Below, one piece after another: positions 1-64,000 of a stretch of 64,000 nt of DNA. Both the position numbers and the translations under genes were made by a program. Origin of the DNA: Bugula neritina (taxonomy: Eukaryota; Animalia; Bryozoa); assembly GCA_964035545.1 (NCBI GenBank), contig OZ037765.1, forward strand, positions 23,187,504 through 23,251,503. Reading direction: 5' to 3'. Every line of letters starts with the position of its first letter. Positions within the stretch are counted from its first letter, which is position 1. The notes under the pieces are model-generated. The model did not search any database. It worked only from the letters and a program-made list of their open reading frames with translations, and had not been told where the DNA came from.

Positions 1-38
1 GCAAAGTAGAACTACTTATGACATTACGCAATACCTAC

Positions 39-56
39 CCATGGGCAGATCAGTGC
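39..56 (-). CDS. UNC13: Candidate 18-nt UNC13 microexon (ALICPW)
   Basis: ctttcctctag|GCA CTG ATC TGC CCA TGG|gtaggt; frame-preserving after the phase-0 exon 383-445. Confidence 0.4.
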
Positions 57-382
57 CTAGAGGAAAGTTATTACAGAAAAGCAAATAATAATTATCAATA
101 CAAACAATATTTAGCAAATAGTTGATCTATTCATACTAAAAATTATTTTGAGCATGATAAACTTAAATGAAAGCAGTCAAGCTGATTGTTGAATATATGC
201 TCCCATGATATTAACTATTGATGATATTCATAAAACAGCTTCTGGGCACTAAACGCTAGCAATATATATTCTATAAATTTATAACAAAGCTAAATGTAAG
301 TTGGCATGACTAAATGTATAAAAGATAGAAATTTATTATATGAAAATAAAAAAAATACAATGTTACATTTTGCTAAACTCAC

Positions 383-3300
383 CCCAGTTGCATCAGGCAG
401 CTTTACATCATCCCCTGAACGTTGACATAAATGGTGGAAAATATTCTACAATATTACATTGCATTATTTTATACTAAACACCATTAAAACATCTAATAGA
501 AACAGCAAGCATAATACATAATTAGCAAAACAAATTAGCAACAGTAACACACTGTCACAATATAGTACAGAATCTCACCTCATGCAGGGCAGTGTACTGC
601 ACATGGTACGGGGCTACTTTCTCCTCCCCCTTGATGGCTACATTGATGTGTAGTCTAATAGCACCAGACACGGCTGACTTATCCGTTCTTTTCTCTAAAA
701 GAGGTAGAAGTGTCACTGTGACAGAAAGGGCTGTTGGATTACACAGTTACGGAATGCAGGTACTAATTTAGGTGTTGTTGTTACATCAGTGATGGAACTA
801 ATCAGATAGCGAGTGATCATGTTGATATTGTGTACGCCATACTAGATCCAGAAACTTAGACTTGAATCAACAGTCTATAGTTAAAAAAGATCGAGGGGAA
901 TCAGGATAGCCAGGTTCTACATTATATATTGGAGGGGAGAGGGAATGTATTTCATAAAAGTATTTGGTAACGAGAGAATATATATATATATGTTATATTA
1001 TGGAATAGAAAAGCAGTACATTTAAAAGCTGACATGTAATTTGAAATATCATGTTTATCATGCCAGCCGAACTGTGCAATCACGTTGAAATAAACTGTGC
1101 ATTATACAAATATATTATGCATGAACCAAAAAACAATAATGATAAAAATATAAAGCCTTGTTAAATAATTAAAACAGCAAGGCAAGTTTAAAAAGTGTTA
1201 AAATATTTAAACGCCTATTGCCAAGAGACAGGAATTAGTAGAGCCAATAAAATTTTCTATTAACCTGAACTGCTGGAATAATATTAGAGCCTAAGTTATA
1301 ATAAACTGGATAAAATTGATTTAAAGTACGTTATTTGTAGATTAAACTAAATTGAAAAAATGTGTAATTAAAACAATTCCAATTGAGGAGTAATGTATTA
1401 AAATGTTATTCAATCAATGATAGACATGTAAGTTTCTGCTGCTAATTTTCTATGTCCACATGTAGTTAGCATATAAGCTACACAGCTAGTAGCCAAGTCG
1501 GGTGATAACAGTGCTGAAAACAGTTTTTGTTTCAAACACTGAAAATATTTATTGAAAAATAGAAATTATCTGAGACATGCGTATTTATAATTAATTTGAT
1601 AGGCTTATACGTGGACTACTATAGAGAATTTACAATATCTTATGGTTGAGGAGAATTGTTAGGGAATCATCAAGGTGGGAATTTTCTTGTGACAAAGCAA
1701 CTACATGAGGAATTTTCGACATAATGATTCTTTTGCTAAATTTGCAAATTATTGCAACAAAGATACATTCAGAATTTTGTTTTTATTTCATTTTGTAGCA
1801 CAACATAGGCCTGTTTTCTACATCTAAGAATATTCTCTTCAGGTTAGTACAAGAAGCTACAGCCATGCCTATGATATTTTGGATTTAGCTGTAAAAACAT
1901 CTATTTGGAAATTATTCAGCATTTGGCAGGAATTGATAAGTTTACTAGAAATAGGTTGGTTTGTAAGCTAATGTAAAGTAATGGATACAACAGAGGCATA
2001 GAGATTGCATGTCATTACGTGATACCTAGGTTATACCAAACGTCCATATCACCATTGAGAGTTCGGACTTCAATGATCGTTTGACCAAGGAAATCGTCAC
2101 TTTCATGTGAGGTGAAAGTTGAACGTAGCTTTGATTGTAGATCATTATCTTCATCCCTAAACAAAACACAATCAGCTCAATTATTCAACAGTTATACAAA
2201 ATACTGGCAGCAAAAATAGCAGGCAGTAATATGTGTGCATATCAAAAACACTTTTTGTTAAAATATTTAATATAACGAAAGTCCAAAGAGAAAATAATCA
2301 CGCTCTAACCAATAGCAGGAAAAATGTTCAAAGTGTTCGGTTTTGAATTTTTGTAATGTTTGTAATAATACGAAAATTCAGTTTTTCTTTTTAGTTTTGG
2401 ATATGCACAGATAGTACTGAATACTGTTTCTGCAGAAGCCACCATGACTGGCTGGCCGAGTGACCTACCTAGATTATACCACACATCCATCTCACCAGAC
2501 AAAGTTCGAACTTCAATTATAGTCTGGCCAAGAAAATCATCTGACTCTGGGGTAAATTTTTTGCGAAATTTTGATTTGAAGTCGTCGTCCTCATCCCTGT
2601 AGTATACAGCTTTCAACAACATGGCATACACAAAGCTATAGCCAGCCCGGTTTATTGTAAAAGAACTTTAACTACACCTAGCATGACTATCAGTCATCAT
2701 GAAACTACAATGTAAGTGCCACAAGGTCAGTACATTCCATTACACATGAACAACTTGAAACTTACCAAACTCGAACTTTGATTCTATCAGAAAAGTTGTG
2801 GCATTCACTAAAAGAGAAATAGAAAACATATGATTATATTTATTTAAATAAGATCCAAAGTCTGAGACACTGCACACTACAAAAATAAGAAGTATTACAT
2901 AAAAGAAGTCATCAAAATTAATCTACAAAATAGTTATAATCAACCTACAATGTAAATGATTGATCCCAAACAGGGTTGAGCTCCTTGGGCACTGTTTTAG
3001 TCTGCTTTTTCGTTTTGCCGACTTGTACAGTAACATATGGGTCACTAGTGCCTGTTTTGTCTTTTCCTATTAAACCTTGGGCTCTCAATACTACAATTAT
3101 TAGCAACAGAATATGCAGGTACAGAATGCTACTATGAGACACATGATTGTACATAATGCACTCATTACAAAAGTATGCTAAGTCTGTGCAAGACAAACCC
3201 AAATTATTCAGATCTTTCTTTTTACAGACACTAATTCAGAAAGGAGATGCTGAATAAGAAAAGTCTGAGATCATAGACCATTTATTAACCATAGCAAACT

Positions 3301-6300
3301 GTGATTAAGTGGAACTGTGCTGCCGAAGCATTGACCACCACAGTCTAGTGACTACTACGTGTCATACTTTGGAAGAGTCAGCAATCTGTTTCTAGCATTC
3401 TATGCAAATTGAATAAAATATTATTATATGACAGCTCAGAATATGCCACCCGAAAGATATCCAAAACCCATGAACTGTGCACAATTACATGATAGTGCGA
3501 TATAGCATGTTTTTCTCCCATTGATAAAATTCTATAGCCAGCGACCATTTTGTTAGAACAGGCACTGGCTATAAATAATTACTCTCCATTCATTTCATTT
3601 GAGAGTTTTACTTACACACAGAGGTTTTTCTTTTTGTGGATAACCACGCTTGCTTTACTTTCAGAAATAACAAAATATTAACATGCAATATTATATAGAA
3701 GATGACACAACTAAGCTGTGAGAAACAAGTTAATTATGTAACAAAATTTTAATTATTTAGCAAAGCAATTTCCGCTCTTGACACTTTTGGTAAAGGTAAA
3801 AGTTTTTCTGGCTCAACATATAGTTATGGAACTATCAAAGCCTGTTTGTCATGTGGAATAAAAGCAAAATTGCTTTTTAAAAAGTTGTTACGTAAATAAT
3901 AATGTCAATCAATAAGAGAATATTTTGTGGTAGAGCTTTTGAATTAAGCTTGAAACATAATTTATTTTATTTTTCAACATGCTTTCCAAACCTATTGTTA
4001 TATCGCACATGAATTATGTTTTTCAATTATATAGAATTTAAAATTGAAAATTAAAAAATCTTTAAACATAGAACGAATTGATGTAGAGCCAGTAATCAGC
4101 TACAAACTTGCTGTAAAAAGTAGTTCTATTGCTGACTTTATATTCACCTGTAATGTTGAGTCTAGCCGACCAGTTCGATGTACCAGCAATGATGCCCTCT
4201 TTGACATGTCTCAAAGATGCTGCGTGCAGCTCATTGTCTATTTTGAAAACATTTCTAAAAATCAAATAAGTAATACTTTAAATTAATTCTGACAGCTACT
4301 TTTACAGACACACTAAGCATATTAAACATAATAGTCAACAGCTGAAATATTTATCCGTTCATATAGATACAACTCTATAACTGGCAGCCATTTGTTGCTG
4401 ACAGTCCGCTGCTGATCACGTGGTCACACTGCAAACACATCAACCTAACTTACTTGATCATGTCAAAGATCTCGGGCTTACTCTTTTCTCGAGTTTCCAT
4501 TCGACCTTCAATTGCCTTCTTTTTAGCCTGAGCTTTATCCTCGGAACCTCTCTTAGCGTTCTGCTCAGCGGCTTCTGTAAACAGCACCGTGTCTCTTTTG
4601 AAGGTACTTTAAATACTTTGCAAGATACAAACATATAAACCAAAAACTGGTGCTTTGATAAGCTAATAAGGAAGTTATACCATACAGCCTTCAATCAACT
4701 CCTCAAATTCTTAAAGGTTGGAACAAACTTGGCAAGAATTGACCAGAAATGAGTGAAAATAAACAAAATGAACACATTTATTGGTTTCTAATGAATTAGT
4801 ATCAGTTTGACTGCAGCCTGTTCTGTTGGAGTGTTTGTTTATTGAGTTCTACTACTTCATCATTTCCATCTACCATACTTACCTCTTCTTATGTGAGAAA
4901 TGAGTTTGTTTCTCTTCTAATAAATTGACTACTCACTGTTGCACGACTAGCAAGCTATTTTACCATTTGTAGTATTGTACATGTTCACAACACCCTCTCG
5001 ATTTGCTGGCAGTTGAGAATGGCAATTTAAATTTTTCAATACAGATGCTAATAGCACTAGTAGAAAGTTTTACTATTAAACAGTAATGTATTGTTTGTCA
5101 TTTGGTGAGTTCTTGTTCTACCTCTTTGCTATATAAACTGCTCAGCCCAGATAGATTGACTTGAGACCTAACAGAGTTCCAGCAGTCTGACCAGCTCAGA
5201 TCAACAGACATCACCTGGTTCCATGTTTTGAACTGGCTGCAGTCAAACTGAGAATTAAGATCTTTACACGGGTAGACCAGTGTACAAGAGAAAATGAAGC
5301 ATCTAACCAGCTATTTAATCCAACTAAAATAACTTTTCACTTAACTCACTATTAACTAAATATTAACTAGCTACTAGATCTATTAACTATTGACTAGGTA
5401 CTAGATCTATTAACTATTGACTAGGTACTAGATCTATTTACTATTGACTAGGTACTAGATCTATTTACTATTGACTAGATGCTAGTCCACTAACTATTAA
5501 TTGGGTACTAGATTTACTATTAACTAACTACCCAGTCTATTACTAGCTGGTGACTCAACTTGCAACTACTTACGTTGTAGACAGTCGGCATTTAACAAAT
5601 CTTTGCATTTTTCATGACATTTCACACCACATTCTGAGCAGCGCAGACCTTGCTTGGCAACACCCCACAACAAGCCTCCGCACTCAAAGCAATAGGTTGG
5701 CCCGGTTGCTGACCAGGAGTGAAAGTTATGTGGTGTGGTACTAGAGATTGGATATATGGTTGCCTCCAGGGCCTTCTTGTACACATGCATTTTCTAAAAT
5801 TCAAATTAAAAATCAAATTTTGAAACTGAATTAATTTCTTAAATAGGCTACAAAAAGACCATATCAAAATGCAACTTGCACAAGTATCAGTAAGATACAC
5901 TAATCAAAACTTATATAATAGACTACCCATAAAATATTTTATCTTTAGAATACTTACCAAATCTTCATCATTTAACGATTGTCGAACACCAAAGGCTGAT
6001 TGCATACCGCTCTTTTTATTATTGTGTATTGTCTGGAAAATACAACTATAGCATTTAAATAGCTTATCACAACAGCAGCTTGGTCCATTCTCCCACCCCA
6101 AAGAAATAAATTTTGCAAACAAACGAAAAATTAAGAAAATACTAATCTGGCATTTTGAATCAGTCACTACGTACCACACAATGTTGACTATGACTGATAT
6201 ACTAACTTTACTAAACTAGTCAAACATGCTGGCCCTAACACTCAGCAGTGTATTTCACAGTCTGCAACACCTTATATTATTGTGCTCTCGTGATAAAGAT

Positions 6301-9300
6301 AAACAAAATTGACAATTTTTCGATTTCTTATCAACCAAATAATCTAAAAACTAAAAAACAACAATACCTTGTGGAAAATATAACAACAAATCGATTTAAA
6401 CAGTGCATGAAGGCACACAAGCAATTAGTAAAATCACTGGCACTCAATTTTAGTCACTTTTGCTCAAAGATAACAAAATATAAATAATATTCAATTTAGT
6501 AATAAGCCATAGAAAATAAAGCTAGGCAATAAATAGCTAAACTAAATATGATTTCCTGACAAATGCGTGAAGGATTTAATGAAGTGTGAGTGTAAAAAAC
6601 AAAATAATAAAAGCGCATATTGGGCAAGTATATTCATGTAGCTAAAATGAACACAACAATTTGAAAATAATCACATGTTAGCCATTACCTGCATAACCTG
6701 AACAAAAAATAAATAAGGAAATATTAACGTCTGGCAGAATCCAAACTGATGAGTAATATAAGTAATACAGCAGACACCTTGTTTATGTATAATACTTTGA
6801 ACTAGTAGTACTAGCTTACCAAGAATGACAAATGACAAATCTAGAGTGTAATTATTAGAAAGAGCAACAGACAATCAATTTAAAACTTTAAGATACATAA
6901 TAATACACTAGTTGATAGCAAGCAGGATAATAAAAAGCAAAAGGTAAATGCATAGAAAAGGCACAGAAAGCGCTTAGAAAGATATGTATTGGCTGTGTTA
7001 CATCTCTTATGGAAACTTTCATTGCTTTTAGCCCTCATGGATTTAGGGGCTATGCAAAACATACTCCTTGTTATATAATAAGTATATACTAATATAAAAT
7101 GCTAAAATAGACAAGGTATACCAGTGTTGGTTAACTGGTACAGAGACTGAACAAAGTTAAAACCTTACACTGCAGTTTCATACTGATGATTGCACACACC
7201 TATGTCTTTGAGGAGCACCAACTGGAAAAATTTAAATAGCCTAGATTCTTTCAATTTTTATGCATTTTATTTTGGAACTTTTGTAAACATAAATACTTTG
7301 GCAAAATTTCTCATGTCTAGGCTTTTCCAAATTCCTCTATTGTTGCCTCTACATCATAAATTTTCCATAAGCAGCTCGAGTTGGGGACGACTGAATGCAG
7401 CCCCTTGGGGTCACCGGTTTTGGAGCTTGGGATTCAAAGTTTCAATTTAAATCCTCAACTCCAAACTCAAGAACCTCAAACTACTGCAATTAGTCACCTC
7501 CGACTCCAGGATGCTTATAGCAACTTTCTCTGCATCATGCATAGCAGTGCTTTCAAGCAAAATTGCATCAAGGTGCCAAGGCTGACTTGTGTAAATATAC
7601 AAAACTCAAAACTACCATCAACTGCAGTCTCACATACTGTAACTGCATTTAGTAAACTCTGTCTGAGTAAAAGGCAGCAGGAAGCAAATGTCAGAACCAC
7701 AAGTTGATCGTTTAAACTTTATAATTTACATAATCAATACATATCACCTAAATATGCTGACACTTGTGTACAGTAAGCTCAGTTGGGTTGCTTAAAAAAC
7801 ATAATATTGAAGGGGATAAATAAACCAAATATATAAATAAAGAACACCACCACCGATCAGGACATGGCGGTGAGCAAATGAATCACTAGTGTTGAGGTAG
7901 AGAATTGGAAAATGGGGATGAATCTGAAGGCATTGAAAGCGATTCTTAGAAAAAATATAGTCAAGCTTATATAAGGAAAAATTGTGATATTTACAGCAAA
8001 TACATGCTAATAGATGAGCTGTGGGAACAACACTTTATATTAAGTAGTTCATAATACGATTATAGGATCAATATTAATAGAATGAGGTGTACCCAGTGAC
8101 TACAACAGCTGAAAGGATGAGTAAATCACTACAGACTTCATTCTATCAAAGAAAAGAGTCGCACAATACTGATGGCAGTGGGATGCTGCAATGGCAAAAG
8201 CTAAAGATGAATTAGTTAGTGGAGGAATGGCATCAGTAGAACAGCATTTATTGCTGCATCAACAAATCTTGCTTACCAGTTCGGAAAATCTGGCAGCTCC
8301 AGACAAAGGTTTCTATTGTTACCAATACAAGTAGTAATACAAGTAGTAATGCCAACAAACAACAACGTTTCTCAGTCTACCGTTACCAGGATGAGCATAA
8401 AACTTGCAACGTTACAAAAAATTACTTGTTTTAAAAGTTGTACAAATATCTGTCTGTTAGTCTGTTTACTGTACATGCAAGATTTCATCTCTCAATGAGT
8501 AAACAATTTTCTGTCTGACCACAATTACTGAGCTGCAATGGTTGGTTCCCATTTATAAAAAAGTGAATAATTGGTAATATTGTGTGTACTAATTGGCAAT
8601 ATAACATTAAGTCCAAGAAATTTTTTCAAAAAGTTTAAAACATTAGCATTTAGACTAATGTTAGCATTTTATTCCTAAAAATGACAGCATAAAGTTAATC
8701 AAGACATTTTATTATTAATAATTTTTGCATTTACTTATTTACTTATAATCAATGAGAATGACCAAAATTTTCTGTAAAACTTCATCACATATGAAAACTA
8801 GAAACTAATAGAAACGGCCAAAAGCAGCTCACAACTGATAAAAACCCTCCGCATTAAACCTTAGTATTTCAACTCAAATTACTTGACATGAGAGGAAAAT
8901 ATTGTATTATTCTACAAACTCAATTTCACTTGGACCACCACCTTATTACACCAGAAACATGACTGGCCATAGACACTAAACAAAGTATCTACATTAGGTA
9001 CTTCTGTTAGCTTGATAATAGATATGCTAATGTTTCTACACACAACAACTTCTAACTGTAAAACAATACATGCTTATTTGCTAAAATCTGCCATTCCAGG
9101 TCCATAATGGCAGAACATAATAATACTACTATAACAGGGTATTTCATCAATAACTGCACACTATGCCTGACACCATGTACACTGGCAGCTCATTAACTTT
9201 CAGGTGTTCATGCAGGTACACAAGTTACAGCTAAAAATGCTGCATAGAATGGTTTAACAATACCACAGCACAAGTAAACATAAACTAAATGTTTAGATTG

Positions 9301-11630
9301 TTTCCCAAATACCCACCAGTTCGCTGACAAAAGGAATTGATTTTCTTCTGTTTGGAAGGTCGATGCTGGATATCATGTCAATACTTTCATAGAAGCTGTC
9401 CATGCTGCAACCACAACGTTTGTAATACAACATACCAATTACACATTCAAATATTTACTATTGTGAAAAGCTAATGTTTAGACACATAGACCAGCATATG
9501 AGCTTTCTGGGAGCTTCTCTTAAAGAATACCATAATTAATCCTATTCCAGTATAAAGGAAAAGTGGATGATTTATTTAGCAAAAAACCACTAATAATAGG
9601 TAGAAGCATATTTCAGTGTACCTCTGTGATGAAATATCTACATGCTGGTATAAATAAAATATATAAAACATACTGGAAGTGACTTCCTCTCACCCAGGCA
9701 AAACAAAGACACTGTTAATTAAAAAGCTCATGTATCCCTACAGACTATCTCAGCACTACTAGTTGGCCATTAAGGTCAGTATTCATCCTTAAGAATAATG
9801 TGCAATGATTTTGATAATTCTTAAGCTACAGAGAAAAAGAGTGATGTGGTCATAGTAGTCAACTATCATAGCTACAAGGGATTGTAGGGAATAGAAAGGT
9901 ACATGCTAATGCTAATGTATGAAGTAGAACAAGGGCTCAGTTGAAGTGGTTATTATACATTTTGATTTTACTCTATTTCGTTACATGCCTGTACGTGTAT
10001 ACATTCGTATCTAATAATTACACCCACAAATCTGATTGATGTATAAATTCAAAACAACTTTACATTGTATATAATTATAAATAAAAAAAAAACAATTTAG
10101 TAGCACATATTTTCTATAATTTAAATGTTGTGATTGGCCAAACTGGGCTATATGTTCCAAGCTAGTATGGATAGTTGTGGTACCAGACTATAACCTTCTA
10201 GGGAGCAGCTGTGGTTTAGAGGTAGGAGCACTGGTCTAGTATGACAGATGTAGCTAGGCCAGGGGTTCTAATCTAGGTAAGGGTTAATGGTGATGTCAGG
10301 AGGGGGGCATTTGGTCAAAATTGCTTCTTCCCTACTATAAAATCCTTAGATCTATGGCGACCATGCAGTCTTAAGCCTTATTTCAAACTTTCACCACAAA
10401 GAATTCTCACAGACTTGGACAATTTAAATAGATGACTATTTGGAGAATTTTCTTACAACTACAGGTTTCCATAACTCAGTCTCGCTCTAACTTAGTTGTT
10501 TTTTGCCCCCTCTTATGTGCCCATGATAGTGTTAAGTATTTTGGTTTACATTATTTAGGACACCAGTCTGTTAGGGTGTCAAAGCTGCATTTATATAAAA
10601 CTGTAGTTTTATACCAATTTAACTAATTGTGTATTGTAATCTATTATTACACCATCTCAACCCTCTGACAGTTTAAAATGGTCAGTTTTCTTTCTACCCA
10701 TATGGTGTATAAGCTGCTCAGCCCAGAATGTCCCCTTCTTTTCCAAAGTTCAATTTAAACTATTGCTATCGTCAAAATGAGATTGACTCATGGAAATCAG
10801 TGAATAAAACATCGCTGTTCAAGACTTCAATTTAGTATTAGCAGGAGACCTAAACATTCTGTGATAACTTGTGTAGCTTTATAGGCCCATTTAGAGAATA
10901 GCTTTCCTACTAACTAAAACTACTTTACTTCTGAACTCTAAAATAGAAGATATTGGTTGTAATCTTACGCTTTATTCTTCCAAGCATTCTTTCTGCTGCT
11001 TGGTAGAGCAGTAATAACGTCATCTCCTTCTCTCTCTTCCTCTTGCTCCTGCAGAGAAAGAGAACGTTGAAGCATCTTCACCGAAAGTAAAGTTCAAGAT
11101 ACAACACTGCAAGTTGTATTGCAGTGTTGAAATATCACCAACTAGTACTAAGCAAGACTCTGTTGAAAAAGATTAGTGATACATGAAGTCACCTGATAAC
11201 CATCTAATTACTTTAGCCAAGTCAAATGGTTAAAAAACACATTTAAGTAACCAATGGCAACACAATGCCTAAAATTGGCAAGTTCCCAGAAGGGTGAACA
11301 GTGCCATCTTCAGTCAGAAAATGATTTATATTTTTTATTTTTATAGCTTTGTGAAAAATGGCATATGAAAAATTTACTTAGAATTTTATTGAAATTTTTA
11401 AAGTACACTTTGCTTTAGAAGTTAGGTATTACCCTAAAGAACTCATTTTTGAAATGTTTGTCACACTATAAGACTTTTCCGAAATCTTTTCAGCTATTTG
11501 TATATATTTCAATATCTTCTAAGGAGGTTGACTCAAAAGAGAATAACTACCTAACAAAATGTGCTGAAAAGAACATAATAACATAGAAGGATAACAGTTG
11601 CTCAAAGAGGGAAAGTATTTTAATATATAT

Positions 11631-11696
<66 letters not shown>

Positions 11697-14600
11697 TTTA
11701 AAAACCCTACTAAGGTTCTATGGCATATATAAACTTTCTGATAATATCCAACATTTCAGCCTAGTACTGGTATAAAGTTCACTATGATCTGTGCAGTCAT
11801 TCTGTTTGAAGACTATGTTGTAAAATTGATGCTTAAGTTAATCACCATTTCATCAATAAGTTCAATAAAAACCAACTGACATTATAATCACCTCAACCTG
11901 AATATATAGGTTTACTATATTTGTTGTAAATCACTTACTTTTGACCTAATTATTGTCTTATATTAATCACATTTACACATCATGGCATTTCAAGTAAAGT
12001 GATTAAAAGACAAATGTGCAAGTTTCTAACTAGCAGTAAGACAGTGACTTATCAATTGATGCAGCTTCACCTTCACAAATGGTAACAGCTTGCAGAGAGA
12101 CCCTATGCATAGAACTTTGACTTTGCAGTGTGAATAGATCAGATTGTTAGAAGCATTATTATTCCCTAAGAAGCAGCTGCTCATCACTGGCTTGACAGTA
12201 ACATGTTTCAGCATAAATTTAATTTATCATATAGATATATTGCATAATCTTAGCAAACCCTAACAAAGCTTGATCAATAGAACATTTAAATTAAATGTAT
12301 AAAACAATGCCAACATTAGACACATCACTGCTAGATCTAAGAAAATCGAATTTGCCTAAATATATGTTCTACACATAAACAAAACCAATTAGTTTTATAT
12401 ATGGACTACAACAATGGACTTCATATCCATGGTGGAGCATTTGCCAGCGTAGGTCTTCATCATAACTATTTCCATAGAACAAAATTGCCATTAGGACATG
12501 ACCCAATAGTGTCTGGGTGTAACAGAGAAATGAACAAGCAGCCCGCTTTGCTTTTAAGCGATTATACTACAGCAAACATAAAATATTTATAAAGTGCTAA
12601 CAAGCATGAAAATATTGAAGTAGTATTAAATACAATTGTATTTGCATATGATAATTTATCGATAGTAGGTAGTGTAATAAATCCACTGGGCCCTGCTTTT
12701 TTCTTACCGTGACTTAATTAGCACATAGTAACAACACTTACTTTTTCAAGTGGTGTACAATCAGCGGAATTAAATGGATTTTGCCTTTTAGGAGGCGATT
12801 TCCAAAATAAAGACATAACAAATTCTCCAAAACTTGTATTTTCATTTTTAACTTCTGGCGGGAGTTCTTGGAGATCAGTCTGGTTGGTTTCTTGAGCCAG
12901 ATCTTCTGAAACTAATGCTGATATGGCTGCATTAGTTTCACATTCATTTGACCAGAGAGTCAAATCTGTTAGGTGACCGAAATCATCACCTTCCTGTTTA
13001 GTTGGGGTAAATTGAGCTGGTCGCCTGGGTGCAGAGACGTAGGAGAATGGACGACTGTCAGTGGAAGAGCTAAGATTATCAGCTTCAATCACATGCTGAT
13101 GGCCCAAAACAGAAGCAGATATACCTTTATCAGCATGAATGGAGATCAATCCATCTGGAAGTTTTGCATCAGAGTTTACATGCTTTGGCGTTGAAGTTTG
13201 AAATAACGGATTTTGCGTACAACTAGCTTCAGCAGTTGTAGATTTCGATGTGGCAAATATAGGTGCACCATTGGGAACACTCTGGCAGTCATCAGACATA
13301 ATAACGCTGTTTGAGATCACCCCATCAAGACATTGTTCTTTTTCTCTACATTCAGAAATAGGTTCTTCTATTGGACAGTTATCACCTGACAAACACTCCT
13401 GGCATTTCAAATCCTCACACTTGGAGTTACAAGTGGAACAAGACTCACAATAACTAACAGAGTTGGTGATGCTATATGATGAACTTGTTCTAGATATATT
13501 GCATGTATAGTTATCTACTTGACATTGTTGATCCTCTCTGCAGGTGGTGCTTTCATTATAAACTGTACTTGATAATTCAGATGAAATGGACTCCAACTTC
13601 TTAACAGAATCCAGCTTTAAATCCTCAGCCGAATCTTTAGATAATAAACTGTGTTTGTGATGGGACTTTGTTGTAGAAACAACACTATTACTCTCTGAAG
13701 AAGGATTGTGGATTATTATTTCAGGACCATTGGCAGCAACAAGATCTGTGGAGTCTTCTCTTCGAGGCAGCAATTTGAAAACGGGTGGGCAGCAGTCGTC
13801 TTCATCAAAGTCAAACTCTCTATTTGCACAAACACTGCTATCTGCCTCTTCGTCATCAGAGCTTCCATAGAACTGAGTATTCCTTCGAGTCAACTGGATA
13901 GTCTTGATATGGTCGTCTGACAATGACTTGAGCAGCCTTCTTAGTGGTGCAGCTGACCGCCATGATTTCCGTTTGTAAAGACCAGGTATAAAACACAAGA
14001 GTGAACGAAGGTTTATACCTCCAGCATCACCCTGGCCTGTGCTGAACATGGCTATAGTGAAAAGATTGGCTCCACATGAGTCAGACAATATCCACCGACT
14101 AATTTCTCAAACCTTTGGATGATTTAAATTACGTGTGAAAACTGAGAAGAGAGCTGAAAATACTACTGCATCGACGTAGTAGCACGGCTGCTTACTGTGT
14201 CATATGCTTAATGAGTTATGACAAAGTGAATACTAATCACCATTATATACATTCTAGTGGGGCTATCCATTGATAGACAGCAGGGAATCAATATACTAGT
14301 GTTGTACTATAGAGCTTGCAGCATTGCAGTTGTGCACATAAAAGGAAACCGAGTAGCTTACAATGAAAATGCACCATATCAAGTGTAGCTACTTGACTTG
14401 AGTATAATTTTTCCACTTTTACAGCACAAATTATCGAGTTTTTTGGAAAAATATTTTATAATAAACAAATTAATGTTCTAAAATAGATCATGATCATGCA
14501 CTGTGCACTGATAAATAGCACTAAGTTTCAAGTTCGTGCCTATACTAGAGTTATATTGAGTGGGTACAAGATTATTAAAGATATTTGAGGTAAATTCATG

Positions 14601-17600
14601 CAAATGACAACTATTCATGCAAAAAATTCTTCTAAGCTCTAGTGGCCATCAATTTGATAAAGAATATTATAGTCTCATTTTTAATTTTTTAGGTCAAGTG
14701 AACTAGAATTTATACCAATAAAATAGAGCAATTACTTATTGGTAAATATTAACCTAACCATTATTGTTACTTCCCAACTACTAGAAGGGGAACTAGTGGC
14801 TATATCAGTTAAATTAAACAGTAATTTGCAGCTGTGTACTCATCACAATTTTAGCAAAAATCAATGAAATACATTAAGGAGAGGCAGCCTTGGTATGGTG
14901 AAAGTTAATCTTCAATATTCGATTGATTACTTACTGTAATAAAATATTTTTGTTTATAATTTAGGCTTAATGCTGTGTTGCAAATATTCTCTGAGAATTA
15001 TTTCACTAAATTGAGGAAATCTAGCCCTCTACTTCCTTCCTGCTAGCGAACTACACCTTAATGATTCTGAATTATTGTACAATCGAAAAGTCATCAGTGA
15101 GAAACACCATCCATTTGAGATCTAAGTGACAAATGTACTAATGGATGTTAATCAACCAAAAATTTCCTGAATACCATTTTATTAAGTATGCTATATAATC
15201 ATTGTGTTTTTCACATCTAGTTTACAATTTTGTTTTTACTGCTGTAAATCTACTCCGAAAAGAATCAGAAATGGTGCGTGGGAAATATAAATAAATCTAA
15301 ATCTAAACTAAAAAAAAAGAAAATTTACCTCAGTTTTGAATAATTACATTGTATATTATTGCAGTTCAATTTTCATAAAAACGCTTATTAAGTGGTCTAA
15401 ATATCACAGGAGTTGTCTTTTCTACAACCACTTTGAGTAATATCTGAAAACTGAGTATTTTTCACTCACCTCACGTAACTGATTTCTTATTTTGTGGAAT
15501 GCCTTTAGCCATCGAACTTTCGCTGGAGAAGGCAATCTGGGATCATAAGCTCCTATTCCAACATGATTCATAATTTCATCACCTTTTTCCATAAGATCCA
15601 TTTCTCCGTCATACTCAGTAGTCTGACTGTGGGTCTCCGATATATAGCTAGCACTGCAGACCAAATATATATACATATATATACATATATATTTATTTAT
15701 ATATATGTATATATATAAATGGTAACAAAGTATGCAATGATTAATACTGCAGAAGATTGTGCTGGTACGTGAGTTCTACAGTAGCAGCTCCACACCTCCG
15801 GTGCTAACATAAAATAATTCACAAGTCCTGATATCAAAGCCTGACAGCCCTAGACTCAACTTCACACTCTCAAACCAGACAAATTTATAGTATTTTGCTG
15901 CTGAATCAGCAAGATAGTATAATGCAATTAGTAATGATTGTTATATGATTTAATAGATGCAATATTACGATGTAACTGATTTTATATGAGGTTTTTTACA
16001 CTGTTGCAGTTAGAAACCTCATCTTTATCAAAATTTTAATAATTTATGCAAATGAAAGTTCATACACCATACACAAATATTAATACTTTTATTATTGTGA
16101 TTATATATAATGTGTTTATACATAGCTCATGTACTAGGTCTAATGTAATGCCCACTCAGAAGCATTTGACCGATAACAATACATAATGTTAAAAAACAGA
16201 TATTACATCACTGATAATTTTTAGCAAGTAGAATAACAAGTGCAAAGTTTTTGTTGCAACAAACTAAAAATGAAGGAAAGGTCATGAATAGGTGACACCA
16301 TTATAAAGATATCCATTTACTCAATATACTGGCTGCTTCAATTGTGTAGCCTATACCACTACAAACTTGGTATATAATACGCAATAAATCTCGAATATTA
16401 AAGATATTCATAATTAAAAATTATCATCTCTAAAAATACCAGAAGTACTTTTTTGGTGGTTCAAAATTGAATGCAACTTCTTACGACTAAATGAGCCTCA
16501 GACAAAGATAAGCAAATATCATGTAAGAACATGTCATACTAGTCTAAACCTCCTATTGAGTATAGTTTAGCCAGCAGTGATTCTATATAATGATAGACTA
16601 TATAATTTTTCCAAAATATTAAAATGAAATTAAGTTGTAACTTAAATGGTCGTCAGAGACATGACAAAAGAAAGCAGTTTAGTGAGTGGATCTCACAAGC
16701 AGACCAAAGTGAGTAAAACAATATAGTGTCAAACTAGGGTTAGTTTTTGTTAGTCAGCACAACAGTTGAGACACAAATAGCTCAGGAAAACTTGCTCTAC
16801 AAAACTTATAACCTATACAATGTAATGTCGGCACAGATAAGCTTATTAGGTAGCATAACCCAAGTTATGCTTCTGGTAAAAAGTTTCTGAAAGCATATTG
16901 GATGAAGGTCGACAAGCGAAGAGTTGGCAAATGCGTTTTCAATTATTCAAATGTCAAAATACACCAAATGAAACCTGTTCTAAAGCAATATTTGGAGAGC
17001 TTTCCAAGATACGAGCTAATGGTGGGAACTTATTAGGAGTATTACTGCATCCCTTTTTCAATATGATCAGGCCATTTATTACTCACATTTTATAGAATTC
17101 AATTTATTTGTAAATTGTGAAGACCAAAAAATATTTTAACCAATAGAAATGCATCAATCCAAAAATTGTTTGCCTGTGTTTTACAGCAGATTATAAAATA
17201 ATTTTTGCCATCTTTAAGTAGAAAAACTTTGTTCACATTTGGACAGCTTTTTTATTGATGGCAAGTAGTGTGGAAAAGGACACAACTTTCACATTAGTCT
17301 AATAAAAAGATTCCTTATTAGCAAGTTTAAACTGGGGCAATCAAGTTGAGGAACCATCTTTTTATGTAAAATGATTGAAAATTTGCACAAAATCTACTTT
17401 TTCTAAATGCAGAGAAAAGTCAAGTAGACAAAAATATTTAAAAAAATTGCAGTACCATGTTTTCATTCAGTGCAGTAAAAACAGATTATAAATTTTATAG
17501 ATTATTCCACATAATTATTTAAAGTTATCTTTGTTTTCAGAAATGAAGTAATTAATAAAACTGAAATTTCTCAATTTGAAATTTGTTACATAAATATTCA

Positions 17601-20600
17601 CAATTAATTGAAGGACCAATTTGTAAAATAATTCATACACTACTTTTCACAGTTTGTAAATTATATTACATTTTTTTCAAGGTTTAGCTATTATTTAGTC
17701 TATAACTACACTAGGCAAATGGTCAGCAGCCCTAAATATTGCAGCCAAGCTGATTTAAAATTTAAATCTTATTTTTGCTGTGACTTTTTGCTTTTGTGCC
17801 AGAAAAAGACAACGCTACTATCTGATGTAAAAGTTTATTTAAAAAGTTGTTTTAGGGCATTGAATGGTTCTAATTATATAATAATATTTTTAAATTGCTA
17901 AACTAACTAAACATTTACTGAGTATCACTTGCAGAATTATATCATTTAATGTATTTTTGTTTTTCAATTAAAACTAGTGATTTTATTACAGCGCTATAAG
18001 CAAAAACTGATACGATGGAAAGCAGAAATCCAAAAGAAATCTTATTTTGAAAGAATACGTCATTATTACTAGCTAACTATACTATCTGAGTATAACTATA
18101 TGGTGAATCATATAGATTTATTATTATATCTATAAGCATTTAAACTCAATACTTGCACGAACTGCACTATAGAAGTTTGCAAATTATAAAATGCGAGCAA
18201 CAATTCATATCCAAACTGTTCCGAAATAATAAGTCAAACACTTTTAAATACAAAATATAAAGCTATGGCATATGTTTCAAACGAAAAAGTGCTGCTCTAA
18301 AAGCGTGCATAGCTGACTTTCATATAGACCTGTTCTAATCCGCTGCAGTAGAATTCATGTGCATATTATTTGCAATAATATTAAGTTTCTAAATTATCTG
18401 CTAATAAAGTTAATCTACTTATTCACTTTTACATCGGTCAGCTATAAGAAATATGCTTGACATAACAAATACACTATAATAGAGAAGATAACTGCTAAAT
18501 TGTATTCTTTTTTACCATAGTTGAAAAATGAACCCAGTGCTAATTACTTTTAATACAAAATATTTCAAGGCAACAGAATAACTTTAGGGACCTGTGGGTG
18601 AAGCCTCAATAGCATTTTGCAAATTACTATATACCATAAACTCTTCTCAAACTGATTTTCACAACAAGACAGCATTTCCCGCAGAAACAGGTCTACATGT
18701 TATGGTCAAGCAACGGAAGTCAATGCATTTGGAATAGCAGTTAGATACTAGACTCTACAGTATTGGTGCGTTGAGTGCTAATAGGGAAGTGTTAAGGTGA
18801 TCAAACATAAACAAGACATGCTGAGCCGAGGCTACGTTACTCAATGCAATACAAAATAATACAACACAAATATAACCTGTCGTCACAATAGTATGGGTTC
18901 ATCTCAACATTAAACCCTGCAGGTTCATTGGACGTTGATATGGCATTCCCATACTCATTCAAATTTGCATTTTGGTCACAAGGTTGTAGCTCTCTAATAA
19001 CATTAATAACACTCTTTATTGGCTAACAACTCACTACAAAATTATATTCAGCAACCCTAGTTTGACACATTTAGTGCAAGACTGTTTCAAAAGTGAAAGC
19101 ATTGAATTTGGAGTTGTCTTTTACAGTTGCTAATGAGACCACTTATGTATATACTTGAAGGTCATTCTGTTCCTCATTGTCTACCCTCTACAAAAGCTTT
19201 TGCAACAGAAATGTCTGAAAGGCTTTTGCATATTCACAGCAAGAATGATGTGTATTCCAAATATATATAACAATAATGTGGAAATAACAAAGAGTGGCCA
19301 AAGATTACTCACAAACTGTAATACTCTGGGTAGTCGAATCTGAAATATTGAGAATAAATCCACTAAATTTACTGACCAACTTACAATGACTAACATAGGC
19401 CTATCAAAGTAAATATGCATATTCATACCTTTGAAAATTTGAATTGGAATTATTTTCAGAATTGTGCCAAGATGGATGACTTCCTGTTGAGACGAACCTA
19501 AAACAGTGTATAAAGTAGTAATCCCAATAAAAAAAGGAGTATTCCTGATTAAAAAGACAATTTTGGTAAACAACAGTAATCATGTTATTTAAACTAGACA
19601 ATGGTCAACTACAATGCTATTAGTTAAATATTTGGAAAAATACAGTTGCGAACAAAAACATCTTCAGAAAATTACAACTCATTTTCATAAAATTTAGAAA
19701 TAGAAATATTTTGTTTAACGATTTCAGTTTGAAACTCTATAACTAAAGTTTTAGCTCAAACATAATAATGTTCAGACACACACACACACGCGCTTGGGGT
19801 AACTTGTGGTATAAATAGAAAACCTGGAGAGCAGAGGTAGAAAAGGTGTTGATGGTTTTTTAAATGTCAATAGGCTTTTTCCTTCTCTTTTCTGGAGCCA
19901 ATTGGGAGAGTTAATAACCCAAAGAGATTTGGGCTTTTCTAATGGAGATGAGACAAACTGAAAAGCAGAATCGTTCTCCGTGAAGGATACACCAGAGTCA
20001 TCTTGTCCCAGTTTATTAACGGTAATTGGTGGTGGAATACTTGGCAAAGACAAGGATATAGAATGCTTTATTGGATTGTGCTTCACATTTGTGTTAGAGT
20101 TTACATCTACTCCATCTTTATCTCCATCAACCGTATGTAACACTGGTGCTACATCAAGTAATGAATCAGGTGTTATACAATGGGAACTGCAATTGGCTGA
20201 AGTTCATATATGTTTGCATGTTTTAGTGTGTTATTTATTATCAGAAAAAAGTTGCGTGGATAAAGGTATAGCAACAGAAAAGCATTAGCTTGAACCAGGT
20301 TCGGTTAGAATCAGGTATATCAGGGAGTTAGCACTAGCCTAAACCAACACCCAATCTAGCAGATTTTGGACTACATAGTATATAGAGACCGCCTATTACA
20401 CTCAGCTAACTTGAATGTGTCCATCAGCACTACCAGCTTCCTGCAATCAGAAGATTCATTGCATCCCATAGTTCAGCCACCGAATTCTTGAGACGTCAAT
20501 GGCTCTAACCCTCCGTGTAACTTCAAAGATCAACTTTATCTAAGAGATCAGTCAACTTTTATTGGTAAAGTGTAGAGTCTCCGTGCAAATATATTGCTGG

Positions 20601-23600
20601 TTACTTCCACTGTTATAAAGTGAATGTACCCTTCCTTTAGTCAAGCTTTCCTTTTAGTATCGTTTTTATCTTTTTATACAGTGATAGTCCAGAATTAGAA
20701 GATGGCTTGTACATTGCAGCTATAACCTCCACAACACAGTATCCTTGTCGAGTTTTCACCTACACAACACCCACATACTCAGCACCCACAGAGTACACCA
20801 TACACACTCTCACACTACTCACCTCTGTTGACTGTTATAAGACATGGGTTCTGACCTTTCACCACCTGACTCTGCATAAAGACTTGGAGAACCAGAATCT
20901 CTAACGACTGATTTACGTGGCATGGGCATAGGTTTGTCGGCAGCTAGCTGGTGCGTGTTACTAGAAGACACCCAGCTTGTTGGTGACCTTGAACCAGCAC
21001 TGTCGTACACGTAGTCCGAGTTAGGATCCGTAGCGTCTAGCTCCAGGCTATACATATACTCACCCGAACCATTGCAATCGTTGTTACCGTTATAATCATA
21101 CGGTGAGTGGGGCAGTTGGCCTTTGCTTCCATTCATTTGATTGTAGCCATACTCATATTGGTAGTCAACTTCTCCATATAAAGAATGATCCCCATTTCTT
21201 CTGTTACACTCATTGGTGGAATCATAGTCTCTTTCATGAAAGAAGTCATGAGGGTGGTCGACCATATCCTCCCCTTCGTAGTGCCCCCTACCCTCAGCAT
21301 GGTGCTGGCTAGATGATATGGAAGGAGGAAAAAGGGGTTTTCTACCACCGAATTGATGTAAAGGAATGTTATTATGGTGAGTTAGAGGAAAGTTAACATC
21401 ACTCGTGTAATCGGAATCAATATCAGAGACAATCGCTAAAAGAGGAAAAACCACCACCATTAATATGACAGCTAGCGAAAGTTAAAGACCAATCCTGAAA
21501 ATATTTTTTCATTTAGTTTCAGTTTAGTTTAGGTTGTTAGATTAAATAGTACAATGGTATGGGAGAAAAATATCAAATACATGACAAGAGTTACCATTTG
21601 ATTGGAACAGGGTCTTCAACTATAGCCATCATATGAACTCTAGGCAAGAGTTCAGATTAAAAGTCAAGTTATATTATGTGTGAGTTAGTATGAATGGAAA
21701 GATTAAGTGCATTAGCATAATGCATAATTATGTGCCATGCAGTGAAAAATAGATGAATAGAGAGTTGCCTGCTCATGCAAAGCTGAGCGATTTAGTATTT
21801 GAAATCCACTAACATTAACTAAATGGATTACTTATGATAGTGATAGTGATAGTCTACACTCTACATGCGAGGGATGCTCTAGCATGCACTATATCAGGCA
21901 ATTTGGGACTATTCAGTGCTAATGGTTCGAGCCTCTGATCATAACATATTAATCCAGTTATATATTATACTCACATGCAGATCTTGAATCCCTTTTATGA
22001 GGAACCTGTAAGCAAAGTAACAATGCACCTATGAATTTCTGAGTTATACATTTTTATTGAGAGAACAACTCTATAGTCTATAATGATTAAATTTACTGGT
22101 TACAAATTAACAATCCCTCCATGAGCATATGATTAGGTGAGCTGATAAAGATTAAGAAACTCCCCAATACTGCATTAACTGATTGCAGTGCCTTAAGATT
22201 CTACGTTGCAGTTTGAAAGTGAGTGCCGATGCACCCACAGGGTTATATTACTACATTCAAACTACTGGTAGCAGCTTGTGTTCATCTTCTATAATCTACA
22301 GTCTACACTATTCTATCATATACTCCATCCACTAAGAAGTATACATGCCAGTATGAAGTAGAGAGACCAGTCAACTGTTGGGCTGCAGTAATTTGATTAA
22401 CAGTTTTATACAGCTCACTCAGATAGTAATGCAAATATTGATAAGTGAGGCAAATACTGATAGCAGGTCAATAAAGTTTTAAGGTACACCATACTGCATT
22501 ATTGAAACACATGTACCACATCCTAATAAGTCAATAAAGCAAACAGTTTGGTTGTTGAAAAACATGTCAGTACTCATCCAATATGCTGCTGACAGGTTGA
22601 ATGAAATGTAAATTAACAGATTACAACTCCAACTAACATCTACAGCACGTATTCATACTAGTATTATTTTATGCGCTATAAATTCAATGCTCCTAATACT
22701 ACTGTAAACGTCTTCATTTTATTATCAAAGTTTGGACGTTCTTCAGGAGGCTTTAATTTTTGAGAGTAAATAGTTAGATTACAATTATAACCAACTGCTA
22801 TAAAACTTCAACAGCTCAGATAATTACCTCCTCGTCGGAAGCCCCATTCCAGCTTTCAAATGCTTCAGCGAAATATTTTGCTTCTTCCTCAGGAATTTCT
22901 AAAATATAAAATCAAAAAAGTTCAAAGACAAGGCACTGCTAACATGTGAATTTGTTTGTAGGCACCATCTTTGCAAGGACCCTGATGGTGTTGATGGCTT
23001 TCAAGTGCATATTGAACTTGTTGTCCTGAACTATGCTGGTAACATGGGATATAACTTGCAGATAACTATGGTCAGATACTCCTCTCTGCTCAATCACCCT
23101 GACAAAATGATGGCTTCAAAAATTATTATTTTCATTTTGTCAACATAGCCTATATATTATATATTTAAATTTGAAAAACATGGGGGAGGGGGGCCAATAA
23201 GGTTTGGAATAAATTTATGGGCTAAAATAAACTTGAAAGAAAGGCTTTGAAAGAAAAAGCATTCCAAAAATGCACCAAACAATAATACAATTATTTGTTT
23301 CTAATTGCATTAAATTTTACCCAATGTCTTTTGTTGGTAGCCTCAAGCATACAAAACAGAAAATAATTAGACCCTATTGACCTGGACTAAGCACTTTACG
23401 GCCATACCCTCTGTAGGTTTATATCCGGTCTTCTTTACAAATGTGTAATTTTATATGCCTTTATGGTAATAATTTGCTACTAAGAATGGATAATAAACTA
23501 ACAAACTACAGTCTGTTGCTGCCAAGATACACCAACGAGTGACTATTTTTATTCCTTCGATTTGGACCACAAGAGTGTCAGGTATCGGATCTGCTTTCAT

Positions 23601-26600
23601 TTCCTGATCATATTGGCTACATGCTTAATTTGTTTGTAAAGATGTAAAATTTGAACTGAATAAAAACAAATTTGCTAAAAACAGTGTTCGTTTGGCAACC
23701 AGAAAGAAATTCAATAAAACTTTGACCCAGCACAAATTAGGTTTTATTTTACTGGCTTGCTTGGCTGATGACCAAGTGTTCCAGAAAGATTTCTCTTTTA
23801 TTAGCAACTTTTATTAGTATTGTTCGACAAATACAAAATGGTGGAATCTAAAATTATTTCTGTTTACTATTAATATTAGAATAGATGCAGCGTAATCAGA
23901 GGACAAGTTTCAAGGTTTGTTGACGTAAATATTCAGCCTTCGAGTTGCATAGCCCCTGAATAACTGGCTGTTAACTTGAAAACATTACTTTGAAATAGAA
24001 TTATGCGTATTGCTATTAAATGGATACCAGCTAATTATGTGCAATTTCAGAAGAATGGAAAATTTGCTGCGTCAGAACTCACTTGGTAAATACGTCATTA
24101 AAATATTGCAAGAATACTACGAAAGCCACCAAGGTCAACTCTTGAGATACTAGCCCTGTATAAACTATCAGAATAAATTACCAATAATTATTTTATGTAA
24201 CATAAGAATTACGTAATTTACTAGTCATACTTTTACGAATTAGAAAAAACACTTCACAGCAGAATGAAATTTATAATGGTTGCCTTAAGCAGCCATTCTC
24301 ACTTCAGAATTACAAAAGCAATAAAAAAATTATAGCCAACTGCAAAAGATTCAAGTAATTGAAAATCTGTGTAAACTCTGCGTAGGAACCGACTGGTACA
24401 CCAGTGTTAAAATGGTGTGATGGATGACCCAGTAAATGTTTATAAAAACTGTGAAAATTTTACATAATGAAGTTGAAATAGCAGAGACGTGATCAGCCAT
24501 AAACTGTGAGACATTAACTTACAAAAGAATGACCGAGATACAATGTATTATTGTGTGATATTACTATGTTACACATTACAATGAAATGAACTGGGGCACC
24601 TATCTCCATAATCTAGCCAGGCAACCGTGTCAATAGGGAATAATAGGGCACAGCATTTACTAAAAGTTTAAAATTTAGGAGTGGCAGTAACTTCAAATGA
24701 ATGTATTTTGAGGTGTGTACACGTAATGTGCTGTCAATATTGAGAGTGAGATGAGCCAGTATTTCTCTTTGACAAGTAGAGACCTAAACTATGCTACTGC
24801 TGCTCTACCACTATATACACTTAATCACCCATATTGGGAGATTAAGCCTAGTAATTCGAAATCAATATTACATTCAGTCTACAAGTGGGCATTAACCCAC
24901 TGCCTTCCTGCAGTATAATTACACGTTGTAACTTGTGTAAAGCATTAGATAACTGTTGAATATTGAGCTATCAGCAACTCATGTATAATGAATTTATTGA
25001 GAAACCAACAACTGTTGGTGTGGAAGTTATCAACTGTTCCACACATTTTCAGGTTAAACAGGAAATTTCTAAAGTAAAACCGTTGGATATTCAATCTGCA
25101 AGATTGATCACTTTAAGAAGAAAAATTAACTTTTGAATATATTTTATAACAGGTTTAGAGATGGGCAGTCTGTGCATGAAGTGAAAAAACTATCAAGGAA
25201 AATAGTTTAATATTTCACAAAGCTGACAGATTCAATTTACGTTATCTTGCCTCTGCAAATCACCATCAACTAATTAGCATAACCAAAACATTGTTTCATC
25301 AAATAGCATCACAGCAGAGTAACGAATGCTGCAAATAGAATTCAATTCCCAATGGAAGACAGAATCACTGACATAGTGGTGATATAAATGTGCCTCATAG
25401 CTCACTGCACCACTTGACACGGTTATTATGAACTCAGAAATTGCTATAGTAAAATATAAGTTACTATGTTACTTTCTAATTGTTTGTATGCTATTGTAAC
25501 TTATGCTAGTTGTAAAACACTATATTATGATGAAAATAAACAACACACCGACAACAAAAAAAGTAACTGAATACTCAAAGTTTTCGTTCATCATATGTTT
25601 ACATTATATTTAGAAGACCTAGCTTACCGAGTGGTAGTTCAAATCTGGTGTCTAAGAGGATACGATGGCCAGACACCCCCTCCGTCCTGATAACCTGGTC
25701 CCCCTGCATAACCACATCAGAATCTGCAGTCATCCACTCACCAGCTCCTTCCTACCAACAGTAGTATTGCAACTTACTGCATAAACTATCACACTTATTA
25801 GTAACCTGACTGGAATAATTCCTGAGATTTAATGAGCTAATGGTTTAGCTAATTATATAGCAAGGTGGTCAACAGTATGTTACATTATACACGTTGCTGG
25901 ACAATTGCTGCTAAAAGCTTAATTGCTTTGGGAATTTTGTCTCAGAAACCGAGTGCCAACTTCTATTTATGCTTGTAGTTATGCAGTAGTAATTGGCAAC
26001 AAAAGCACCAAGTGTAGGATTCAGAGGGCAAAAAAAGTTCACGAGGAGCCAGTACCATCTATAAAAGAAGTTTTTAAAAGTAATTTCTAGATCAATTGTT
26101 CCATCACACACTTACACTTTGTAAAAATGGAAATTATGTATTTCTCCAGCTCAGGCAAAGCAGTTTGTTATAAATGTATCTACAAGTTGGATACAAAAGC
26201 ATCTCCTACTTTTTAGTAACTAGAGCTTATAAATTGACATTGATTTTACATACAAATCATGTTACTTGACTCTTCAGCCTACTCACTCCTCATAGCTTGT
26301 GTTAATCAGACTGTGGCAACACAGAAGAAGTACTATTATGGCTATAAGGGTGTGTGAATGATGTAACATAGATAATAGTCTTTTAGTCAGGTCAAGGCTA
26401 GCCTAAGTATCTCAAAGATCCATTGAAGTCATCTTCACTTATTAGATAACAATCCTTTACAAAATACCTCATTTGAACTTCGAATATCCTGAAGCCTGAT
26501 AAGTTTGGCCCCCAACTTTGTGTCCCATATCATCCCTTTGTCCCACACCTCCACCAGCAAACATGAGTCCAATTTATTGGTTTCGCTAAAATGCAAATCA

Positions 26601-29595
26601 TCAATGTACTGTATTCCAACCAAATATAAACAAGATGCTTGCAAGCAAACTTTCCACACTATTCCTTGTAAACATTTGTCCATTTTTCGTTCAGCATATT
26701 GATTGTTTTATTTAGCAACAACACCATAAACAGTAAATATAAACAATATGATTAGCAAAATATTTCACAAATATATAGTGCCTTAAGCATTGTATTCACT
26801 TGCAACTTGACAGCTACTAACAAACCACAGTACGAGTTTCTGACATACAAACATAACTTACAACATGAAGTCTTGGTTCCATGTTGGGTTATTCCCTCTG
26901 ACAGTCACTGTAGTTGACTTAACATTCTGAAGCTTTAAGGAAACGTAACTATTGAACTTGTCTACAAAAAAAACCATCAAAATGAGTTGCTGGTACAAAT
27001 CAACAACAACATTTGATTAATTGCTTTTCAGACAGAACTGAGATTAAAATTAGTTAATAGGAAAATTAGAGCAATTAAAATTTACAAATTCAATTTATTT
27101 TATTGATCATCATAACATTCATAAAATACAAATAGCAATTTTGCTGGTAGGTATGGAAGATGTGGCTTCAGATTGCATCAATAAACAACAGAAACATTAG
27201 TAGTCATTTGAAAATAACAAAATGACATCACTAGCCAACCAAAAATTGACTAGCTGAAAATAACTGGCATAAAACACTTTTCAAACTGGACAAGGCAACA
27301 TGTAAACAATGTTTTTATAATTTGACAAAATCTGAAACTTACCAGCAGGACCGGCTAACTTTGCACTTTTCACTAAAAGATAAATGGGGCAAAATTATAT
27401 TTTATGTAGTAGTATAACAACTTACAAAATCCAAAACAATTTTTTTGCTTACTTGCATAATATTGTGGTTATTTTTAAAAGCTAAGGGCTCAATATTATA
27501 GTAATATACGTAATAGAATTAGAGGAAGGTATTGCATTGCATATCAGATGAAGTATAAAAGATTAATGCTGGCATTGTAATGTAATAAATATGATAGACA
27601 GCTAATCTGTAAACAGAGTAAATAGTTAACGAAAGACTGATATTTGTAATCAATAAAAGATATCACACATCTATTGTGTTGTAAGTAAATACTAAGTAGT
27701 TCAACTATTCATGGACTATACAATTATAACATCAATGAGGACAACTCAAGAGATGCAATCCAACTGCAATCACAAGTACATAGAACTCAAATGCATGACT
27801 CCGAACAGAAAAAATAAAACCCAACATGATTTGAAATCTGTTGAAAATTAAATAAATCTATCATCATCAATTTTAAATCAACACAACTTTTTAGTTACTA
27901 TAAACACTAACATTTTCATCTCATGGTTAAACATCCTAACTTGGGTGAGTTCAGACTTAAACATATTAAAACATATTAAAACCACTCTAAAGCTAAATGT
28001 TTTTCACATAAAATTATTGAAAAAGTTGATTTGTTAAATTGGGAAAGCTTACACCAAAATATATAACTGAACAATGCAATCAGATAATTTGACAGTAATT
28101 TGATTAAGCTTTAATCAAGCATATTGTCATTGAGACATATAAGCCCAACACATTAACTTATAACATGTAAAATTAACTATGTTAATTTGTAATTAAATTT
28201 TCTAAATACAAAATATAGAGAATATAAGCCAATACTGTAAATGTATTAATTTAATTAAAGTGCAGTGTGACACTTATTCAACAAAAATTAATTTAATGCA
28301 CCATGTTACTATGTTTTACAGACATGACATTTGTTGCACAAAAGGAATTACTTACATAAATAATTCAAAAAAACTATAAATATTTACAGGTTTTTTTGTG
28401 AAACTCTCAAAGTTGTATTTGACTTGAAATTTGAACCTTTGCCTTTTGAATAAAATAACCAGAAAATAAAACAACCAAAGCTACAAATCATGCCTATAGT
28501 ATTGAGGAAAAGAAATCAAAACTTAAACACCAGTAGTAAAGTTATAAACAGAAATGAGTTATAAAAAGTTAGTAATTGTGACAGCTAGCTTTTTAGAGAT
28601 AGATTAAATATAGTGATTTAGATAACTTGGCTACTTCAATAACATTTTTAAAGTTATGACTTTAACACCATCAGGATAAGCATTAAGCACCATCCATATC
28701 TACTTTGATTTCTTGAAAGTAAAATACCTACAGTACATGAAAATATACCTACATATATATTTGCACTTATACTGTATAACAGGTAATTTATTGTAATTCA
28801 TAATTAATACTGCATTTGTTGCCTTTAATATGCATTAATGTCTTCAGAACATAATTTTTGTGTTCTTATATAATCCTTCAGGTAGCTTAACAGTTTGATT
28901 ATGAGCAGAGTAAGAGTGATATTTTATAATGAAACTACAGCTTAACATAATGTTAATTTTTCTCTTCAGGTTGAAATTTTGTTTATATTATTTTTCATTA
29001 GGCTTATGTAATAATCTTTGTCACATGTGTCTAACTATATTGTAACACCAACTGTGTAATTACATCTTAGTACAGTTTATAGGATTCAGAATAAGGATTA
29101 GTAGCTTGACAACCACAATCCGGTTGGAACAGTGGACAACTGACAGAATAATTTAATATCGTCTAAACTCTAATTTTAGACAAATGATATTGAAAATTTG
29201 ATTGCCATGATTACAGGTTATTTACAAATAATCTGCAAATTATTTTTAGATGATTCATAATAAATCCCTAACAACATATTGAAGCTAACAACATAGTTAT
29301 ACTGCACCAATAATTAGAAATCCTTTAGGAGCAGCATAGGAGAAATTTTAATAGTCTAAGTTCTTTAATTTGTTTTAAAGAGATTTGGCTGGGGGTAAAA
29401 GTTGAAATTTCTAAAAAAACATAACTTCTCGTCTTATATTTCTCATTTAGAACCCCAACTTTTCTTAATTTCTATGTTATTCAGCATACATCATTCAAAT
29501 TATTAATAACTATACCTGGTTTTATTATAACATAATGATTAGCTAATCGCAAGCTAAATGATTTCATACTTACCAGCAATACACAACAGAGACAT
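383..29595 (-). CDS. UNC13: UNC-13/Munc13 synaptic vesicle priming protein, long C2A-containing isoform; 3' part lies outside the window
   Basis: Phase-consistent GT-AG exons: 29574-29595 (MSLLCIA), 27343-27372, 26862-26961 ([22 protein letters not shown]), 26468-26585, 25628-25751 ([12 protein letters not shown]), 22828-22898, 21975-22005, 20823-21435 (DIDSDYTSD), 18877-18993, 15470-15653 (CaM site [16 protein letters not shown]), 10969-11048, 9317-9404, 5958-6032, 5574-5793 (C1: [32 protein letters not shown]), 4454-4574, 4148-4254, 2949-3090 (C2B: [16 protein letters not shown]), 2766-2807, 2469-2596 or 2026-2156, 579-694 ([16 protein letters not shown]), 383-445. The motifs match Munc13 as recalled. 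Linker exons are less certain than domain exons. Confidence 0.97.
2026..2156 (-). CDS. UNC13: UNC13 C2B exon, variant B (131 nt), paralogous to variant A
   Basis: ttag|G GAT GAA GAT...AAC CTA G|gtatca; encodes (W)[43 protein letters not shown]; open frame and same phases as variant A; not in the ORF track. Confidence 0.9.
2469..2596 (-). CDS. UNC13: UNC13 C2B exon, variant A (128 nt)
   Basis: cag|G GAT GAG GAC...AAT CTA G|gtaggt; encodes (W)[42 protein letters not shown]; phase 2 to 1. Confidence 0.95.
5345..5545. repeat. Minisatellite, 27-bp unit ACTAGATCTATT(A/T)ACTATTGACTAGGT
   Basis: About four near-identical tandem units at 5374-5481 with degenerate flanking copies; just downstream of the C1 exon donor. 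Confidence 0.9.
7367..7518. mobile_element. Palindromic fold-back element / MITE remnant
   Basis: Imperfect inverted arms gagttggggacgactgaatgcag / ctgcaattagtcacctccgactc and ttggagcttgggattcaaa / tttaaatcctcaactccaa; outer ataagca...tgcttat. Confidence 0.6.
8277..8312 (-). CDS. UNC13: Candidate 36-nt UNC13 cassette exon ([12 protein letters not shown])
   Basis: aatag|AAA CCT TTG TCT GGA GCT GCC AGA TTT TCC GAA CTG|gtaagc; symmetric phase 0, same as its host intron. Confidence 0.55.
10200..10370 (+). mobile_element. tRNA-derived SINE, degenerate
   Basis: A-box-like TGGTTTAGAGG and B-box-like GGTTCTAATCT, followed by a body (gatgtcagga..gggcat..gtca..a.tgct) shared with the copy at about 63617. 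Confidence 0.65.
11634..11692. repeat. (TA)n microsatellite
   Basis: Uninterrupted TA run. Confidence 0.98.
12742..14049 (-). CDS. UNC13: Alternative large first coding exon of UNC13 (436 codons), nested in the intron after the CaM-binding exon
   Basis: Long ORF; first ATG in GCCATG context at 14049; in-frame stop upstream; ends GAA AAA|gtaagt in phase 0, matching the phase-0 acceptor of exon 10969-11048. Confidence 0.8.
18325..18695. mobile_element. Possible MITE with short terminal inverted repeats
   Basis: tagacctgtt at the left and aacaggtcta at the right, extendable to cat(a/g)tagacctgtt; TA at both ends. Confidence 0.35.
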
Positions 29596-30899
29596 ATTGA
29601 TAGTAATAAAAAGACTTGTGAGCTTCTACATTTTCTTTCCAGTCAACAGCATTGTATCAAACACTGATCTGCAGCTAAAACAATTAATGATGATAATTAT
29701 AAAATTTATGACAAGTGATGACAGTGATTATAAAATCCATAATGAGTTAAGAATCACTTTTCAACTACAGAATGACTAAACAAGTAAATGGTTAAGTATT
29801 TATCTTAAGTTTAAAGCACTGTAACTAGTGTGACACATAACATAAATTGAAGATGGCACCATGATTGATAATAATTGCCCTTGTAGCAACCACAATTTTG
29901 ATCACACTTGGTAAAACCAAATGTAAATGAATGAAATATGACTAAAATTTGTTAACAAACACAATGCTCAGAGATTACAAATTTATATAAATATATAAAA
30001 TAAAAATGCAAATATTTATTAAAAATAGATGAACAAGGAATATTTTTGTTTACTACTTTATTTATCTGGAAAAAAAGTACTATATTGTATTAATATTATT
30101 ATAACTAAAATTAACACTTATATTCATAGTACTACAGTATAGTCATATTGACCACAGTAATTACAATCAATAGTATGCTGTTTAAAACTAAATCATTGTG
30201 ATAATTTAAATTTTGTTCCAAACTTGATAGTGAAATAATATTAATAGTGAATGTAATAGAATTACTATTATCATTATTATATTCAAAATTTCTTAAAATC
30301 CAGTCACACTGGCCTCATAACAATATTAATACTAAGACTAAGAGTAGGACTACCACCATCACCATGGATATGGCTTACAGAATAAACTTTCAAAATTGTA
30401 CCAAACTAAAACTGTAAAAATTAAATCACTAAAATAAAAATCAAATGCAATAGAGTAAAGTAGTCAGTTGAATGAAGTTGTAGCAGTAGTACAAATATTA
30501 TTAAATTTAATATTATCAATAATTCACTAATCTATTAGCAATAGTATTACTAAGTAAATTAAATCATTACTATTACTAAAAGTATTCAGTATTGCATTTA
30601 CTACAATTCTTTATAACTATAACTAAAAATATAAGTTTAACTACATTAAGCTTGCCATTGTAATTCAACCTTTAATTTTTCAATTATAAGTTTTAGCATA
30701 AATATCAATATAAGCCTACGTCATTTAATTTATTATATAACTATAAAAATAATAAATATAAAAAACCAATAAAATAAGACAATAGTTAAATAAATATTGT
30801 ATTTATTAATTATCATATTTATATTTCATATTCTCACTTCAAGTATCATTGAAAGTTTAATTCTTGAAAGAGTTAATTTTATACAATATGAATAAAATA

Positions 30900-32734
30900 A
30901 AAAATAAAACCAAAGGCAAAGGTATAAAACTAAAAGTGAAACTATAAGTATAACTTATACTTATAGTTTCACTAGTAATACTAATACTAATAGTAATACT
31001 ATAATACTTTAATAGTATTAGTAATAGTTAATAGTTACTAGCAATACTGATAGTTTTACGATTAGCTATACTAATAGTAATAATTGTCTAATACTTATAG
31101 TTATAGTTTTAGTAAAACTAAAAGACAAAGTTATAGCATTATATTTTGATTCACCGCATTTAGCTGTAATTCAATAATCACTATAACTATTAGCATTAGC
31201 ATTACATTTAGTGTTTACTATTTGAGTATCACTATCAGTTTCACTCAAGTATGATTATTCATATTGATATTTATATTGATCTGATAATCATAATCAAGTG
31301 ATGATCATAATCATAATGATATTCTAATTCTTATACTTATCATAATCATTTATCAGTTATACTTATTGACATTAAATTTAATTTTAGTTGATGTTTACTA
31401 AAATACGACAATATCATAAATGTAACTATTGTAAATTCTAGACATAGTGTCTAGTGATAAAGCCAAAACAATACGCTCTGACTCAGGGTCATTAGATAAC
31501 TCTGGTCTGACTGAAAGCCGAAAGGAGACCAGGCAGCTATAGTTTAAATTATAATGTTTTTATATCGTATCATGTATGGATTTTTACCATGACGTCTTCT
31601 ATAATTTCGCTAAAGCCTTATAAAAGTTCCAACAATGATACTATTTTAGAGTGAGAGTTTTAGTTTCAACTTTACTTAATACATTATTATCATCATAATA
31701 TCATTGATCATGCGAAATATAATTTATCACCAGAATTGACTTAAAACTAGGCTTAAAAACTAGCGGTTCGCATTTCGCATGTTTAAAATGATGTCACAAA
31801 ATCCTCTAAATATTAAAACATAAGAGTGCCGAGCATTTAAAGAAAGACATCATTGGAGCAGCCAATTTTCAAACTTCGATAAAGCGCCATTCACAGGCCT
31901 GGCTCACAGTCACAGTCATTCATTCCATAGATTCTATTTTGTGACTTCACGTTAAAATGCAGTAACCAGTAAGAGATTAGTTACACAAATGTTATCGCTG
32001 GTCAAACTGAAAGTACAAATCTCCAATTCTATTCATTCAAAGCATATAATAATAATAATCATAGTCATAAGGATAACGACTAATTCTAAACTCACCATGA
32101 CTCATCAGTCATCATCCAACGGCAACTGTGACACTGTCACACACACTTGAAATAAATATTTTAATTTGCATTATCATTATGGTCTTGATTGAAAATCCGT
32201 TGTCATCATGATTATTATTCATTATCATTATGATTATGTGATTATCATATATTTTATATTCTTATTAATTATTTTAAAATTTTCATAAGAATAACTAAAG
32301 TCTAAACTAGCTCATAACTTTAAGTTATAAGTTATACACTTATACTTATACTGGTTATAGTTATAAGTTAAGTTTATAAATGATAAAGTTCAAGTTGTAA
32401 AGTATAGGTAATGTTATATTAATACTAAATCTAATAGTAATAGTAATACTTATTTATATTAATATTGTCTAAGTGTATAATTAATAGTAATAATAATACT
32501 ATTACTAACCACTTGAAGTTAATTTCATTACAGTCACTTGGCTTTGACAGAAAATTTGTCAAATAATTATAATTAATGCCAGTTTGATTTATATCCTTAA
32601 AACCAATATGTAGCACTAGCTCATTATCCGCATTTAGTTTTGATTATTATTATTAATCAATACCGGTGCGGTTTAATTTATAAATATGCAACACATTTTG
32701 GTTTAGTTACTCGCCGCTCGCTACCAACAACTTC
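30900..32734. promoter_or_regulatory. Divergent UNC13/NCAPG2 5' region, likely containing non-coding UNC13 exons and both promoters
   Basis: Genes are head-to-head; a minus-strand acceptor at 29669-29671 lies upstream of the UNC13 ATG; a minus-strand donor ATG|gtgagt lies at 32095; low-complexity AAT/AGT/GAT arrays. Start sites cannot be placed from sequence alone. Confidence 0.5.
30935..30973. repeat. Perfect 19-bp inverted repeat with 1-nt spacer
   Basis: agtgaaactataagtataa-c-ttatacttatagtttcact. Confidence 0.9.
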
Positions 32735-35700
32735 ATGGAGCAACAGGAAACAATCCAGCTGCAATCAACCAATATGTTTCCAGCCAATTCAGCAGATTCA
32801 GATATTTTGAGTAAATTCTATGATCAGGTATATCTAATTGTATGATATTTTATACTCAATTAATATTTTTATGGTTTAGTAGTGAAACATTTATTTATAC
32901 ATCAGATTGTTAATTGGTTAATTGATTAATTTTTTATATTGTTATGTAGAGTGAAAATGACTTGAAAGAACTTATTGTGACGTTAGAAGAAAGTCAGCAA
33001 AGACAGCTATGGGATGCATTGTCTCTAAAAGTCATTAACGCTGCCATACAGGAAGCAGCTGATCTTGGCGTTGAATCGCCATCTAGTTGCGATGAAAAGG
33101 AAAAAAATGTTGAGGGCATTGTACTATCTTCAAAAATGTTAATTGTTCTTAATTAAAAAAATATTTTTAAACTTCATTATTTTTCAAATTGTTACTTCTT
33201 GGGTTTTCAGGCATCCCTGAAAATTTTGGAGTTGACAATACGTCTTGCACGAGTAACGATATTGCAAAACTGTAGTATACCAAAAAGTCTATTTGATTCA
33301 GTTCTACTTTTGCATGGTAAGTTACCGAAAAAAATTAAAATACTCAACTAACATTTTTCAGTCTTTAGTAAATATGCTAAATTGTTTTGAAAATATCATG
33401 AAATTGTAGAAGATAAAAGAAAAAGATATTGTGGCGAATGCTTATGCTGTTCCATAGTGTTTTAAGATTGTTCACTCTGATGGTTGTAGGCTACGTGTTA
33501 TCAACGGAGAGTCAAATGTTGTGTGAGCCAATTGCTTTACTATGTGAAGCTTGGTGGCTAAATTCAATTGAAGGAAAAGAAGCATTGTCTATAGCTCCAT
33601 TGATGTATCTTATGAGAAAGTGCTTAAATAAACGTCCAGCAAAATCGGTAAGATTTGAACTATTTTCTTTGAATCATTAGTATTCTGAATCATGCTTGCT
33701 ACACAATCATTGCTGTGTAATCCAAACCTTCCATATCTTCTGCTTGCTTTGCAGATAATAAAGCGACTGTGGCGTTTAAAGGAAGCTGTGAGTTTTGTGG
33801 AGATGGAAAGCGGTCAGATAATATGGGATCTCATTCTTAACCTTTTTGCTCATCAAAATTTTATAACAAACAGCTTTGTAAGGCTTTTAATTATACCATT
33901 CTACTACCAAATCAAAATAAATCAATTTATTTGTGGCAGATTTGTAAATAATTCATAGTTTCATTTTTCATTTTAATGTAAATAGGCACACAAGTTTTTG
34001 GCTCATGTATTGGCAACACAGCAGCATTTGCTGAGGAAAATTTATGGCGTTTTGAAGCATACATTGGTGACCTGTACTGGGTAAGTTTATTTATACTATT
34101 ACTGGATTTTGTTACTCTATATGTGAAAGACTTAAATTCTTTTTTCAGACTATATATATAAAAAAAAATTTATTTATATATATTTATATATGGTAGTAAA
34201 GTATTGTTCTCTTTAGAGTTGTCGCAGAAACATATGGGCAAACTGTAATTGATGCTTGGGAGAGATGTGAGAACACTGCCACCAAACTAGTATGTTTCTA
34301 TTGCAAGACTTCTTAATTATTGTAATTGTTTGATTTTCCTAAGTACAATAATTTTTTTTATAATCTGCTGTTGCAAGTAATCTTTCCGTTATTTTCTACT
34401 AAACATTGTCTACTTTTTAAACAAGTCCATTCTGTACTCCTATGTGTCATATAATGTATATAATCAGTTGGTACATGGTAAATACACATTACAGTGTCTT
34501 TTGTGCTTTATTTGTATATATTATATCGTTATTACTGTAGTCTATAGAAGTTGATGTAATACAAGATCTCATGTATAATTGTATACATATACAGAGGAAT
34601 AGTGGAAAATCCCTACACAGTCAGCTGATGAAGGTATCAAAACATGGAATTTTCTTGGAAATATTTGCCACATTTATTGGTTCACATTCAGAGTTTCTGT
34701 TTTTCTTTTAAATCATTTCCTTTTTATCAAAATAGGCTTTAAAAACTGGCAGTATATTGTATCAAAATCATAGGCAATTGTAGTTTCCAACTGAGGTATA
34801 CTTTTTGGTGATAATCTCCATTATTCTGTTGCATGTAGTGCATGTTCAAGATTCACTCTCGAAAATCAAGCACAGCTGTGTGCTCTCTGCTCATCAGCCT
34901 GTATAAGCCAATTCTGTGGAGGGCAATTTGCGCTGCTAATGCAGATGTGCGAGCCAATGCTGCTCAATTGTTCTTTGACTGTTTCCCATTGGTTGATACG
35001 AATCAACCACAACAAGTTTGCGAAGACAGTCTACAGCAGCAATTTAATCTTGTATTTGTAAGTATTATCTCACTAGTATTATTTTACTAAATGATTTGTT
35101 TTCAAACTCTATTAGAAACTAATTTAGAGTTGTCTTCTTTTTTAAAAACTTTGTTCATACGTCTTGTAAAAGCACTATTTTCTCACTATAGTAAAACACA
35201 TAATTTTATAAGCAAAAATTCTATTTCAGTTCCTTACTATATTCGTTGAACAATTGTAAATTGATAATTTAGTAATTTGATTGAACTTTATTCCAATACT
35301 CAGTCTGCTACTTAAGAATGCAATCAGTAATTATATCTGATTATTCTGCACAAATAAAATGACCAAAATGTCAATATTGTTTTTTCATTTCAAATCATAT
35401 TTTTTGACGCTGCTTTTTGTTTGTTTTTAAAAAAACTGGATCCTCAATATAGTATTTTGAAGAAAATGAGTTTATTGAGAAAATTTAATTTGTTATATTT
35501 TAAATTCGCCTAAAAATTGTATAAATGTATCAATGTTTTATTTTCACATTTTGCTTTCATGTTTTTCTAGGTTAGTTTTATTGATATCTTCCACTGTTCC
35601 ATGTTGTAAAATGCCTTGATTACAGGATCTTCTAGAGGATGAAGATCACATAGTGAGACAAGTGGCAGTGACAGGTGTGTGTCAAGTGCTCTTTTCATTC

Positions 35701-38700
35701 ACCCATCAAATACCAGATGAAGTATCTTCAGATTTACTAAACATTCTATTTACTAAACTCGCGTGGGATCAAAGTTCACCTGATATCCGAGTTTCAGTCA
35801 TTGAGGTTTGTTTAAAGTGTTTAAAGCAATTTGGTTGAATACAACATTGGGTCTTTTGCTTTTGGAAATGATATATTATTAGTTATCGGTTGAGAGAAAC
35901 AAGCTTATGATATCTTTTTTAAAACTTGCAGGGTATTTCGAAGCTGCTTGACCATCATAACAATTATTCGGCTTTAACAAAATTGATGCCTTCACTCACC
36001 GACTTGTTACATGACAAATCTGACAAAGTGAGACTCGCTTTTGTTCGACTGTTGCTGAAAATCAAACATATACGTGCTTTCAAGGTTAGTTCATAATTAT
36101 TGCTTTTTTTTATTGTTTCGAGTAATCGTTCTTACTATCAGGTAATCATTGCTACTATCATTATTCTTTTATTCTTATACAAGTATTAAGTAGAAGAGAA
36201 TTCGTGTTTTTATGAGCAAACAATATAAGCACTCAGTTTGAAAGCTTCTCTCTCAAGTTTAACTATTTTTTTAAATATACACATAGCCTAGCTAATATGT
36301 TTTATGCCTAAGTCCGTTAGATTTATATTTAGATTTGGAAAATAATAAGCAAGGAGCACCTGTTTGCCAGACTGGAGATTGATAATATGCCTATATGTCT
36401 GAAGTTGGTGGAACTGACTTACAAATCCTTCATCAATGATGATCTAAATACAAGTGTTCAAGTGGAGAGGTGCATAGAGCTTATTGAATCTGGTTTGGAG
36501 AGAGCAAGAAAGTTTTACCGACATGCTGTAGTTCTAATAAATGTTCAGCAAGCTGGTAAATCGCACTTATATTGAAAATGTATTTTTTAAAGCAATTAGT
36601 GAGCAGCTAAATATGACATACAAACATTACTGCTCCTATCTGTAAAGAATTAAATTTGTTATTATACGTAGCAAGCCATACAACACATGCAGTATATGAG
36701 AAGAAAAATTAAGATTTGCTTTTTGCATTTCCTTCAACTTATAATATTAAAATATTGACCTGTTTACTCAAATAGATTTTTTTTATTGTGCCCTGTTGGC
36801 TAAAATTAATTTGTGTGAAAATATTTTAATGTCAATAATTAATAATTTCAATAGTCTCTGCAGTCTCCCAGACTGTACATGCTGTGTCTTATCTTGTAGT
36901 GAATTACATGCTTCTTCTGAGAAAGTGTATTCTGGCTTGTATCAATAAGCACAAGCAAAGCGAAAAGGAGAATAAAAGACCCTCTCTGTGCACCACTCTC
37001 GCCAATTTGACAATGGCGGCTGCTCAGACAAAGAGGAAAGAATTTGAAAACACTACTCTGTGTGACAGGCAACTGGGTATAAGTAGTAACTTCACAATGA
37101 TAGATAACCAGGTTACCACGTACTCTCTCCCTGAAAAGGTAGGAATTGGGCTTTAGAAAAATACATTCAAATTTTTTTGGCATTTATTTTCATTTTTTTA
37201 TCTCAGCATTGGCAAAGAATTTAAAGCTTTTTGCTTCAATTGTACCCGATTTTGCTGCTAGACTCTCATGTTTTTGGGATCTTGTGAGATCTCCATTCAT
37301 GAGTTAATACTCTAATCATGTTTTAGGGTGGGAGTAATGAAGATGAGGAACAAGTTTTGTCTGTAAATAATACTTTGGTGATGAGAGGTCTAATCGATGT
37401 AATCTGCATTATTTGGGCTGGCTTTAGACAGGAACTTGACAAGGTAGTGATTATTAGTTTACTCATAGGAGTTTAAAGAGAAAGCTTTAACAGTGTTGCT
37501 AGAACTAAAAAGTAAATTTATATCTAATGGGAGTTGCCATTTTCAAAAGACATGCTTCCTGAATTGGTATTGAGAGTTTTAAGTAAAAATTACTAAAATC
37601 TTTGTATTGGCAGCTTTTTGTCTCTTTTTACTGATTGGTTTATGCTAGTGAGATAGTGCCTCCCTTTCAGTTTGCATTTGGGTTTTGAAAAAGTTCAATG
37701 TTACAAAGTATAATCCACTTTGTGTGTTTAGAGCAGCTCACTGCACATTTCAAGTTTGTTGTATCTCTTTTAAATTGTCAGAGTTTTGCGAACAAGTTTA
37801 GTGTTGATTCTCCTCGTACTCTAGTTTTCAGTCAGCATCGGTAGAACTGTTCTTTATACAAGGCCAACTTCACTAGCCATTTGCTTTATTGTCAACCTTC
37901 AGCCAGAATGAATTTTCTCGCATAATTTGCACACTCAGTAGTTTGCCACTTCTAGCTCTGCTGCCAACTTCAGCTTTCTCTACCCTCTTAAACCCGCCAG
38001 GTCACTCAAAAGTCCAACTGAAACTTGTTCTTATCATCGCTGCCTGCAACATTTGTCTTTAATGCTACAGAAAATAATTTCTACTTTTGTTTTCTAGCAC
38101 TCTTCGTGATGAATAATATATTGAATAGTGAATAAACTATAAAGAATAAATGAGACAAAAATTCTGAAATATCTAAAATATCTTTCTGTAAAGTGGGCAC
38201 AGCATGCTGAGCCTGTGTTAGTTTCCAAACCACTTATAAAATAAAAAGACAGCTTTTAATGCTGTTCAGTCCTTGAACTTTCTGCTCTGAATTCTTATCT
38301 ATGTTCTTTTGCAGATTTTCAAGTAGATGTAAACCAATTAGAGTTACTGCTGTTTACACATTGTGTAGTGCTTGGTATTCATGATCCTTTTTTAAATGTT
38401 GTACTATTTGTTATCATAATATATTTAATGGATTCATTACAGACGGCAAATCAGAAATTGAAGCATATACTTGAAGACAAATTTGGTCGAGCTTTGTTGG
38501 AGTTTTTTCCTGTATTCCAGGTACATTGCTAAAACAGATGGGAATTTCAGTAGTTATAAAGTAGAACTTTATATGGCTCATCTCAAAATAATTAGTACAG
38601 TGCAAAATAAGGACAGGTTTTCAAAAATGATGTTGTCTAGCTCTCTGATGCTTCAAATATGTGAACTCACTGTGTCCCAGAATAAAAAACATTTTAATTT

Positions 38701-41700
38701 ATTATAAAATTAGTATATTTAAGCTATATTATGCATTTTCTATTGAAAAAATGACAAGTTTATAAATTTTACCCACTGAAAAATAAATTCAGTGGGTAAC
38801 ACATTTCAACTTTGACATAGCATAACTTTTTTATAAATATATAATATGATTATATTTTTTCCTTAAACTGTTTTAAAAAAGCTTGTCAATCTCTTGGTGT
38901 GCTGAATGTCTAATTCCTAGCAGTACAAGTTTAGATATTCCTGTTTCAGTGTTTCAACCTCACGAATTTTTTGTCCGCAACAATTGTCCGTAAATTGAGT
39001 ATGAGCACGTGAGAACGAAATTGCTAACGCTTTCTGTTTACACTCTCAAATAAAAGAGTTAAATTTTATTATTTTGTTCAAACTCATTTTTTACAACAAG
39101 AAATATATTTTTATTTTGTTTATTCATAAGTATAAAATAATTACACAATAATCTAATTCTGTTTTCATAAATAAAGTCAGCTTGAAACTTCTAGAATTTG
39201 GAGTATAGTAGCGCATCCGGTTTGTTGCCAAGAAAATAATCTGATGGCATAGCGGTTTAGTTTTCATTTATTTCGTCAGGTTAGTATTAATTGTATTTTT
39301 CCAAACTTCTCATAACTTTTTATATTTATCAAACAATTTAACTTTCAGTCAATTTTTCTCTAAGGCTTTATTCTTTTGTTTTATCAATTTTTACAATGAT
39401 AATCCCAATCATAACGATAACGAGTAACTCTTTAAATTTATCATAACATTTCTATTATTAATAATTTAAAATTAATGATAATGGGGAAATAAGAACTAAA
39501 TAACTAAGTAAATAACTTTTTAATGCATTAAGTTTAAATTGCACTTGCGTATTTAAACTTTAGTTTTGAATTGCCATAATTTATATTCAACTAAAACTTT
39601 TATTGTCGCGATCAACAACTTAAAATTCAAATTAAAATTGTAGTAGCCATTCACCATTTAATGATTCATTTTGAATTCAATAGTCAATACTGAATATTGT
39701 AAACTGCGATGTGTAAATTCAAACTGTAAGTGTAATGATATTGAACTCAATATGATATTACCAATACTAATACTATTACTATTACTTTTCTTAATAACAT
39801 AAGCATTAAGTGATTACTCTTACTCTTACTACTCTCACTCTGAGTCCTCGATCCCTGCTTATTGGCATTTTTTATAGTTTGCACTTGATAAATTTAATTT
39901 AATTAGAAATTTAAGAATAAGTTGCAATAATATTAATATGTTAATATATCTACTTAGTACATAATAGTGATTTGGATTAGCTCCTTAGGTTTAAGTTGAA
40001 TGAGTAAGTTATACTACGGACATGTACGCTACGGGTACTTAAGCAAATTAATCATTGCTAACAACTTGTCAATAGTGTAATAGCTTGTAACACTAATAGC
40101 CAATTTAAATACAACTTTATTCTGAAGGCTAGCTCTTGTTTTGCAACTATTTAGTTTCATTATCTTATTCACTAAGTTATTAATAGCCAATAATTTAGAT
40201 TATAGCTAACCCTCATTCTTCTAAGCATTAGTCTCAATAGCTTACCAAACTAAAAAACTCATATATTTTAGTTTTTATATTGTATAGAATAGTTCCATGC
40301 CTTTCAAGACCAGGCAACAGTCCACTGCTAGGAGCCATGCTTTATCAGAAAAAAGCAGTGGTCTGAAGAGCAGCAAGAGAGAAGGAAGCAACAACTGAGG
40401 AGTATGTCAACATCTGAACAAGTATAGACAAATTGAAAGCTCAGAAGAGCGATTAAAATAAAAATCATACTTGAAATATACAGCTTAATTAAGTTTAGAT
40501 AAATCTTACGATGAAGCCAGTACAATAGAAATGTAGAATAAACAATCTACTCCTACAACTAGCAAAATATTGAGAGGGCTGCAATAACATCAGCTCAAGC
40601 TTACATGGTTTCTGCAACTGCTACTTGTGAAATAATGATGAAAGTTTAAATGTGTACATCAACATTAGCAAACATTCTATAATTTGTCTTACTGTTTTTT
40701 GTAGGAGGAGATGTGAGTGTAGATAAGGTAGAAGGAAGTGTGTTAGTGAATATGTATTTCATGGTTTGTTGACAATATTTTATGTTTTGTGCATGCATTT
40801 TGTTTGTGTGAATGTCTTGTACTCGATATAATAGGACTACTGGTGAACTGTCAATTTATACAAAAAAGTAACAAGCTATTAGCCTACCTCATAGGTGGTT
40901 TGGAAAGGCACCTGCTATATGCATATGCTGTCAATTTTAAAAGTTTAGTCTGTAGAAAATTATTTTCCAAAATAAAGTCATTCTGTTTAAAACCAATCAT
41001 AAAACTTTTGTCTCTTTATGCTGCAATATTTTTAATAAATTTTTTTTGGGTGTTGACTTTTTAGAGCCAAAGGTATAAATGTGTCTATCACAGACAAAAA
41101 CTAGTATTATTTTTGAATTCAGAGCCCTTATATTAGTCTAAAACCATGTTTTGCTTATTAAAATATAAACATTTATATTTCACCATTTTTTTGGACTGCG
41201 GACTTTTGAGAGGTTAAAGGTCAAGTTTAAGCACCTATAGCAAAAAAATAATTTCATATTTGAATTCAGCACCTAATAATTACCCATATCACAAAGTTTG
41301 AGCTTTCTACTACAAGTTTTATTTTTTGATAATTTTTTTCTGTGTGTACTAAATATTTTGAGATGGGCCATATATGCTGTGTTAAATGTTATTATAAGAA
41401 TTAGTTGTGACAATGTAAAAACTAATTGATTACTAAATAGACATAATGTTTAAAAGTAATTGCCTTTACAGCAATCAATATTTGCAATCAGAAGCCAGCT
41501 AAAATGTTTGCTATAACTTGCAAGTGTTTGTTCATTTTTATTTATCAATAAAGAAAGAATTTTACCAATGTATTAGTTCAGTTGATGAGCTTGTCTAGCT
41601 GAAAGCCGTGGTGCTCTGTATATACCTTGTGTGTGTGTTTAGAATGAGCAGATACATGAGTCACTGCTTTACCTCGCCTGTTTCCTCTCTTCTGACCAAA

Positions 41701-44700
41701 TTACATCCATCTCTACGGATGCTGAGAAGAAACTCTGTGACTTACCATCCATTAACAACACTAGTAATTCCAACACTTCGTGCTCCAACTTAGTTCTCTG
41801 TCTGAGTCGATGGGGGAAGATAAGTAAAGTCTTGGAACTGTTGAATGATTGGTCGGCATCTTTAAATTCTCGAGTAACTCGTAGGGTAAGAATCATTAAA
41901 ACTTCTGAAATTATTTTCTGAGCGTCCTTGTTGCTTTATATTTATATTTTCTTATTGTGATTATTACTTCATGTAGAGCTCCAGAAGTGGTTGCAAGGTT
42001 GAGAGGTTTCTACAGTGTCTGGTGCAAGTGGCAAATGAACTTTTCAAGTTGCCAAATTTCTTGCAACTTGTCAATGAACCTGCGGACCGTAGACTTTTTG
42101 AAAGTCTGAAGCAAAGGCTTGTCAATGTTCAGGTGAGTACCATAATATTATCTTGAATATGTGACATAGTGTCGTGTGCCTGTAACTCTAATACGCTTTA
42201 ATTTTCTTCACAAATATATGCTAATTGTAAATCTTCAGTTGTGGATTATACAATGTTGAGATTGATCTACCTTTCCTCACCAACAAACTTAGAAAACTTG
42301 TTGGATGTTTGTTATGGTTACTGCTACAAGCATTTTTAATTTCCTTGTTTCCAATTATACACATAAACCTTACAATTTATTTTACTAAATACGGATATAG
42401 TTGAGGAATAAATAGAAGACATCTCTGAGGAAATTTTACTATAAAATTAATTTGGTTTGATATACAAATCTGAAGATGTATTTGTGCTGTAGCCAAGACA
42501 TTTCTGAAGGTTATAATGTTACATAAATGTGATCAGACAGAATAGCATTAATCTGTTTAACATAATGTCAATATAATATTGCTGTGTGTTGGTTCTCATG
42601 TATTCACTCATTTAAAAGAGATAATTGTTTATTTATAGTTTGTGGTGTTTTGTAGAAAATTTGTGTGGATTGTTTTAAAGCCAGGGACCTTTTAGACTGG
42701 GACGTAGACTTGCTAATCTCTTTATTCACAGTGTATAACAAACTCACCATCACATATTACTTGGTATGATTAATATATTATTAATGGTTTGCAATTGTAG
42801 CTTTTCTTTCATCTTTATTTAGATAATTGTAGACATGTCAGTTTATATGCAAAGCCTATACTTTTCAGAACAAAGAGGAGCATTTGAGAGATCATATAAA
42901 GGATTTGTGTTCTCTTGTAAATTCTCACTGTATTCCAATTCTCAGAACTGAAGTGAATGGCAATAGCTTTGTTGCACCACACCTGTGAGTAGCATTGCAT
43001 TTTACTTCATGCTACTTCAGTATTTTGTTGTGGGCTTGTAATATGCTCACTATAAGTTGCAAGCATTTATCTCACGTCTAATGTGTTGAGCCTGGTGGCA
43101 CACCATTTACTTATAGCATTATATATATGTTTTTTATCAGTGAAGCTAAAAAGCCAAGAAGATTGTTAGACCTCCAGGAAACGGTACTCCAGCAAAGTGT
43201 CAACAGCAATTCAACTCTAACTGGTGGTGATAATGACTCTACCAAACAACTCGCTGTCAAGTTTTCCCTCGCTGTGTTTGCTGCTGCCTCAAGCTACCTC
43301 TCTGTCAGCCCTTCAGTTGACTTTTCTTCCATTAAAACTGTCACTAGTCTCTTCAAACAGTCTGATGTTTTGTGTGCAGCAGGTCAGTATAAAAATCAGT
43401 AGACTAAGAGAAATTACTTTTAATCAAGACACTGCTACTCCTTCAGATCTAACTGTTGTATGGCTTATGATTTACTGTAGCAACTGTGCCAATGTGCCTT
43501 ATCAATCTTTTTTTGAAAAGTTTTCTATTGCTATATGCTGTATTTCTTCTAGTTATTATCTGATTGTTCTCAGTGCTGGTAATTTGTCATCAATAAAATC
43601 ATTTTAACATCTAATGTTCTGCGCTGTTAGATACTGGGATGAAAGAGGCTCTGTTGGAGATGCTTTCACTTGTCACTAAAGCTACCTTATCCCTCAGTGT
43701 TCCCACTGAAACTGAAGCAGAAAGAACTCTTCTTCAATGCTGGTCATCACTTCTCAGGGCCGCAATAGCAGATCTCCATTCCCAGCCTCTTACAGGGAAG
43801 GTAGGCTTACCTCTGCAACATATTTCTTCTTTATGCTATGGATCTCAGCTATACAGCTGCACTTATTGTGTATCTGCACTAGTTCCCAGCACATGAGTTT
43901 GGTGCTATATTTATATTTTAAGAGGTTCAAAACACAATGTTGATTAGAATTAGTAAGTTTTCAACTTCTTCTTAATAGCGTTAACATTGCTGGGTACCAA
44001 ATGACCAATTTTAGTAGCATTACATTTTATTGACTGTTCAAATTTATTCATTGCATGTTTACTCAAAACAAGGTTACTTTCATTAACTGAAACAATTTTA
44101 ATAAAGAACTCATTTCTACAAAAAAAATTTATCAAGTTCAAATTTGAAAATAACTGAGACAAATCTTATGGACCGATAAAATCTCTAGCAGACAGCATAC
44201 TTAGTTACTTGTGGCTGAATTGTGCTCATGTGTTGTGTGTCATGTAGCTTGCAAATAGCTGATTAATCATCTGTCATGGCTGCACAATATTCAAGAGTCT
44301 TGGGCTTATTCTACATTTGACTATAATACTCGTATTTTACTTATTTTCAGAGTAAGTCTTGTTGGATATCAACACTACAGTGCATGGAGCTCCTTCCTGA
44401 TCAAATACAGCAACCATTATCTGACATGATCTCAAATTGCCTACTTTTATTACTCAACCCTGGTGTTGATACTACTCCAACCGTTTCCAATGTTGAACTG
44501 ACAGTCAAATGTTCCACGCGTTTGCAACGGTGAGTTTTAGTTAATATTTTTTAAAATCATTTTTTAAATTCAGTTTTTACACCTCTTTTCATTATGCACT
44601 TCTGTATGTTTATTGTAATTATATGTCTAGGTTCATCATCCATACATGGAAAACCCCATCTAGTGATGGGGATTGTAACTCCGAGGACAGTACGGATCAT

Positions 44701-44751
44701 GGCAACTTTCAGGCAGTCAAAAGGCTGTTGGAGTTTGCTGAAAAGATTTAA
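32735..44751 (+). CDS. NCAPG2: Condensin-2 complex subunit G2 (HEAT-repeat protein), 23 exons
   Basis: Exons 32735-32827, 32950-33120, 33211-33316, 33490-33647, 33755-33877, 33986-34080, 34217-34289, 34541-34633, 34839-35057 (LYKPILWRAICAANADVRANAAQLFFDCFP), 35626-35805 (DLLED..VR..GVC; LAWDQSSPDIR), 35932-36084 (LHDKSDKVRLAFVRLLLKIK), 36333-36555, 36900-37138, 37327-37443, 38443-38520, 41643-41885 (LCLSRWGKISKVLELLNDW), 41977-42132, 42656-42763, 42869-42984, 43141-43382, 43631-43800, 44351-44529, 44631-44751 (TAA). Phases are consistent; AATAAA at about 44945. Confidence 0.93.
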
Positions 44752-45310
44752 AGTTGTTGCATTTGTTTTTTAGAAATTCAATTTTTATTTAACTAAGTTT
44801 ATAACTGATGCTATTTTTTGTAAAATTAGCAAACTCTATATTATAAATTGAGTCAGTAAAAGCAATATGTTTGCATTTTATTAAAATGACTATTTTATAG
44901 ATTCACTGCACTCCGTCTTATATTATTTTTTGGTTCAGGTTTACAATAAATAAAAAGTGTAATTGATAGTAAAGCAAATATTCCAGTACAAGTGCTTTGT
45001 TACATTTCACTAACAGTCTGTGTGCTACGCTAAAGCAATTAATTTTTGTAGATGCTTACCATTGTAAGCTTGCTTAGTCTGTGTTATCTACGAAATAGAT
45101 ATTTGAAACTGACAAGATGACCAAGCCTAGTTGTTATAGTCTGCAATTATACACCATATGATGTAATTACAGATAGTATGTAATATTATAACATGAAGTC
45201 ATCACATAGTAACAGTTACATGGCATTATGACATTGAAATAAATGTTCATTTGATCAGTAATTTTCTAATCATGTCAATATATCAAAAATTGAAAACATG
45301 CATTGAAGTT

Positions 45311-48300
45311 TCAAGCTCTGTTTAGTACAGCAATTAAAATCACAGCAATAATAAGTAGAATAACAATAACTGTCCCAATGACAATAATCAACCTGTGAAT
45401 GATGGAGCATTTCTTAAGAATTCTGTTACAAAATTGAGCTTCTCCATTTTCAGCAGAATTAATGGCATCAAGTATATTTGGTGTGCTACTGGCTGCAACT
45501 ATTGTTTCATCGGTTCTGTACGCTGAGACATATGGCGTAGCACTCTCTGTCCGGTGGTGTGTAATATTAGCATGGCAGAACTTGACTTGATATTCCCTAG
45601 ACTGAGTTACAGTCATCAGCTCTTCCGCACGCATGTATAAGTTAGTAGCTGTGACTTCATCTGGCTCACTCCATTTGTACCTACTTATTAGTCCCTGGTG
45701 TGCCAGGGTACTGCAATAGTTACATACTATAGTGTTGAAGTTCTCCACTATGGCACAGAAGCTAACCAGTGCCTCTGGTGTCAAGTTGCTGTATGGTGAA
45801 TCATCATCTACATTTCCAGACGGTGCCCGTTGCTTCAATTGACTCCATATACTTCCTGCAGTCTTACCTTCAAGTAGGATGATTCATCACTACTTACATT
45901 ATATCAATGTACCTAAGTAGATGTTACATATTACATTAATTGTAAATATTATGTTTCATATTGGCTTGTATACATAAATAATTTCAAATCATAATATATA
46001 CTCAACACACTGCTTACTTTTTCCTTTATTTAATGCAAATGTTTTTTAAATAGCACATGTGTGTAATTCATCTCCCAAAGAAAAATTATTTAGATGTTAA
46101 CTGATTTGAAAAGACGTAATTTGGCTGGAAAAGTCTATAATCTATTCAAAATGGTTATTTAATAGTGATGAAAATAGGCACACATGTGTGTACAAAATAT
46201 TAGTTTATATTATGCTTTCTATACACGCAGTATGCGTCATTATTTTTATACCTGCTGATGATATTTGCTGCTCTATTCTTGCCAACTTGTCTTTGCTAGT
46301 CACATGACCACCACAAACCTGATCACACAGCTCAGCTACTGTTTCTATGTTTTGTTTAAGTATAGCCAAATCCTCTTCATGCTTCTCTAAACTTTCCTTC
46401 CAATGAATATAGTAACAATATGTTGTTGACCATGATACATTTATAATGAATTCTATATACAGACTATACTAAGCAGTCTATGCTATGTGTTGTCAACACC
46501 ATATATTGGTATAACTATATACAGGTCTATACTGGACAGTCTATACTATACTTTAATTTATACTTGTTATTGCAATAACTTTGTTTTGTGATGGTAAGGC
46601 TAATTGATTCCATAAATATTTTTTTTTACGGCAAAATGTAAGAACCCATCATATTCAGAGATGAGACCGAATAATATCATTTAGTGTCACCTTTAACCTC
46701 CTTTTTTGTGGAGCTGCAAAAAGTCAGTACATTTTGCAAAATGTTATTACATTGAAAAACCACTTTACTTTTCAAAAAAATTGGTCTATGATTCAAAATA
46801 TTGTATGTAGCAAAATTATCTGACACAAAGTTATAACAAATAACAAATGAGTGAATTTTTTTTAATTTTTCTCATTTGTTCATCAATTTCTGCTTACATC
46901 CGATATTACAATAATATAGTTCTATTAATTTAAATAGTTTTATTATATTAGAAAAAAAGTTCCCAATATTACTACTATAATATGTATCAATTTCCTGAAT
47001 TTTTTGCCTTCTAATCAATCATATTATTTCTTATATTTTGTTACATACATTTATATTATTATAGAGTCGAAAGTAAGACAAATAGTATGGTACATGATGA
47101 ATTTTATATGTGTATATCTAACATGCAATTTATTAATAAGACATTTATTTTATTCAGAGAACGAAACTAGATATGCAAGTTTCATAGATTAATTTAGGGA
47201 CTTTTTTGGGGCTTTCATTACTTTCATGGCCTACATCTATGCAAAAATGTATTTTACCATGGCAAATACAAATCAGTAAACATTATTACTATATAACTTC
47301 TTCTTTACAAAGTCACTCTAAAAGGCTACAATTGCAGAAATTAAATTTAAGCAGAGACCTTGTTGGATTTAAATAGTTTGGGATTTCCAAAAAGTAGTAT
47401 TCATGTGTAGATACACAAGCACATGGTTTTAAACTTTTGTTTCACACAAGAAAGTCCAGTACAAACGAATTCAGTAAATTGCTTTTCAAACTATAATTTC
47501 CTTTTAGCAATTTTATAAAAGTCTAAGCTTTACCTGCGAATTGAGCTACTTTACCTGGTAAAAGAAATTTTGTGCACTTTGTTTTAAAAGTCGGCTGCTG
47601 CCTTTGTCCAAAGGTAAGTTTAACACTCTTCTGCTTACAGTTGCACAGGAGCCATTTTCAGCATGTCTCCCAATCTGACGGATTTCGGGTAAGCTTTGTT
47701 GACGATCTATTAACTCATACAAAACAAGGTAAGCTGCAGGAGCAGTTTGTACAAAAATACATTAACTTACACAATGCTAGTTTTTACAAACTTTTTACAT
47801 GCAATGTATAGCATAATGTTCTACATAATTACAACATAAAGATGTTACAAAAAACTTAACAAACTCAGCTCAGTTGCTCAATGATTTTGGATATAATAAT
47901 CAATTACCAGTGCAATATTCTTTAATTTTGTTCACATAATGTTCAAAGGGTTCTAAACATTTCTATTTACTATGTTTCGATGAGCTTTAAGACTAAGAGC
48001 AATAATTTGTGTAAAATATTATAGACACTATAGATTGTAGGCTTCGCTTACCATATTTTGATTCTACGGAGCTACAATAATTAACACGATCCATAATGCC
48101 ACATGTGCATGATGTGTCTCATACATTTATATAATAACCCAGCATGAGTATCACAAATAATAGCCATTATTTGTAGGATATTGAATTAGGGTGTAAACTG
48201 TTTCTTTAAATGTCTCAATGGTACAGAGGTTAAATATATAATCAGATGTATGCATATGTTAATGAACTGCTGAACTGGTCATTTGATTCTTATCACAATG

Positions 48301-48450
48301 TGTATTTTAATATGCTCAATGCAAATGAAGAGTTAGCTGACATCTAACTAGATGCTAAACTTATACTTACTTGCCCGAGAGAATCCAGTAGCGTAACTCG
48401 AGCTCTTGTGAAAATGGCGCATTTTAGACGTAGTATTTGCTGAATATACT
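45311..48450 (-). CDS. Uncharacterised gene, possibly lineage-specific or decaying, with a C-terminal transmembrane segment
   Basis: Terminal open frame 45311 to about 45880 ending in LIIVIGTVIVILLIIAVILIAVLNRA*; upstream exon 46252 to 46387 or 46452 (KHEEDLAILKQNIETVAELCDQVC..SSAG|gtataa); exon-like segments with donors at about 47534-47706 and 48371-48448. The 5' structure could not be resolved and no homology was recognised. Confidence 0.45.
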
Positions 48451-49660
48451 GAATTTATTACAATAAATTAGCACATCAACGTGTATTAATAATTTAGCAA
48501 AGAAAATAATAAGTTGCAGTACGTGGTACTTGCTGTAAATGCTAGTCGGCTAGATTAGCATAGCCTGCCATTGGCTGTAGTACCACTGACAGCAAACTGA
48601 GTACATGCATACAAGTGAATATACCTGCAGTGCTACTAATGATGTTATCAGTGAGGACATCCTGCTATTAGAACATCTACATTGCAGTGATGACTGTTCA
48701 CTGTAGTAAATGACTTCATAGCTTTGGTATTCAATTCAGAAACATATTATTTGTGTGCACAGCTCATGTAAATATGCGATGCATCAATGTTTTCAAATAT
48801 TTTTTATTAAGTTACAAAGTTGGTTTTTTTTAAATTCATAAGTTAATATGTAAAAAGAAACAGAGCACATGGCCTTCTGTTCGTATAAACTTATATTGTT
48901 CAACAGCCTTCAATAATATTAACTTGGTTTCCAACCTGTTGTTGGTAACTGATTTTGCATTATTATGATTGAAAAAAGTTCTTTTGTAAACTGCTAACAA
49001 TATAAGTACAAAAGCTGAGTTGCTAATTGAGGTATCGAGTTTATGCATTAAGAGTAAAGTTTGTAATTGCTGCTACATGGACTGAGTGAGATACTTTAAA
49101 GTTTACATAGCCTAAAAATATAATATTTACAGATATCAATGCAAGTTTTATCATTAGTGTTAACTATCGCTAGTATTCACCAACTGCTATATCATACTAT
49201 GGAGCTTTTTGCAACTAGATACATATATACTTAGCATTGTTGCATCATATAACAAATTGCCTAAGTACTATAAACATAGTTTTATAGAAAAAAATTGAAG
49301 AAACTGACTAGGTTTTTGTTATAGATACCAACTACAGAACTCTTTTTGAGAGTCAAATACTTATCAGTACACAGTAGAGATCCAAAATTTTGAAAAATCT
49401 ACTTTGAAATGATAAATTAGTTATGATATAAACTCATCCATGTTTACAAAAAGTCCGAATACATCTTTAATTTGCACGCTATCATGATATGGAATTTACT
49501 GTCGACATAAAATAAATGAAGATTATTGGGTAATTTTGCTTAGAATTATGTCACAATGATGTGGGGATTTGCTTGCAACTTAAGAAGGCAGAATATAACT
49601 ACAATTAAAGTTGTTTGGAAATTCTTGCATAGTAGGAAGATTTTACTCATGCATCTAGAT

Positions 49661-49986
49661 CAGGGCTGTCCAACTTTTTCAGAGCAAGGGTCACTGAAAG
49701 GGAATATTCTATGGCGAGGGCCACATTGTAAACTTTAGTTTGAGCTGGGGAGGGGGGCCACAGCATCAGTATTTTTTAAATTACTTTATTCAAAATTCTT
49801 ATAAATCATTACACAATAAAGTCTTAATAGCTAATGCAGGCTGCATGTTTTGTAGCATGTGTATAAATAAGACATTTAAAAGGTGGTTTTTCACTCTAAT
49901 TCATGAATACTGTGAAAAATAATTTTAATTTGGCACCTTTGGGAGCCACATAAATATAGGCTAGGGGCCACTGTTGGACAGCCTTG
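49661..49986. mobile_element. Non-autonomous hAT (Charlie/Buster-like) MITE
   Basis: TIRs cagggctgtccaac / gttggacagccttg; 8-bp target duplication atctagat / acctagat fits the NTCTAGAN target; internal GGGCC motifs. Confidence 0.9.
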
Positions 49987-50481
49987 ACCTAGATAGATTG
50001 TATAATTAGTGTACAATCAATACTTATTTATAGTCCAATAAGACCAAAGGTGTAAAAATAGAAAACTCACAAAAAAGTTGAGTTGAGGTTTTTAATTTTA
50101 ATATTTTATTTTTTTTGTGTTTTAAGGCTATGAGGTGAAGTTTACATCATTGTGAAAAATAAGAAGGTGTTAAAGTTGGCTTACAAGCAAACTGGGAATA
50201 GTACTCGACAAATTGAGCTAATAATAGTTATTAGCTCACAACCAACTAGAAACGTCTAACTTCACTATTAAAACCAAACACTGTGTTTCTAGTAAAAATG
50301 TTTTCAAACAACTTTATTATAATAAGACACAATTACAAATTCAACTGAATATATACATTTATCTAACATGCATGTAGAAAAGCAAACTATATTTTATACG
50401 ATATACCATAATTATGAAATTTAAATAAGCAACCACTTGTTTGCGTTAATTTCCTAGTTATTTTTAAATAAATTACTGTTA

Positions 50482-52134
50482 TTATTGTGTTTTCTTTATA
50501 GCCAGTCTTTTCTCCAAGAAATTCTGATAGATTTTTCGTTGTTCTGGTTGAGTGGGTAGAAAATGTCCCCCAGGATGATGAAGAACTACAGGATCATTAA
50601 AGCACTCTATCAATTCATTTCCCATTTCTACAAAACAATGGAATTTCCATTGCAAATGAATAAAATGTAAATTTTTTGTGAAAAAAGCCATCATAAAATA
50701 TCTGTGGGTCTGCAGGTTAGCATTTCAGATTTTCAAAAGCTGTATGAGTTTCATAACATCATTAAGCGTGTTTTATAACAAATCTTTATTATTTCTTGCT
50801 CCATTGGCACACTATTCCCTTGCTGATGAGGGTTGTATGTTTAAAGCTAATGAAATATGATAAGTGGTATATTTTCACTGATATTTGAATCATTGCTATG
50901 CCCATCTTTAGAGTAAAAACTGTTGGCAAAAATAAAAAAACATATACTGTACGCAAGTGCACCTGTTTGTATTATTAGCACAGAGAATAGAATGCACTAC
51001 TTAGTACTTACCTAGTGGAATAACTTCATCACCTTCACCAATACAGAGCAGTGCAGGTACCAAGCTCACGTGATCAGGGCTATAGTATTTAGCATGGGGA
51101 GAGCACCTACTTCTGAAGGCAGCAAATAACATAACAAACCCTAAATCCAGGTCTAGCTCTAAAATATATATCGCAGAGCATCAACTATGCACCAAATATT
51201 GCAAGTAAAATGAAAGGGTGCAAATAACATTTTATAACAATATTTGAGAAAAAACTAAAAATGGTTGCAATAAGAAATATGTTGTCTTACCGCCACACTT
51301 TTTCATAGCACAGAGTAATGACAAAAAGCATGCTCCTTGGCTAAATGCCAAAACACCATCAAATGGACCCTAAAAATTCAAAAAATTATCATACGTTATA
51401 ACACTATATAAAGCAGCTGATGCATAAAATTATATTTTAACTTCTCAACGAGTTTATTGTACATCATGATATTATTATGACAGCTAGCAAACAAATGGTA
51501 GACTATGGGCTCACCTGTTCACGAACAAACTTGCAAACATGCTCTACAGACTGAGAAAAACCCTTATCAATATCTGAGTATTCTACAGCTCTATAATAGT
51601 TGTCTTCTCTTGAGAACCACCAGCCTAGGCATTGATCATTATCCTCTCCTCCTCCTTGCTCTGCACATACCTTATGAGGTGCATCTAAAAACACTGTAAA
51701 AATAATGTATATAATGTATTAATAGATATTTAAAAATCAGTTTGATAACAAAGGTTGCAATATTTGCTTTGCAACCAAACCAAATTTTGATATCACTTTT
51801 CTAAATAACAGCTAATCAGGAATATTAGTAGATCTGAAAAGATACACTATAAAATGTATGTATAACTAGTATACCGAAATCTGCAAACTTCTTCAGTGAT
51901 TTTCTAAAAGACCCAGTCTTTTCTCTAAATCCTTGTGCACTTTGTCTAAAAAAGCAAACAAAGAGACTTTCTTAACACGCCAATTACTTTTTTAATTTTT
52001 TCACAATTTATTATTTATATACAATCTACCAATTCTTTTTCTCTAAGATACAATTGTTCTATTATTTATGCACATATAACTTATAGTAATCAAAATGATA
52101 TTGTTACTAACCTGTATCCATGGAGACATAAAAT
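50482..52134 (-). CDS. OVCA2: OVCA2/FSH1-family serine hydrolase, distal body (exons 2-7); no convincing first exon of its own
   Basis: Exons 52112-52134 (ILCLHGYR), 51875-51945 (QSAQGFREKTGSFRK), 51515-51693 (DAPH..GWWFS), 51291-51369 (GPFDGVLAFSQGA), 51012-51158 (GEGDEVIP), 50482-50627 (HPGGHFLP..TAA); Ser-Asp-His triad intact. Confidence 0.92.
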
Positions 52135-52821
52135 CTACAAAAAAAAAGAAATGAAGTGTTCATTATCAACATAACAGCAAATAAATATCATAATGCTGAC
52201 TCAATTTTAATTCTTATAGTCAAATTTATCCTTTACATTCGATGATCTACAATTTCAAACCAATTATTTTCAGCATTTTTATGTAAAATGAGTAAAATAG
52301 TGTTTTTATTTTAATACCAAAATCAGAACAGCATATTTTAAAAACCTACAACCAGAAATAAAAATTCAATCAAAGCCAAAAAATTGTGGTTTTGCTAGCA
52401 ACAAAAATAAAAAAATTAATGGGCTAATATACTATGATCTTTGTCAAACACCCACTCCAATTGAGAGCAGTGAGCTGCAGATACTAAAAAGATCTTATCA
52501 TTTTATTAGTGAAGTACAGCTTCTAGAACACATTTCGCCAAGAAATGCAAAGTCAAGATTTTCAATAAAAGGCAGATTAGGTAATGAATAATGTACTTTA
52601 TTGAAAAATTAATCATACATCTGACCAGCATGTCATAAATCACAGCATAATTCGGTAAAGTGATTTCTCATCATCATTGATTTGTACTAGACATTTAAAG
52701 CATGTATGTAAATTTCCTAGAAAAACTTTAACAAAACATAATAATGAAAAAATATAGAAACTCTGAATTTTGAAAATAGAAAATTATAGCATCCTATTTC
52801 TGTGATACAGCAGTACATATG

Positions 52822-55800
52822 TCAACCAGTAACGCCTTCAGACTCCTTTGACAAACATAATGATGCACATTCTTGAAGGAACTTGATGAAAACTTTTTTC
52901 TGTGCCGCTTTCATAGGTATACCATGCCCACCAGGGTGCTGCAACTCCTGCAGATCTGAGAAGTAGTCCTGTACTTTATCACTCATTTCTGGGAAATATA
53001 ATTCAGTATCAGGCTACTGGGTTTCAGCATACTTGAGACTAGATCATATTGATAGAGTAAACACTTACAGAAGCATTTGAAAGTAAGTAACTCAAATATG
53101 CTGGTTCAGTTGATTTAACTTGTCTAGAATTAACGAAATCAGCTGTCTAGCAATAAAACCATGAATTTACTCAAGGTCAAAAGTGTTTAAGTTTAGAGAA
53201 AGATGAGAGCGTGTGTGGTAACGAAACATCCCATGACCACCCTGTCTCACTCCTAGTAACAAAATGTAATGCTAACACCCTGCTGTAAACCTTGAAAACT
53301 CCTATGCATACAACATGTATTAGAAAGAAATTTTTTGATAAGTATAAACTGTTTAAAAAGATATTGCAGAAACCGTTAAACCTACATAGAAACTGTTTTC
53401 CTGCAACTTTTTAAATTTTTTTCGGACTTTTAGGCATTTAAATTTTATATCTCAATAAATCTTGGATTTTCTAAAAAAAGGGTTGTAGAATTTTGACTGA
53501 GGGTCAACTTTAATTCTAGGCTATATATAAAATACAATTATATAATCTATTATGGCTTTGTGTTATTATTAAAATTATATTATCGCATGGCCTCGCTCTA
53601 AATGTCATATAAACACACAAAATACACCAGACCAGCCAGTTGAATACAGCATATCATTAGTATTTCAGATGAAATTTTATCATAGCCCAGTATTAGCTGA
53701 TACATATACAATTACCTGTTGGAATAATATCATCTTGATCTCCAACCACCAGTAGAGATTTTACAGATATTTTCTCTTTAGCTTTAGATGTCAAAATCAG
53801 GTGCTCCAGGTGCTTGCTAATAAATCCTGACACCATAATCACGAAATTAAAATCCGGGTTGTCTAAACAATACATAAACAATATGACTAAAATAAAGCAA
53901 CTCATTAATATTTTTCCTAGTTTAAAAATTGTTTACAGTAAAATTGGCCAAGGTAAAATGGGCAAGTAAGAATGTTGCCAGCAACAAACTCCTTGCTGTG
54001 TCTTGACTCAAATATAAACTCATTATGAGCAAATTTGCTGTTGGCAAGAAACAAGGCTACTACTACTTGAATATTAAAAAATTTTTGCACAAAACATTGC
54101 CGTTTACACTTATCGAATATTTTTTTACACTTTGAAAATTAGCTTTAAATGTAATAGTTTAAGAGTTTCTAATAATTAAATGTTATACTGCAAACTCATA
54201 TACCCAAATTCAATTCATAAACTTGACCTAAAATTTATTAGAGGAAAAAATTACCAAATAGATCGACTGAAAAGTAGCTGACTTGACAAAATTTACTGTT
54301 TTGTTGCTACACTTGCTCTAAGAGCATCTTATTTTTCAAAAGTTAGCTTAAGCTTTGAAATTTCATTTACAATTCAAGATAAAAGAACAGTTTTTTTTGA
54401 GCAAATTAAATTATGAGCTAATAAACTGACAAAGTGGTAGTCTGTCGTATTAGCTAATGAAAATATAGTTACAGATAATTACCTTCTTTCATAAACTGAT
54501 GACAGTAAAGGGCAGCTAAACTGGCACCTTGACTAAACCCCAATAAACCATGAAATGGACCCTAAAATACAATACAGATATCAAGTATTACATAAAGTAT
54601 GATTCACATACACTTAATAGCAATGTTATAATTGGTTTTCCAAGTTATAAAAACTAGCTAATGACAAATCAATATAGTTAATCTAGCACAAATTAATATT
54701 TATACTGTGTTTATTACTCGCATGCAGTTTAGTATGCGGTTTCAATATCGACTAAATACTGGTGAGAGCTAGCAATTCTTTAAAACATGATTTTATTAAT
54801 ATCTAATAGACTATAATAAACTAAAACATCCCGCCACCTACGCAGGACCACGGCGGTGAAAGGTGACCAAACTAAAACATATAATAAAAACACGAGAATA
54901 ATAAAAAACTTGTTAAAACTTAGTACCATAAAGCTAGATTGAATACAGAGCAGTTGACATAAATTTTAAATGTTATTACTTTGCATAATGTACCTGACGT
55001 GCAACACAGTTTTTGATGAGATTTATAGATTTTTCTATGCCAGAGTCAGAAACAGGTTCATTGTTAGTCCACCAAGTTCTCACAGGAGCTAGGTCACCTT
55101 CACTATCAGGTATTGTTTCTTCCAAAACGTGGGGAGCATCAACTATGACTGTATAAAACCATAAAGCAATGAAATAGAGGTACTGTTTTCAAATTCATGC
55201 ATTCATTACTTTATCAGCTTTAAAAATTTGGAGTTTTAAAGCATGTCAGAGTATTCATTTTATTATAGAGTTTATGGTTACAAATTCATAATCAGAAAAT
55301 GCGTACTGGTGTTCTTTTAGCCCCATTTCATTTCACATAATTTAATGTTGTAAATAAATCTTGCATTTTGTACTTACCAAAATCTGCATACTTTTTCATA
55401 GCAGAACGAAAAGCGCCGCTTTTGGTTTTAAACACATCTGCATTTTGTCTAAAATTGAATTGCAAGTGTTAATATTCTATTAACACCTACTGAATGTCAT
55501 TAAAGCATGCTTCACCACACAAAACAGCTAAAATAGTACATGGACAAATATCTTTACTTATAAACGTTATTATATATTAAGTGTGTAAAACTCACCTGTA
55601 GCCGTGTAGACAAAGTATCTGCAACGAGACCAGTAATTCTTAGTTAGCTATGATGAATCATGACTCAATGTATACAGGTGATTGTATTATATATAAAAAG
55701 TTATCACCAGAAATACATGATCAAGACCGATATTTTGTGAAAAGAATATAGCAATGTTTTGGTACAGTTAGTTGAACAAAAAAATTAAACGGAATTCTTA

Positions 55801-57713
55801 AAAACGATATTGAAAAATCAAATATATTTTATTTATTATTCTATCAGCAGGTAGCTATTAAATACCAGGTAAAGGGCATGCAACTTCCAATTTTTTTTTA
55901 AATAAAGAGTAATGCTAAGAGCTATTAATAACCCCAAAGTCTATAATTAATCACCTTTGCTAATTAAATACAATGCACCACTTTAAGAAAAAACTCAGAA
56001 TGAATTATAGTATTATGAATTCTTAATGTTGTCATCAAACACCATCAACAATTTTTATTGAAAATTAGGTGATTATTTTAAAGCGTTTTAATTTGCTTTG
56101 GCACATTTTTTACTGCAGTTTTATTGAAATTAGATGCTTTAAAAAGAAAGACATGTGACAGAGTATAGTTTTTATTTAATTAAAATATATAAGCTCATTG
56201 TTACTGTGATAATTCACACCCATAGGTATCATTTGGATTATGATATTATTTATCATTATTACCATGGTTACACACGTGGTATTAATTATGATTGTGTAAT
56301 GAAAATTTACTGCTTGTAATAAAAACAATCATTATTACAGTGATATTTTAAACAATACATTGCAATATTTATAACTTACAAAATTGATTTAATAAATAAT
56401 AAACTTCATTATTACATTTGAACATAAACATGAAATTTACTCAAAGTAACAAAAATCAGTACAATAACTTTGAATAGTAGGGTGAGGGTATTATGCTCAC
56501 CTATTGTTATTGAGTAAATGCAAAAAGTAGGCAACTGAATAAGTGACTGTGAGGGAAAATCAATACAAATTATTTTCATGTCATTGACACTATGATTACA
56601 ACTACCGACATATAACTATAAACTATAATGATTATCATGAGTATCATTTTAATTATGAAAAATATGATCACATTCAGTTTCACTATCAATATGAATGTTG
56701 TTAAAATTCAGATTCATCATATGAATTTCGCAATTATTAAAAAGTATGACTAGAACCATAGAGCTAAACAATAAGCTTAATTGAAAGTTTAATTGCTAGG
56801 TTCAACATTAAACATAGCAGTGATTTTAATGTCAATAACAATATAACTAAAAATATTATAGCTATTATTAATATTAGTAGCTACTATTAGTATTACGATT
56901 ACCATTATTATTATTATTATACTTATACTTATAGCACTACTTGACTACTAGTGCTTGTAGTAGTAGTAATTATAATAAAAATCATAAACCTAACGATAAT
57001 AATAATGATTATAAGTATATCTATCATTATAATATTAATGTTTATAAAATTATCATATAATAACACTTATGATAACCTAAAAGTAAATCAACCAATTGAA
57101 CTAAACTAGCTAAAGTCTAATAGTAATAGTAAAACTAAATGTAATACTAAGTCTAATAGTAATACTAATCAGTAATAGTAATACTAATACTATTAGTAAT
57201 AGTAATAGTTATAGTAATAGCAATACTGACAGTAATAACAATAATACCAACACTAATACTAATACTAATAGTAATAGTATTAGTATTAGTATTACTGTAA
57301 TACTAATACTAATTAATAGTAATGGTAACAATATGAATACCATTAGTAAAAAATAACATAAACTGATTGCCATTGTGATTGTCATTAATCGGTTCATGTT
57401 GATTGTTATACTGATACTCATTGTGATCGTTTAAACTTGAACTGAAAATGTGTAGGTCTAGAACTAGAACTAGGACTAGGACTAGGACTAAGACTAAGAG
57501 TAAGTAGAACTAGAAGAGAAGATGAAATGCTTCATTACCTACAGTTTTAATTTTAGAGAATATCGTATAAAATAAGCTAGCATCGTTAAAAATATATAAA
57601 TTAAATCTAATTTAAATAAATAAATATGCAATTACGTTAACGGTTAATTGTAAAAATAAATAACACTAACAGAATTCAAATTGTACCTTTAATTTTTCTG
57701 TGGAGGCTGACAT
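52822..57713 (-). CDS. OVCA2/FSH1-family serine hydrolase, proximal more diverged body, plus the first exon
   Basis: Exons 57687-57713 (MSASTEKLK|gtacaa), 55596-55618 (ILCLHGYR), 55378-55448, 54994-55148, 54483-54561 (GPFHGLLGFSQGA), 53716-53862 (GDQDDIIP), 52822-52988 (HPGGHGIP..TGA); same intron phases as the distal body. Confidence 0.92.
54830..54868. mobile_element. 39-bp insertion with 12-bp target-site duplication (copy 1)
   Basis: cccgccacctacgcaggaccacggcggtgaaaggtgacc flanked by aaactaaaacat at 54818-54829 and 54869-54880. Confidence 0.8.
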
Positions 57714-58300
57714 TTTTAATGGTTATAGTCGTGTGCTTTGTTTTAAAATGATCATGCACAAACCAAATACAAGTAGGTCTCCCGTTTCTTCTATTAATGA
57801 CCTTTATTTTTCTTAGCTAAGGTCATTATCAGTAGAACTTCTAAAATTAGAATCGGAATTTAATTGAACAATTCCGTCTTACGTGGATTGTCCAAATAGG
57901 CTCTCTCTCAATTGGAAAACCAGGAATCAAATATTCATGTAATACTAATACTAATAGTAATAGTAATACTAATAGTAAAACTAATAGTAAAACTAATAGT
58001 AATAGTAATACTTATACTATTAGTATTAGTATTACTTATACTATAGTCTATAACTATAAGTATAAGCTATGTATTTATTTGTGGCATTATGATAATCAAT
58101 ATGGTTATATTTTAATTTATCAATATTTTCTTCATAAGTTCATTATGATTATGATTATAATCAGACTGATAATGATATTCATAACCATTTTCATAGACAT
58201 AATGATAATGATAATCATTATCATAAAAATATAATTATCATTATCAATAGACAATACTTACTATATTACTATAAGTATAACTATTACTATCACTATGACT
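56570..58300. repeat. Low-complexity (AAT/AGT/ACT/GAT) arrays around the OVCA2 first exon
   Basis: Runs such as agtaatagtaatactaat, gattatgattat and (actagg)n. Confidence 0.85.
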
Positions 58301-58303
58301 ATG

Positions 58304-58959
58304 AGCATACAATCTACAATGCACCCATGAAGGCAAAATTAATTGCATACCTTAGTCTATGTAGACCTATCCTTGAGTATGCAGACACGTTGTGGGATCC
58401 TACTAACAAAAATGCCTGTGAGGAAATTGAACATGTTCAAAATCAAGCCATCAGGTTTATCGCTAACCTCAAAGGAAGATGTGGCATCAGTGACGCTCGA
58501 ACTGAATTGCAGCTTAAAACTCTTGCGAGCCGACGAAGAGACCATAGAATAACTTTGTTAATGAGAATACTCTCTGATGAAGAGTGCCATGAAACGCTTT
58601 CATCTGCTTATGATGAACTATTAAATTCAAATCGGTCAATAAACACTCAATCTGCTAAGAGAGGAGAACCAACATCAATTTCTTCATCCTCACAGACCTT
58701 TCACAACAGTTTTCTCCCTCGAAGCATCAGAGATTTGAGGATACCACCTCATAACACAAACTCAGCTTAGCTATGTGCTAAAACCCCTTTACATTACAAT
58801 TAAAATATCCAAACTTAGCTACATGCTAGAATCGATACATTTCAACACATGGTAAACCCAAACAAAAACAACATAAGAGGCACTCATAATTTTGCGCCTG
58901 TAGGTGTTAGCAGAGTGTTCTAATTTTTACGAGGTGAGTTACAAGGTGAGTTAGTAAGG
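58304..58959 (+). mobile_element. 5'-truncated non-LTR retrotransposon (CR1/L2-group-like): RT C-terminus and 3' UTR
   Basis: ORF 58327-58770 AYLSLCRPILEYADTLWDP..IEHVQNQAIRFI..LQLKTLASRR..NSFLPRSIR; short repeated tail (aggtgagtta)x2; flanking direct repeat ctatcactatg at 58287-58297 and 58960-58970. Confidence 0.9.
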
Positions 58960-59768
58960 CTATCACTATGGCAATGCCAATTATAATCAATATCATAATG
59001 ATATTAAATAATTAATAATGTGAAATTAGAAATAATAATTGGATTTGATGATCAGCTCATGGTGATGGTGATACTAATAAATGTCAATGTTGTTACTCAT
59101 TCTTATACCACTATCATCACACCTATGGTTACCTGGCAATGGTCACCACTCACCATTCTCCAATGCATTAACATATAACACCAGTCATTAAAAACAAAAT
59201 TAACTCAACAGGTAACTAAACTAAAAAGTCAAACTCAACCAATGTCAAACTGAAAGTGAACTTTTTTATATTTTTTCAAGTTTTGATCCTCGGTCATATT
59301 CAGTGTGCTTGAATTTTTATTTTATTTATACTGATGATTTGATATAACTTGTTAACATTACATTATAATTATTTGTTACTTTGATATTATTGTTGCCTTG
59401 CACAACAGCCACACTTGTTTTATTTGATAAAATTCAACTGATATTATCTTATATTGATAAAACAAATGTTTAAATATTCAATTGAGAATGGTTTATTAAA
59501 AATAGGGGCAGGCTTCCTGTTTTTCTTAGTAGTGATATTGCTAGTTCTAACGTAGCTTTGTAGCATTAGAAGTTAGCTGACTAAGAAATGAAGTAATCGC
59601 ATCCCAAACTCAAACATCAAACAGAAAATTATAATCTTAAGCTAAGCGAAAATATGCATATTATTTAAGAGGTAACTTAATCAATAAAAAGCAAGATTTG
59701 GCTAATACAATTTATTGACACTCTAATCAAGTATGTGTTGATTGCATTTTGCAGCATAAAAAGTTGTT

Positions 59769-62700
59769 ATGGAATTCTCTGAGTTTATAACTGTTGCTCA
59801 AGTTGATGGCGTCATGCTTCACTCATCTAGCATGTCTCAAAGAGTACAGGGCTTGCTATGTGTCACTGGCCATCACCTTATTTTAGCACATAGAGGGGAA
59901 AACCATGAAGAGTTTTGGGTAGGCCTGTTTACTTTTACGTTCTAATGGCAATATTATATGTAAAATTTCCCGCCACCTGTGTAGGACCACAGGGATGAAA
60001 GGTGACCATTATATGTAAAATGTACTATCAAGTTTTGGCAGCTCAATGCTTGCATTTAATTACAATTATCAACTATTGGCTGATTGAAAAGTTGTGGCTG
60101 CATACTTTTTTTCGAATTCGTAAGATCATATATTATTTTTTTACAACTTGTTTAGCATCACTAAAATGCATATTGCATAATTCCTCTGAATTTTTGTATA
60201 TTCTTTTAGTTTCCCCATAAAAATGTTGACTTGGTAGAGTTGAAAAGCCCCAACACAATACTTCTATACTGTAAAGACTTTCAAATTGTTAGTTTGACAT
60301 TTCCTCCATCAAGCAGTGGAGACTGTACTAAAGTTGCCTCATCTATAAATAAGCTTTCCAATATCGGTATGATAGTACATATCAATATTTTTTGTGAAAC
60401 TTAAACTATATTTGATAGCTATTAGCACTTTTTATTTTAATCCTTAAAATACAAAAAGTTGGTAGCCATTCAGGTAATTTTTCTGCAAAATGACAGGAAA
60501 TTAAATTTTATCTGTTAACTGAGAATTTAATATTCTACTTCTTATTTGTAATGCTTGCACACTGTTGTTTAAATTGACTTATCTGTAAAATAGTTTAACT
60601 AATATCTTTTTGATACTAATTTTTCAAATGGGTACAAGTCCTTAGCTCTGCTGTTACTTTTTATTTTATCAATATAAGATTAGTGATAGATCTACTGGCT
60701 TCATTTTGATGGTTTGTGTTTCAAGTGGATGTTCCTCTTTCCTACCCATTCTACTACACAAACCAGTTTCCGATTCTTGAAGATGGGTGGTTAGCATTCA
60801 CTCTGCATTCGGAGTTTGCAAAATATACGAATAAAGCAGATTTTAGGATAACAGATATCAACAGAAACTTCCAGGTATGGATTTAGGAAAATCAATCATC
60901 TTTCCTTTGTGTTCCATCACTTTTGATTAGGGCTAAAATGTTTTGTTATAGAGGCATATATTGGAGCTTGATATCAACAACAGTGACTCCCAACCAATTT
61001 TTAGTAGCATTCCATATGCTAATCTCATAAATATAAATGTTTCAAATACTTTTAATACAATTATAGGTTTGCTCTTCGTACTCTAGTCAAGTTCTGGTAC
61101 CGAAATCTGTTGAGGATGAAGTGGTGTGCAAAGCCGCCTCGCACCGACAATCGAATCGGTTTCCTGTGTTGTCATACATTCATAAGGCTACAGGGGTTAG
61201 TATGTCATTTCTGCAACACTTAGCCTTTCAATATTTCTTATCTTATATTATAGAAATACTATCTACTTTCATAATTTTGATAAAAAGGTTTCATGACAAA
61301 TGAAATTGCCTTTACAGACTTATTTAGCGCGGGCCAGTCAAATAATCTCTACTAAAAGATGTAAAGAGGATGAAGCACTGTTGAATGCTTATGTGTTGCC
61401 GGGCAAGAAAGCCTTTATAGTTGATATTAGAACGTACTCAAGTGGTAGACCTACTCGAGGTAAACCCATCTCTGCTATCTATTCTGTCGTACATCTCTGT
61501 TTTATTTGCATTTATTTAAAGACTTCATTTTTTTCAAACCTGCATATGCACTGTTTTCCACTTGCTTTGAATTAAGCATTATTGTTAAAAAAAGATTGTA
61601 AGACTCAAAACATAAATATTTAAAACTGAGGTATTGCTCGATATTTCCTATATTTGTACTAAGCCCCATTTTAAACACACACTTTCTGCTTCATTTACCA
61701 CAACAGTGTTTGCTTTGATTCACATGTCTACCATTATTGTCAAAATAGATCAGCTGACAGTGAAATACTTTGAGCCTTGCTTGTTTAAAATTTTGCTAAC
61801 AGTTTGTTACATTTTAAATAAATACTTAGAATATTATTGCTTACGCTTTGATTCAAATGATGAATCAAATCAAATTATAAACTAGTTTACTTCACATGAC
61901 TTTTGTAACTTTTTAGGCAAAGAATCTGAATCCAGCTATCCACTGTGGAAGTATATCTCTAGACCGGTACAGAAGTGGCAAGCTCTTCAGGACTCCTTCA
62001 GTAGTCTTATAGAAGGTTGTATTTCTATGCCTTACACATATCAATATAATGTTTTATGATGCACTCACAACTTGTTGGGCAATTTAGTCAGTAGTTGAAC
62101 ATTATAATTTGAAAATATTTTTTGCTTTGCTTTTTCCTGTTTCTGTGTCATTATAGTATAATAATGTAATTTTTGTATACTACTTCAGTAGCATTATTGA
62201 GTATGGAAAGATAAATGGAAAACCTTATACTTGCTTAAGGCATGTCATGTTAAAGCAGAAGTGTCTAATGACATTTACATAGTAGGAGAAAAAAATATCT
62301 TGGCTTAAGAGTTGTATTCCTAACCAAATTTATTTTATAGTAAATTGTTCAATGTCTTTAATTATTTCACCAGCCACTTAATTTTGACGTTACAATCTAA
62401 TGAAGAAGATAGCTAGCAAAAATATATATAGCTGGCTAGCTAGAACCTCTGCTTATTTAACTTTGTTTTTATGGGTCGTTGTTCAGATTACTTATATACA
62501 CTCCTTCTGATGCTTTTATAACTTAAATTTTGGGAGTTGTGTACTGTATCTACAAATATAAAGGAGTTAATGTCTTGCATGTTTTAGTTACTTTTGATTG
62601 TTAGTTTAAATTGAAGAAAATCTAGTAAAATGTTTAGAGCTTTAAGAATGTTGTCCTATAATAGTGATTCTAAAGGGAACTTTGTCTTAGAAGATCTAAC

Positions 62701-64000
62701 AGCTAACTTCTAAAGGCCTTTTTTTGGGGGGGAGGGGGGGGAGCTGTGTTCGAAGATTTTATTATTGAGATGTCGTCCTATAAGTCTATGAAACATGTGA
62801 CATATCAAATACTCACCCCTGCATGTTGTTCATAATGGGTCAACTAAATTATCTATGTTTCTCTGATCTATTCTTAGACTGCTAATAAATATAACATTGT
62901 AGTTTGTCGAGATGAGAGCCTGTCAACTGAAAAATTTCTGTCTAAACTAAATTCAAGTCACTGGTTGGACTTTGTAAGAGATTTAATGATCTGCGCATGT
63001 GTCGTGTCTACCTACATCCACAAGGAAGGTAAATGTTAGCCGTGTTCAGTTCTATATCACTTTAGCCACTATGTTGTGCATTTAACAAGTGGCATTTCCA
63101 TACATGTATCCCAATAAGAATTAGGAGTAATATAATCTTTGTATGTGTGTTGTTAAAGATGTATTCTTGATTGAATTGCAGATGCCACAGTATTGGTTCA
63201 AGGCTCGTCTGGCACTGATAGGGTGCTACAAGTTTCTAGTCTGGCACAAGTGATTCTAGACCCTGACTGTCGCACTATTAGAGGGTAGGTCTGGCTTTCA
63301 CTCAGCTTGTGAAGTACTTGATGCGATCTTATAAGGCTAATAGTTGTACCATACATGCAACCAGAATAAGTCTTGAAATTTTCATGGATGCTAGATTTAA
63401 ATTTAGTTTATGTGTGCTCAAGGTTTGAGGCGCTGATAGAAAGAGAATGGGTGCAGGCTGGCCATCCTTTCAAAAGCAGGTGCTGCAAGTCTGTGTATTC
63501 TAAAACTGACAGCAAGTTTGAGTCTCCTGTTTTCCTAGTCTTTCTTGACAGTGTGTGGCAGGTGAGAGAATATCTACAGTATTTGCCTGATATTTACAGA
63601 TTCAGAGTTAAAGATAGCAGCTGTTGTCTAAGGGTTAGAGCGTTGGGTTTAGTAAATACAAAGTCATAGGTTAGAACCCCGGTAAATACCATTGATTATG
63701 TTAGGAAGAGCATCCAGTCATAACTGCTCCCGTGCCCCATATGAATAAATCCTTAGCCTGCTTTCAAAAAAACCTTTCCAGCTGGTGTGTCTCACAGGGA
63801 TAGTGATCATAAACTTACAGTGAGTTTATAGACTCAGATTTAAATTATGTGTTCAACCCTGATCGCTACTCTTGCTAGTGGCACAGATTACAGAATTTTG
63901 TTATGAGTTAATACTGATAGTACTTTAAAGACAAAGATGCCTGTTTACTATCGTAAAGCTTTTGGTTGTGTTGTAGATTTGGCAACAGTTTCCATGCTCC
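59769..64000 (+). CDS. MTMR9: Myotubularin-related protein 9 (pseudophosphatase); 3' part lies outside the window
   Basis: Exons 59769-59918 (MEFSEFI..GLLCVTGHHLIL..EEFW), 60210-60366 (CKDFQI), 60726-60874 (YPFYY..EDGW), 61067-61195 (RFPVLSYIH), 61318-61459 (RCKEDEALLNA), 61917-62015, 62903-63028, 63182-63284 (VLVQGSSGTDRVLQVSSLAQVILDPDCRTIRG), 63423-63561 (FEALIEREWVQAGHPF), 63977 to end (IWQQFPCS). Confidence 0.95.
59967..60007. mobile_element. 39-41-bp insertion with 14-bp target-site duplication (copy 2)
   Basis: tt-cccgccacctgtgtaggaccacagggatgaaaggtgacc flanked by attatatgtaaaat at 59953-59966 and 60008-60021. Confidence 0.8.
63617..63775 (+). mobile_element. tRNA-derived SINE, degenerate; same family as the 10200 copy
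   Basis: gcagctgttgtctaagggttagagc (A-box region), ggttagaaccc (B-box-like), body tgttaggaagagcatccagtcataactgctcc and aaatccttag, then an A-rich end. Confidence 0.65.

What the first reader, a model, noticed from the sequence alone, without database searches (positions are those of the whole stretch)
2026..2596. Duplicated, mutually exclusive exons swap the Ca2+/phospholipid-binding loop of the UNC13 C2B domain
Seen: two paralogous exons (2469-2596 and 2026-2156) lie between the same flanking exons. Both have intact splice sites, open frames and phase 2 to 1. At 128 and 131 nt, including both or neither shifts the frame, so only one can be used. The strand [20 protein letters not shown] is kept at the protein level despite many synonymous changes, which implies selection on both copies. 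The loop differs: [20 protein letters not shown] (five K/R) versus [21 protein letters not shown] (two K/R, one extra residue). Established: this segment of Munc13 C2B carries Ca2+-coordinating aspartates and the basic amphipathic loop-3 helix implicated in PIP/PIP2 binding and release control. Inference: a splice switch that tunes membrane affinity and release probability. I do not recall such an exon pair in vertebrate, fly or worm UNC13, but I could not search.
Basis: partly seen in the sequence, partly recalled or inferred. Interest (0 to 1): 0.88.

Follow-up and report, generated by a model that had tools for sequence, protein, structure and literature searches.

The report
Duplicated switchable exon in bryozoan UNC13
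In moss animals (bryozoans), the gene for the core neurotransmitter-release protein UNC13 carries two alternative copies of the exon for its calcium- and membrane-sensing loop, both conserved across species, which points to an undescribed splice switch, although spliced RNA was seen for only one copy.

Summary
The window is Bugula neritina chromosome 1. Exon A (2596-2469) and exon B (2156-2026) are tandem copies of the UNC13 C2B loop-3 exon. Either alone keeps the frame; both or neither gives a premature stop. The same pair, in the same order with the same lengths and splice sites, occurs in five other bryozoan-type lineages, and B alone on a short contig of a sixth. B is under strong purifying selection (36 of 44 variable columns at third codon positions) and always has the weaker donor. 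RNA contigs from three studies show only E>A>D junctions; B appears only unspliced at low depth, so its splicing is inferred, not seen. New here: the A-B intron holds a 21-41-pair stem in five lineages with unrelated sequences, leaving 64-92 unpaired nt. Both copies keep the loop's aspartates; B puts Ser/Thr at positions 768-772, including the R769 site needed for priming in rat. Other invertebrate loci carry further tandem pairs of this exon. No paper on such UNC13 exons was found; C2-domain switch exons are known in synaptotagmin-1. Verdict: a new member of a known kind.

The parts
5574..5793 (-). UNC13 C1-domain exon
   Evidence: Pfam C1_1 E 5e-14; boundaries
4454..4574 (-). C1-C2B linker exon 1
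   Evidence: tblastn, AG/GT ends
4148..4254 (-). C1-C2B linker exon 2 (107 nt, single copy here)
   Evidence: loose ends at 3092 in RNA contigs match its end
2949..3090 (-). exon F, first half of C2B (loop 1, polybasic strand)
   Evidence: Pfam C2 E 2e-14; joint to E in RNA contigs
2766..2807 (-). exon E, constitutive exon upstream of the pair
   Evidence: joints F>E and E>A
2469..2596 (-). exon A: C2B loop-3 exon, default copy, donor with G at +5
   Evidence: E>A joint in 3 RNA runs, A>D joint in 2; PDB match
2394..2433 (-). 5' arm of the long stem in the A-B intron
   Evidence: 39 of 40 columns identical in L014, the one change keeping a G-U pair
2210..2249 (-). 3' arm of the long stem in the A-B intron
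   Evidence: outer part identical in L014, changes only at the loop-side end
2026..2156 (-). exon B: duplicated loop-3 exon with one extra codon and a weak donor; splicing inferred
   Evidence: conserved in 7 lineages; PDB match; no junction seen
1985..1998 (-). short intronic motif just downstream of the B donor, candidate splicing-factor site
   Evidence: similar motif at the same place in L007, L021 and L005; no pairing partner above shuffles
1548..1553 (-). AATAAA near where unspliced RNA contigs end; possible intronic poly(A) signal, not conserved beyond Bugula
579..694 (-). exon D, constitutive exon downstream of the pair (last C2B strand)
   Evidence: A>D and D>next joints; single copy
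383..445 (-). next constitutive exon; the gene continues into the MUN domain beyond position 1

Best explanation
A and B are mutually exclusive internal exons from a tandem duplication that predates the split of the bryozoan lineages sampled. SHOWN: either copy alone gives an open frame; both or neither gives a premature stop; A is the form spliced in whole-animal RNA; B's peptide, length and splice sites are conserved; the intron between them can fold into one long stem in most lineages. INFERRED: B is a minor exon, switched on in some cells or stages through its weak donor and a nearby intronic motif. Joining A to B is discouraged by the stem, which brings A's donor near B's branch point, and leftover A+B or skip-both mRNA is removed by nonsense-mediated decay. 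INFERRED function: both forms keep the loop's aspartates, but B replaces the basic end of the loop-3 helix with Ser/Thr plus a His. That should weaken calcium-independent membrane binding and lower basal vesicle priming, making release more dependent on calcium and DAG. Confidence: about 0.8 that B is a functional internal exon, about 0.45 that the stem enforces exclusivity, about 0.5 for the stated direction of the functional effect.
For: Same A-then-B pair at 128/131 nt in L007, L008, the L021 group, L036 and L102, and B alone on the short contig L005. Between lineages B has dN 0.01-0.05 against dS 0.5 to saturated; variable columns by codon position are 5/3/36. B copies form one side of a branch, support 86/95, not starred. 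Donor GT and +3 A are kept in 7 of 7 B copies, while read-through tails are unrelated. G at +5 is in 6 of 6 A donors and 0 of 7 B donors. Stem with 9-35 nt 5' flank and 48-58 nt 3' flank in 5 lineages; that geometry arose in 1-3 of 60 shuffles and 1 of 78 genomic pieces; L102 was fetched after the idea was formed and fits. R769 maps into this loop, and R769E impairs calcium-independent binding and priming (PMC8648301). The loop-3 helix inserts into the bilayer (PMC8851502). Among 378 fetched peptides only B has the extra residue, and 372 have 4-6 K/R at 763-772.
Against: No E>B or B>D junction in any of the four runs laid; B lies only on unspliced contigs that continue about 350-400 nt past its donor. 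No spliced B protein was found, though no spliced bryozoan A was found either. L026 has lost the stem arm. Constitutive introns of about 70 and 88 nt exist in L008, so a collapsed length of 64-92 nt is not too short to splice. Collapsed donor-to-branch distances are 31-74 nt and straddle the 50-60 nt limit. L016 has four amino-acid changes in B, including D757. The charge difference vanishes in L036.
Confidence: 0.78

Rival explanations
1. B is an alternative last exon, or part of one: RNA reads through the B donor and is cut at an intronic poly(A) site, giving a truncated C1-C2B protein or a dead-end transcript.
For: In three RNA runs B is continuous with the downstream intron, and the contigs end near an AATAAA present in both Bugula types. 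Read-through gives a stop within 3-23 codons in every lineage.
Against: AATAAA is absent from the B-D intron in four of the five other lineages checked. Donor GT-A is conserved while tails are not. The last C2B strand lies in exon D, so a product ending at B would be an incomplete domain, yet B's core strands are conserved. In X1 and X3 the unspliced contigs start in A, so B there is read as intron. This RNA may be real and coexist with true B splicing.
Confidence: 0.11
2. B is a decaying or silent duplicate, kept by chance or only as an RNA element.
For: No junction seen; B is degenerate in L016; L011 has an A-type exon and no B; dS is lower in B than in A.
Against: Changes fall almost wholly on third codon positions across lineages whose introns no longer align, which is a protein-level constraint. 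B is identical in the window and in L014, which align at about 88-89% over the locus.
Confidence: 0.06
3. Same splicing, different function: B is mainly a phosphorylation switch. It adds Ser/Thr next to basic residues in the membrane-facing helix, so a kinase could release C2B from the membrane.
For: Five Ser/Thr at 763-772 in 7 of 7 B copies versus two in A, and this holds even where charge is equal.
Against: No phosphorylation data; kinase motif not tested. Compatible with the best explanation, differing only in the last step.
Confidence: 0.25
4. Assembly or haplotype artefact.
For: None.
Against: One contig of run X14 runs from exon F through A and B; independent assemblies of other species show the pair; flanking DNA is single-copy.
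Confidence: 0.01

Closest known systems
Synaptotagmin-1, Syt34 and Esyt2 mutually exclusive C2-domain exons of invertebrates (PMC2823689; C. elegans snt-1 6A/6B, PMC4165533)
   Same: A duplicated exon recodes part of a C2 domain; arose repeatedly in invertebrates; copies can differ by a few codons; snt-1 exons are also 3n+2 with one rare form.
   Different: Different gene family. Here it is the priming factor UNC13 and its loop-3 helix.
Munc13-1 / UNC-13 C2B loop 3 (PDB 6NYC, 5UE8, 7T7C; PMC8648301, PMC8851502, PMC11991699)
   Same: Same segment; the four aspartates of this exon are kept in both copies.
   Different: No paper found describing alternative exons here; unc-13 is not mentioned in the worm survey and UNC13A/B/C not in the text-held supplements of the human survey. 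UNC13 isoforms known to me differ mainly at the N-terminus (own knowledge).
Frameshift/NMD-backed mutually exclusive exon pairs (PMC5740500, PMC4165533)
   Same: Homologous neighbours, length not divisible by three, ends inside a folded domain, one common and one regulated copy.
   Different: Junction validation for B is missing here.
Dscam exon 17: steric hindrance combined with RNA secondary structure (Yue et al. 2013, PMC3917985; title seen in reference lists, text not held)
   Same: Two-exon cluster where RNA structure and spacing are proposed to act together.
   Different: Could not be compared in detail. Here there is one stem between the exons, at the same place but with unrelated sequence in each lineage, and no docker/selector pair was found.

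Membership tests
UNC13/Munc13-1 family | C1, C2B and MUN in order | tested here: met
   Pfam C1_1 and C2; PDB C2B match; downstream exons match a full-length UNC13 to its C-terminus
Mutually exclusive exons (criteria of PMC5740500) | Neighbouring internal exons, homologous, similar length, same frame, no stop | tested here: met
Mutually exclusive exons (criteria of PMC5740500) | Junction that bridges the other exon, for A (A>D skipping B) | tested here: met
   joint 694-2469 in X1 and X4
Mutually exclusive exons (criteria of PMC5740500) | Junction that bridges the other exon, for B (E>B skipping A) and B>D | tested here: inconclusive
   Not seen, but only assembled contigs were available and these drop rare forms
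Mutually exclusive exons (criteria of PMC5740500) | No A>B joint, or the joint shifts the frame | tested here: met
   no joint listed; A+B gives a stop
Mutually exclusive exons (criteria of PMC5740500) | Both copies conserved under purifying selection | tested here: met
Steric-hindrance exon pairs | Donor-to-branch-point distance under 50-60 nt in the linear intron | tested here: not met
   A-B intron is 312 nt here and 159-320 nt in most relatives; only L036 is 78 nt
Steric-hindrance exon pairs | Effective distance under the limit once the stem is folded | tested here: inconclusive
   31-74 nt with guessed branch points; constitutive introns of about 70 and 88 nt exist
Docker/selector (competing structure) clusters | One conserved site pairing with alternative partners | tested here: not met
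   conserved motif after B has no partner above shuffles; no competing arms in the inverted-repeat scan
U2/U12-incompatible pairs | U12-type intron on one side | tested here: not met
   all donors are ordinary GT(A/G) types
NMD-enforced pairs | Both-in or both-out mRNA accumulates when NMD is blocked | not testable with these tools
   only the premature stops were shown

The most novel reading that the evidence does not exclude
The loop-3 exon of UNC13 C2B is a recurrent site of tandem duplication in invertebrates (up to four separate pair types among the loci fetched), giving splice-switched priming factors. Some copies change the membrane-binding helix (bryozoan B); others lose loop aspartates (L060/L075, L051/L089) and could be calcium-blind. 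In bryozoans exclusivity is kept by a length-compensating intron stem that is rebuilt from different sequence in each lineage.
Probability: 0.35. Interest if true: 0.8.

Novelty: new member of a known kind. Interest (0 to 1): 0.62.

Why it matters
UNC13 sets vesicle priming and short-term plasticity, and its C2B loop 3 was the same length in every other sequence sampled. Natural alternative versions of that loop, kept by selection, are ready-made variants for the open question of how calcium-independent and calcium-dependent membrane binding by C2B set release probability; each loop can be placed in rat or worm rescue constructs. It also suggests that isoform control of the release machinery is wider in non-model animals than vertebrates, flies and worms indicate. 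The intron stem gives a clean test of whether RNA folding alone can make two exons exclusive.

Tried and rejected
Assembly duplicate: rejected. Stem as a transposon foldback: the segment has no second copy in the genome, and that search skips very common words, so this is weak. Docker/selector pairing of the motif after B: not above shuffles. Plain steric block: linear intron too long, collapsed length not below the shortest introns. Homology of bryozoan A with the second exon of L013 because both end in T-P: the matching exon in L101 has Arg there, so Pro is probably convergent; the 126-column tree cannot settle it. Searches for spliced B proteins were blank but uninformative, since length limits exclude full-length proteins and no spliced bryozoan A was found either. 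Taxa of L013, L101, L060/L075, L051/L089 and L011 could not be named. Shin 2010, Michelassi 2017 and Yue 2013 were not held. Earlier scan notes: none. Joined chains were built only inside a script to locate stop codons. L076 and L093 are vertebrate-type loci returned; I did not take them for human. Both went through the batch exon scans, L076 served as one tree row, and neither was pursued.

Full report
SOURCE. The genome has 216,009,554 bases in 321 contigs and the window's contig is 35.64 Mb. This matches Bugula neritina tzBugNeri2.1: 216.00 Mb, 320 scaffolds plus mitochondrion, chromosome 1 of 35.64 Mb (PMC11480708). A locus 88% identical to the window comes from a sample labelled AY690838; that accession occurs in the paper on the B. 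neritina mitochondrial genome.

OBSERVATION. The gene on the minus strand is UNC13: a C1 exon, C2B exons, and further exons to the C-terminus beyond the window edge. Exon A (2596-2469, 128 nt) and exon B (2156-2026, 131 nt) lie between E (2807-2766) and D (694-579). Both have AG|G and AG|GT ends and match Munc13-1 C2B. The genome holds exactly these two copies and one D. With A or B the chain is open; A+B stops at the end of B; skipping both stops at the E-D junction.

RNA. Only assembled contigs were available, and their RNA status is the tool's guess. Three runs from three studies show F>E and E>A; two list A>D; D>next is in all three. No E>B, B>D or A>B joint is listed. B lies on low-depth contigs (about 110, 9 and 10, against about 540-680, 200 and 230 for A; contig depth is a crude measure) that are unspliced at the B donor and run to about 1620-1680; two of them begin in A. 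So A is the default form. Contigs drop rare forms, so B's splicing is neither shown nor excluded. An AATAAA lies just beyond these ends in both Bugula types, so some RNA may end in the intron.

COMPARISON. The top hits of the representative search were B orthologues from other samples. Fetching their contigs and scanning metagenome assemblies gave the A-then-B pair, always 128 and 131 nt, in L006/L007, L008-L010, the L016/L021/L023/L025/L026 group, L036/L038 and L102, and B on the short contig L005. I call these bryozoan-type because they share flanking-exon signatures with the window (L005 has no flanking exons and is placed by B alone) and one sample is labelled BRYA; species names were not available. 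Across seven lineages B varies at 36 third, 5 first and 3 second codon positions; dN is 0.01-0.05 where dS is 0.5 or more. B copies fall on one side of a branch, support 86/95, short of the tool's starred level. The introns no longer align between lineages apart from short motifs, yet B's acceptor, donor GT and +3 A persist, and the read-through tails are unrelated. This is what an internal coding exon predicts. L011/L028 have an A-type exon, and the complete L011 locus has no B; whether that is the ancestral state or a loss is open. In L016, B carries four amino-acid changes including the first Asp (contig coverage 6.5x).

HOW THE CHOICE MAY WORK. Frame alone makes the two exclusive at protein level (shown); decay of the bad products by NMD is inferred from known cases (PMC4165533, PMC5740500). 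All six A donors have G at +5 and none of seven B donors does, fitting a default A and a regulated B. Such a donor can work: linker exon 2 lacks +5 G too and is spliced in RNA. The A-B intron holds a long stem, arms 2433-2394 and 2249-2210. Against the second Bugula type the 5' arm is 39/40 identical, the change keeping a G-U pair, while the loop is 77% identical; the intron flanks are also well conserved, so this contrast is only partly specific. Stems of 21-41 pairs sit at the same place in L007, L008, L021 and L102 with unrelated sequences, ending 48-58 nt before B; L036 simply has a 78-nt intron. That geometry arose in 1-3 of 60 shuffles per lineage and 1 of 78 genomic pieces. The criterion was set after seeing the first lineages; L102 was an after-the-fact test and passed. 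The simplest reading is that longer introns are tolerated only if they fold back, keeping A's donor close to B's branch point. Against it: L026 lacks the 3' arm, introns of about 70 and 88 nt are spliced constitutively in L008, and collapsed distances to guessed branch points run from 31 to 74 nt, the window's being the longest. The stem is probably real; its role is unproven.

WHAT IT DOES TO THE PROTEIN. Taking the Lys at position 48 of the 6NYC chain as K720 (my assignment, consistent with K706 and R769 in PMC8648301), the exon starts at D757 and includes R769. D757, D759, D775 and D776 are kept in A and B, except in L016; that D757, D759 and D775/776 are the calcium ligands is from my own knowledge. 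The loop-3 helix inserts into the membrane without calcium (PMC8851502), and R769E impairs calcium-independent binding and priming without changing release probability (PMC8648301). Among 378 fetched peptides (redundant, not a species sample) position 769 is K or R in 352, and only B has the extra residue. B always has S768, T769, T771, S772 and an inserted His. A always keeps K768 but often has N, H or Q at 769, and has Pro at 772. K/R counts at 763-772 are 3-5 in A and 2-3 in B, equal in L036. I infer that B binds membranes less well at rest, lowering primed-pool size more than release probability; a phosphorylation switch is the main alternative.

WIDER PATTERN. The same 128-nt exon occurs in tandem, with intact splice sites, in three more pair types: L013 and L101, where the second copy has a conserved IDVTTL signature also seen on hundreds of contigs; L060/L075, where the second copy has Asn757 and His759; and L051/L089, where the first copy lacks D775. 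Order and sequence differ from the bryozoan pair, which suggests separate duplications, but the tree cannot prove it. Most other loci spanning E to D have one copy. Splicing of these extra copies was not tested.

KNOWN AND NEW. Four literature searches found no report of such exons in UNC13; most subscription journals are outside the library. The kind is known: mutually exclusive exons altering C2 domains arose several times in invertebrate Syt1, Syt34 and Esyt2 (PMC2823689), and worm snt-1 6A/6B is a validated 3n+2 pair with one rare copy. It works like those. As a member of the validated class it meets every criterion tested except the junction for B, which is inconclusive.

LIMITS. No raw reads were offered. 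Branch points are guesses.

VERDICT. Real, conserved and very probably a functional switch exon (0.78). New member of a known kind. Interest 0.62.

Noticed in passing
L017-L020, L033, L040, L042, L048, L087 (two copies), L039 (three); window orthologue 4254-4148 is single: The neighbouring 107-nt C1-C2B linker exon of UNC13 is itself tandemly duplicated in other animals, also phase 2 to 1. An NCBI scorpion isoform (P0094, Centruroides vittatus X4) uses the alternative type, so a second switch cluster in UNC13 is likely.
   Followed up: partly
L013:259-634; L101:10018-11590: A second lineage has a conserved tandem pair of the loop-3 exon; the second copy changes the strand after the loop and occurs on hundreds of contigs. 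Taxon not named.
   Followed up: partly
L060:958-1085, L075:2334-2461, L051:1108-1235, L089:2190-2317: Strongly diverged extra copies of the loop-3 exon with intact splice sites that have lost one or two loop aspartates; candidates for calcium-blind UNC13 forms.
   Followed up: partly
window 2765-2597 and 2468-1620: RNA contigs retain the introns on both sides of exon A, most in run X1, which lists no contig in the F-E or D-next intron; coverage stops near an intronic AATAAA. Slow splicing or intronic polyadenylation; unexplained.
   Followed up: partly
L016:1380-1510: B carries four amino-acid changes, including the first Asp, against near-identical relatives; decay in one lineage or assembly error.
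   Followed up: no
L026:5128-5297: The 3' arm of the A-B stem is replaced in this one sample while the 5' arm and both exons are intact.
   Followed up: no
window 4254-4148 and 2807-2766: Bugula's linker exon 2 is much more diverged from other bryozoan-type copies than neighbouring exons, and exon E has Phe where others have Ser.
   Followed up: no
window 5793-5574: The UNC13 C1 domain here belongs to a host that carries bryostatins, which bind C1 domains (own knowledge). Its ligand loops were not compared with non-producing bryozoans.
   Followed up: no
window 14106-12721, 21481-20822, 20203-19775, 26707-26438: Long open frames upstream on the minus strand, probably N-terminal UNC13 exons including a C2A-like one and possibly alternative starts; not modelled.
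   Followed up: no
window 5357-5513: A 27-nt tandem repeat of about six copies in the intron after the C1 exon.
   Followed up: no
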